A stretch of DNA of 64,000 bases from contig OX597820.1 in assembly GCA_951406725.2 (NCBI GenBank), positions 91,822,001 through 91,886,000 of the forward strand, given 5' to 3'. Source of the DNA: Octopus vulgaris (lineage: Eukaryota). Below are positions 1 to 64,000 of the stretch, piece after piece; the stretch's first letter is position 1; the number at the start of each line of letters is the position of its first letter. The notes under the pieces are model-generated. The model saw nothing but the letters and a program-made list of their open reading frames with translations, made no database searches and was not told where the DNA came from. The position numbers were made by a program, and so were the translations under genes.

Positions 1-4
1 ACTA

Positions 5-8
<4 letters not shown>

Positions 9-39
<31 letters not shown>

Positions 40-56
40 TGATGATAATAATAATG

Positions 57-87
<31 letters not shown>

Positions 88-286
88 TAATAATGATAAT
101 AATAATAATAACATCGAAAATACCTTAGGAATTTCGAACCCAGGTTCGAAATTTTCCCCCAAGACACCTGATGAAGACTGGAGATTGTATCAGCTGATAA
201 GCTGTGTTAACAAAAAACAAGATGAGGACAAAATATCCATGAAATGTAAATAATGTACGTAATTCCCCATCTCTCAAATATAGAAA
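9..286 (+). mobile_element. 3' part of the PLE pLTR module: (AAT)n + degenerate hammerhead + tail (same family as 8795-9070 and 13439-13672)
   Basis: (AAT)n at about 9-112, then aacatcgaaaataccttaggaa...cccaagacacCTGATGAagactggag...cagctgataagctgtgttaac...gatgaggacaaaatatcc...atgtaaataatgtac, which aligns by eye to 8938-9070. The GAAACGTT of the HHR is mutated to GATAAGCT. Confidence 0.8.
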
Positions 287-350
287 TAATTATTCAATTT
301 GACTGTGTGTGTTTGTGTTTGTGCGTATATCCGAAAATATTTTAAATATT

Positions 351-588
351 CTGCTGTACTCGTTCACCACAACTTTCTCTCACTCTTACTTCCTGTTTCT
401 GTTGTACCTGTATTTCAAGGGGCCGGCTTTGTCACTCTCTGTGTCACGCTGAATATCGCCGAGAACTACGTTAAGGGTGCACGTGTCTGCGGAGTGCTCA
501 GCCACTTACACGTTAATTTCACGAGCAGGCTGTTCCGTTGATTCGGATCAACCGGCACCCTCATCGTCGTAACCGACGGAGTGCTTCC
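351..588 (+). mobile_element. 5'-truncated SINE (3' two-thirds of the family at 16292-16669)
   Basis: Near-identical to 16433-16669 (ctgctgtact...cacaactttctctcactcttacttcctgtttctg...gtaaccgacggagtgcttc). Confidence 0.85.
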
Positions 589-2241
589 ATCAAATGTATA
601 CCAGCAATTTTCTCATTCTTATAACTCACATTCTGTTTGCCTAAATGAAATTAGTCGAGTACATTAATTGCTTGGTCTGTTCTGAAGAAATATTTGAATG
701 ATATGTGTACGTGAAGAGCTTTCCAAGGAATGGCTTCTAGTATCAACTGTGATACGAATGAGTATGTTTGTGGATAATATATCGAATAAATAAAAGCTGA
801 TATAGAATAGAATTGATAATTTAAGGAATGTAGAGGTAATATTCTAGCATTTTACGAGCCATATGTTAGGTGATAAATATATCAGTCTTTTGTACAGATT
901 TCAATAATGAATTCCGTGTTAAGTTAATAAACATTTGCAGAGCAGCTGCATGAAATGCGTTCTGTCATCTTTTACTTTTCAAGTTACTGGAATACCTGAC
1001 GTTGCTGATCGGAATGTATTTTCCACAATTTATGTATATGCTAGAGCACCTAATGGATTACGTTTTATGTAAAAATTCGAAGAAATAATCACTGAACTAA
1101 TTGACAGAACAGAAACTTCCCAAAACAGAGTTATCAGTGAAGAAGAGAAGCACCGACAATTACAGTTGAATTCCTCATTTAAATAGGTGTATGCTAAAAC
1201 TACCATACAAGTTGCTTAAGCCTGCAACACTGATAAATTAAAAAATATGTATTTTGTCCAAAATGTCAACAAATAAAAAGCGATATATTGTGAGCAGTAA
1301 AGTATAACGAAACACATTCATCTTCAGCTGCAATAAAGTTTAGACATTGCATTTTGACGGTCATATTTGTCAATATGAAACACCGATGAATAATTCTATC
1401 AGCTTCATATTCACACGGTTTTTTGTACAGTCGTTTCACGTGTGTGTTGTGTGAATATAGTAGGATGTGTGGTGGCTTTTTATGCATAGTAGGTGTCGGA
1501 AATCTAGGTTTAATTTCAAGTTATGTTGCCTACAATAACTAGAAGTCAAGAGATTCTGTAAAGGGTATACTTCTGCATCTAGCTGTGTGTATATGGAATC
1601 CTGCATCTAGCTGTGTGTATATGGCAATGCACACCTTAAACTTGTTTGTGTAGTGCTGTGATTCGTAATTGGTGATTCATGTATTTTTTTTTTTTTGTGT
1701 GAATGACTCTGTGTCATTCATGCAATTGTACGGTCTATACGTATATACTTGCGTCTATTTATATATAGCAGGGTTTGTGCAGTTGTGTGTAATGCTGTAT
1801 GACAAGTAGGTTGTGTGTTGAGGAGCGTACTATATCTATAGAGTTGTATACTTGATGTATATGCGTAATTCTATGTGTGTTGTTATATGTTTAGGGGTAT
1901 ATGTAATGCCATTGCGTATAACTATTCAGCTAGTTTGATTTGTAACATAGCCGCCAAACGCACCTATTGCTTAGGTCACTGTTTTACCCGAGTTATCTAT
2001 ATTTTTGAAGCCATACCGCTTTTGATTACTGATGCGTATTAATATCTTGTAAGTATAATCTTACCAGATAAGCATCGTCTGTTTCTAACAGGTTTCCGTA
2101 GTATCAGACTTTGCGTTACAACCTACAGTTCTTACGTCCTAGTGGTTCTCAGTTACCTTTCAGTGACTACAAACTGTAAATTATAATTCTCATATTGTCT
2201 CTTGATCAATGATTTCTTCCTCAGTTATGCTTCTGCTTTTG

Positions 2242-2244
<3 letters not shown>

Positions 2245-2309
<65 letters not shown>

Positions 2310-2332
2310 GTGTGTGTCAACACACACACACA
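2245..2332. repeat. Compound (TA)n/(TG)n/(CA)n microsatellite
   Basis: Seen directly. Confidence 0.95.
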
Positions 2333-3805
2333 AAGATACGCGAATATATTCACGTATCTTTATATATGTGTATTCATAAATATATCGAATATGATGCACA
2401 TATTAAATATATCATTGTTTCCTGTGTCATTGCAACCAATTACATTTCTATAATATTTAGTTTTCAAAAGGGGATTTACAAATCACATAATTAAACAAAT
2501 ATGTACAATTGATGCATATGCGGTTTCTTTGATCTGTAGAACGATAAACAATACTACAGTGAGTATCTGTGTAATTTAATTCACCATAAACACAGATTAT
2601 TTTGAAACCTAGCTTTGATCGATATTTTATTCTCGAAAATAAGATAGATATTGTTTGAATTCTAATCACCGTGCGTTCAGCACTGCTATCCAGATAACTA
2701 CAGCAGTCAACGTCACTATGCGTATAGCAATCACAGCTAAAGCCATCGCCATAAGTAATCTGTTTTTGAATAGACGATTAAGTAATTGTTTGATGCCTAC
2801 TACCAAAATACTAGCTGTCTATGCGGTAGAATAAACTTGCAAACTTGCGAAAAATTGTGCAGGAAATATAATTAAACGGATGATTAACTGAACAGCAATT
2901 TTCCACATAATAGCTTCTGTTTCATCCTTGATAGAGATTTGACATTTTGTTAGTAATCTAATTCATGTAATCGGCTGCAAAACAGTGGGAGGAATGTAAT
3001 CCAGCTATGTTTAGGATATTAATGACTTTGTTATTAACAACAAGATTTGATACTGTATCATCACCACGAGGAAGGAAATTAAAGACACGAATGAGAATAC
3101 GCTTTAAACTAAACGCATTATTTATTACTTTTTTGAAAAAGTGAAACTATAAACAGTTCTCAATGATATTGGACATAATCATTATTAACATCCACGAGAT
3201 ATATCTTAACTGGTATCTCATACATAAGAGAAAACAAACTCACATACACCGACACACACGCACACGCACATGCGCATACGCACGTACACACTAAGGAATT
3301 CGCTTAATTCCATATCGGATAACTGTCTATATCGGTTAAAAGCATTACTTTTCATAACGTCGAGACGAACGCCGTCAAATGAGTATAAGTTGACCGATAA
3401 ATTGCATATGCAAATGCAGCCAATTTCGGTTAATTCGATATCTTCCACTTGCTGATTGTTTTATGATTGTGTACACAAGTGTGTGTGTGTGTGTGTACAT
3501 ACATATATATCTATAAACACGCACGCACACATACACACACATGCAGTGTATCTTGTGTGTACAAATAGATGTACAACTGCTACTGTTAAACATTGTCCAG
3601 TGTGCTAGTGGTCAAACAACTACTAAAATTAATAATACTATCAGGTATGAGATAGAGAGCAAGCGTAGAAGATAACGTAAGTTTATATTATTAGGTCCTA
3701 CCTACATTTCGCCATTGCCATTCTTGGAATTCTGAAATGGGATTTTCAAGTGTATCTGGCTACTTAGCCACAACGGATCGTCAGAAATCACTTCATCGCA
3801 TAATA

Positions 3806-4150
3806 TCTCTATATATAAACGGCAGCTTGTCTGTGTGCGTGTCTGTGTGTCTGTTAGGTTGTGCCCTCACCCTGACCACGGCTTTCAACCGATTCTGATG
3901 AAACTTGACAAACATAGCCCAATGTCATAATTCAAAACTAACGCAGCGAAAATTTTGAAAAGTTCCCCCAGTTCTGAAATTCGACATGGGGTCGAGAATC
4001 AGAAACACAAACCACAGACTGTCTAGGGGAAGCAACTCGACCTTTTTAACTCTCAAAAAAAATTTACCATCATTTTTTTCCATAACTCTCTAAAAATGCT
4101 TTATAGTTATTTCCCTTACAAACGCGAACAACGCCGGGCGATACTGCTAG
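3806..4150 (+). mobile_element. Non-autonomous Helitron
   Basis: Starts a|TCtctatatataaa and ends ...cgcgaacaacgccgggcgatactgCTAG|t. It has 5'-TC, 3'-CTAG, a subterminal GC hairpin, an A^T insertion site and no TSD. The last ~70 bp match the 9224-9756 and 51415-51814 copies. Confidence 0.8.
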
Positions 4151-4246
4151 TGTTACATATATAGGTGTGCGTGATTATGTATATGTGTGAATGTCTGTGA
4201 AAATAGTTATCTGCTCATAGTGATCTTGTTAGTAACAATCATCTTG

Positions 4247-4404
4247 TATGTTCAAATTCCACCGAGGTGACTTTGCCTTTGATCCTGTCGAGTACGATAA
4301 ATTAAGTACTTACGCACTAGGGTCGATGTAACCGACTTAATCCCTTTGTCTGTCCTTGTTTGTTCCCTCTATGCTTTGCCCCTAGTGGGCAATAAAGAAA
4401 TAAG
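4247..4404 (+). mobile_element. 5'-truncated SINE (family A, as 48512-48743)
   Basis: gttcaaattccaccgaggtgactttgccttt...gggtcgatgtaaccgacttaatccctttgtctgtccttgtttg...gcccctagtgggcaataaagaaata. Confidence 0.8.
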
Positions 4405-5254
4405 AATCATAGTACGGTACTCTTCCAGCATTCTTTATTTTCCTGAACAACAAGAGACCGGTACGTTTTAGAGGAAGTATCGTGATGGGCTAATTTTATT
4501 TGCTGCTATTTTCTTGCAGCGGTGTGCTACTCAATGCATCGGAGCACCTGACCCATGGTTTTAAATACCATATATAACATTTAAGTTCTTGACTTGTATC
4601 ACACGTGAAGAGGAAATCCAGCTATAGAGGATATAACATCACCTTTAGTTAGCAGATTGAAATATGCATGCCCTAATAAGCCTGAATGTCTGAACTTCTT
4701 CGTTGCTCTTCTTCAAAAAATCAACAGAATAATGAGAGGAGTGAGTCTTCCTGAATTACTCTCCTGATTTTCCCATTACCTAATCATTCATTTCTCTTCA
4801 GTTATACTTCCCATTGTCTCATCGATTTTTATAAAGAGCATAAAAATGTTAATATTTCCACGAACTCTGTGCGTGAGTAGGCTTTTCAAAATCCAATACA
4901 ATGGTTCATTATCGTATCACTTCTCGTGTATCAGGCACTTGATCTTTATTTCTCCCTCTTGATTTCTCTGATAATTTCTCAAAATGGTTGTTTCAGCTAG
5001 TATGAGATTATTTAGTAACCACAGCAATAGTAGCCATACATTAGATCTCTTTTTACTGATTCTACTCACACGCTTTATCTTTTTGTATTCATATAGTCCT
5101 TCATTTTGTCATTCACGTTGATGTTCCTACACTTCATATATATATCTTTTCAATGTCCCCCTCATTATGTTTGCTAGCTGCAAATTAAAGAATTCATCTC
5201 TTCTTCTTTTCTTCTCCTCTTCCTCCATCTCCTCTTCCTCTCTCTCCTCCTTCT

Positions 5255-5357
5255 TCTTCTTGCCCAATAAAATAAGAACTAGTTAAGTACTAGGGATCAA
5301 TATAATCGTCTTACCCTCTCCTCCAAAGATGCTGACCTACCGATATTTGAAACCATT

Positions 5358-5388
<31 letters not shown>

Positions 5389-5530
5389 TCATTATTGTTA
5401 TTATCATTATTATTAAGGTGGCAAGCTGGCTGAATCGTTAGCATGCTGGACCAAATGCTTAGCAGTATTTCGCCTGTTTCTACATTCTGAGTTCAAATTC
5501 CACTGAGGTTGATTTTGCCTTTCATCCTTT
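5255..5530 (+). mobile_element. Two degenerate family-A SINE pieces separated by (ATT)n
   Basis: A 3' piece at about 5255-5355, (ATT)n at 5355-5413, then the head aaggtggcaagctggctgaatcgttagc...gagttcaaattccactgaggttgattttgcctttcatcc. Confidence 0.7.
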
Positions 5531-6044
5531 GGTTGTTAAGATCTTAGGGTCGAATCATCTTGAAATTTGGAACGGATCTGTTCAATATGTAATCTCGGTG
5601 TTGTAACAATTTGCTCCCTAGTTATATTGTTATGTGTTATTCCTTATTGAGGTTAGTCGGAAAATTCCTATATTATATAGATAATAAATTTTATGAGTTG
5701 TCGTTTTTATTTTGCACCTGTTTATTTAACAAAAGTTTGGTATTTCTTTCATTCTGGCGATTTTGCGATCATTACTAGCCATTCCAATACACACATACAT
5801 ATATAGGTGTGTGCATTTTTGCATGAAATTTTTATACTTCAATCAGTGTATGTGTGTGTGTGTGTATGTGTGTGTGTGTTTGTGAGACAGTTTTAAATTT
5901 ATATTAAAATCATTATGCATATAGGACAAAAAGTACAAATAAATTCAGCTAGCATTTTGCAGACAAATTATCATAATACCAATTTTTCTATGCTTTGTTT
6001 TTATATGAATATCCATATTAATATTTCTCGAAACTACAAAACGT

Positions 6045-6250
6045 CGAGCTAACAAAATCGTTAGTTCACCGGGGAACATTATTAACGGCATTTCGTCCGG
6101 TTTTCCGTTCTGAACTCAAATTCCGCCGGGGTTGACATATTCATTCATCCTTTTGTGGCCGGTAAAATAATAAGTGTCAGTTGTACACTGATACTGATTT
6201 AAACGGCTTAACTCTTCCCCAAATCTGCTGGCTTTGTGCCAAATTTTTGA
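6045..6250 (+). mobile_element. Degenerate family-A SINE
   Basis: cgagctaacaaaatcgttag...ctgaactcaaattccgccggggttgac...ttcatccttttgtgg...ctgctggctttgtgccaaa. Confidence 0.65.
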
Positions 6251-8601
6251 TAATATTTCTTGAAATTATTGCATATTATTAAATGACACTGTAATGGATC
6301 GAGATAGTCACTCTATATTGCAAAATAGGAAATTCCTCGTTGATCTTAGGAATCATACTCCACTGTAACATAATTACCATCGTACCCCTACTGTGAGTGA
6401 AATACGTCTTTACTGTAATGACAACATTAGCACATAATGATATATTAAGCACGTTTCCATCCACAACCGTTCTTTTGACACAAACTGCTGTGAATTTATG
6501 AACACGGTTTGACTTTCTAATTTATTACTATTAAATAATAATCGTGTTATGATCCATTTAGCCTATTATTAGAGTCGTTGATATTGTATTATAAGCATAG
6601 CGTTTTCAGTGCAATTTAGATAATCTGACTAAATCGCCAGTTATATGTATTTAGTTTTAGATTTATTCAGCAAAAGTCATGTATCTTATAATTGATGAAT
6701 GTTAAGACTTGACAATTATGACTTACACCCGTTTACCTAATGCATTTTCATCATATTCCATTGTAATTGAAATGATTATATTGGACGGGGTGAAGTAACA
6801 GATTATGATACAGGCTCCCGATGACTTTAGGGGACGACATAATTTTAAATATTTAATCAACCGTATTCACTTCACATCCGATCTTAATGTACTTCAAAAA
6901 AATTTTAATGTATTTCGAAATATTTTGTACAACTCTATCTATATAAACATCAAAACGATGAACTTGTGAGCATAAAGTTAGAATCGACATGGTCTGTAAG
7001 GTAAAATACTAAGCAATGCATCATTTTTTATTTCTTTTATCAAATAGTACAACATAACAAATATGACACTACTAATTATAGTGAACTGATGACCTAGTAG
7101 TGAAATCAATAGTATTGTATAATAAAGTACTGTGAGGAGTATCACTAATTATAACCATGTAGTTATAATGACTACATAAAATTTAAATGATGCTTCCAGA
7201 TGCATCCCTCAAGTGGGCAGTGATGCTTCTGCTTCAGTACTAATTTCTACATCACCTATCACTTCAAAAGTTCTTCGTTTGTCAAATATGATAAAATGAA
7301 ATTACAAAGTTTATTATGCCACAAAATATATTATATCTATGTAATTAGTTATTTCACATTGAGAAATACATTAATACATCTAAGACTATATTTCTACAAA
7401 TTATTGCTAGTTATATTTTTGTGTAAAATAAGAATTTTGTGTGAAATAAGGGTACATTAAATATTAAGAAAGGTGATGTAATTAGTCTTCTTTGAACTCA
7501 ATTATGGGTTAAATAGTAGCATTGTTCTGCGACAACATCACGTGGCAAGCAAAAATATCGAATATTGCTGAAGGAGAATGCGCAAATTTGTGCAAGATTG
7601 GGATTAGTAGCAATTAATAGACTATATTATCTAAGCAAAGTGAATATTTAAGAAACAATTAAACAATTAACAAAATAATAGATGTAAAAATAAGTGAAAT
7701 GCAATAAATAAAGTATTAAAACGCTTTACAGGATCTCAAAGAGCTAAGAATTATTCAAGGAGAGAGAGAGAGAGAGAGAGAAAGGAAATATTTAGATGAG
7801 AATACCTCAGGAGATACAAGTAAATTGCGAAAGTAGACGCAATAGAAAGAACGAGCTCAAGGCAATGAATACATGAGTTGTCTCTTTAATGTGGTAAAAG
7901 CGTTGTTAGATGGATAACGAAAGAGCCTGAGAAAATGAACGAAAAAACCGAGAAAGCGATGACGATGAACAAGGAACAGTACCCTAAAAACGATGTCGAT
8001 AGATTGCCTGTGTCTCGAAAATAGTGGGAAAGAGGACTCATAAGAAGCGAGATCTGTGTGGTCAATAAGAAAAGGTTTAGTTTGAGATGGAACGCCAAAT
8101 AAGCAGATTGAATTTTTGATTGTTGCTGTTAGAAATAGCAACATGATAACTAGTGAAAATGTAACACAACAAAAAAAATTAAGAAATAAGATCGAGAGCA
8201 AAGATTGAATCACTGCAAATTTATAGTGATACACGGGTGATACCCCAAAGAGGTGAAAGGGAAAACCAGGACCAAAACCTGAAGGTTCCTAAGGAAAAAT
8301 GATCTGAAAGGATGGCTTAAGGCATTGATTTTCAGCGCCCAGGAACAATCTTTGAGAACTAATTATACCAAGTTGCGAACAGGTAAGAGTATTGAATAGG
8401 CCTTTTGTAAGATGTGTGGCATCGACAATGAAGCAGTCACACACATAGTGAGTGAGAGTAGAAAATGATCTAAAATGGAAGAAGAAAGGAGGAATTGTAA
8501 CGTAGCTAGGTATTACAGTTCTATATTTAACAGGTGAGGAATTATGTACATAGTTTACATTATTTACATTTGACGGATATTTGTCCTAATCTTGTTTGTT
8601 A

Positions 8602-8645
8602 AAACAATATTTCGGCTGATATACTCTCCAGCTATCATCAGGTGT
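8602..8645 (-). ncRNA. Minimal type I hammerhead ribozyme motif (left arm)
   Basis: Minus strand acac-CTGATGA-tagctggagagtatatcagcc-GAAA-ta-TT-gttt. The core is intact, stem II is gctg/cagc, and the short stem III is palindromic, as in PLE minimal HHRs. Confidence 0.65.
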
Positions 8646-8794
8646 CTTGGGGAAATTTCGAATCTGGGTTCTCATTCTTAAGGTATTTTTCGATGTTATT
8701 ATTATTATTATCATCATTATTATTCAGGTCACTGCCTGGAATATAACTCTGAATCTTGGTATTAGCGCTCTTAACCGCTACGCCATATGCCCGT

Positions 8795-8865
8795 GGGCAT
8801 ATTGCCTGGTGGTTAAGAGCGCGGGCTACTAATCCCAAGATTCCGAGTTCGATTCCAGACAGTGA

Positions 8866-8868
<3 letters not shown>
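8795..8868 (+). other. tRNA-derived (Ser-GCU-like) Pol III promoter module; not a functional tRNA
   Basis: A-box-like tggtggttaag, anticodon arm ggg-ctactaa-tcc (ctgctaa in the 13.6-kb copy, compare tRNA-Ser GGACTGCTAATCC) and B-box gagttcgattc. The acceptor stem is poor. Confidence 0.65.
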
Positions 8869-8939
<71 letters not shown>

Positions 8940-8979
8940 TACCTCAGGAATGAGAACCCAGGTTCGAAATTTCCCCAAG

Positions 8980-9023
8980 ACACTTGATGAAGGCTGAAGG
9001 GTATATCAGCTGAAACGTTGTGT
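8980..9023 (+). ncRNA. Minimal type I hammerhead ribozyme motif (right arm, C3 mutated)
   Basis: acac-tTGATGA-aggctgaagggtatatcagct-GAAA-cg-TT-gtgt. Stem I is acac/gtgt and stem III is the palindrome AACGTT. Confidence 0.65.
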
Positions 9024-9223
9024 TAACAACAAACGAGATGAGGACAAACATCCGTCAAATGTAAATAATGAAAATGATGTAGCTAGGTGTGTTCATTGAA
9101 AATTTTGTGACAAGTTTTGTGTTGAAAGGACATTGGAATGGCACAAAGATAACAATTATCTGTTAAATCTAATGGTATTCGACAATCCAGTGTGATTCAG
9201 TGATTGATGCTCGAACCCAGACA

Positions 9224-9756
9224 TCTATATATATAAAACTGTAGTTGTGTGAGTGTCTGTCCCCTTCGATTTAGATTCCTAACTACTCCCACATTTTGCG
9301 GTGCAGTTTAACCAAATTCGGGTATCTTATAGTCGTGATTAATATCGAGCCCGTCTGGCTATTAGCGCGCGTTAACGATGAGTCTACGATTTTAAAAATA
9401 ATTTAACATCATTTTTTTATTCCATTTTAATGCATAATTTTTCGTGTGTCGATGGCAGCGGAGTTGGCGTCCACGGTCACACCTGCACCTGTTTGCTTCT
9501 CCCCCTTCTTCCCTCCCTCGTGAAGCTGTGGGGAAGGGAATGTAAGGAAATCAACATCGTAAAGCGTTGTCAAGGAGACCAGCGTTCTTTTAGAACAACG
9601 ACTTCATGGCTTGAAGACACTGAGTCAACGATTTTAAAAAAAAATTATCATAATTTTTTATTCCATTTTTAATGCTTTTTTTTGCTATAACTCTCTAAAA
9701 ATGCTTATATAGTTATTTCCCTTATAAACCCGAGCAACACCGGGCGATACTGCTAG
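9224..9756 (+). mobile_element. Non-autonomous Helitron inserted in the LINE endonuclease PD motif
   Basis: a|TCtatatatataaaactg ... cccgagcaacaccggg (hairpin) cgatactgCTAG|t. Removing it restores cca-gac-att-gtt (PDIV). Internal ~55-bp direct repeats lie at 9379-9433 and 9621-9675. Confidence 0.9.
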
Positions 9757-10384
9757 TTGTTTATAAAAGTTTATAAAAAGATGACGGAAACCAAGAGCAT
9801 AGATATTCCTATATATTCGGCTGTACAAGTGGATGATAAAGTACTGGGAATGATTGATAAGTACAAACAATTAAAATACGAGATTTCAGGTATATTGTCA
9901 GTGAAGAATGTAAATGTCGTCATAATAGTTGTAAGGGCATTGGGAACATTAACAACCATGTTTCAGAAATTTGTTGAGGAAATTGAGATTGACGTGAGGG
10001 CAGAACATGCGAAGAAAACTACTTTAATGGGGACAGATACATTTTTGAATTGGTACTTGGATGTTAAGTATCGTGGAAGAAGACCCTCTGAGACACTTAA
10101 CAACAGGTTGTCGTCCGCGATATGGCGGGTGATTACTGTACATTTTTTGATATACTAGAGTCAGAGCAAGATGTAGGTATATTGATACTTATAGCCGTAT
10201 TGCTATATCGCTTATTATGACCTTACGTGTGACTAAAGGCTTTTCAGATGATTCCAACATTACTTAGATGGGAACTGTACAGTATTTAAAAATGAGAAAA
10301 TGAGTATATCTTTACTACGAAGCGTGAAGGTTCGAGGAATGAATAGTTTATTTATATGCTACATTATCAATAACGAAAGGAAAT

Positions 10385-10560
10385 TGGTGATGAGCTGGCA
10401 GAATCGTTAGCATGTCTGGCAAAATACTTAGCAGCATTTCTTACGTTGCCGAGGTCAGTAAAACAAGTATCTGTTGAGCACTGGGGTCGATGTAATCGAT
10501 TTAGCTCCTCGCCGAAATTGCTGGCCTTGAGCCAAAAATTGATATCAGTAAAGAAAGGAA
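10385..10560 (+). mobile_element. Internally deleted family-A SINE
   Basis: ggtgatgagctggcagaatcgttagc...gccgaggtc...gcactggggtcgatgtaatcga...ctggccttgagcc. Confidence 0.7.
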
Positions 10561-11607
10561 ATATATTCTTGATTAAATATATCAATTAAGACTAAAAAAG
10601 CATTTATTTCTTTTACATCATGAAATGCAACAGGAATTTCTTTTAACCCAATATATATTTCAAATATATAATTATTCTAATAACCTTCATGATTTTAGCA
10701 TACATTGCTAGATGTAAATTGGAGTTTGATATATAATTTAACCACATACGCATGGTTGAACGTAATATTCAGACAAATTTCTTCTTGTGAATTTTATCGT
10801 AGTGTTTTATTCACCCTGTAAGAAAGCCTGATTTTTAGAATATTGATTACATATTTGTCTATGGCAGTAATATCATTGAAAACTTTGACAGATCGCACAG
10901 GAGATTTCCACTATTACTTGAACTATAATATAATGTTGAACATGTGTACATCTTCAAAATAGACCTGAAAGGAAATGTAATTAGCAAAAATCGTGTTCTT
11001 TTACCCATGGTATTTTTATGTTGTTAATGTTTCAAAGAAGTTATTTATAGAGTTATTGTATTAAACACTCTCCTTTTTCCCTAGTGTTCACTATTGATTA
11101 TGCAAAATATTTTTGATGTAGTTATTCAAACCAAATTAATTCATCATCGTTCACTAATTGGAAATTAATTATAATGTCATTAAAAAGTAATTCATCAGTT
11201 TTAGGCATGGAATAATAATTTAATTATGTAGTTCATTTATTTCAAATCATTTACGAATATTTTACATGCATATTTTATACTCACCCATGAATGAATGACA
11301 ATAAGGCCGAATAATGTATCTTCTCAATTACAAATCAAGGATTGCATATTCTGTATATGTCATAAATGTTTTGAAATTTCAAAATCAATATTTTAAAATA
11401 TATATATTCAAATTAATTAAGTCACAAATCAAGATTATCTCATACAAAACCAAAGTTACCAGAATTTTATTGTGATTAAAATTGTCTCTGTTCTTTCCAA
11501 AATTGCTCAATCCCAAATACTCAAAACTGCTCTCTTCGGCAAAAATATTCTAGGCTTATTTCTCTTTGGATTTGATGTAGATAAATTCTAACTATTATCT
11601 GATCATA

Positions 11608-11828
11608 CAGGATTGGCCAGAAGTTACCTGACAGTAAATCAAAACTAACTCTAAGATAAAAACCAAAAAATTATTTGATATGTGACTTCGCAAATAAATA
11701 GACAAATGTTGAAAACAAAAACGGTAATTTTAACTCACAGCATTCAGAATTGGAATAAATAAATAAAACTGAATATTCGGTACTTATGGAACTTTGATTT
11801 ACTGTCGGGTGACTTTTGGCCAGCCATG
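11608..11828. mobile_element. Tc1/mariner-type MITE (221 bp)
   Basis: TA|caggattggccagaagttacctgacagtaaatcaaa ... tttgatttactgtcgggtgacttttggccagccatg|TA, giving ~36-bp imperfect TIRs with a TA duplication. Confidence 0.85.
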
Positions 11829-13486
11829 TATTACTTTCTTCTCGTTATACGCAGAAGATATATCTTTAGACACTACTTCCTACTTATTAAATTTATTTCA
11901 TGTTACCCAACAGATAATTACTTTTGACACTGATTTATGCTTTCATATAATTCCCTACGTCAATTAGTATTCTTATTTGTTTAGTTCTGAAATCAGCTCT
12001 GACCTTGTAGATATATGGCCAAAGGCTTTTAAACTTTACCAAATCGTACTTTGTTTCAGAAGTAGTGTATCGAATATATCCTTCTCTTCATTTTTTGATG
12101 TTAGATTGCATGATATAAGAGATCATTTTACTATTATTTCTGACAGGCTGTAAGACGATGAAGTGACTTACTCAATTTGATTCGAAGTTGTTACACTGTC
12201 GAATATTGTGGTAAATATAAAATAAATAAGAGAAATTTCAGATACGTAAAAAGAACCAGCATATTACAATTTTGGATGAATAGCTGATTAACTAGGTAAA
12301 ATACATGAACACTACAAAATTTTTCTTCTATTTGTCACACATAGCTGTTGCATTTTCCTTCAGAAACAGCGTCTAATCTACGAAGTTCAAGGATGCCTTT
12401 AATGGATTCTTAGGTATAATTTCTAGAACAGAAAGATTACTAGGTAATACTGTTGTATTTATTATGTTCAACCCGGAAACGAACTGAGTGTTATTCTACA
12501 CTCTTCATAACATGTACAAACGCAAAGAAAAGTTTACTTGACATATATTAAGTACAGAAGAAACAGTTTTATTATAGAAGATGGGTGTTAATAGTGTAAT
12601 AAATGCAAGAGATACACATGTACAATTATAATAAAGGAAGAGAGGAGTGTCTACCATTTCATCTACTTCAACTAATTGGAATTTAATGCTTCGACTGTCA
12701 TTAACGTTTCTTAAGAGGGAAGGCAGTATACTTCCACATACAAATATACAACTCTTTACACTGATTTTATTTGTTATACACATTTACGCACAAACCCACC
12801 TACATTGTCAAGTATATTATCACTGATGCAAACTCAAATTCACACACTTGTAACGAAACAACACACACAGAAATTGTATTGTGCATATGTGTGTGTGTGC
12901 ATGCGTGTGTGTTTGTGTGCGTATGTGCGAGAGAGAGAGAGGAGGGAGAGAGAGAGAGATTGGCTGTGTACTCAAAGAAATGTTTTCTATTTAGAGTAAA
13001 AGAATTGAAAATAAAACTTTTTATAGTTGTCTTCTCTCTAGAAATTTCTAATTATACTCATCATTAGGGTCATGCGTACACATTTACGCAACAACTGTTA
13101 TATTCTCTTCTCTCCCCACATCTCTTTCTCTGTCCGCCTCTATCTATCTTCCTCTCTCTCTCTCTCTATCTATCTCTCTGTGCAATCGTGTGTAATTGCA
13201 TGTATTTATGATAGTATACGTGCTAAGCAGTATGTGCTGGCGCTCTCACAAATATGAAATGATCTGCATATTTACAAATACATGTGTCAGCTTATAAACA
13301 TGCAGTGTAATATGAATTATCTACCTCGTAATATTGTTACACTTTTAAGCAGAGTGTTTGTGAAGGGAACTAAAGTCAATGTAGAGAAAGGAATATTGGA
13401 TAAAAATATAAATTATCTTCATATATCTGACTATATTTACTTTATTTACATTCGACAGATATTTGTCCTCATCTTGTTTGTTGTTA

Positions 13487-13530
13487 AAACAACGTTTCGG
13501 CTGATAAACCCTCCAGCCTTCTTCAGGAAA
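13487..13530 (-). ncRNA. Minimal hammerhead motif in the PLE pLTR (5' strand of stem I deleted)
   Basis: CTGAAGA-aggctggagggtttatcagcc-GAAACGTT-g. Confidence 0.65.
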
Positions 13531-13601
13531 TTTACAACCTGGGTTCTCATTCCTGAGGTATTTTTCGATGTCTTTGTTATTATTACTATTATTATTGTTC
13601 A

Positions 13602-13672
13602 GGTCACTGCCTGGAATTAAACTCGGAATTTGGGGATTAGCAGCCCCTGCTCTTAATCACTACACCATATAC
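13602..13672 (-). other. tRNA-Ser-like Pol III module in the PLE 3' UTR
   Basis: Minus strand ggtatatggtgtagtgattaagagcaggggctgctaatccccaaattccgagtttaattccaggcagtgacc, about 35 nt downstream of the GIY-YIG stop. Confidence 0.7.
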
Positions 13673-13704
13673 CAATGAGCAATTATGGAGTGAATTTTAG
13701 AGCT

Positions 13705-14030
13705 TATAAATCTAATATTTTTCTATCCTTCCTTAATACTGGCTCCCATATGCTGCACTCGGTCTGCTTGGGAGGTTGTTGTGTCATAGCATGTGTGCTG
13801 CTTCTTTTAGTTTTCGTATTTTCCAGTGCTGTTTTCTGTCTATTATTTTCACTTCATCCCACAGAAGCAGGTGGTTTCCATTTTTCCATACATGATCAGC
13901 TATATCCGATTTATCGATATCTCCTCGTGTCACAGTTTTGCGAAGTTCGTCTACCCTTATTTGGAGGGTGCGGCATGTTTCTTCTTTGTATAACCTGCCA
14001 CAGTTGCATGGGATTGAGTACATTCAGTCT
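13705..14030 (-). pseudogene. PLE GIY-YIG endonuclease (frameshifted)
   Basis: YSIPCNCGRLYKEETCRTLQIRVDE...KSDIADHVWKNGNH...WKIRKLKEAAHM, then ...SRPS / IWEPVLRKDRKILDL* after a stop and frameshift. Confidence 0.85.
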
Positions 14031-14058
14031 TTGGGCATATTCTCTTCTATTGGTGGTT

Positions 14059-14716
14059 TTACTCGAAGGAAATTTTGCGAAATGCTATATTACTCTTGAA
14101 TACTATCCTGATGTCATATGGGCCGCATATCCTTTGTATTTTTTTGGAGAGGCCTCTCACATAGGGTAGACAGATTGTGGACAGTTTATTGGCCTCATCC
14201 TCTCTCTTCTTCAAAATTGCAGTGGATAGTATACTTTTGAGGTAGTTGTTGCTTAACAGATCATTATTTAGCTTGATCATTTCTTCATGGTGTGTATCAC
14301 GATCACTACTTATATTCTTTGCACGGTGTTTTAGGCACTGAACAATACCTCTCTTTACACTGTATGGATGGTGGGAATTGAAGTTGAGGTATCTCCCAGT
14401 AAATGTCGGCTTGCGGTATACGGATATTCTGAATCCATACATGGTGCGTGTTATTAATACGTCCAGGAATGCCAGCTGATTGTCTTTTTCCTTTCCTATT
14501 GTAGACTGTATGGATGGCTTTGTTGAGTTCACGTGATCTAACAACACTAGGACATCTTCCTGGTGGGGCCAGAGTATAAAGGTGTCATCAATATATCGAA
14601 GCCATAGTGTTGGTTTTAGTGATTTTGATCCTAAAGCCAAATACTTAAAGTATTCCATGTCGGCTATTACCGGTGATAATGGCGAACCCATATCTAAACT
14701 CTCCTCTTGTCGATAT
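14059..14716 (-). pseudogene. PLE reverse transcriptase, C-terminal half
   Basis: YRQEESLDMGSPLSPVIA, LWLRYIDDTFILW, LAFLDVLI, VYRKPTFTGRYLNFNSHHP and LPYVRGLS are PLE RT motifs. Confidence 0.9.
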
Positions 14717-16115
14717 ATATCCGTCGAATGTAAAAAAATATCCGTCAAATATAAATAATGTACATCATTCATCATCTCTTAGATATAGATTTGACTATAT
14801 TTGTTTTAAATTTATAATCTGAACTCGTCTTCATATTACATCACGCTTTTGTACTGCATCTTCGTTTATATATAGAGAGATATCGTTGCTTCTATGTTAC
14901 CTTTCAGTGTTGCGATAGGAATTGGATTGTAAATTTTTTCCCACTCTATAATGTCGCTGTATGTAAGTAACATTCGTATAATTTAAATAGAAATATAGTT
15001 TTCTTACCATAGTTACACTAATTATATTGCATATTATCGTTTTTGTATCGACTCCCTTTTACTGAACAGTAAATATTTGGTTAGGTTTTAGAACGTATCT
15101 CTTAAATATAAATGCTATTAACATACAAAATCTAGGAGAAACTGAAGCCTTGTTTTATTTATTCAATTTTTTTTCTACTTTTGCATGTGTTAGTACATTA
15201 CGTTTCAAATACATAATTTAAAAGGATTACTGCCTATATGTATAAAACACAATAGCATGAAGGTATTCATTGATAAATATCATATTATATTGCATTAAAC
15301 ACCCTGGGAAAGCAGCACAGCTGACATACGTTCACTGAACCGTCCCCTTCAATTATTAATTCTTCGAAATTCTACAAAATTAAACAGTAGTATTCAATCT
15401 ATGCTGCTCAAAAGTGAGCAAAAATAATACTGCTCAAAAATGTTATTTAGAATGAAATATATAAAAAAAAATTTTTGTATTTTCAGAAAAAAAATCATCT
15501 TCAGGAACACGGAAATTGTGCAAATTAATGACGTTTACGAATCACTTTCTATTATATTTGTAATTACGTAAATTGATTGAGTAACGGAACTTCTGGCATG
15601 TCAAAACAAGCACATAATTTATTGGCATGAAGTCAGTTGCTAGCACATCTAGCCTGAGTCCAATTGACATGATACTTTGCAATGCTTTTTGTTCCTACAT
15701 AGCTACTATCGTTACCGCATGTTCCCAGCGTTGTCTAAACTGTCAGATTCAAACAAATTATCTAGATCATCTTTATCCTCGCCCCCATATTTTTTCCAAC
15801 GCTGCCACTCTACTAGCAACTTTATCCGGCTTTGCCCTGCAGAAAGTCAGCATACTAATTCTATTTGTGCCCGTGTGTTTTACTTGCATTCCGTAAACGT
15901 ACGCTTATTCGTGTATTGCATTGCTTTCAAGTGATACTTACTATGTTACAGTAATATTACATGTCAAATTAAATAAAATAGAAGCAGAGACTCCCTTTCT
16001 TTTGCGCCATATAAACATATCCTTATCCATATGTAGCTTCGCCTGTTGACTTTACGTGGAATATTAGATGTTGATCCCGGGTACAATCTATGTACTTACG
16101 TACAAAAGAGGACTT

Positions 16116-16262
16116 GGGCGCCGTCTTGATAGTGTGGTTAAGAAGTTAGTTTCGTAAGTACAAGGCTTCATATTTGGTGTTGCACCTGCGGCAAGTGTCT
16201 CCTACTATAACCCCAGTTTGTCTTTTGTCTTCTGAATGATTTTGGTAAACGGAATCTGTGTA
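16116..16262 (+). mobile_element. Degenerate head of family-C SINE
   Basis: gtgtggttaagaagtt...gcaagtgtctcctactataacc...gattttggtaaacggaatctg matches the reverse complement of 55830-55987. Confidence 0.55.
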
Positions 16263-16291
16263 GAGTAGCATATATATATATATATATATAT

Positions 16292-16666
16292 GGAGGCGCA
16301 ATGGCCCAGTGGTTAGGGCAACGGACTCGCGGTCATAGGATCGCGGTTTCGATTCCCAGAGTGTTTGTGAGTGTTTATTGAGCGAAAACACTTAAAGCTC
16401 CACGAGGCTCCGGCAGGGGATTGTGGTGATCCCTGCTGCACTCTTTCACCACAACTTTCTCTCACTCTTACTTCCTGTTTCTGTTGTACCTGTATTTCAA
16501 AGGGCCGGCCTTGTCACTCTCTGTGTCACGCTGAATATCCCCGAGAACTACGTTAAGGGTACACGTGTCTGTGGAGTGCTCAGCTACTTACACGTTAATT
16601 TCACGAGCAGGCTGTTCCGCTGATTCGGATCAACCGGAACCCTCATCGTCGTAACCGACGGAGTGC

Positions 16667-16669
<3 letters not shown>
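16292..16669 (+). mobile_element. Full-length tRNA(Arg-like)-derived SINE (family B) inside (TA)n
   Basis: Head ggaggcgcaaTGGCCCAGTGGttagggcaacggactcgcggtc...GGTTTCGATTCcc (A and B boxes). A second copy is at 351-588. Confidence 0.85.
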
Positions 16670-16722
<53 letters not shown>

Positions 16723-18874
16723 TAGAAACGCCGAATGAGTTGGTGTTTCACAGAAAATAAAATGATGTATATCTCAAACGCAGAATAACTGAAAGCTGCT
16801 TAGAGAATTATAGTGCCTCGCAAATAGGTGAGTGTATGCACATGTGTGTGTAAAGGAAAGAGAGATTGTGTGTGCGTGTGTGTGTGTGTGTTCGAGTTTG
16901 TTGATTTGCTTTACCTCGCTGGAACTTAACTTTAACTTAGTTTTGCAAAAGTACAGACAGAATAAGTACAAACTTTACAAGAAATGTACCGTAGTCACTT
17001 GTTTCAATAACCCTTCAAAGCAGCACCCCAGATGAACGCAGTTCAGCAATTGTAACAAATAAAAGATAAATGACACCTCTTAAAATTTAGAAGTTTTTTT
17101 TATTTTTTTTTATTTTGGCTGGCTTTGTCTGTACTGACAAGTTTAGAACAATATAGTATGTGTATATTTATCGTACTACTTACTAAACACAGTTTCTCAA
17201 TTAAAATACATTGCCCTGGCGAATGGTAATGGTAGAGACAATAGAGTGATGAGTTGAATATCGAGTAAAATTTAAGTATATTTTTAGTATTTGCGTTTAA
17301 ATTGCACCGTATTTCGAGTATTAGAAAATAAGTGCCAGCCAGTAGGTTTAACCAACACTTTCTAAATTGACGCCCTGTAATGTTTGAGATACACCGCATT
17401 GAATATTGGTAATGAGGCAAGTAGTTAAACGAAAAAGTGGGTGAGTTTTGAATACTTGTTACAGGTTTTCATATTTTATGTTATGAATTAAAATTCTGCA
17501 TTGATTGGTTCGTGTTGAAAGCTAATATGCCAGCAACATACTGGTACCAATATATTAACCGCATTACCTCTATTAAAATGATTTAGCTTGCTCCTAATAA
17601 ACACCCTCCATGCAAAATCCAATCGATTGAATTTAAATTCGTGTTGGGTGTTCCATTAGAAACACCATCTAATTGTTAAAGAGACCAGTTGGTTTAATCA
17701 TCTCACAAATGCCAACCGAAGAACTTCCAAACTGATAATCAATCAAATCACTTTCAGTTGCCTCTTATGTATGAAAATACAACTTGCAAGTCCTTCTCTT
17801 ACAAAGTAATACTAAATAAGCAACGAACAGGCTCTCTACTTGGACACTTAATATAGTTTGAAATGGTAATGACGTCTCAAATGACAGCCTTTTGACACTA
17901 TACGTTGTTAAACGTGGTTCTTCGTGCACATTGCCTGACAAAGCATGGAATCATCACAGCTTCAGTTTCGTTTGGTCATAGGAACGCTTAAGTGGGTTCC
18001 AACGGTGGCCAAATAAGCAACAACAACAAATAAAACAAAAGAATATGGTGGCAATTTGAGCTCAGCATAACAGATCAGAACTTCATTAGTAAATAAAACA
18101 GTTCACACACCACAAAGAAGGCCAAAAAAAGAACTTTTCTTTGCCAAATTGCCACACCCAAATGTTAATGTACCTTCCAACATTCATGACACAAACTACT
18201 CTGACTATTTATATATACGCAATTACGGAAATACAAATATATACACACTCTCTTGAGCAGTATCAATATTGTTCAGTCACTTCGGAACAGATAGATTATT
18301 ATTACAAAACGTGAGAGACACCTGAATGTGTAAATGTTTGGTGAAACTACTAATGATTCTATCTCTCTTTCATTGACAAATAATGAAGTCTCTATATAGT
18401 TATAACGATCGTATATCGATGTGTTTGCGAATATTTTCGTCATGTTGTCTCTCTACAAACAAATGGCTATTCACCTCATTACATATATTTGTTACATTAC
18501 ACAAACATACGCATTTGTGTGTGTGTGTCTGTGTATGTGAGTGTGTGTGTGGTTGTTACAAAAAGTATTCTGCTTCTCTCACATCTAATGTCATTTTACC
18601 TTCCAAATAGAAGTCTTGTGAAAATAAAAACTGTCAATCCGATTTTGCATTAAAATTGATGACAGTCTAAAATAAGGTTTGTTTAAAGTTTAATGTATGT
18701 CAAAACTTTGAAATGTTGCATAAAAGAACATTTTCGATTCAACGAAAATAAGTCAACTGAACCAAAATTACTTATCCTAAGGTCTTTGGTGAATTTATAT
18801 TAGCATTATTATTAAAATTAGAATTACCTTATGGCATTTAATGTACGTTTTATATCTGATATACACATATATTC

Positions 18875-18939
<65 letters not shown>

Positions 18940-19475
18940 GAAAAGCAGAGAAACATATGGATAGTCAGGCAAATATAATTAAAGGATGATGTACAGAATG
19001 ACGTTTGCAATTGTTATTAGTTACTGGAATTTGTCTCCAGCAGAAATGAGAAAACAGGCCACATGGGGTAGTTATCAAATAAAAGAGAAATAAAGATAGA
19101 GCATAAAGAATAGAGAATAATTTCCCTCGTTAATTTACGTTATTAAACATAGTATCTACCTGTGTTTCGGTTTGAACAAAACTCGTCACCAGATTCCTTA
19201 TTACTGAAGACTTGCTACCAGTAGCTATGGTGTTCGTATCACTGGCTATTACATATGGAAAATAAAGTACGTATGCATATACATTTGCGCTTATAAATTC
19301 GTATACATCACGACGGTAAATTTTTATTGTATGTATATACAAGTATATATGTTTGTGTGTGTGTGTGTATACGCACACACACACACACACACATATATAT
19401 AGATATGTATATATACATATATATACATATATACAAATACATATATATATCTATGTCTGTGTATTTGTATATGTG

Positions 19476-19520
<45 letters not shown>

Positions 19521-19529
19521 GTGTGTGTA

Positions 19530-19565
<36 letters not shown>

Positions 19566-19577
19566 ATATATATGTAT

Positions 19578-19870
19578 GACCATACACTCCCAGGCACAAA
19601 TCTGGACAAGGATGTTTATGGAAGACCAGCAGTCGCCCATGCATACCGGCCTTCTCTCTCCACGCAACCAGTGTCATCCAAGGGAAAGGCAAAGGCCGAT
19701 AAAGCTTGTCACCTCTGATGTCGCAACTCATTTCTACAGCTGAGTGAACTGGAGCAACGCGAAGTAAAGTGTCTTACTCAAGAACACAACACGCAGCCCG
19801 GTCTGGGATTCGAACTCACAACCTCACTACCATAAGCTTGACGCTCTAACCACTGAGCCATGCCCCTTCA
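19578..19870 (-). mobile_element. tRNA-derived SINE (family D)
   Basis: Minus strand gaaggggcaTGGCTCAGTGGttagagcg...GAGTTCGAATCcc. The core gttcttgagtaagacactttacttcgcgttgctccagttcactcagctg is shared with 54413-54666, but the 3' tail differs. Confidence 0.85.
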
Positions 19871-19946
19871 CACACACACACATGTGTGTGTGTCTAAATA
19901 TATAGATATAAGTTTATATATATACACACACACATATTTATGTACA

Positions 19947-19978
<32 letters not shown>

Positions 19979-21619
19979 CTATGTGTATGTTTACAGACAC
20001 AAATGCATATATGTTCGCTATGTAAATATAATTTTTTTTGTGAGATGTGAGGTATTGGCCACGACATACAAGCAAATTTTCATCATTTTCAAAAAATACT
20101 TTTATGAGAATCAAATTTGTTAATATTCATATTTTTCCCTGTAGTTATATTACAGTATTTCGAACACAGAGTATAACTGTAAAAGCAAGTGTAGAGATAA
20201 ATTCTACATTTATTTAATAGCTCTTACACGTATTTCATTTAAAATTATGTTATATAAGGTAGCTTTAAAAACACTTTGCTTAATTAAATTGTCAAAGTTT
20301 TGGTCCAGAAACGGAAAAAAATGTTAAGAATGGTGATATAGTTTGCTTAAATTCCAACGAATTTTCTTTATCACAGTAAAGAGCGAAATGAGTAATTTTG
20401 TCCCCATAAAACAGTTACAAGTTTGAAACAGAACATATATTGTATCAGAATATGTTACAAATCTTTCCTAGATCGTATTACCTCTGTCTGACAGATAATG
20501 GATAGTTACCGTTTGTTTTCAAGGAAACTGGTCAAACTAGCATATTCGTATACACAGGAGCTCATACATATGGACGTACTGAAGTGTACTTCGAGCATTA
20601 TCATATACACATACCTATACTTATATATATACAAGTATTTACATATACAAACATACATCATGTATTTGTGTGTGTATATATATATATATATATATACGTA
20701 TATATACATTATGTATATATGTATACGTATATAAGTATGACTTTAAATACATGCAGTGATACACTCACACATACGTCCATCTGTATTAAGTGTATTTACA
20801 TAAATACGCAAATGCAAATATATAGACACACGCGTGCACACACAAGGGAGAACATGCATACACATATCAATATGTAATTATATTGTTTATTGAAACAAAA
20901 CAGCGTTCAGATTATGCTAAATAACTGAGAACTGAGACCCAGCTAAACACACAAAGTGTTATGCAAACATAAAATATAATGCCAATGCTTTGCCTACAAT
21001 CCATTGCACCATCAAACAAATTAATAATGAAAATGTAGCTGATTGAAAAATGCTAAACTTACATTCGATAGTGATACTAAATCTCATAAGCTTCAGAAAA
21101 AGCATTATAATAATTACTACTGCATAGAATAACCCGGAAATATGAAGACGACCACCGCAATTATAATTAGTAATGATAAAGTGAAAAATATATGTAGTAA
21201 CCAAAATTTTGTGTAATTTAACAAGCCAATAGAGATAAAAGCGCTGCTAAAAACTTTCCGTCTTACCTAAGAGTGAATCTAGATTCATCTCTAACACTGC
21301 TAATCATCAACATCGTCCAAAAATTGTAAGACTAATAAAGAGGAAGGCAAAAGAAGGATAGCTAATTCATATATCTTCCATGCGAAAACATCGTGTGTCA
21401 AAAGATCTGGTAATACATTGATAAACAAAAGCAACAGAACAGTATGTTACAAGTGTAAGGTGCTAAACAGGCAAACGAGGAACCAAATTCAGCTTCACCA
21501 GAAATTAGAAAACTAGAAAGCAGAATACTATTTGAGTAAAAACCATCTTTCTCAAAACCTATTGAGATTAAACTCTGAAAACAAATCGTGATATATAATT
21601 ACAATATTTCGATGTAATA

Positions 21620-22010
21620 AGGTGACATGCTTGGAAGAAACGTTAGCCCGCCCGGCGAAATGCTTAACAGTATTTCGTCTGCCACTACGTTCTGAGTTCA
21701 AATTCTGCCGAGGTCGACTTTGTCTTTCATCCTTTCGGGGTCGAGTAAATAAGAACCAGTTACGCACTGGGGTCGATATAATCGACTTAATCCGTTTGTC
21801 TGTCCTTGTTTGTCCTCTCTGTGTTTAGCCCCTTGTGGGTAGTAAAGAAATTGGCATTTCGTCTGTTTTTACCTTCTGAGTTCAAATTCCGCCGAGGTCG
21901 ACTTTGCCTTTCATACTTTCGGAGTCGATAAATCACATACCAGGGGCATACTAATCGAATGAATCGTTCCCTAAAGATATCGTGCCTTGTGCCTAGAGTA
22001 GAAAAGAATA
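21620..22010 (+). mobile_element. Tandem pair of family-A SINEs (full copy plus 5'-truncated copy)
   Basis: ttctgagttcaaattc(t/c)gccgaggtcgactttg occurs at about 21690 and 21875. Confidence 0.85.
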
Positions 22011-23799
22011 TTTCGTATTTATATAGAAACGTTTTCATATTCAACAACTTTTATTGAATATGATTATAGAAATTATTACACTGTCGCTAAAACTAAGGCA
22101 TACATAGTTAGTGGGAGCAATCTGCCAAGAACAAATATCTGTATTTATCGTAATTACCATTCTAAAAGAAACACGAAAACAAAATAGAATAAATCAATCC
22201 GATAATAGTTGCCATGCAGAGAATACAATAAACAATGTAAATAAAAGTAAAAGAAACGAACTTATTCCATTCTGTTCATAAAACTCCGACAATAGTAATG
22301 ACTAAATCTTGAACCAGAATGTTACCAAACACCAAGTTACCAAAAGCAGAAACAAGGAAAGTAACGGCATGCGAATATAATAGTAGCCGCTCGTATTCGA
22401 ACGAAATATTAATTCTAAGTCTGTTAGAACTAGTAAACATTATAATAAAATGAATAAAGCGGCATGGGTTACTTTTTAAACGGGATGAAGTCAGAAGGCA
22501 ACGGAAACAACAGGATGCAAATGGGCACCACGTAACAAGATATTGATGCAGCAGTGTTTTTTTTTTTTTTAACTACGAGCTCTGATATATCACATAAAAT
22601 ACTGTGTCTGCCCTTTAAAAAGCTTAATGGGTACAAAATATACATCTTCCCTTATGTACCATGGTATGAAAATGTCCCTACACTTCAGTATTTAAGTAAT
22701 TTAACACAGTTCTTATGTTCCTTTGTTGATACAATGTGTCCCAGATCCATTATATATTTAATACTTATTTACGTTTGTTACGCAATCGCTGGAGGTTTGA
22801 TTTTGTAATCTGTTTATAAGTTATTTCCTTACAAACCAGTTACTATTAATGAAATACGTGTAAGCGGCATCAAAGGAATACTAAATAAATAATATTCGTA
22901 ATGGTTTGTATATAATGAATATATGTGTATGAGAGAGTGCGTGTGTTTGTGTATGTTTGTGTTTGTATGTATCTTGCATCATTGCAAGTCTTCTCGAGAT
23001 TTATATTCTTCATCATTCTTACACTTGCTGTCAAGAATAATTAAGCCGATTATTGCTCATGAGGAAGCATCTAAGGAAACGTTCGACATTATTTTGAAAT
23101 CTATTATATATATAATATGAACAGTTTCGTGTTTTAATTACACTCATAAATTGAATTACAATTCATATTTACGGCAAAAGGTTGTTCAAAATTTAGTTTT
23201 TTTTTTTTCTAAACTAGCCCAGTATAAAATGTTCCTTACGATAATTGGTTGTTCAAATAATATGAAACAGCAAATCTAGTGTGTAGTAGATATAATTTCA
23301 ATTAGTAGAATGGTGTAATTATATCAAAGGTATGATGATGTATTTATCAATGTATCCCATTGTCTAGCATGTTAGATCCAGGTCAAACTCTCATTTCATT
23401 AAAATCCATAAAACAATAGGCTGTTGATCATACAAGACTGTAATAACGAGGACAGATCGTTTTGAGACATTAAGACTGATTTGAATTCCCGTACTTCATA
23501 CTAAATACGATGGATTCACTCACCATTTTCTACACTTGTGCTGCTGGTAATTTAAACCAAATATTTCACTTGTCTTCAAATTTATAACCTCATTCATCCA
23601 TAACGTCGATGTATATTTTGCTGAGAAATAGTCTATAACATTTGAGAAGATACTAGCAGTATAATTATGAATAATTATTTATGCGCATATGTGTGTGTGT
23701 GTCTGTGTCTCAGTTTGTATTTATGTATATGTATATATGTATATGCATATACTTATATACACATAAATGTGTCTATACATATATATATAATTATATGTT

Positions 23800-23901
<102 letters not shown>

Positions 23902-24902
23902 TGTATGTAAAAAAAATTTGTAAATTCTAAGATTTCAGCAAATCCTTCGTGTTGTAAAGAGCACCATTGCTTTCTTCAGCGGGAGGCTATTACTGCGAAC
24001 GGAAGCTGAATTTGTTTGCCGTAGTCTATTCATATATTCTACTTATAAAATAAATATGTCCACTATGTCAGTCTGTTGGATATGTATTTGGTCTATTCAG
24101 CAAGACGATTAATAAACTCTTCTTAGATGACATAGGAATATGCTGTATAGAAACTTTTACCATTTCAGAGTCGTTGTAGTTGTATTTTTATTGTTTCTTT
24201 CCACGTCCGTGGGCAGTCAAGGCAATTTAGTGAACAAGTATGAAGAACGCTTGCATTTACAAGTGGGGAAAAATGTACTCAAGTTCAATGTGTATATCTA
24301 TTTCAGAAGCTGGAGTTTACCATGTTATAACTCAGTAACTCCTTATCGATAATTCGCTTTCAAATGTGCTTTATACACTGCATGGCTAAACTATTAACTG
24401 ATTTTACTTTAGCACTGTCTGGCTTTGTGAATAAACACTAAAACATCACATCCTGTGAGTAACAAGTACTAAATTTTCCTTCTGTGCTATATTTGAGTTC
24501 AGTTTTATCCGTTTATTAAATTCACATGAGCATGAAACACCGAATATTTCACTTTTAAGGATTAATAATCTCGGTCACTTGAACTAAAATTAAACTACAT
24601 ACATTCTTGTATCTCTATCTACTATATATACATATATATAATCTTACTGGATTGCATTTTCTTATTTCTGTATCTTATATTTCCCGAGCAGATCATACCG
24701 AATATTTCTTCATATCTTTTTATAGGCAGTGGTCATTTCTCGGCTACGTATAAAAGTTTTGCTCATTTTCGATTAAAATACTCACTGGCATACTTACATA
24801 CATAGATACACACACACACACACAAACATATATGCTCATATATATGCACTCACATTTATATATACACATATATACATACACACTCGCATATATATATATA
24901 TG

Positions 24903-24933
<31 letters not shown>

Positions 24934-25728
24934 TTGTGTGTGTATGTGTGTGGTTGACGAGTGTATCTCTATATGTCAAAAGACAAAGGAACCTCTTAAT
25001 AAACAGAAATCGATAAATGGCTGGCTGAAATTATTTCCTGGTTGATATAACTGACAAATTATTTTAGGGCGGTGACTCTGCCTTGTACTCCGTCGAGTGG
25101 AACATGTAAAACAAGGAAACTGCAACATGTTTTATGTTAAATATGCTATGTTCATCTCATAATCTTTCTGTGTTTATGATCATACTCCTCATCTTCAGCA
25201 GCAGATATGTCGAAAGAATTACTTCAACATTCTAACGTACAATGTAGGAGCCTCCACGAATTTGGTAGACTTGCAAGAAAAAAGCACACTATTTCCATTA
25301 GTGTGCACACAAACATTATTTTAGAGAAAAAGTATGACAGTTGATGTAAGAAATTATAGAATATAACTGTAAAGGAGCAACCAGAATACTATGGTAGCAT
25401 TGTTGCTAAAAGAAATCGAGCCTATTTCTAAAATCGAGCCTATTTCTATATAACTTAATTTTAAATCTGAAATCCTTGTTTCTCCCTGTGTTGATTTAAT
25501 GGTACCTATTGAATACAAAAGTAAATATGATTATTATCAACCTCAAAATTATCTGATAAAATTTTAAAGAATCTTCTAAAGAGATTTTACTGCCTAGCTT
25601 CCAACTGGTTAGAGAGATGGCATTTACAGACACACGTTTCTGCAGTATCAAGGCGGCGTATAATGTAAGCACTTCCTTGTATAAAAATATTTTAATACGC
25701 ATTATGTCAAATTATCATGGCTAATATA

Positions 25729-26445
25729 CAAGGGTGTACTCGAAAAGATCCGGTATTTTGAAATATTATTTTATTCACTTAGTTTTACATGTTTAGGATG
25801 TTATCACCTTCAAATTATTCTCTATTTGAATCAATGCATCAGTCCAGGTGCGTTTTCCACTATTCGAAGTAGTGCTGAAACTCTTGCTATGTGAGGCCTT
25901 TTAACGCTTCCGTCGTTTTTTTTCTTCTTTTCTTCCTCTCTTCCACATCTGCAAATTCCATAGCTCCAGCTTTCATCACCAGTGATGACCTTGGAAAAAT
26001 GGTCCGAATCAACTTCCAATTGTTCTTTCGGTTTACGATACGCCTTCAGTCGTGACTACTTTTGATCTTCCATGAGTAAGCGAGGCAGAAATTTTTCAGC
26101 AACTCATTCCATTCGCAGTTCCTCGCTCAGAATTCGTTGGTAGGAGTTCCTGTCATATAAACAAGTTCGAAAAATGTTATGTGACGATCCTTCGAGATCA
26201 GTTTATGAATTTTCATGTTCGGGAAGTCGACCGTCGTCCTGAAGAAGGTTGCTCTTCAAGCGACAAGTGACCATTCCGAAAAATTGGAAATCACTCGTAA
26301 ATTTCCTTCTATGGTGTTTGAAGCATGACAACTGTTTTGACCGCCATTTCCCCAGAATAAAACAGAATTCCACGGGACCACACTGTTTCTTCGCTTCAGC
26401 AATCGCAAAATCGACGAACAGGGGCGAAACGCTGCAAAAAAAACA
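25729..26445 (-). mobile_element. Internally deleted mariner transposon remnant
   Basis: TIR-like TA|caagggtgtactcgaaaaga at the left end. Minus-strand transposase motifs [14 protein letters not shown] (HTH), [20 protein letters not shown] (first catalytic Asp) and CIDSNRE*FEGD (C-terminus). Confidence 0.85.
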
Positions 26446-26453
26446 AAAAACAA

Positions 26454-26454
26454 T

Positions 26455-26530
<76 letters not shown>

Positions 26531-26578
26531 TATATATACACATACATATACATATATGTGTATATGTGTATATATACA

Positions 26579-26651
<73 letters not shown>
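26454..26651. repeat. (TA)n-rich microsatellite
   Basis: Seen directly. Confidence 0.95.
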
Positions 26652-26654
<3 letters not shown>

Positions 26655-26656
<2 letters not shown>

Positions 26657-27369
26657 CATTAAAACAATTAAGATTCAACTGAATTTCAATGAGTTCACAT
26701 GAATGTGGTACTTAACTTAGATGCACCAGAAATCTTTATGGTATTAACCATAAAATAATGTGGGGTGATTATAAACAAGAAAAAAGCAACAAGAATGGAT
26801 TAGTTGTTCAGTACAATTGTTTCATACGAAGAACAGATTTATTTAAAGCTGCAAATATTGCAGCAAATACAAGTGTCCCGTATTCATCAGCCAAAACACA
26901 TATGAGTTTTCCAAACATCCTAGGGGGTGAGGCTACACTCATGATGTATCGAAGAGAGTTCTATGAAAAGCAAAGTTAGATTTTAAGCAGACTTAAAATG
27001 TTTTCCAATGATGCACAGTTTTATAAAAGGTTTTTAAAAAGATTGTTAGCTTCACAGAAAAGATAAAACCATCCATAATAATGCAGGTGTAATTTCCGGA
27101 GATATGAGGAGAGATTTTATTCACACTGTGCATCATTGGAAAGCATTTTAAGTCTGCTTACAATCTAACTTTGCTTTTCATAGAACTCTCTTCGATACTT
27201 CATGGGTGTAGCCTCACCCCCTAGGATGTTTGGAAAACTCATATATGGTTTGGCTGATGAATACAGGACACTTGTATTTGCTGCAATATTTGCAGCTTTA
27301 AATAAATCTGTTCTTCGTATGAAACAATTGTACTGAACAACTAATCCATTCTTGTTGCTTTTTTCTTGT
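26655..27369. repeat. 245-bp inverted repeat (26775-27019 / 27125-27369, 105-bp spacer) with a one-sided extension; probable inverted PLE pLTR
   Basis: The arms are reverse complements with about 7 mismatches by eye. Each contains a partial HHR core (CTGATGA + atacagg/cttgtat stem) and AATAAA. The unit is flanked by (TA)n on both sides. Confidence 0.85.
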
Positions 27370-27417
27370 GTGTATATATATATATATTTGCATAATAGTG
27401 GTTTTGTCTCTAATTTA

Positions 27418-27458
<41 letters not shown>

Positions 27459-27494
27459 GTATATATATATGTATATATATATGTATGTATATAA

Positions 27495-28520
27495 TAATTA
27501 TATGAGGGAATATTATTCCTAACTTACAGGGAAAAATTCAGTTGAGAAATGCTAAATCAAATTTCACAAAATATAATATAATATAATGATATAATGCATA
27601 CTGATTGTTAAAACGAATGGAAGACAGATAGTTTACTTGCGGAGAATTAGGGGCGAGAGCAAACAAACGAAAACAAAGCTAGCAAAGCGACATACAATGT
27701 GGCTTAGATCGGTAGACAAAGACGAACAGTCAACCAAAATACGGCCTTGTTGCCAAGGAGACGAGAAGAGTGGGTCACGCTTAGAAAATGTCTTGTAGGA
27801 TGGAGGACAGAGAGACAGAGAATTGCGACTGTTCAACTACGGGACTAGTGTAAGGAAGGAAGGAAAAGGGGAACTGGTCACAGGTCACGTAACAGCAGCA
27901 GGCAGAGGGGAAAGACAAGAGAGAGGGAGAGAGAGGAAAAGAGAAAGAAGGAAAGTGATGAAGACAAAGGAGAAAGACTAGGAATACAAGAGGGAGAGAT
28001 AGAATAGGAGAAAGTAAAATAGAAGTGAAAAGGTGATGGAAGGAAAAGGGGTAAGAATGAAGGCAAGAGAGAAAGAGAGAGAGAGAGAGAGGCAAGAGAG
28101 TCACATGGTGATATGAAAATCTTGTTAATACAAATTCAGTATGTTCACTTTCAGTATTATGGAAGCAGTGCAGAAATAAATGGTCAACCACTGATATAAA
28201 TGTTTATATAATATGCTCATGAGGGGCTGCAGTAATCTATCTGAAGAAGATATTACTGAAAATATTAGCGTGCATCAATCATAGTCAACTATATTTGGGT
28301 AAAGAAATTCCATGTTTCCTGCAAAAGAAATTCCTGAAATTCTGGGAAATTGCATTGAATTGATTTCCCCGTTTTGAGAAGATAACATCCGGATGACATT
28401 TGTTATTTAAATATTTTGTATTTTCCTTATTTATTCTGGAAAATATGTGATCAGGTATCGCTTTGAATGCAGATGTCTAACTTTTCTCCCCAATATTATA
28501 TCTTTCATCTATGTCTTAGT
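27495..28520 (-). mobile_element. Possible old PLE 3' fragment (GIY-YIG remnant + pyrimidine-rich 3' UTR)
   Basis: Minus-strand frameshifted IG-RKVRHLH...IPDHI (~28445-28495) and ISVVDHL (~28190), then a CT-rich tract ending in (TA)n. Confidence 0.35.
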
Positions 28521-29896
28521 GAAAATTACACAGACTCTCATTTCCACACTAATGTATACGTTTGGCTTTGGCTCCCACAAAAATTAGTTTCCGAAACAAA
28601 ATAGTTTCATCTGGATATTAGTCATCTCAGAAACATAGTAGATTGCAGTAGCCATATAGTACAATTCAGTGAAAGCGAACCGGTTACCTGAATTTGCTAA
28701 ACAAACGTTTTAACGATACTCTTATGTATATCAAATTTGCATCACAGACGAAGGTTAAGAATTATAGTCAGAAATTGATGTAAAAGAGAATTCACATTCT
28801 TTGAATGAGTCGTTGCCGATCTTCAAACCCTTGCAGAGAACAACGCCAATGTTCTAGCTGAATGTTGAAAATGCTAGTTTTTAATACATATCAAGTGGTA
28901 TAGTATTGCCTGTTATGAGATTTTTTAGTGATATTTAGGTAATTAATCGGCGTTGTATTATTTACGCTATTCTCTTGAGTATAATTCATGCCATTATATA
29001 GATACTTATCCATGCAAATATATATTAACAGCGTAGCATGAGCAGTACGATGCATTTTATGGATGCTTATCAACACAGCAACAATAAACGTAAACCTCAA
29101 TAGCAGCATTTCATCGGAATTCTATTATATATTTGATGCCTACTATATCTGTCTCAATCTCCTGTTCCATTGCATCTAATAATTTCACTATTGCCCCAAT
29201 GATTAGAATTTCGATTTTAATATATAATATGAAATTATCAACTCTTATTTCATATCCATTCGTCTTAAATATTACAATAATTACTGAGATAATTTGTTTT
29301 CCTCGTGATATAATGTTTATCAAAATTTTATTCTCAATTCTGAAATAATTTATCATTATAGAGATATGCGTTTGTTTATTTAGTAAATTCTTACTTTCTT
29401 TACACAGAAACTTCTTCTTATACTGACTCATTGATGCATCCATTTACAGTAAAATTTGCTCGCCAATTCCATTATATTTTAAAACATTTATCATTGAATT
29501 ACTTCTTTCTTTCCTTTGTTCTAACGTTATTTTGGTATTCTAGCTTTTCCAAACTTGGCCTTTCTACAAAACATCAGTCATATTTATACCTCATTTTATT
29601 TTTATTATGTGCACAGACGATTAAATGCTTTTAAATACAAACAAGCGGTGTCAAATATTATCATTGCAATCTTTATATACATACATACAGTTATACTGAC
29701 AGACATACAGTGTGTGTATGTATGTGTAAGTTTGGTTTTGTATGTACTTATATTATGTGTGATGTGTTTGTATATATGTATTAGGCATAAATCCAAGAGC
29801 AACTGGTACTTCAATTTTGCATCATATTTTGGTTCTAGTATCAATCAAATTCACCACAGGTAGCTTAATGGGAAGACTGAACGGAAAGTTGCTCGA

Positions 29897-30103
29897 TTAG
29901 CTATAACATCTATTTGATGGAATTAACGATGAAGTGACTGAGTATTCCACAGGTATGTCTACGCTTAATCTAATCCTTAAGTAGAATCTGCGTGGCTCTC
30001 TTTCATGAGTGAAAGCATTTTTAGTTACTGGTATAATCAATCCGAGGGATTTTTGCAGAGTCTCCGTCTCCGAATCGGTAAAATTTTCTGTTTCTACCAA
30101 CAT
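29897..30103 (-). pseudogene. PLE N-terminal region remnant
   Basis: FTDSETETLQKSLGLIIPV...EPRRFYLRIRL resembles the PLE LTxxExxxLxKGLxFxP...FxRxLRL motif. Confidence 0.5.
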
Positions 30104-30360
30104 GAATGAAAATGGTTATAAATGGTTATAAATGTTAAAGCCTCCTTTATAAGTACTTTCCAGTATCATATTCTGAGATTTCAGTACAAAGTTTGCGAAA
30201 AACAAATTATTGCATACAAACACACATGTACATATGCACGGATGAGTTTAAGTTTGGACATCAACCCTATTCCCATATTTTGATATCTTACTTGCGCATA
30301 AACCAACATCATACCACTCGCACCCTTGAACCAACCTTACTCTGAATGCAATCTCCCCTT

Positions 30361-30395
30361 ACGATGACGAGCAATGACTCTGAAACTAGTCTCAG
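30361..30395 (+). ncRNA. Degenerate minimal hammerhead motif (GAAACTAGTC family)
   Basis: cGATGA-cgagcaatgactct-GAAA-ctag-TC-tcag, homologous to 32303-32341. Confidence 0.45.
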
Positions 30396-30978
30396 AAACT
30401 TGCTCAAAGCAGTGTAGATGAAATTCCAATCTGAACAGCCAACGGTCTTTTCTTTTCCCCCTTCTCGTTTACCACAATACATTCAAACCATAAGTGACAC
30501 ATCCTGCACCTCCAGAAAGAGAGATATGCGACCATACGTTTTTTATACCAGCCCCTCGGATAAACGCCAGAATTGTGTTTTTCAAAATTTCTTGTGTACA
30601 AAACTGATTGGTAAAATAGGCTGAAATAGAACTGAAGCAAAATGTATTCTTTAAATAGTAATATACGCATCATCTGTCTTGGGGTTAGTGCGCGTGAGTG
30701 TGTGTTTGTGCGTGTGTATATGTGTGTGTGCGTGTGTGTGTGCATGTACGAACATAAATATAAACGACTCTGTTGCTCTAATATTTATGCATTAAAGAAC
30801 ACGCCCAAGACATGTATAATTTTTTATTTTCTATTTCACAATGAGACTGTGCATAACATTTCTTTCGCTATAATAAAGCAGCACTTTCTATAATTTCATC
30901 TTCCAAATTATTGGATTTTGATATCCTCTCCCCCGAATTTGACAATTATGCCAGGAGTCTAACGACTGAAACAAGTAA

Positions 30979-31021
<43 letters not shown>

Positions 31022-32139
31022 CACACACAGACACACACACACAAGTATGACTTAACATACACACGCACAAATATTTGAGGATGGGTATAAGGTTTTTGAC
31101 TGCAATCATATTCCATACCTGTATATACTAAATGAAAGAATTGTTTATAGTATATCCACTGTTATGTGAGGTGTTTCATAAGCTTATTTAAGATTTAAAG
31201 GTGAGAGAACACCTCATGTTGCAACCCACTTATGTGTATGTATCTGTACGTACGTGTGTGTGTAAGTGCGTGTGTGTATGGATATGTAATCTATCTCTTT
31301 GACTTTATGTAACTATGTTAGTGTGGGTGGAGTTATGTGTAATTCGTATTTCAGCATGTGTGTAAGTGTAGACGTATGCAAAGACTGTAATGATTATATC
31401 CTAGCTCTAGGATAAACATTGCAGTATTCGTATATATAAATTGTATTCATAATGAGTCTTATTTGACTGGAGGAAGTAATTACAGAATGATTATCTATTA
31501 GTAATACCTGAATAATTACTTAACATTTCACTTTTGCTTTTACATAAGTGTTAGCTATATAAAGTACCTCCTTAATGCTTATATACGTAGTTTTCTAATA
31601 CATCATCCATCGCAATTTTAACGAACACGAGGTAAAGGACACAGGTATACACATTTATCAAACACGTGTGTGAAAATCACGTTCTTGTTAGTTGTCCCAA
31701 AATTATTTTGCTGATCAAATTTTACCTATTTGCTCTACTCACATTTAGTGTGTATAGTAAATAGGTATATCAATAGTGTGTTGTTGTTTTTAATATTCTT
31801 TCAATAATTTATACCCGAGATGCAGGTCCTTCGGCTATTGGTTACGTTGCAGAACAGTTTGCTGAACAGTTTGTGGCTACGATTCCCTTATCCGGTGGTG
31901 CATGTTGCTCTTAAGCAAAATACATCATTCTTACATTACTCCAGTCAACTCAGCTGCAAATAAGTTTCAGCGATCGCTAGGGAATTTTACCCTTCGACGG
32001 AGCGATTTCTAATTAAGAGTGGTAGTGTTGCAATGTTAATCAATTAAACGACAAGCAAGGTAGGTATAGCTCCAGAATGAGGGGTAGTGGGGCTTATCAG
32101 AAATTCAAGGAGTAGTTAGGATTATGAGAGAACTAAGAC

Positions 32140-32520
32140 GAAGTTTACACTGCTTGTACTGAAAATCGTTACCTTCTAAATCTCTCTGAGAGATTTATAC
32201 AGTAGCATATTTCTATTTTCGAAATCAGTGAATGTATTTCACTTGAAATCTATATCTTTTTAAAGGCGAATAAGCATTGACAGCTTGCAAGTCATGCTAC
32301 TCAAGATTGATGATAAGCAATGACTTTGAAACTAGTCTCTGAAAAGGTCGCAAGACACAACGAAAATTTTAGGAAAATAAAAATAAAGAATAAGTGGAAA
32401 TTTTACCGGTAAGTGTGTTAAATTATAAGGCACGAAAAGAAAATTACTCACCCTAGACACAACAAAATATGCTTCAACACACGAACTCACATAAAGAATC
32501 TTGCGAACTAAATCCACATG
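32140..32520 (+). mobile_element. PLE 3' end: C-terminal coding remnant, HHR and tail abutting (TA)n
   Basis: EVYTACTENRYLLN (32140-32181) resembles the ELxxxCRHxNKYLL PLE C-terminus. HHR aga-tTGATGA-taagcaatgacttt-GAAA-ctag-TC-tct (32303-32341). The tail ttcaacacacgaactcacataaagaatcttgcg is homologous to the reverse complement of 45685-45720. Confidence 0.55.
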
Positions 32521-32993
32521 CTATATATATATATATATATATATATATAAGTAGATAAATGGTACAACAAGGTACCAATATTTACTGGAAAATAGCAATC
32601 GATATAAATACGACGCTATTGTATAGCTTCACTGCGTATATATAAGCAAAGGCGTGTGTGTGCAACAAACATGAAAAAAAAATGTCTTACCTCTAGGGAA
32701 GAACATTCGATAAATGGACAACCTAGAATCGGATAATGCAGGACCGGTTTTTAACTCTTCAAATACATTTGACAACGTAAATTTGATTAGTCTTCATCAG
32801 CTGCATTTACATGGACAAAATTTCAAATGTTGCCACATCAATGCCAGTACACTCGACTGAACGCCAAAACGTTAACAGAACGAGAACAGTGAAGAAGTTT
32901 CAATGAAAATAATAATGCAATACAAATGTATTACTTTCCAGTAAAGGATAAGGGTAAATTATACATATAAAAGTTGATAAATGGTACATACAT

Positions 32994-33031
<38 letters not shown>

Positions 33032-33049
33032 GAGCACACACACACGCAT

Positions 33050-33080
<31 letters not shown>

Positions 33081-33138
33081 GATAAAGAATTCGGTATTTA
33101 AATTCAAATGCATAGCAGAACTACGTTTTCACCTATTG

Positions 33139-33184
<46 letters not shown>

Positions 33185-34207
33185 TGTTTGTGTGGCTGTG
33201 TAGAATGTTAAATTCCTATAAGCTGTAACATAACGTGCATGGACACTGACATATCCATGCGATTACAATATACATAATCATATTAATGTTTAACGGTTTT
33301 CACTCATAATAAATAAGAGCAAGAAATTATTTCTGCAGTTTTACGTTACTTTAGAAATCGTAAAAAATTGTAATTCATACCTATCTTTTATATTCTCTAT
33401 TATAACTAAAAATCAAAAATTTTGTACGGCTTTTCAATATGAAAGCAGGTTGCATGTTAGAGAACATACATACTTGTTATTTTGTAATACCAATATGTTG
33501 TCCCACACATTTATTTCGGTGCTTTGCTGGGGTTCATTTAGCTACGTATTCTATCTAAAAGCTTGATATCTATGGTTGCGTGCATTTTCGATATTTTGAC
33601 TAATTAGATCCCATTTGAAAGAAAATCATGCTGTATTTTGAAATATATTTTGTTGCTTTTGAGCTACAAACTACGTGTAATGTACAGCAATAGTAAATGT
33701 AATATGAACCCAGAAAGAAATTAATTTTAATGGCAACATAGATATTCTCGATGTAGATAAAATAGAGTTATTGATTGGACACGAGAAATATTACCAAAAC
33801 TGAGTTATTACAAGTCTTTTATAAGCAAATAGCAGATAATAAATCATAGAAATTTTTGCTGAAAGACTGAACAGTGAATTTAAACTAAAACTTATTTTCT
33901 GAGGACGAAGAAAGAGACGGCTGTACATAAACTACTTTTGTAAAACATGCCATATTTACTACTAAATAATAACATGTCAACGATTAACATTCCAAAAGAT
34001 TTGGATTGTATTCCTGATTATGTCTGTGTAATTGATATACTATTTGATAGACTTCATGAATATATATATATATATATATATATATGTGCTTAGTTTATGC
34101 AAATCAGTGTCAAGTGCGCTATCACATTTTCGAATAATCTTATGCATAAGCTATTTTAAAACGGTGTGCGTTGACTTCTGTTGCAGAAACATGCAACACA
34201 AAGATAG

Positions 34208-34427
34208 ACTCTTTTACTTGTTTCAGTCATTTGACTGCGGCCATACTGGAGCGCCGCCTTCATCGAGCGAATCGACCCCAGGACTTATTCATTGGAAGCC
34301 TACTACTTATAATATCGGTATGTTTTGCCGAACCACTAATTAACGTGGACATAAACACACCAGCATCGGCTGTCAACCATGTGGTTGGTAAGCAAGCTAC
34401 TTACCACACAGCCACTCCTACGCCTAT
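34208..34427 (-). mobile_element. Family-C SINE with a large internal deletion
   Basis: Matches both ends of 55553-55987. It lacks the microsatellite and core, with the junction at ...gctgtcaa|ccatgtgg. Confidence 0.85.
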
Positions 34428-36261
34428 GCACAATTCGAGATTAAAAGTCAACTCGTAACACAAAAACTTAGGCACCACTTTGCACTTGAGATCTATGGCC
34501 ATGCACACAAACACACATATATTTCTGTGCATACATCGAAGCACACTTTTCTGTATAAGTTAAGAGAAAATACATTCGAAACTAATGATTCTCTCCGTCG
34601 ATCCTGAGAGCTTCTTGATGAGAGTGGCAATTATATGCATAAAATTCTTCGAAAGAATATATCTACGTATACATGCTTATAAAGATACCAACAATCATGC
34701 AGAAAGCGGCACATACACATAAATACATACATACACACGAATGTACACACAGAAATTATGTAGGCCGCACCATATATTCCATGAACTGAACTATTTCATG
34801 TAACGAACCGACAATTTTCACAAGCCATGATGTGGAGAGTGTGCGCATATAAGAATATTAAATATCTATTTTGAATAGTTTAATGTATATTTAGAGAATT
34901 CTCGGGAAAATATAATGGCGATTTCCGTCTAGGATGTGGTTATTTATTTGAAACTTAAGCACACCGAAACGGGACATTAGTTTTCATAAACTTTCAAGGG
35001 AGCATTAATACGTTAAGTATTTCCAATTGTAGAAGAGTTCACGTTTTATTTAATTAATCAATAAATTCATTCATGTACCACGTTGCTACTCAATGTACTG
35101 TTGTGCAAATTAGAGTCGGCATACCAGCTGATCCCTCGTTTATATTTGATACAAATATTTATAATCTATGAACTTCTGCAAACACAGTGAATAACGTAAA
35201 TGCCTACTGACTGGCATGGAGTCATTCACAGTCTAGCTGCTCCAGCCTCTGGCCCACCATGTGCAGTCCATCTGACATTTCTGCCACCAATTTAATGGAG
35301 TCCGCTCTGTAGATCTGGTTGGGCATGTGAAAATTTAACATATGATTTTCTGTTGCAACCTCCTCTTCTTACTCTTGTTTTATTGAACCCCAAATCGGCA
35401 TAATACTAAATCATAATGCTCATAACGCCGTGTTTCATTCTTGAAGTATCGGCCCTATGGTATTCCTTTCCTACTTAAACATTTCCGCAGATATTGACTA
35501 AAAAATTTCAAATGGAAAATTAATGTCATCAATCTCATTGGTCAAGGAGCGTCTGCAAAGAAATGAACACTTCTCTTCCCTACCCACTGCGACAGAACCA
35601 GCTAATATTATGTATAATGTTACATAAAATGCCATGCGCTATTTGCTTATACACTGTCTTTTCTGATTACAAATTTAACCTTTCGTCCATTAGTTGTTTA
35701 TACATAACTTGCAATCAAGAGCAGAGGGTTGGTGGTATATAGAGTTGGTTGGGATGCCTTGTAACACCTGTTTCAGCGTTGTGGGTTATGAGCGTCCTCA
35801 TGAGAGACGGCAAAGACTCTTTCATATCCTTCAATTCAATCAAAGGATAGAAATATATCACACATGCATATACACACGCATACACCACACATACACAAAC
35901 GTATATACATATATATACGTACAAATATACATTCATACGCCCACACAAACACCTACATACAAGCAAGTGAATGTACGCATATTATGATATTATACGTAAA
36001 GCAATTGGAGGTCGTCGTCTACTAATATGAGTGATATGACCATGCCACGAATATTGCTCGAAGGAAAAGCAGACTGATACAGACTGAGACTTCTGTCATC
36101 ACAACTAATTTATAAAGTCAAATGTTAGAATGAATAAGAGATAAATGGCCAACACGCTATTTTGCCAAACCAATCTCCCATTCACTTACTCTGAAGTGCA
36201 CAAACACAAACACACATACACGCACACTTCCTCTCTGCTTCTCTTTCTGTCATTCTTTCGC

Positions 36262-36341
<80 letters not shown>

Positions 36342-36467
36342 ATGTACAGACGTTAGAATCTCTCAGTTGATGTTTACGGTTTCTATTTTAAACGCGTATG
36401 CGTGTGTGTATCCGTGTGCGCCGCACGAATTAAAGCTCTCATAAATTGCATGTTCATATGTTCATTA

Positions 36468-36606
<139 letters not shown>

Positions 36607-38529
36607 AATGCAGAAGACATCACCTCATGCTTTATATACTTACATAATAAAATGTGATGTAAAATATTATTGTAATTACTTTGCTGGTTCCCATTCAATA
36701 GTCATTATTTTCACGAAAACATGACGACTTGTTTAAGAAAAGCTATATATGACATAGTGCAATACATTACACAAACTGCCGATGCAACCTGCCATTTTCA
36801 CACAAACAGGAAAACAATTAGCATTTCTACTGCTTTGCAGTCAGCTTATATTCGTTGGGAAATGGCCATTTCACAAACCCCTCTTTATACCCAAATAGTT
36901 TCAAACTTAACACCTTAAGTTCAAATGCCCCGTAGCTCTTTTGTATAGTTCAATACTGAATCAAAATAGAATATCATTCACTTCAGTAATAACTGTGTGG
37001 TTTTCTCTGGTGGAAATAAATAACAAATAAACGAAAATGGAAGTAAATTATTGTTTTGCTTCACCTTGCACGACTTAAACACTTCGTATTCGTTTGTTGT
37101 TTGTCGTGATAACTATTGGCACGACTTTAAAAATATTCAATCACTACCAATTTGCTTTACTTCCTGCTATCGTGCATTCTGCGGAATATTTTTGGTTACA
37201 TTATATACTTAAGAAAGAACGGTTCTGAAATAGTGCAAATATTTACTCTATAACTATTTAAATTTTGTTGCTTTCAAAAATTCAGGTAACTAGGAAATCT
37301 TAACAACTGTGTTCACGCCAACCTGTACACATATGTAAATACTTAACTACTTATACAATTGCATCCACAGCACAACACCTACACACACATACCTTTGCTT
37401 GTTTTCAATAGCGAGGAATTAAAAGTTACGCTTAAATTTCTTTTGCTTTTTTTGTCACAAGTATTGTTTAACCGACTGTGCTTAACACTAACAGCAGACA
37501 CATTTAAACAGCTAGCGACAATCATCTATAACCTGTGCAGTTATATAGACTTTATGATACATCAAGAATCTCGAAATTTGTCATTCTCAGATTTCTACAG
37601 GTGTCAACCACAAAATTTTAAGAGATGAAACCAAATAGTGCTGTCATGTTCTGTAGCAGATAGGATTTATTCCATCGAAGATTTTCTTTATAATAATATT
37701 GCCTTACCAGGCGATATAGAGTATCTTCCATGGGCGCACTTGATGGTTTGTCCCTGATTATTTTGTTATGACTTCTATTTCCCTGCCAGGCATAATTACT
37801 GGTAGGGCAACTTCATTATACTGCCAGATTTTAATTTCAGTACATACGCTTGCTGTTGTCAGGATTTGGCTCATAAATTGAGATAAGGCCTCTACCTTGT
37901 GAGTTCAAATGTTTAAGTCACTACTGATTGTACTACTCAGTAAAAGAAACTATCAACATCTACCACAATTTACTGTCTTATAAAAATAGGAGATTGCGTT
38001 GTGGCAATTCTATATAATTAATATTGCTCACGTACCCCCAAACTACATTCCAGAATCCTTGTTAAATGTCCTTATTCTTTAATTCATAGGATCCAAAACT
38101 GTATAACATGAACTCATCGATATATAATAGATGGTATATATATATTCCCTCCATACATTCAAGGCGCATAAGCGGGTCTAGACTTTTCAGTATGCTGCTC
38201 GAGGCTTACTAGATGTAGTTGTTTTGGTTGTTGTTGTTGTTTTTATTATCATTACTATTTATATTATCTTTAATAATTTAAAAGGATTGACGTAACTCTT
38301 CACAAAGATAAATAGACAATAGAAAGAGAGCTGCCTCTATCGAGTTCAAAACGAAAAGCGATAAGAATTCAAAATTATACAAAAATATGAACGAGAACAA
38401 CCAGCGTCCAGACGTTGATGGAATGACATCATCAGTCTTCAAAGCTGAATTTTACAACTGGCAAAGAGAAAAAGAAAGAAAAAAAGTAAAAATAAAAAAG
38501 CAAAGAAAAGGAAAGGAAGGAAAATTTAA

Positions 38530-39240
38530 TCAAACAGTTTATGTCAATTAGATGAAATTCTCCTGTCTTTTTATTCATTTCTCCAGGGCGTGACGTTAAT
38601 AACCCGCAAATGTATTTCTCCTCAAACATTTTGGGTACTACAAGTGTACCAGATTCAGAATATTTTCTGAGAATATACACTTTCGAGTCTTTTTCCAAAT
38701 TGAAGCCGTTTGATTCAAAATCTTCGGCAAGTTTTGTCGACGTACTGTTATTATGCCTGACGTCATATCTGTGCCCATTGAATTTTTTGTTTAATTGTTC
38801 TGTTGTACAACCAACATAAATCAAGTTGTGTTTCGTGCATTCTGCTGCGTACACCAAATGGGAATTTCTACATGCCCCAGCTTCTGTATAAATTATAGCA
38901 CTTCTGTAATGATTCCTGATGGAATTCACTTGACACGTATTATTGCAAAATGAACGGGGCTTACCTCTCTTGCGGCTGGGTTTTTTTTTACATGGTACAG
39001 CGTGCAGATACTCTAATACTAGTTTTCTTGGAGTCAGAAGTAGAGATTAATAGCTCTCATATTTTTTCTGTTTAAAGGCTACAATAGGCGGCTGAGGAAA
39101 TATTTCTTTGAAATGAGGATATTTTCCTGCATTATACTGGTAACTTTCATGCAACACTTTTGAAATGCCAGCGAAATTTTGATGCCAGTTAGTCACTAAA
39201 TAAATTCTGACACATATTGTACTGTTTCCTAAAATTATGC
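38530..39240 (-). pseudogene. PLE linker and GIY-YIG endonuclease
   Basis: LVTNWHQNFAGISKVLHE...FKEIFPQPPIVAFKQ (Neptune-type linker), PCKK..R...FCNNTC, CRNSHLVYAAECTKHNLIYVGCTTEQLNKKFNGHRYD, and FEEKYICGLLTSRPGEMN. Confidence 0.85.
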
Positions 39241-39599
39241 GTGAAAGTTGCTATTTCCTTTAATTGTGATCACTGTAACTGCAATTGGCATAATGGAGTA
39301 CAAAAGCATTTACATGTCACCCATAATCCCCTATATCAGTAGAAATCCGTTCCGTTTTATCCTCAAGAATCGGGATTTCGGATTTGACAAAATTATAGGG
39401 TTGTATGATCAAAGCGGAGGTGGAGGTAAATGTGGGGTCAGGGGAGCTTGCGAAATAACTCTGTCACTATTCTTCCTCTGGAAAACTTAACATTTGTGTA
39501 AGAAAATTCAATGCTAGATTTTGAAAAACTTGACGTAAATTATATGTTAGACTTAAAGCCATAGATTTTAGCGCAACAGCCACAGAAATACAAGAAGTA

Positions 39600-40143
39600 A
39601 ATTGAACAATATTGTAATTCTTCCTAAACAAAAAAAATCATCACGGAATCGTAACCAGAGTATTGGTTCATGACCATGTAGTGATTATATTTTATTAAGT
39701 AACTGTGTCTCTAATTTCGTCATGAAGACATTAACGAAATTGACTACCATGGGGATACACATGGCACAACCCCTCATCTGATGGTAACATTTTTGTCCAA
39801 ACTTCATTGTGTTACTTCGTACCACAAGCCTCAATAACCTACTGAGAAAATTTGGTAGCATACTTTGTTTGACCGTTTTCCGAAGGCATTCATGCATATT
39901 TCTACCCTTTCATCGTGATCCTTATTAGGTTATAAGGAAGAAACAGGCATGGTTACCAAAAATAGTTTCCGACATGGCTTCGGTACTTAAAAAAGTTGTT
40001 GATTTTAGACACAAAATCAAAGGTATCTCAGGAAGTAGAAAGACATGCAGCCACTCCTAAATTTTGGTTGTACAACATTCATATCCACTGCATTGGAGGA
40101 AATCGTTAGACCCTTTGGCGTATTTTGGGAGAGACCATAAAAT
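39600..40143 (-). pseudogene. PLE reverse transcriptase (decayed)
   Basis: FYGL/PKIRQ..RFPP, MPVSSL*PNKDHDEKG, CYHQMRGCAMCIPMVVNFVNVFMTKLE, and WLRFRDDFF (catalytic DD). Confidence 0.85.
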
Positions 40144-40149
40144 ACAGAG

Positions 40150-40660
40150 ACAGGAACAAACTTATTGTTTTCGAGACAAAATCATAAATGTGCTTGCATT
40201 TTTCCCTGATCAAATAAAAGCTTCTCTGGAGCGTTTCCAGTGACTAGTTCAAATGCGTACGCCAGGTCAAAAAGACCACAATCATGTGCGCCAACTTGGG
40301 ATTACTAATATGAACTTGTTGAATTGTGAGAATTATGTTTATGGTGGCTACAGCATTGTTATTTGTGCTATTAGTTCTTGTGGTACTGGTAAGTTCAAAC
40401 TGTCATAAATATAAACATCTCCGAAAAAATAGGTCGACAAAAGAAAATTACTGTACTTGGTATGATGAATGAACAGTATGCGATGTGGACAGTATGTTAG
40501 AAATACAGTGCGAGAAAAAAATCGTTGGTTGTAATGGAATTTCAGGAAAAATTTCCGCTAACATTTTAAACTCAGTATCAATAGGTTTGTTGCATAACAT
40601 TTGTCCCGAAAGTAAAAACGATTACGCCTCATATTTCAGAGCAAATGTGCTCAACCAAAA
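40150..40660 (-). pseudogene. Ulp1/SENP (peptidase C48)-like cysteine protease domain inside the PLE ORF (decayed)
   Basis: Manual translation across frameshifts: FWLSTFALKYEA*SFLLSGQMLCNKPIDTEFKMLAEIFPEIPLQPT / ILFIHHTKYSNFLLSTYFFGDVYIYDSL..QELIAQI / QVGAHDCGLFDLAYAFELVTGNAPEKLLFDQGKMQAHL*FCLENNKFVP. Catalytic Asp (YDS) at 40402-40404, Gln at 40296-40298, Cys at 40278-40280. Confidence 0.75.
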
Positions 40661-40705
40661 TACTCCCTTTCCCACTGGCTCTGAATAAATAGGAAATCAG
40701 CTTTT

Positions 40706-41132
40706 TCATCTTCTTTTCCTTTTTTGCCTCCAGGGCCGAAATTTCCTTTTTTTTAATTTCATCAAACAATTACACAAATAGTTTAAACTATTTTTAGAAG
40801 AAAATACCTGTTGAAGGACACTCATAATATCTTTAATGTCTGCACCAAGCCATACTAATTTTGAAAGATAGTATTCAATAATAACTTCCATTATGTAAAA
40901 TGAATTGCTCTCACCAATCAGTTTAAACATTTGAAGCAATGAATCGTCAGGCTGTGATGCACACATTGGTATATTTGATATAAGACCGTCCGGTATAACC
41001 TTTTCTAGTTTGCACGTTTCCAGAAATGATAAATGGCTTTTGATATTAGCATGAAAACGATTCATCTTTTTTAAGTGATAGAAATATCGATTTCTCATTT
41101 TCTGATTCGTATTTGAATGGTACAAAATCCAT
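40706..41132 (-). pseudogene. PLE N-terminal domain
   Basis: LKKMNRFHANIKSHLSFLETCKLEKVIPDGL fits the PLE HxxFLxxCxxxxxIPxGL motif. The probable true start is the ATG at 41132 (MDFVPFKYE...), joined by a frameshift in an A-run. Confidence 0.75.
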
Positions 41133-41542
41133 TGTCCCAGGATTTAGCTCAACACGTGGTCTAGCGAAAGTAACAGGGCTGACAAGCCAACTGTAAGTAG
41201 AAATAAAACGCAAAAGCTCTAATTCACATTACGATTTTCCTTAGAAACCCGACTGTTTTCGTAACTTCCAGAATTTCTAAATTTTCCAATTATTATTCTG
41301 GGTAACATAACATTAGTCATCTCAGTCTTCTTGATTTTGATATTTTAAAAGGATTGACATAACTTTTCGCAAAGGTAGATAGAGAATATGAAGAATGCGA
41401 TGCGATTGCAACACATATTTGATTGGCTGAACGATATTTCAACAGAAAGCCTGTCTTTATCAAAATATCGTTCAACCAATAAAATATCTATTGCAATCAC
41501 ACCGCGCTTTTCATATTGTCTATTGTTTTTATTATTATTATT

Positions 41543-41940
41543 AAGAGGGCAGAATAGTTACCGTGCCAGGCACAATGCTTGGCATCATTTCGTCCTTCTC
41601 TGCGTTCTGAGTTCAAATTACACCCAGGTCGACTTTGCCTTTCATCCTTTTCGAGGTCGATAAAATAAGTACCAGTTGAGCAATGCAGTTGATGTAATTG
41701 TCTTAGCACCTTCCCCTGAAATTGTTGGACTTGATCGAAAAATTTGTAACCATTATTATTATTATTATTATTAAGGTGGAGAGCTAGCAGAATGTCTTGC
41801 AGCATTTCGTCCATTTTTAAGTTATGGTTTCAAATTACTCCGAAGTTGACTTTTGAAGTCAATAAAAAAATTACTAACTGTGCACTGTGCTCTTATAACT
41901 CAACAATTAACCTATTCCCAAATTTCGAGCCTTGCTCCCC
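41543..41940 (+). mobile_element. Two degenerate family-A SINEs separated by (ATT)n
   Basis: gttctgagttcaaattacacccaggtcgactttgcctttcatcc...(att)n, then aaggtggagagctagcagaa... Confidence 0.75.
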
Positions 41941-42319
41941 TTGTTCGAAGGATAATCCTCGACATTGTCGTCGTTGTCGTCATCATTATCCTTATCATCA
42001 GCATGTAGGTGACCAATCAAGTACTATGCTTATATAGGTGGATCATGACGACAATTTAATCACGCGTAATATGTTACGTATTGTACATAAAAGCGCCAGA
42101 AATCACTTCACCATAACCAATCAGTGAAATGCAATTATCTTATGAGTAAATGAATTCTAGAACTATTATGAAATATGCATAATCGAATACGTATAAGCAA
42201 AGTATTGCTATAATCGACCTCTAAAGATATTATGTTTGATCATCTGCAAGTGTTGAAACAATTGTAAACCATGAAATAAACGTAATATCACAAAATTCAT
42301 TATGCAGTTATTAAATATG

Positions 42320-42326
42320 TATGTAT

Positions 42327-42384
<58 letters not shown>

Positions 42385-42629
42385 GTGTGTATATATATAT
42401 ATATTTAGGTATATATATATGTATATATATACACACGCACACATATTTATATGTATATATATGGATATATATATACATATATATGCATATGCACGTACAT
42501 ATATTTGTGTATATATATATGCATATACATATGCATATATATGTATATATGTATATGTGTATACATGTATATATATATATGTGCGTATATATACATACAT
42601 ATATGTGTACACAAACACACACACACACA

Positions 42630-42685
<56 letters not shown>
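42320..42685. repeat. Long degenerate (TA)/(TG)/(CA) microsatellite
   Basis: Seen directly; it is the source of several spurious ORFs. Confidence 0.95.
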
Positions 42686-42687
<2 letters not shown>

Positions 42688-43124
42688 AGCTGTGTGTATT
42701 TGTGTATGTGATTATATACGAATTTGTTAAACAAAATCTACTACTACTACAAGAGATCAGCATGTGAATATAAAAGTTACATTGACTGCATTTTAATCTA
42801 AATAGCAATTTCTTCCGTTATTGTGTACTCATTACAAGGCTTATAACAAATATACGTATGTGTATGTATCTGTCGGATAATTTCGTGTAATCGGATATAT
42901 TTTATAATAATATTTATTTTGCTTTCTCTTATTTCAGCCTACAGGCTGTAATAATAAGCCATTTAATTTTCCTTTAGTTTAAGGAATGTTTAGACTTTGC
43001 ATCCTTCTACATGAGACTGAATATGTGATATTCATCATAACATATACATACGTATATTTATGATTTATATACAGCATTTATGATATATCTGTAAAATAAT
43101 TAAATGCATAAATCTCTCTCTCAC

Positions 43125-43260
43125 TTTATATATATATATGTGTATGTATGTATGTATGTATGTATGTATGTATGTATGTATGTATGTATGTATGTATGTA
43201 TGTATGTATGTATGTATGTATGTATGTATGTGTGTATTTTGCATATGAGTGTGTGTGTGT
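43125..43260. repeat. (ATGT)n / (TA)n / (GT)n microsatellite
   Basis: Seen directly. Confidence 0.95.
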
Positions 43261-43335
43261 ACGTGAGTGCGTAGGAACAGACAGTGTGAGAACGATACGG
43301 ATAGATGCAGGAATGGAACCAAATTGGTATTAGAA

Positions 43336-43376
<41 letters not shown>

Positions 43377-43444
43377 TATATATATATAAGTAATTTGATC
43401 TGAGATCGTGTGTTGTATATATATAATTTGATCTAGATCGTGTG

Positions 43445-43482
<38 letters not shown>

Positions 43483-44291
43483 CTACATACATATACATAT
43501 ATATATACGTATATAGCTATCTACCCATCTGTCTATCTATATGTATATATATATATAAATTTTACATCCGAAAATTATTATGACTATATAACATATTTGT
43601 TTGGAGACAAATTCCAGGTCTTAGAAATGTGTAAATCATTTTCATAGATTGTTTTACAACTCCTTGGAATTTTGTTATTCGTTTTTCATTTTTGTTTTCT
43701 GTGTGAAAGTTACCTTATTCAAAGTCTTGCTTAAATAAGATCTTAATGTGTCGAAATTATCCACTCCTCCCAATCAGTCGTGCTAAAACGTCTACTAGGC
43801 TTTCTGTTTTCCTATTTTGTCTCGCAGAATTATATTAAGAAATTAATTAAAATTGTAACTTTTATCTTCAATGCAACACTCCCTTTATTTTGTCATCTAA
43901 ATGCATGCGACTTTCTATCGTAAGATATTTTCTCTTAGTTCATTTTAATTATTTGCTTGCAATTTGTCCTTGATCCTGTTAGCATATGTTAAATTAACAA
44001 TAACTGACTGGGCGAGAGTTATATCAATGGTACGTTCATAAGAATCATTTCGACACAAATCAGGTATTTCTTATTCTTCTTTGTCTCCTCATCAACCACC
44101 AAATGATTAATTTATTTTCCAGGGACCATTTTCACCTACACTTTTTAAATGTTAATCTTTTCTCAAGTAGTTGCTACAAAGATTGTTTAATTTCTTTGCA
44201 TGAGATGGCAGTATTAAGAGATAAAATAGTTATCATGTGTATGACATTTAGTACAGTTCTCCTTTATTCTCTCTCTATCTCTATCTCTCCC

Positions 44292-44322
<31 letters not shown>

Positions 44323-44469
44323 ATATAACGATAGATAGACAGGTGAGATTTACAGAAACATGTGTATGTTTTTTTGTGTGTGTGTGTGTGCGTGTGTGTA
44401 ATGTACTGTTCCGTGATAAAAAACAGATGAACAAAAGATTACTGTCTGGAGAGAGATAAATATTACGTA

Positions 44470-44800
44470 TTTAAAGTACACAATACATGTTTTTAAATGC
44501 TACTAATAGTTTCATATGTTCAGAAACATCTCAAGCATATTCATCAGGCACAACCCACATATTATAACGAACTAAAAAAAATGAACTAAAGAAGAAACGC
44601 GAAAATGCTGAGAAGGCAACACTTAGAAAACGCAGAAGATTAAAAAACGGAAAACGGAAAACGTTAAAGTAAAAGCTAAAATATAAAAATTAAAATAGGT
44701 AAAAAACTTAAACTCCTTCGACCGTAAATTATAAGGCTGGAAAGGTATCAAGGAGTTAATCAGGTATAGTTAGAATTCTACAATTCTTCGAAATATATTT
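44470..44800 (-). mobile_element. PLE 3' fragment with an intact-core hammerhead (44500-44551)
   Basis: Minus strand gtgc-CTGATGA-atatgcttgagatgtttctgaacatat-GAAA-ctat-TA-gtag. Upstream are a pyrimidine-rich UTR and a frameshifted RRIVE..LI..LDTF.P remnant resembling a GIY-YIG C-terminus. Confidence 0.6.
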
Positions 44801-45609
44801 CCACATATGTTTGCAACCACTGAAAATATAAGTAACTCAGTAAGAGTTAGATATCTCATATCTGAAAAGGGTCTGAGCTCTTTCATCTAAAAATAATCTA
44901 CATTTATTTCAAACATTAACATAAGGTGTGTATTTCTCAATTATTTTCCATTTAATCACCTGAGGTGTTTCGTTAGCTTATACATATATGCTTATATTTA
45001 CATACACACAGACACACGCACAAACATACATATGCATGCGTGTACGTTTTTGATGTGCTTGTGCTTACGAAAGTCTAAAGTTCACTTCTCTGTTTATATT
45101 CGATATAATGTCGTGCTAAAATATATACCAGATTCAAGTTATACTGGAATCGGTATGATCGATCATCGCCATTAAAGGCTGAGTCCCAGTTTAGCAAGAT
45201 ATCCAGAGAGTAAATTATGTTAGGGAAAAGAATACATGTATTGTATTTTAATTATTGCGTTACTTTATTTACATTTTTGTTTCATTCGTGTTCTCATTTT
45301 CATATACAAACTGATTCTTTTCCACTGGAAATTTATGTTCTTTGTGTTACATTCATCATATTTGGTACTTGGTTTCCAAAATACAAACACTGTCACTGAA
45401 GTTTGAAATATATAACAAAGTAATAATTAATACTAATATACGTTACATTTTATGCTTTTCATAATTCATCAGAAAGTATTTCAGGTATTCTGCTGTACAT
45501 AAGTCTTGATCCATGCATGAGTTTTTGCATGTATATATAAATATATCCAAGTCTTGTGTGTCTGTGAAACTGAAAATCCGAACGGCAAGTTTAATTTCTC
45601 GGCGACAAA

Positions 45610-45670
<61 letters not shown>

Positions 45671-45671
<1 letters not shown>

Positions 45672-45902
45672 GTTTAAATATTTGTTGTGCAAGATTTTTT
45701 ATGTGAAGTCGTGTGTTGAAACAGATATTGTTATATTTCGGAATGGTCATATTGCCAGTTTAGCCAATAAAAACACACGCACTATAAGATTAATAAGATT
45801 AAGATTAATGTAAAAAATAAATATCACTGAAGCAAAATAACACCAAATATATAGTGCGTGTGTTTTTATTGCTAAACTGGCAATATGACCATTCCGAAAT
45901 AT

Positions 45903-45906
<4 letters not shown>
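45671..45906. repeat. Inverted-repeat element in (TA)n with a one-sided ~55-nt extension (PLE-tail-like)
   Basis: gttatatttcggaatggtcatattgccagtttagccaataaaaacacacgcactata (45730-45786) pairs with its reverse complement at about 45850-45906. Confidence 0.8.
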
Positions 45907-45947
<41 letters not shown>

Positions 45948-48511
45948 GTGTGTATTTGCATTTATGTGTATGTGTCTTTACTACAACCAATATCTAGTTA
46001 CGAATGTGTGTCTTACAGTCCGTTGCAGTGCCAGAATGTGTTCGCATGAACAATTGATTAATCGACTCCTACAACACTAACTTTGAACATAAATTATTAC
46101 AGTCGACGTCTCCATTTTGCATATAATACTCTAACATGTAAGCATGTACACACACAAATCCATATACGCACCGACACATACACGCACACACACAAACACA
46201 TACAAATCCACCCATGCACACAAACTGTTCATAGGTACCTCATGTAGTTGAATATGTAAGTTGCTTTTGTTTTTCTCTTTTTTTCTGTTTTTGCTAAATT
46301 CAAACTACTTAGCTTTAGTGAAGAGAAATAGAGAATGAATAATTCATAAATTTCGTTCTGCTAAAAGTAAATTGACAATAATATTGCAATTGTAAAATTA
46401 TATACACTACAGTATGTATACACTCCAAACACAGACTATTATTTATACACCTTTGCAGCGTATCGTTCTTCATCTTAGCAGTAGTAAAAGCAAAAATAAA
46501 TTGAATAATTAACAGATTCACTGCTTCCGCCAACCTAGATTTAATAGACAATCTTTGGGTGATATAAGAAATGTTTCTGAAATCAGATTTAAGCTATAGC
46601 GTCTATACCATATACCTACCACAAATTAGATTGTGTTCTTGTTTATATATTTTCCTAAATTACATATTTATGAAGTAAAGTGTCTGGATATTTGGTGAAG
46701 GAAATATATAGACCATTATAATTCATTTGTTTTATGTGATTCCTTTATTTAATCGAATTAGTAAAGTTTATGCTGTTTAATCTGACTTTGCCAGCATCTA
46801 TCGAAGTAAACAGATTAAGATATTAAAAGATTTGCTTTATTTATTCACAAAGTTTCTATTGATTTTATATTTCTTTAAAAACAATGATTATGTGTACGCT
46901 TTTCCTTTTGATATACAGTTTTCACATATTTTTTTCAGTATTACGTTTTCACTTGGTTAATTTTATATCGTGTATTTTGATGTACTTTCTTCTGAAATTG
47001 ATAGATACAGTTTACCTTATTTTAAGAAATAATCGTGATCGACCTTCAAATGGAAACTTCACTCTTAATTTAATAAGGTATTACATATATTTCGGAGATG
47101 CTTTACAAAGTACACTTGATATTCCCAAGTGAGAGCACTAGTTACACAGGAGTAAATTCGGTCAATATTAGTACATTATAACGTACCACTACATTGGCGT
47201 TTGAAGTAACATGCTGTAAAACTATTGCAATACATTTCTTCTCACAAATGCAAAAGCTCTAATATCGATTATTTTTACAATATAATATGTAGATTGACCA
47301 ATACAGTCCGATATCAACAGCAAATCAATGCTTACATACTCAAATAGAACCACACTCTTCTTGAATAATTAGATCTGTCATTCAGAAGAAATTTGAAATT
47401 CAAGCTATTTCTAGTTGCCCTAAGCCGGATGTCTCTAGAGTAATTCATTATTCTTTGTTATCTGAGAAAAGTAGTATTCTCGTTGGTGACGAATCATGTA
47501 GCCTTGTGTCACAAAGTGAACTTTCAAGAAAACACAGAGAACATTGTCAACGAACTGATAAGTTATGAAATCATTAATGATTCAAAGCGCTAAGCATATT
47601 AATTCATTTCATATCTAGTAAGTGACGTTGTTTAACAATATTAGTATTATATTTATTAAACAGTTCAATAGGAAATAGCATTTAATGCTTATGAAGTTAA
47701 ATAGTAATGAAATGTTATACCAACGTAATTGCTATTGGTGTAATAATCAACGTTTCAACAGATAGACTGGAATAAATAGCTCAGGTAAATTTATGCTTTT
47801 CGATCATAAATTATCTATCACATTGACTTGCATTAAAATTTGTTTCGCTCAATTAAATATGCACCAGACTTTTATTGACAGCATAATCATCCATGAAGAA
47901 TAGAAAAAATTATATTCACAATATTTAAGTTTTTCTCTGTTACAATTTACTTAAAACTGTTACAATGCATATTTTTCTTAAGTACACAGTCCTTTGCATT
48001 TAAAATAAGGGATATATTTCAATTCAATACACACTTTTTACTATACGCCATTATTTTCATAAGTCAATGGTAAATCGAGTCTCTTAAAATCATAACTGTA
48101 CATTGTTCGTGAAACCAACCTGTAAATAAATAAGTGTTGTCTTTAGACTTTGAATTCTATTTTTATCAATAATCTGATAGTTTTTATTTATATTATTTTA
48201 GGCCTACATTTAGTTATAAAAACATGAGAACCTCAAAGAAATTAAATTTTCCCTACCAACTGACATTTTTATTAGAAAAATGCACTATAATTTACTGGGT
48301 TGACGTGATTTTACTTTTATCGAAATTTTCCTGATAATAGTAACACACTATTTGAACCTATGATATTCCATTTATTAAACACTGCTCTTTATACACTAAT
48401 ATACCAACCCAGCTGATATTCTAATTACTAAATGACACTGTTTATTTCAGTCTAAATAATGCAATAACTTTCTGGTCCACTCATATAGATGATTATATCT
48501 GAGTTAATATA

Positions 48512-48743
48512 AGGCGGCGAGCTGGTAGAAACGTTAGCATTCCGGGCGAAATGCGTAGCCGTATTTCGTCTCTTGTTACATTCCGAGTTCAAATTCCGCA
48601 GAAGTCGACTTAGCCTTTCATCCTTTTGGGTTCGATAAATTAAGTACCAGTTATGCACTGGGGTCGATGTAATCGACTTAAACCCTTTGTCTGTCCTTGT
48701 TTGTCCCCTCTGTGTTTAGCCCCTTGTGGGTAGTAAAGAAATA
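48512..48743 (+). mobile_element. Full-length family-A SINE with an 18-bp TSD
   Basis: aggcggcgagctggtagaaacgttagc...gagttcaaattcc...gtagtaaagaaa. TSD tatatctgagttaatata at 48494-48511 and 48744-48761. Confidence 0.9.
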
Positions 48744-48816
48744 TATATCTGAGTTAATATAGGATTATATATATGTTATATGTGTGAGTTAATAAATGAT
48801 ATCATATATATATATA

Positions 48817-49006
48817 CGTTTAAATATTTGTTGTGCAAGATTTTTTATGTGAAGTCGTGTGTTGAAACAGATATTGTTATATTTCGGAATGGTCATATTG
48901 CCAGTTTAGCCAATAAAAAATAAATATCACTGAAGCAAAATAACACCAAATATATAGTGCGTGTGTTTTTATTGGCTAAACTGGCAATATGACCATTCCG
49001 AAATAT

Positions 49007-49013
<7 letters not shown>
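48817..49013. repeat. Second copy of the inverted-repeat element (as 45671-45906), with a different inversion junction
   Basis: Same left extension cgtttaaatatttgttgtgcaag...acagat and the same arms, with a shorter centre. Embedded in (TA)n. Confidence 0.8.
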
Positions 49014-49053
<40 letters not shown>

Positions 49054-51414
49054 TATTTTAAGTTCCAATTGATATTCAGTACCCACTCTGCTCTATTTTT
49101 TTTTATCATTACAGATTGCTTTCACGTTTAATATTTTCTTCGTTTTTCATTTCCATTTTTCTTAAACTTTATTCTTACTTTTCTTCGATAATCCTTCCCT
49201 AGTCTGTTATTTTCTCCTGCTTTTTTTTAAATATTTTCTACTCTGAGCTTTCCATTTATGTTAATTAGTTGTCGTTGAATAATTTAGCTTGAGTGATTAT
49301 GCTAACTTACGATGACAAGTCTCTCTTTGGAACTGCAAAACTAACCCGCATACTGCTAAATGATGAAGAAAAGCTCACGTCATTTGTACAGCTGTAAAAT
49401 TGAAATATGTTAACATCTTTTATTCTGACTGGGAATTACAGATTGCTGAGAAATATATCACATCACCAAATGCCAATACCTTGTGTTTCTATGAAAGTTA
49501 ATAACATCTTGATTGTAAGAGGATTCACTTTTTATAAGTGTCAGAACCTCTTTACGTAATCTTCTTAAAATATGAGGTGTATTTCAGAATAAAATGCGAT
49601 TTATATAAATGTAACTTTCCAAATACATGACAAAATTTTTGACATATTGCAGAAACTTTTCGGTGGAAAGACACAGCATTGCTTTCATCACATAGATAGG
49701 CTTTAGATTTTTTTTTCTGTCATAGTACTAAATATAAAGATAATAAAATCAACTCAGTGTAAACGGTTACCAACATTTATACTGATCAAGTATTTCAAGT
49801 GTCAGCTGAAATCAGTAACATATAAATAATGTTATTAATCTGGAATTCAAAGAAATTAACCGATAGAAGAAGTCATTACACACATAAAAGTATTTGAAAA
49901 AGTAATCGTGATAAAAGTATGTCTAAGAGCTTTCACTGTTGCCAGCTTTGGAGGAAAACTTTTTTGTATAACTGCTCCAACACAACAAAGGAAAAGAAGC
50001 TAACAACCACGGAGAAAACTTCACCGATATCCTATTTAAAATTAGAGAGAGTAATTAAAGATATTACTATTTATATCTGATTATAAATAATGAAACCTAA
50101 CATAGTATATTGTAGTAACAATTTACATGGAATATCAAGGTGAGAAAGATTAAGCAAATATAACAAAATAATACAACTTAATATGATACATTCATTTCAT
50201 TGAACTATTACCAGTATATGTATACAGATCTAATACTTCTTGAAAGGAAAATACTTTTTAAAGATCCAGCTATATATTAAAACTAGTATATTATATGCGC
50301 TTTACAATGTTATAGACTAGCGTAGTATAACGTTTTCCGTTTATGATTTTGCTTCGGGAATCTAGATTAAATATTAATTCATCTCAAGTATGCATTATCC
50401 GAAATATTATATTTGTAATAGAACTACGCAAGCAACACCCACTGCGCATCACGACATCGGTTCCATTATGACCAGAAGAACTGCTAAAATATGCGAAATT
50501 TCCAATCTTATAGTAATTACACACACATTCATAGTTATATACATGAATACTTATCTGTATGTATTTATGTATGCATGTATGTACCTACGTACGTATGTAT
50601 GTATGCATGTATGTATGTACGTACGTACGTATGTATGTATGTATGCATGTATGTATGTATGTGTGTGTGTGTTTGTGTGCGTGTGTGTATAATGATCTCA
50701 GATATTATAAACAGTGAGCTGAGACAGAAACGAGAAGCTGGCCCACTCATACAGATATAGAAATGGATATGTATCTATGTATGCTTTGTGTGTATATGTG
50801 TGCCCGGGCGCGTGTATGTGTAAGTGCTTGATAGTGGGCACATGAATGCTGGTCGATTATAGCTCAGATATAAGGGAAAACTGTAGAGTAACATCTCAGT
50901 CGTCAATATAGCTCACAACAGGAGCGAACAGAACGGAAATCAGATCATCATGTCAAAATCGTATAAAAGCCTTTGTTTCAACAAGCTTTAACAGGCTAAG
51001 TGGTGAAAGACGGAGGAGAAAAGCGATTGTAAATAAACCACCTACACTGACCCATAATCTACATACTTGCAACACAAACGAGCTTCTTTTCAAATCGATG
51101 ACGGGACTCAAATTTTGCATTCTACTTATGCGTTGTGACTGACAAAGAAAGTGTAGACTGCGGGACCCTCATACGTCGAAACTGTCGGAAGAGTCCATCA
51201 CACACATACACATATATTTATATATACACACATATATTTTTCTCTTTCTGTGTGTGTGTAAACTACACGTCTATTTACAAAGTTTTAATATAAAATAATC
51301 TCAAAATAACGTGGTTTACAACTAATTTATGGTCCTTTATAACAAGTTTATCGGCCCCATACTTGCACATCATATATATGATATTTTGTATCATGTGTCT
51401 AATTATATATCTAA

Positions 51415-51814
51415 CTAGCACTATCGCCCGACGTTGCTCGGGTTTGTAAGGGAAATAACTATATAAGCATTTTTAGAGAGTTATAGCCAAAAAATAGCAA
51501 AAAAATGCACTAAAAATGGAAAAAAAAGATGGTAATTTTTTTTAAATCGTTGACTCATTCTAGACATTTTTAGAGAGTTACTTCTCTTAAATAATAGCGA
51601 AAAAATGCATTAAAATGGAAAAAAAAATGATGGTAATTTTTTCTTTAAATCGTAGACTCATCGTAGACGCGCACTAATGACCAGAAGGGCTCGATATGTA
51701 TCACGACTATAAGATACCCGGTTTTGGTTAAACTTCACCGCAAAATGTGGGAGTAGTTAGGAATCTAAATCGTAGGAGACAGACAGCACACAACCTCTGT
51801 TTTATATATAAAGA
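51415..51814 (-). mobile_element. Non-autonomous Helitron (same subfamily as 9224-9756)
   Basis: + strand a|CTAGcactatcgcccgacgttgctcggg ... tttatatataaaGA|t, with the same internal direct-repeat unit. Confidence 0.9.
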
Positions 51815-54412
51815 TATGATTTCTAGTTGAATACATTTTTAACATATTATCCGAAGCTAATCCAGAAGCTACAGCTAGATAGTTTCGTTCGTACATTTCG
51901 TGGAGATAATTTTAATCTTTCAAAAACCACGGCTCCAACATATTTTAGTCCTTTTTGTATATGATCATGTAGTTAAATCAGAAAGATAACCTGCACGTGT
52001 TTAAACATCTTCATTTTCACGTATAAATATATTTTTGTTTGTATATGTATGCGTCTATTGAGGCCATACATATTCACAGACGTTGTCTTATAGCTTCAAA
52101 TGAAGGAAAATGTCAAGAATGCTGTTGAATATGAATAACTCTATAGCGGATAACTGTAAATAACCAGGTTTTCAAATATTGCAACACGTATGTGAAGTGT
52201 GAAGTTAAACAGCTGTTGACATTCAAATCTTCAAATGTTAATATTCATGACAAAAACGCATTTGTAAATGCCTGTATTGTAAGCCAACTAGTTTACAGAG
52301 AATGCTTTCTCTGCAATTAGGCAATGGCTTACTTGTAAATCAAACAGTGAGGATGGGTATTCAATAAATTTGGAATCAATGTACCCTACTGTGTTTAATG
52401 TGACGTGAAATCCTGTTTGCTTTCTATGCATGCTTCTTGCAAAATGGGCCACATTTTTATGCAGCTATATTACTTCAATTTACAAAACCACATTATATAC
52501 TGACGTTAGAATATATAGTTTTGTCAGTAGTCCTTCAACAGGATGGAAAGGACTGGTGTTTTATGTTTCAGGTATATTACACAAACTTCTTAAAAGTTAG
52601 GACTTGCTGTGCTTTTGCTATGTAAATAGGTTTAATTGTTAATTTTATTTGAAATAATTGATTACCCCTATTTCATTTGTGCGTTATGTTGTATTAACTA
52701 GTGAAGGAATGCATATTTTCAGTAGCTACTGATAACTTGTTAGATCTATTTTACAGTTTCCATAATCAGGGAACAATATCTAACAACAGTTAGAGTAATT
52801 TCTTATTTTTATTGATTTGACCAGAATGTTGGGAGTCTTCTATGAAGTATGAAGCGTATTATCGCTACTTATAGTATATGTTCACTTGAAGTAATTCCTA
52901 AATGCATATTGAAACGAAAGACATAATGTTAGGTACAAGGCATTTAATAATTTAGGGAATACGAATCTCTGCTCTGTGGCAATTGAAATATGACGTCAAA
53001 CGCTTTTTAGAACTATAATCTACTTATCTACAATAGAATTTTCCATAATGCTTTAGCAACATATATATTCCCGTTATTGTGCCTTGAATTTAGTTCGTAC
53101 GAGAGCAAATATACAACAACCACCACATTATTCTGAAATGCTAATCTATATTTTATAGACAGCAGTATTCTTTTTGTATCTAGAGGTCAAAATATGGATT
53201 ATCCTCTACACTGGGAATTTCCATAACGTAAATAATTCTCATTAGATATTGCTGCATCACCAGGTTTTATAATGCACATTTTAAATATCGTATTTTAGGA
53301 TTAATTCATTGGGAACTGTGAGAGGTATTGTGACTGTTAGATCTCAGGAAAAGGAGAGAATAATGACTACACAACTCCCTTATAAATGTATTTCTGAAGT
53401 GAACATTCAACAGAATGCAACTTTTTAAGATACCTCTCAGCGTTTATTCATATATCAATGTTTCAAAGGAGAAAATAAAGCTGCCGGGTATGAAACGCAT
53501 ACTTCAGTTTCCATTCCAAAATTCTATTTAAAGGCGCAAAATTTAGGTCTTACTAACCGTAACCTTTCTCCTTAACGGCATTATTATCAAATGTAGTTGA
53601 AGACATTGTGTTCCATCTGCCTGCTAGATTTGCGAACAATGTTGATGAAATAATGTATTGAAGAAGGGGAATGCGGGGACGGTAACAAATACCACTAGTT
53701 ATGCACTCATAATCACTTGACTTTTGTATAACGTGTCATAGTAGTGAATAGCTTCTCTGAAGATCAGAAACAAAATAAATGTTTCACAAGCGGAAATGTT
53801 GTTAAATGAGGAAATAGATTGTTATGCGGGGTCACGTAGACAATGATAGTGATGGCAATGAAATGATTAGTATAACTGTGTGGTTTATTCTGAAAGAGAC
53901 TGTACAACACTGCCAAATTTTAAACGACCCTCTTTCAGTCTTTTACTTACGTAGTTGTATTCATTCAATTCTCAATACCAATGTATACTTGACCAATACT
54001 TAATATCTCATTCTCGAAAGTATTTAGTGTTTGACTTTGTTTAGACAATAGTTAAGAAGCTATATTCTCTCTTCAAATAGCTCTCTTACCACATTTCCCT
54101 CATCAGTTATTCTATCTTTAAATCTTCACGCATATCAATAAATATACATACACACTGGCAGATACTACACCTACGTAAACACAAAAATAGGCGTCTATAA
54201 CCACAAGCTAACATCGTTAAATCATATTACCACAGGCTGAGGGTAATTTCTTCACGGGAATTCTTTACAAAATGTAGATACATATATAATATAGCAAGCT
54301 CTAAGACCTTCGATTAACTAAGATTATTCAGGTAAACAATAGACAAACAAATTTTTTAAAATCCGAAGGATCTTAAATTCTCGCAAAATAAACGTAAAGG
54401 TAATTCCAATGA

Positions 54413-54666
54413 TGTGGAGGCGCGTGATTTAGTGGTTAAGGTGTCAGCATCATGATCGTAAGATTGTGGTTTCGATTCTTGGACCGGGCGACGCGTTGTG
54501 TTCTTGAGCAAAACACATCATTTCACGTTGCTCCAGTCCACTCAGCTGGCAAAAGTGAGTAACACTGCGATGGACTGGCGTCCCATCAAGCTGCGGAACA
54601 CATACGCCATTGAAACCACGAAACCGGGCCCATGAGCCTGGCTAGGCTTTAAAAGGGCGCCAAAAT
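54413..54666 (+). mobile_element. tRNA-derived SINE with a 10-bp TSD (core shared with family D, different tail)
   Basis: ggaggcgcgtgatttagtggttaagg...ggtttcgattc...ttgagcaaaacac...ccagtccactcagctg...gatggactggcgtccc. TSD attccaatga at 54403-54412 and 54667-54676. Confidence 0.85.
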
Positions 54667-55552
54667 ATTCCAATGACATAAAATCTTCTTTTACTAATGA
54701 CAATGGGGATTGTCATCTGGCTAAACACATCTCTTTAGATAGGAAGCTATTACAAAAAATAGATATGCAATAGTAGTACAAAAAAGATGGCAGTTCCAAG
54801 AGACTAATTACCAACAGTAGTGACAGAAACTACTACTGCTGCTACTAAGGGGTTCCTGTATTTCGCAAGATCGGCTAGCTTGCAGAAAATCTATTTCCGC
54901 CTCTCCAAATTAATCCCGTGGACATGCAAGGCATTTCTCTGTGTGTGTGTGTGTGCCCCTTTCTCCATCTTTCTGTGAGCCTTAGACATTTGAAACGTAA
55001 TTGTTTGCACAATGTAACGAGGACATGAAGTTCAACTCGAATATGGATGCACAAAGGGCAAACAAATGTGTGTCTTTCTCTCTGAAATCGTACCAGAACA
55101 CATTTTCCTTAACATATATGTATGTGGTGCGGTGTGTGTGTTTGTGAGTTTGATGTGTGTGTGTGTGTGTGTGATATGTGTATGCATATACACAAGATGC
55201 AGCAATAGAGAAACAAAACTCAACTCTAATGATAATGCCCAGAGCAGTACTTACAGCCACAACAACAACAAAATGTATAACATTTCATCACTAAGTCAAA
55301 TGAAAAAGATACGAGAACATACGGCCAAAATGCCGCTAAGTATTTTACCCGACGTACAAACAGTACTGCCGGCACGCCACCCTAATAGGAGTTTATACTG
55401 AATGCTGATTAATGCATAAACTGATAATGAACAGTCCGAAATGTAGCTTCAAATACACATGTATATTTCTATAATTTGAAATTCTGACATTCTTACATAC
55501 ATACCTGTGTGTGTATATGTATATATTTATTTATATATATTTATATATGTAT

Positions 55553-55775
55553 ACTCTCTTTTCTCTTTTACTTGTTTCAGTCATTTGACTGCGGCCATGC
55601 TGTCGCACCGCCTTTAGTCGAGCAAATCGACCCCGGGACTTATTCTCTGTAAGCCCAGTACTTACTCTATCGGTCTCTTTTTTGCCGAACCGCTAAGCGA
55701 CGGGGACGTAAACACACAAGCATCGGTTGTTAAGCAATGCTAGGGGGACAGACACAGACACACAAAAGTACACAC

Positions 55776-55822
<47 letters not shown>

Positions 55823-55987
55823 GACAGGCTTCTTTCAGTTTCCGTCTACCAAATCAACTCAGAAGGCATTGGTCGGCCCGGGACTATAGCAGAAGACACT
55901 TTCCCAAGATGCCACGCAGTGGGACTGAACCCGGAACCGTGTGGATGGTTAGCAAGCTACTTACCACACAGCCACTCCTGCGCCTAT
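55553..55987 (-). mobile_element. Full-length family-C tRNA-derived SINE with an internal (TA)n/(CA)n
   Basis: Minus-strand head ataggcgcaggagTGGCTGTGTGGtaagtagc...GGTTCAGTCCc, an internal microsatellite, and a tail ending ...gactgaaacaagtaaaagag. Confidence 0.9.
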
Positions 55988-56012
55988 ATGTATATGTATA
56001 TATATATATATA

Positions 56013-56088
<76 letters not shown>

Positions 56089-56153
56089 ATATACATAACT
56101 ATATATGAATATATAAACATATATATATGACGATATATATATATATATATACG

Positions 56154-56206
<53 letters not shown>

Positions 56207-56271
56207 CTATATCTATATACATACATACATATATATATCATGGCTATAATCAAATGACTGAAACAAGTAAA

Positions 56272-56306
<35 letters not shown>
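55988..56306. repeat. Long (TA)n-rich tract
   Basis: Seen directly. Confidence 0.95.
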
Positions 56307-56308
<2 letters not shown>

Positions 56309-58314
56309 CATAAATTCGAATGAAAGTTGCAGGGGTAAAAGATGGAAAGGCCTTTCGAATTTCAAAAAAGTATATAAGTAGTTCCTACTTAGCAATCTGT
56401 ATCGATCAACACATGGACACATATATCTCACCCAATCGCTAAAGTTTTTGCGTATGACCGTGATTATCATAATGTCAACAAACAACATATGATGTATAAT
56501 AATAATTTCTATGTTAATTTTGTTATCAAATATATTCTATTTTGGGCGTAATGTGATAAGTAATTATTTTAACGAATTTACTCACGATATCCTTTGTCCG
56601 TGCAGATTATATAGCAAACATTTTAATCAATAACTAGATGATTAGATGAGAGAAATTACAATTTCTCGCTCGCTATAATTATCTTAAAAATTTGCTTTCT
56701 TGGGACATTTAATGAAATGATGATTTCAATAACAATATGTCATAATTTAAACGTACAACTAACATAAAATTGTTATAAAAGGCTGTAGCAGCTTTCCTGT
56801 ATAAAGAATCATTTTCAAAAAGACATCTAAGTTTTCTTCATCTTACATATACAATTCTCTCCATAAATACATTCCTTCGTGAATATTAAGCCATGAATAT
56901 AAATATGATCGATATGTCTAGCTGAAGTCTTCGGTAAATGTTGAAGACAAGCAACTCTAAACCTGAGCCAAGATGCTCAAACATTGATTTTTCTCTTCGT
57001 TTTGAGAAGGTTACTGATTTCAATGTTCTTCATTCTCAGTTTAACTGACTGAAGTGAATGGGATATTTCTATTTAAAAATGTTATGTTATTATAACGGAG
57101 AAATCGACACATACTCAATTTTAATTGTATCTAGAATTATCAATATTTTCCCAATAATTCTGTCATACTCTAAGTGCTTGTTTTGTTACTTATGAAATCG
57201 ATAGTTTTAATCAATAGTCGTACAATTATTATCACTTCATTCTAACACCTTATGTGTTGACTTTTTTCTCATTGTTATTGTGGTTTGTGTATTTCTTTCT
57301 CTCAGAACCTTTTTGCTAAACGTATACAATACGGCATCATTCTGATAACTTCTTTTCAGTTCTTCCTTATTCGATGAAAATGTCATTTATTATTAAACAG
57401 TAAATAGGAATTAAAATACAGGCCCGAGGCAATTACTTGATTGTGGGATCTTAATTTAATTCCTATGCCTAATTGCAAGAATATTCTGTTCATAACTTTT
57501 AACTAACTTCATCAGAATTAAACATTAGACAGCTGTATTGTATTTTAGGATCTTTTTGTTTTTGCTTTATAAAACTTCATTATCTGAGGCAGTAAAACCT
57601 CTCATATCAATAGCTATTTACCATTCTTCTGCTGATATTTTCCTTGATGATATTAAGTAGTATGAAATCCAAGTGATTGCATTCGGTTTGGGGTTACCTT
57701 TTAGATATATTAGAATTGATTAATTTCTTTCAATGTTTTCGATAGTTTATAATCTGCTAATGAGACTAATAAAATTCTTATAACTTCTTTGCTACTTCAA
57801 CATGCCGAAGAATATTTTAAAAATCTCTCATCAAAATATTTCCTTTGCAAGATAAATTGACATTTTATGCACTGAAATCATACATCGGAACGTTTATATA
57901 ATTATACGTTAAAATTTGCATGTAGAGTTATTTCCTTTCAAATAAATTCCTCAGACTACTTCTGTGTAATGTCTTTGTTATATGATTCTTATCAATCGTA
58001 CATTTTATAAAAGTACAAGTTGCAATGAAATTAATACTACTTCGCTTGTCAGTAATTGTATTTCATCTTACGCAAGAAATAAATGATAATCCACTTCTAT
58101 GTCTCAAAGATTTTAGTTTTGGTATATTTAGTTGTTGGATGGCACTTGATTGGCAAATTATTTGCTATGTTTGGGCGACATGATTAGTGGTGCTTTGTTA
58201 TGCCATTATACATTTCATGGTTAATTTAAATCGGAGTCAGCATTATATTTCGTCTTGATTGAGTTCGATAAAGTTTATATTGTGACATTGACCCACAAAA
58301 TTGTGGCTATTATT

Positions 58315-58500
58315 TTTCTCTACTCTAGGTACGAGGCCCGAAATTTTGATCGACCCCAGTACTTAATTTATCGACTCCGAAAGGATGACAGTCAAAGTCT
58401 ACCTCGGCAGAATTTGAACTCAGAACGTAAAGGCAGACGAAATAACGCTAACCATTTCGCCCGGCTTGCTAACGTTTCTGCCAGCTCAACGCCTTCAAAG
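58315..58500 (-). mobile_element. Family-A SINE with a 13-bp TSD
   Basis: Reverse complement of the family-A head and body. TSD tgtggctattatt at 58302-58314 and 58501-58513. Confidence 0.85.
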
Positions 58501-58913
58501 TGTGGCTATTATTAGAAAGTGTTTTTCGGTGGGAAAAGATCTAGCAGTAAAATCATTCCAGCCTACCTTAGGCTATTAAGATCGTTGTAATTGACGTGTT
58601 AAAGCATCTAGTCATGTAGCATTGATGAAAGAACACAAAAAGTGAACTCAGGATCCAGTAAAATTGATTCATTCCAAAGAATAAATATGTACTCACTCGA
58701 CAGTATAAGAAATACTGGCCATATTTGTTAAACAATTTGTCTCAACATTTTGAATAAAGTAATTAATGAAGTGGATACATGACAAAGTAAAGTATCATTG
58801 CGCATAAATATTCGTGGAAAATTATGTTTGGTCTCTTGCATGGATTCCAATCTTGTGTTTAAAGGGTATCGAATTCAGCTCTAGCTCTATGAAGCATTTG
58901 CTACGAGTACCTA

Positions 58914-59115
58914 CAAAGTGGTGCTGAAAAGTTTCTATATTTGGGTAAAGGAAATACAGGAGTATCAAATATGATTTTATTCAAAATATTCCACTTTCAC
59001 ATTCACACACCTAATACACAGGACCTTCAACTCTGTAAAAGTACTCTGAAGGTTGGGCCTCCAGCCAAGCCTTTCATGACACACTTAAAACCAGGAACTT
59101 TTCAACACAGTCTCG
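58914..59115. mobile_element. Mariner-type MITE (~200 bp)
   Basis: TA|caaagtggtgctgaaaagtttct ... aggaacttttcaacacagtctcg|TA, imperfect TIRs with a TA duplication. Confidence 0.7.
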
Positions 59116-62100
59116 TAATTTCAACTTCTGCAATAAAAGCCATGTGATAATGAATAAGTTTCGACACGGCCACTTGACCATGTACAAATAGTTGCCAAAT
59201 TACCTTCAAATCATACGCCACTCTTAAGTAAATATGAATATGCCTACTAGTTCCTGATATATAAAAGCAAAGGTCTTTATTAGAACACTATAGTGTTGCT
59301 CTATGGATAAATATCACACGTCTACAAAGCATGACTCGAATATGTTGCCAGTTGTTTGTGGATTGCCCAATATATATTTGAACATAAATTTAATGAGTGA
59401 TGTTTCATTATCGGTCAGTCTTGCGTGAGCAGCCTCAGATTAATGGTGGAAATCTTGCTTGTTTCTTTAACATTCGTTTCTTTTTCTTTTTTTAATTATA
59501 TTCCTTTGGTTATTATGTCCTTCTTTTGATGGGAGTGTGTGATCGAGATAATTTAGCTGATATTTTTAGCAGGTCAATGGAGTGCATACTGACCATCTCC
59601 TTAGCTCTATTAAAATAATACTAGATTAGCATGGAATGAGTAGAACAGTAATAACAACTTAAATGTATCCACGATTTAAGGCATTTAACATGAAGTAAAC
59701 AATATGCACACGTTTTTAAACCAAACAACTTACGAGGAAAAATATATTTCAGTCATTGTCTAATTTTCGTATAAATAATCTGTGACCTACTAAAAAAGCA
59801 TAAATTTGTGGTAGCCACTGTTGGTCAGCGGTATATTGGTAAACAATATGATCATTGAATATTTTACATATTCATCTGCATACAAATTATATCCATCTAC
59901 TTTGTGAGAGATTTCATGTTGAAATTAAAATAATTTACGACAGTTTATATTAAATCTGTCATTGTGCCAGAAATGCTATTGGCATTACGGAAATATGTCA
60001 TTTTCTGAAAAAAGAAACATTTGTTGATTTGAAGTGATTATTGTATTAATTGAAAAAAAAATATTTCTTCAGCAAAATAGTTTTTTTCTAAAATATTAAA
60101 TTCCACATTTTTTACTTCTTTCTATTGACCTTTTATGTCAATTACTGTGTATTTATATCCATATAATACTAATGTATCGAAATATAAATGGTTTCCTTCT
60201 TGGATATATGAATTTAAAATGTGTAAGATAAATTTAGGATTTCCTAGTATTTCACAAGTATTTTCTATCAAAAGAGGTTGATGAACTGTGTTTAGACAGC
60301 AACAGACGGTATATTCATTAGTATGGCACCTCTAGGTATCATAAGAACTGTTGATATATAGACACAAGGGAATGATTCTTGTATTGTCAACGATGATTGA
60401 TTGCAGTTGTAACGAAGATGCATTTGACTAAGGTAACAACTTAACTCTGTACTGAGAGATTACAATTGACGAATATTTCACTAGCTTGTATTGAATTAAA
60501 TTCCCCTCTTAGGAATTAGACATACGATATTTAAACCTCAAATCTAGTGAAATATTGGCTTCACATTCACAAAAAGTTAGGAGATAATTTAACAGACCGT
60601 ATACGTATTAATTACTTATATGTCAAAATAGATAAAAAGCTAGCCTACCCTGATAATGATCTGAAATTATAAGGCTTTATGGAATTTAATTAATGACCAT
60701 ACATTTGGTTCTGCATAGATGCCAAATTCACCTGTATTATTCTTATATTCCAAAACGAAATATCGAACTTAAAAGATATTTTCTAATCCCAATTTCACAG
60801 TACTAGCAACATAAATGTAATACCTTATAAATTGCAAATTATACGTTTATATGTTTCGTTTTGTGCCAGAAGCAAATACATGAATTTAAAAGCTTATTCT
60901 AATTTAAATTTCACAGTACGCGTGGCATAGACTTCACATTATTCCTTTCAATGCATGTCAAAACTAAATAATTCGATTTATATGCTATTTCTAATCTAAA
61001 ATTCACTATAGATTTACCAAATATAATTTTAAGTACTGTATGTACTAAATGATATATATATATATATATTATGTGTTCCATATATATTTCTGGGATATAA
61101 AATGTATTTATTGTATATTGAAGAGAGAATATACGCATAAAGCTATTTCCAAGGGGAGAATTTTGCTACCTGCTTTATACATAGATTTCGCTTCGTTTAA
61201 TTTAATCAGAAAATGATACTGTATCGCAAAAATACTACATGTGAAAAGAAGTGCCTTTAGCTCTCAGTAGTTGCTAACCATCTCCAAGGCTCACGAGTAA
61301 ATCACAATGGTACAATGCTTCCCTTTATAAGGACACAAATGGACATCGCAGGAAGCTATCTGGATGACTGTCACGAGATCAGCCCAGAACTGAGGTTCAA
61401 TTCTATTCTACAGACGTACTCTTTCCCCCAACTTTCCTAACTTATCTTTGCTTCTTGTAGCTGCAAACTTTCATCCCACATCTACCTATGCCCACTTTAC
61501 ATACTCATATGTTATCACAACACATATTGTTCATGCCACCCCTTGTTCTCGCACTTAGTACTACATCCAATTAATCTTCTCCCAGAACATCAGCCATTTG
61601 GAAATTCCTCTCTCTGCATATTTAATTATGAAGCCGTCAATTTCACACGTATCCTTGTGCTTGTTAACAACAGTGCACATTCCCTTTCTCAACACGAATC
61701 ACATAAAGTGCGGTATTAATAAAGATGAATCATGGTTACATGTTTTGTTTTGTTTTTGTTTGTTTGTTTTTGTATATTTTGATATATCAAGACATCCTTC
61801 AAGTCGTACGTGGTGTTCAATACATTTCTATCACTACTTGTTATGATTCAGCTCTAGCAACACGATATCGGTTTTGTGAGCAATACTTTAAGCACATACA
61901 TTCAGACGAGAAAGCAAAATTGTCAGTGCCTTTTATTTTCCTAGTAGAAATGACCATACAGAAAGTGTTATAAAATATTATTTGAAATAATAATGTATTA
62001 TATATTTCGGTCTGAATTCTGTAGGACAAAATCTAAAGCTCATAAAAGTGAAGAAACTATAATAAATTGAACACCTGTTGCATATATGAATATACAAATA

Positions 62101-64000
62101 TGAAGAATTATTTCATATCTGATTTAAAGATTTCGTTATTTTACAGTAACTCATTCATGATATGAAACATATGAGTGACAATTTGGATGCGGTACTGTAT
62201 ATAAATTGGGCATCTTTATAAATTTATTATACGTATTTGTTTGAGTGAATGACTACAAGAGATCTTTTTCTTGATCATGCAAACATGCGACCTCTCGGGA
62301 ACTAAATTATCTAAGTAGGGAGTGACTGAATCATGTACGTGTATCCTAGAATTTGGAATTATTTTAGGTGTGAATATATGCATGCAAAATTGATAAATGT
62401 CTGGTTCATATTTAAGTTGAAATAGCGTTCATAAAAGAAACTATTGAAAACGCATCACTTCATATGTAGCCTGTCTGTAGCAAAATTGTACGAATTTAAT
62501 GCCATGTTTTCCTGCAAGAAGAAATCAGAATTGATAAAATATGATTTTACGTGCTTGAATAAACTGCACGAGTTAGTGATCAGCTAAGGGAGGCGTCATA
62601 GTGACTACTAAGTGTCTCGTTGATACTTCAAATATGCTAAACTGTGGTAAATTTTATCAGATTCATTATGCTCTGTATCTGGCCGTTTATTTGATCATTG
62701 ACCAATTTTTGAGCCTAAAGAATTGATATTTCTGACTACATTATACTAAGACACGTTAAAATAAATATTATAGACATCCGTGCGTAAATATTTACCGGAT
62801 TAAGCTTTGTGGATCTGAGACATATTTACAATTTTGATATTCTAATGCATGCATTTTTAATATGAGATTGACAGAAAATAGATTAGAATTTAAGAAAATA
62901 AAACGATGCGATACGATACTCTAATATAGGAAATATATTATTGGAATTGCTATTTTTTTCTGTAAAGATATCAAGCAAAATACACCCAGTTAATTCTTGA
63001 GAAAATATAAACTAAATAAATTTTTTTTTGTTGTATGTAATAACATATGCGTAAAAAAAGAATTAGTGATTAATAGAACTGACTATCTACATTAAATCTA
63101 CTTAAATATTCATCTGCATTGTATATTTGTATTAAGCAAAGCTACTTTACATATGTACAGGTGTTTGTATTTTAAAAAGAATTTGTAAAAAATAACCATG
63201 TCTAGAATTTCAAATTTAATATTCACGAATGATACACTACATTAAACATTTATAAAAAATATATATATTACAATTAAAGAAATATTCATAAGTATATACC
63301 TATGTGTATTTGTTTGTTTGCTTGCTTGTTTTTTGTTTGTTTGTTTTTTTTGCCTTTGTATACGTGTTTGCGTGTATTTAAACTGCTTAATAACAATCTG
63401 AATAACTCCAAAATGCACAGTATCATTGATTTAAGTATTGCTAAGTTTACGTTATGTTAACAGTGTTCTACAAGCATATACATAAACAGTGTTTAACATT
63501 GTTATTTTATCCAGTTTTGAATGATGCGGAAAGAGGCACTCCTGTTTCTTTCGGCGTTGTATTATGAACAAGATATCAGAATATGAGACTAACTAACTAT
63601 TAAATATGTAAATTTGATTTTTCTGAAACTGGTATTCATCCAATTGTATTTGATTTTTGTTGTAAAATTTAGTTAGGAATCCTAAGCTAGCTATGAATTT
63701 ATATTAAATTATATGTAATACATTTCGTAGAGACACAGGAGACTATCACGGTCTTTAAACGAAGATCTAAAAACTTCTAACAATCAAATTTTCATGCATT
63801 TTGCTGCAGGAATACAACTGTGACAGATAAAAAGAACATTCCATCATTCCTTAATTGAAGTAAATGTTACAATTAAGATAATGAAATGTATTACCCTAGA
63901 TCTTGGTTAAGAAGGGACTGGAAAGACTTAGCGGAACAACTCCATTTACTCCTGCTGAGATGTCACAAGATTCAAAATTTTGTCTCTTCCAGTACTGAGA

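Follow-up and report, generated by a model that had tools for sequence, protein, structure and literature searches.

A Ulp1/SENP-fold protease domain and a 2A-like leader in a clade of Penelope-like elements, with a decayed copy in Octopus vulgaris

Ulp1-like domains in mobile elements and the closest described systems

Ulp1 domains are carried by Zisupton DNA transposons. The papers cited here place such domains also in NeSL and Utopia (PMC4640811) and in Ginger1 and Mutator (PMC2836005), in agreement with what an earlier note on the present DNA had stated for NeSL LINEs, Mutator and Ginger; in these papers the role of these recurrent transposon-borne domains (NeSL, Utopia, Ginger, Mutator) is only a proposed one. 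NeSL and Utopia-1_TSP belong to the R2 group and possess a restriction-like endonuclease (PMC4640811), whereas the clade described below consists of Penelope-like elements (PLEs) with a GIY-YIG endonuclease (EN), and adds these telomerase-related elements to the Ulp1-bearing transposons. The Ulp1(+PHD) module of Ginger1 and Mutator is of the same protease family, PHD- and SWIM-linked homologues being the nearest outside PLEs, but it lies C-terminal to the transposase and is often followed by a PHD finger (PMC2836005), whereas the PLE protease is internal, has no PHD finger and precedes the reverse transcriptase (RT).

Neptune and Nematis, PLEs with a C-terminal EN, have in common with the clade a single ORF in which RT is followed by GIY-YIG, the DKG motif, a CxxC linker motif before EN (in the octopus family and subclade A), terminal direct repeats, an inverted 5' fragment and microsatellite-rich flanks (PMC8557442, in part); the clade differs in its additional peptidase C48 domain and 2A-like leader. 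The RT-EN linker finger CX2-5CxxC, a feature of both Neptune and Nematis, has its canonical form in protease-less relatives and subclade A; the octopus branch has the longer C-x11-C-x2-C, and many members of subclade B have no such finger. A 'Neptune-type' label is plausible on the C-terminal EN, DKG and linker CxxC, as a label set by features and not by named Neptune or Nematis references; Neptune is described as paraphyletic (PMC8557442), and the RT profile matched only I-TevI GIY-YIG domains and no named PLE structure in PDB. The earlier note's description of canonical PLEs as RT plus GIY-YIG stands except for the word 'only', as Chlamys PLEs also carry PHD, SAP and a Josephin-like motif (PMC8557442). 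Chlamys-1_cBra is likewise a PLE with a ubiquitin-system-like cysteine protease motif, but one of the Josephin family, with weak homology, located C-terminally in a member of the N-terminal-EN clade from a green alga (PMC8557442).

No C48 or Ulp1 domain in a PLE was found in the full texts searched (Repbase Reports, subscription journals and bioRxiv supplements were outside the scope). The available portion of PMC8557442 contains neither 'Ulp' nor 'SUMO', and its supplement, in those parts open to a text search (alignments given as pictures are not), contains none of five clade motifs and no term Ulp, protease or C48; the available portions of PMC12338488, PMC12846837, PMC4209133, PMC6431247 and 10.64898/2026.07.22.740005 do not mention a PLE protease. 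The protease-bearing clade is apparently undescribed, and was likely overlooked so far because its domain falls mostly under the Pfam threshold.

The decayed copy and its siblings in the octopus genome

The window (64,000 nucleotides of O. vulgaris, contig OX597820.1, positions 91,822,001 to 91,886,000) contains a PLE copy that is dead and internally deleted (Table 1). Its motifs, including the N-terminal motif HLSFLETCKLEKVIPDGL at 41035-40982, are all on the minus strand, and no relevant reading frame was found on the plus strand at 38800-43000. The limits of the copy were set by blastn collinearity with siblings L062, L063, L065, L066, L069, L070, L072 and L073 and by tblastn of an intact protein, P0006, residues 986-1258 of which align to the thumb/linker-EN part. 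The copy is bounded by a 59-nt direct repeat (38269-38327 repeats 41336-41394, 83%), and sibling 3' ends lead into (AAT)n/(ATT)n-type repeats. The terminal direct repeat and inverted 5' fragment of the window copy, with the head-to-tail 3'-5' joins seen in siblings, make up a pseudo-LTR or partial tandem structure; an inverted truncated fragment is typical of PLE insertions (PMC8557442, in part). The RT was identified by a Pfam RVT_1 match on sibling L008, and RVT_1 is above the Pfam cut-off in several intact relatives, as is GIY-YIG, C-terminal to RT, in P0006, P0229 and others. The PLE-type RT marks (NLS..GLSF.P, DKG, FYGLPK and the catalytic DD) are present in siblings and intact ORFs, NLS and DKG being deleted from the window copy. 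A second, more distant PLE-type RT fragment lies at 14059-14778 (minus strand; ORF, tblastn E=1e-6), and a short interspersed repeat unrelated to the PLE, found near many of the loci examined, occupies 41548-41700 and 41787-41853.

Table 1. Parts of the PLE copy, in positions of the window
Feature	Positions	Strand	Remarks
Whole decayed PLE copy	38269..41463	(-)	~3.2 kb; undeleted siblings ~4.0-4.1 kb
Inverted 61-nt duplicate of PLE 5' end (41379-41439)	41463..41523	(+)	inverted repeat, 84% complementary
Candidate hammerhead-like core, terminal repeat	41437..41463	(-)	pattern TTGA.AA - short stem - GAAA
Leader	41133..41320	(-)	ATG 41320, R-I-G-F-type start, hydrophobic segment, 2A-like D..VELNPG(T); frameshifted
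PLE N-terminal all-helical domain	40709..41132	(-)	H..FL..C....PDGL motif at 41035-40982
CE-clan / peptidase C48 (Ulp1/SENP-fold) cysteine protease domain	40149..40660	(-)	three frameshifted blocks with stops
Catalytic His site	40447..40449	(-)	AAT = Asn in window copy
Catalytic Asp	40402..40404	(-)	GAC
Oxyanion-hole Gln	40296..40298	(-)	CAA
Catalytic Cys, in DCGLF	40278..40280	(-)	TGT
Deletion junction	40147..40149	(-)	~0.8-0.9 kb lost: linker, NLS..GLSFCP, DKG
Reverse transcriptase, FYGL-PKI to thumb	39350..40147	(-)	DD at 39642-39637; frameshifted
Thumb/linker + C-terminal GIY-YIG endonuclease	38530..39349	(-)	Pfam match ~38860-38660, E=0.00058
3' UTR + terminal repeat	38269..38529	(-)	then ATT/AAT-rich microsatellite

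The three C48-type motif blocks that the earlier note had described on one strand were all recovered, from 40660 to 40149 of the minus strand. Block 1 (W at 40657 ... LLSGQML ... LQPT) contains a stop codon at 40624, block 2 (IHH....N-FLLST....VYIYDSL) contains the His site and the Asp, and block 3 contains the Gln and the Cys. The Asp, oxyanion Gln and catalytic Cys are intact, as had been claimed, and the Asn at the His site is a lesion of this copy, the codon being CAT in 29 of 38 genomic copies. Block 3 is indeed in frame with VFYGL of the RT, but a TGA lies at 40184, and the join is not a genuine fusion but a deletion junction, on short CCT(G)T-like microhomology, because 12 of the 16 siblings with RT/EN downstream on the same strand keep 798-915 more bases between protease and RT. 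These bases encode the linker, the NLS..GLSFCP motif and DKG, which bears out the suspicion that the window copy had lost its DKG region by internal deletion.

When the genome was searched at the DNA level with 40150-40700, 40 of 98 candidates were scored as matches, at 76-100% identity (76-84% for those other than the window itself). Because of these matches, and of 913 proteins found at E<=0.001 in a representative protein library with the protease, the C48-like motif set of the window is evidently not a product of chance. Among the 40 scored matches, the best 29 copies besides the window all have further PLE parts within 1.5 kb; the 5' PLE region is present in the same orientation in 22, and RT/EN lies downstream on the same strand in 16. 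The catalytic residues are retained by most of 38 copies (30 from this search, window included, and eight others): His in 29, Asp in 32, Gln in 31 and Cys in 32. Rare variants are spread evenly over codon positions 1, 2 and 3 (232/243/248) and variants common to at least six copies prefer the third (12/8/24, p=0.009, CpG effects not removed), a pattern consistent with selection on source elements and neutral decay of the copies they give rise to; no intact copy of the family was seen among the octopus genome copies examined.

Copies chosen by RT are uninformative as to the presence of the protease because all 20 are 5'-truncated and end before it. Among 29 copies chosen by the N-terminus, which overlap partly with the protease-chosen loci, the protease is at least 80% covered in 15, partial in five and absent from nine. 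In none of these nine is the NLS motif joined to KKEKKL, where the N-terminal domain ends, and their breakpoints also cut PLE motifs, as expected of truncations or deletions. In L203, L206 and several shorter matches, the leader and the start of the N-terminal domain are joined directly to the terminal repeat; L203 and L206 share an identical breakpoint and represent a short non-autonomous PLE derivative.

The hammerhead-like core pattern occurs in sibling terminal repeats also (at both ends in L063 and L069) and resembles the U3-A8 hammerhead variant (PMC4209133, in part); no Rfam hammerhead match was obtained in the window or in 12 loci. One relative has a canonical-looking minimal hammerhead core just after its in-clade EN (L132:1820-1860), which is not among the Rfam matches. 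An Rfam MIR774 match in the window was discarded as a 61-nt hairpin of the inverted 5' duplicate.

Architecture, fold and phylogeny of the protease-bearing clade

Twenty complete ORFs with N-terminal domain, C48, RT and GIY-YIG, such as the earlier note had proposed to seek in other genomes, were found; they are 1223-1520 aa long and are organized as leader, helical domain, protease, linker, NLS, DKG, RT and GIY-YIG. The long in-clade ORFs, from RT and protease searches of ENA, Logan, JGI and NCBI assemblies (partly marine), are 1223-1553 aa in length versus approximately 850-1000 aa for most protease-less relatives, which share the N-terminal helical domain. A structural model of this domain from relative P0181 is all-helical and has no Foldseek match. 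The linker after the protease is 80-387 residues long and of low complexity, apart from conserved KW..P(K/R) and N(R/K)F..L motifs just after the protease. Catalytic residues are practically invariant in 42 RT-linked ORFs (His 32/32 and Asp 32/32 where covered, Cys 42/42, Gln 41/42), and the mean pairwise identity of the protease (0.48) equals that of EN (0.48), versus 0.54 for RT and 0.26 for the N-terminal domain, in profiles built from 13 of the 20 intact ORFs. The C48-like protease is almost certainly an integral, selected domain of this PLE clade.

Distribution in less complete sequences is similar. In all six clusters with a truncated representative, longer members bear the protease. Eight of 80 metagenome loci are in-clade, four with the protease and the other four without their 5' part; the protease occurs in none of the other 72, of which 23 have a recognisable N-terminal domain and three are probably in-clade pieces cut short. 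Relative L077 is found in 19 seawater metatranscriptome runs, probably from one campaign, and one of its contigs runs from leader through EN with the protease not skipped, although this may be the source sample itself, and DNA can be present in RNA libraries. A 4491-nt L077 contig spans the element and, 805 letters further on, reaches the start of it again, as would a tandem, terminal-repeat or circular form. The clusters P0248, P0216 and P0254 include many in-clade copies on megabase ENA contigs, among them a 1152-aa ORF (P0306), and therefore represent recently expanded families in other hosts. The protease-bearing family is widespread, and the phenomenon is broader than first noted: a group of C-terminal-EN PLEs is marked by a CE-clan protease, captured long ago, together with a leader of 2A-like type.

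The domain of the window belongs to the CE clan, beside SENP/Ulp1, as verified through siblings and intact relatives. The C48 check proposed in the earlier note failed on the octopus sequences themselves, since Pfam detected nothing at E<=5 in the three window blocks and no C48 in seven protease-containing sibling stretches, and succeeded through profile, language-model and structure searches on siblings and relatives. Direct phmmer searches of L008 and full-length P0006 against PDB gave no match. PF02902-bearing clusters account for 28 of 30 ESM Atlas matches (score 0.96), and 17-39% of members of the top three clusters have PF02902. A profile of 81 sequences, including non-PLE homologues, matches the structures of Ulp1-like 6DG4 (E=1.4e-5), SENP1 (2.8e-5) and SENP8 (2.3e-4) as well as SENP2 and SENP5, and 42 of the 81 match C48 at E<=0.05; a PLE-only profile matches SENPs weakly (E 0.007-0.09). 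A Pfam C48 match of any strength was obtained for one of 15 RT-bearing ORFs in one set and one of nine in another, and P0229 exceeds the Pfam cut-offs for C48 (22.5 vs 20.7 bits), RVT_1 and GIY-YIG within one ORF. A UniRef Octopus fragment of the window PLE family (74% identical) is named 'Ubiquitin-like protease family profile domain-containing protein'.

The AlphaFold model of the L008 protease (pLDDT 90.9) has SENP5/Ulp1 as its first Foldseek match (E 7e-6, TM 0.62), the top seven rows being SENP5, Ulp1 and SENP1. In VIA-align, SENP3 (Z 16.4, rmsd 5.7, 181 aligned), SENP8, the NEDD8 protease (15.9, 3.4, 168), SENP1 (15.6, 3.1, 164), SENP5 (15.4, 2.9, 153) and Ulp1 (15.1, 3.6, 166) tie within about one Z unit, with ubiquitin-cleaving CE proteases within 2 Z units of the top; bacterial and viral CE enzymes come after SENP/Ulp1, and a gap separates Z 8.1 from 4.9. 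All 29 chains at Z>=8 are, judging by their titles, CE-type proteases or effectors. The PLE protease has in common with SENP1/3/5, SENP8 (NEDP1) and yeast Ulp1 the CE fold, the His-Asp-Gln-Cys order and an aromatic residue after His (56 of 56 covered rows: Phe 35, Trp 18, Tyr 3), but differs from them in its identity of only 11-19% and in the start-of-fold Trp, mostly replaced (Trp 6, Tyr 3, Phe 1 and Met 1 of 50 covered). The Ubl-binding site thus differs from that of SENPs, and the replacement lowers the case that the domain is a SENP, not the case that it may work like a Ubl protease.

In keeping with the earlier proposal of a capture by a PLE lineage, the protease-bearing PLEs form one branch in the RT phylogeny and one in the protease phylogeny. 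An RT tree of 87 rows, made without 10 near-duplicate or odd rows and without short fragments from inside the clade, unites 41 of 41 protease rows in a branch (SH-aLRT 100) that includes 22 truncated rows and none of eight protease-less rows; a careful 49-row tree separates the 41 protease-bearing from the eight protease-less rows with support 100/100, the searches behind this eight-row outgroup having started from the protease clade. A protease tree of 70 rows places all PLE-linked domains on a single branch (96/91), embedded within C48 domains that include PHD-linked ones. Two subclades and a four-member group with the octopus family recur in both trees, and protease and RT distances are correlated (Mantel rho 0.60, and 0.31 inside the larger subclade; 0/2000 permutations). 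Because the protease tree follows the RT tree and protease rows are separate from protease-less relatives, the protease evidently had a single origin, in one ancient capture, and has been co-inherited with RT. Outside PLEs, the nearest homologues are C48 proteins linked to SWIM, YqaJ or PHD, and we infer that the domain came from the Ulp1(+PHD) pool carried by DNA transposons.

In-clade ORFs start with an M.D...YR.RIG.F motif, followed by a hydrophobic helix and a 2A-like ending. An (I/V)Ex(N/H)PGP-type ending, mostly with S or G instead of D, is present in 31 of 37 in-clade leaders and in none of eight protease-less proteins; because six leaders are without it, the NPGP ending is not essential to the clade. 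The leader DPSVEPNPGP of octopus siblings retains E in 15, N in 16, P in 15, G in 15 and the last P in 10 of 18. The leader resembles the 2A-like sequences of APE-type LINEs (PMC3708506), where the motif alone is not sufficient, and class B 2A (PMC12338488) in having (I/V)Ex(N/H)PGP close to the N-terminal end in a retroelement with one ORF; it differs in being mostly DP(S/G)(I/V)ExNPGP after a hydrophobic stretch, versus GD(V/I)ExNPGP in APE-LINEs and W...EEGIE in class B. The available main text of neither paper mentions Penelope, and 2A-like sequences may reduce protein abundance rather than cause skipping (10.64898/2026.06.17.732966, in part).

Possible roles of the protease and its onward movement

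The invariant catalytic residues suggest an active enzyme, which is probably a ubiquitin/Ubl isopeptidase. Eukaryotic CE proteases are SUMO/NEDD8 hydrolases, and the CE fold includes deubiquitinase, mixed Ub/Ubl and acetyltransferase activities, with ready switching among SUMO, NEDD8 and ubiquitin (PMC4961225, in part). A role as a tethered Ub/Ubl isopeptidase of the PLE clade, attached to the element's own RT-EN particle, is favoured as rather likely because the aromatic residue after His is Ubl-protease-like, yet the Trp is replaced and CE folds switch substrates; that SUMO is the main substrate may well be so but falls short of probable. According to this proposal, the 2A-like leader would likely be removed, or would lower expression, during translation, and the protease would stay joined to RT because no conserved Gly-Gly flanks it. 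Tethered to the RT-EN particle as an isopeptidase for a ubiquitin-like tag, of which SUMO seems the most likely, the protease would then, at target-primed integration, take SUMO, NEDD8 or ubiquitin off the element's protein or off factors of chromatin, silencing or repair where the element inserts, which would help the element to avoid repression or degradation.

SUMO is needed for piRNA-guided transposon silencing in Drosophila (10.1101/533091, in part). SUMO-dependent silencing is, in this analysis, a motive and not evidence for the proposed role, and a link to piRNA-type silencing in the hosts of intact members is assumed. If it is true that SUMO is taken off silencing or repair factors, the protease would be a direct retroelement counter-defence enzyme. 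In a more elaborate and rather doubtful scenario, a widespread marine PLE clade acquired a deSUMOylase together with a leader that causes ribosome skipping, both in a single ancient event, countered SUMO-dependent piRNA/SetDB1-type silencing at the integration site, and later passed the protease to an APE-type LINE. The domain is compact (approximately 170 residues) and well predicted, and material for testing includes many intact divergent ORFs, at least one of them in RNA libraries, and a protease-less sister group as a natural control.

A NEDD8 or ubiquitin protease that protects the element's protein from turnover, or tunes repair after the GIY-YIG nick, instead of counteracting silencing, overlaps with the tethered isopeptidase and differs in substrate and purpose. 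SENP8/NEDP1 is in the structural tie for first place, with ubiquitin-cleaving CE enzymes within 2 Z units; a repair role was proposed for Ginger1 transposases, which bear OTU or Ulp1 (PMC2836005, in part), and for Josephin-like domains, which occur in Dualen and in one Chlamys PLE, a link to the blocking of degradation has been made (PMC8557442, in part). SUMO proteases nevertheless come first in sequence profiles and fill the top seven Foldseek rows (SENP5, Ulp1 and SENP1), and a purpose of this kind appears unlikely.

Somewhat less likely still is a maturation protease that cuts the element's polyprotein and releases RT-EN from the helical domain at the N-terminus. Polyprotein cleavage is known from viral CE proteases, in one group of which the site is Ala-Gly-X (PMC4961225, in part), and the PLE domain would be suitably placed between the N-terminal domain and the low-complexity linker (80-387 residues), with the conserved KW..P and N(R/K)F..L motifs after it and the start-of-fold Trp of SENPs mostly lost. 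Gly-Gly, however, is found at the protease boundaries in none of the 20 intact ORFs, which leaves the polyprotein-processing module suggested in the earlier note without support; it is absent from the N-terminal domain/protease boundary and from the linker in 20 of 20, and the GG of DKGG is missing from several. Protease-less relatives hold the same N-terminal domain joined to RT, and viral proteases score lower (Z 11-12) than the nearest SENP/Ulp1 structures (Z 15-16).

A non-proteolytic CE enzyme, such as a YopJ-like acetyltransferase, or a catalytically idle binding module is highly improbable: of the 81 homologues, eight give weak matches to YopJ in Pfam but 42 match C48, YopJ-type structures come last among CE matches (Z 8-10), and the domain retains Gln, Cys-Gly and the aromatic residue after His, the position of a conserved Trp in CE proteases that YopJ acetyltransferases lack (PMC4961225, in part). 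A piece of a separate DNA transposon, inserted in the window copy or only in the octopus family, as the SWIM-, YqaJ- or PHD-linked homologues and the nine of 29 N-terminus-chosen copies without protease might suggest, is refuted by the twenty intact fused ORFs of other assemblies and has practically no probability, since those nine are truncations or deletions that remove PLE motifs too, all 29 protease-chosen sister copies have other PLE parts, and the RT and protease trees agree.

Besides its inheritance with RT, the protease domain has likely been passed onward from the PLE clade to a LINE. The proteases of P0109, P0105 and P0069 are nested inside the PLE protease clade (100/97), and P0109 continues into the start of an APE-type endonuclease (Exo_endo_phos set in 15 of 30 ESM Atlas matches). 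P0135, P0163 and P0168, which we take to be polycystin-like, are long membrane proteins with the same C48 domain at their end, and P0135 and P0168 also have a PHD-like finger; a domestication or a gene-model fusion is possible.
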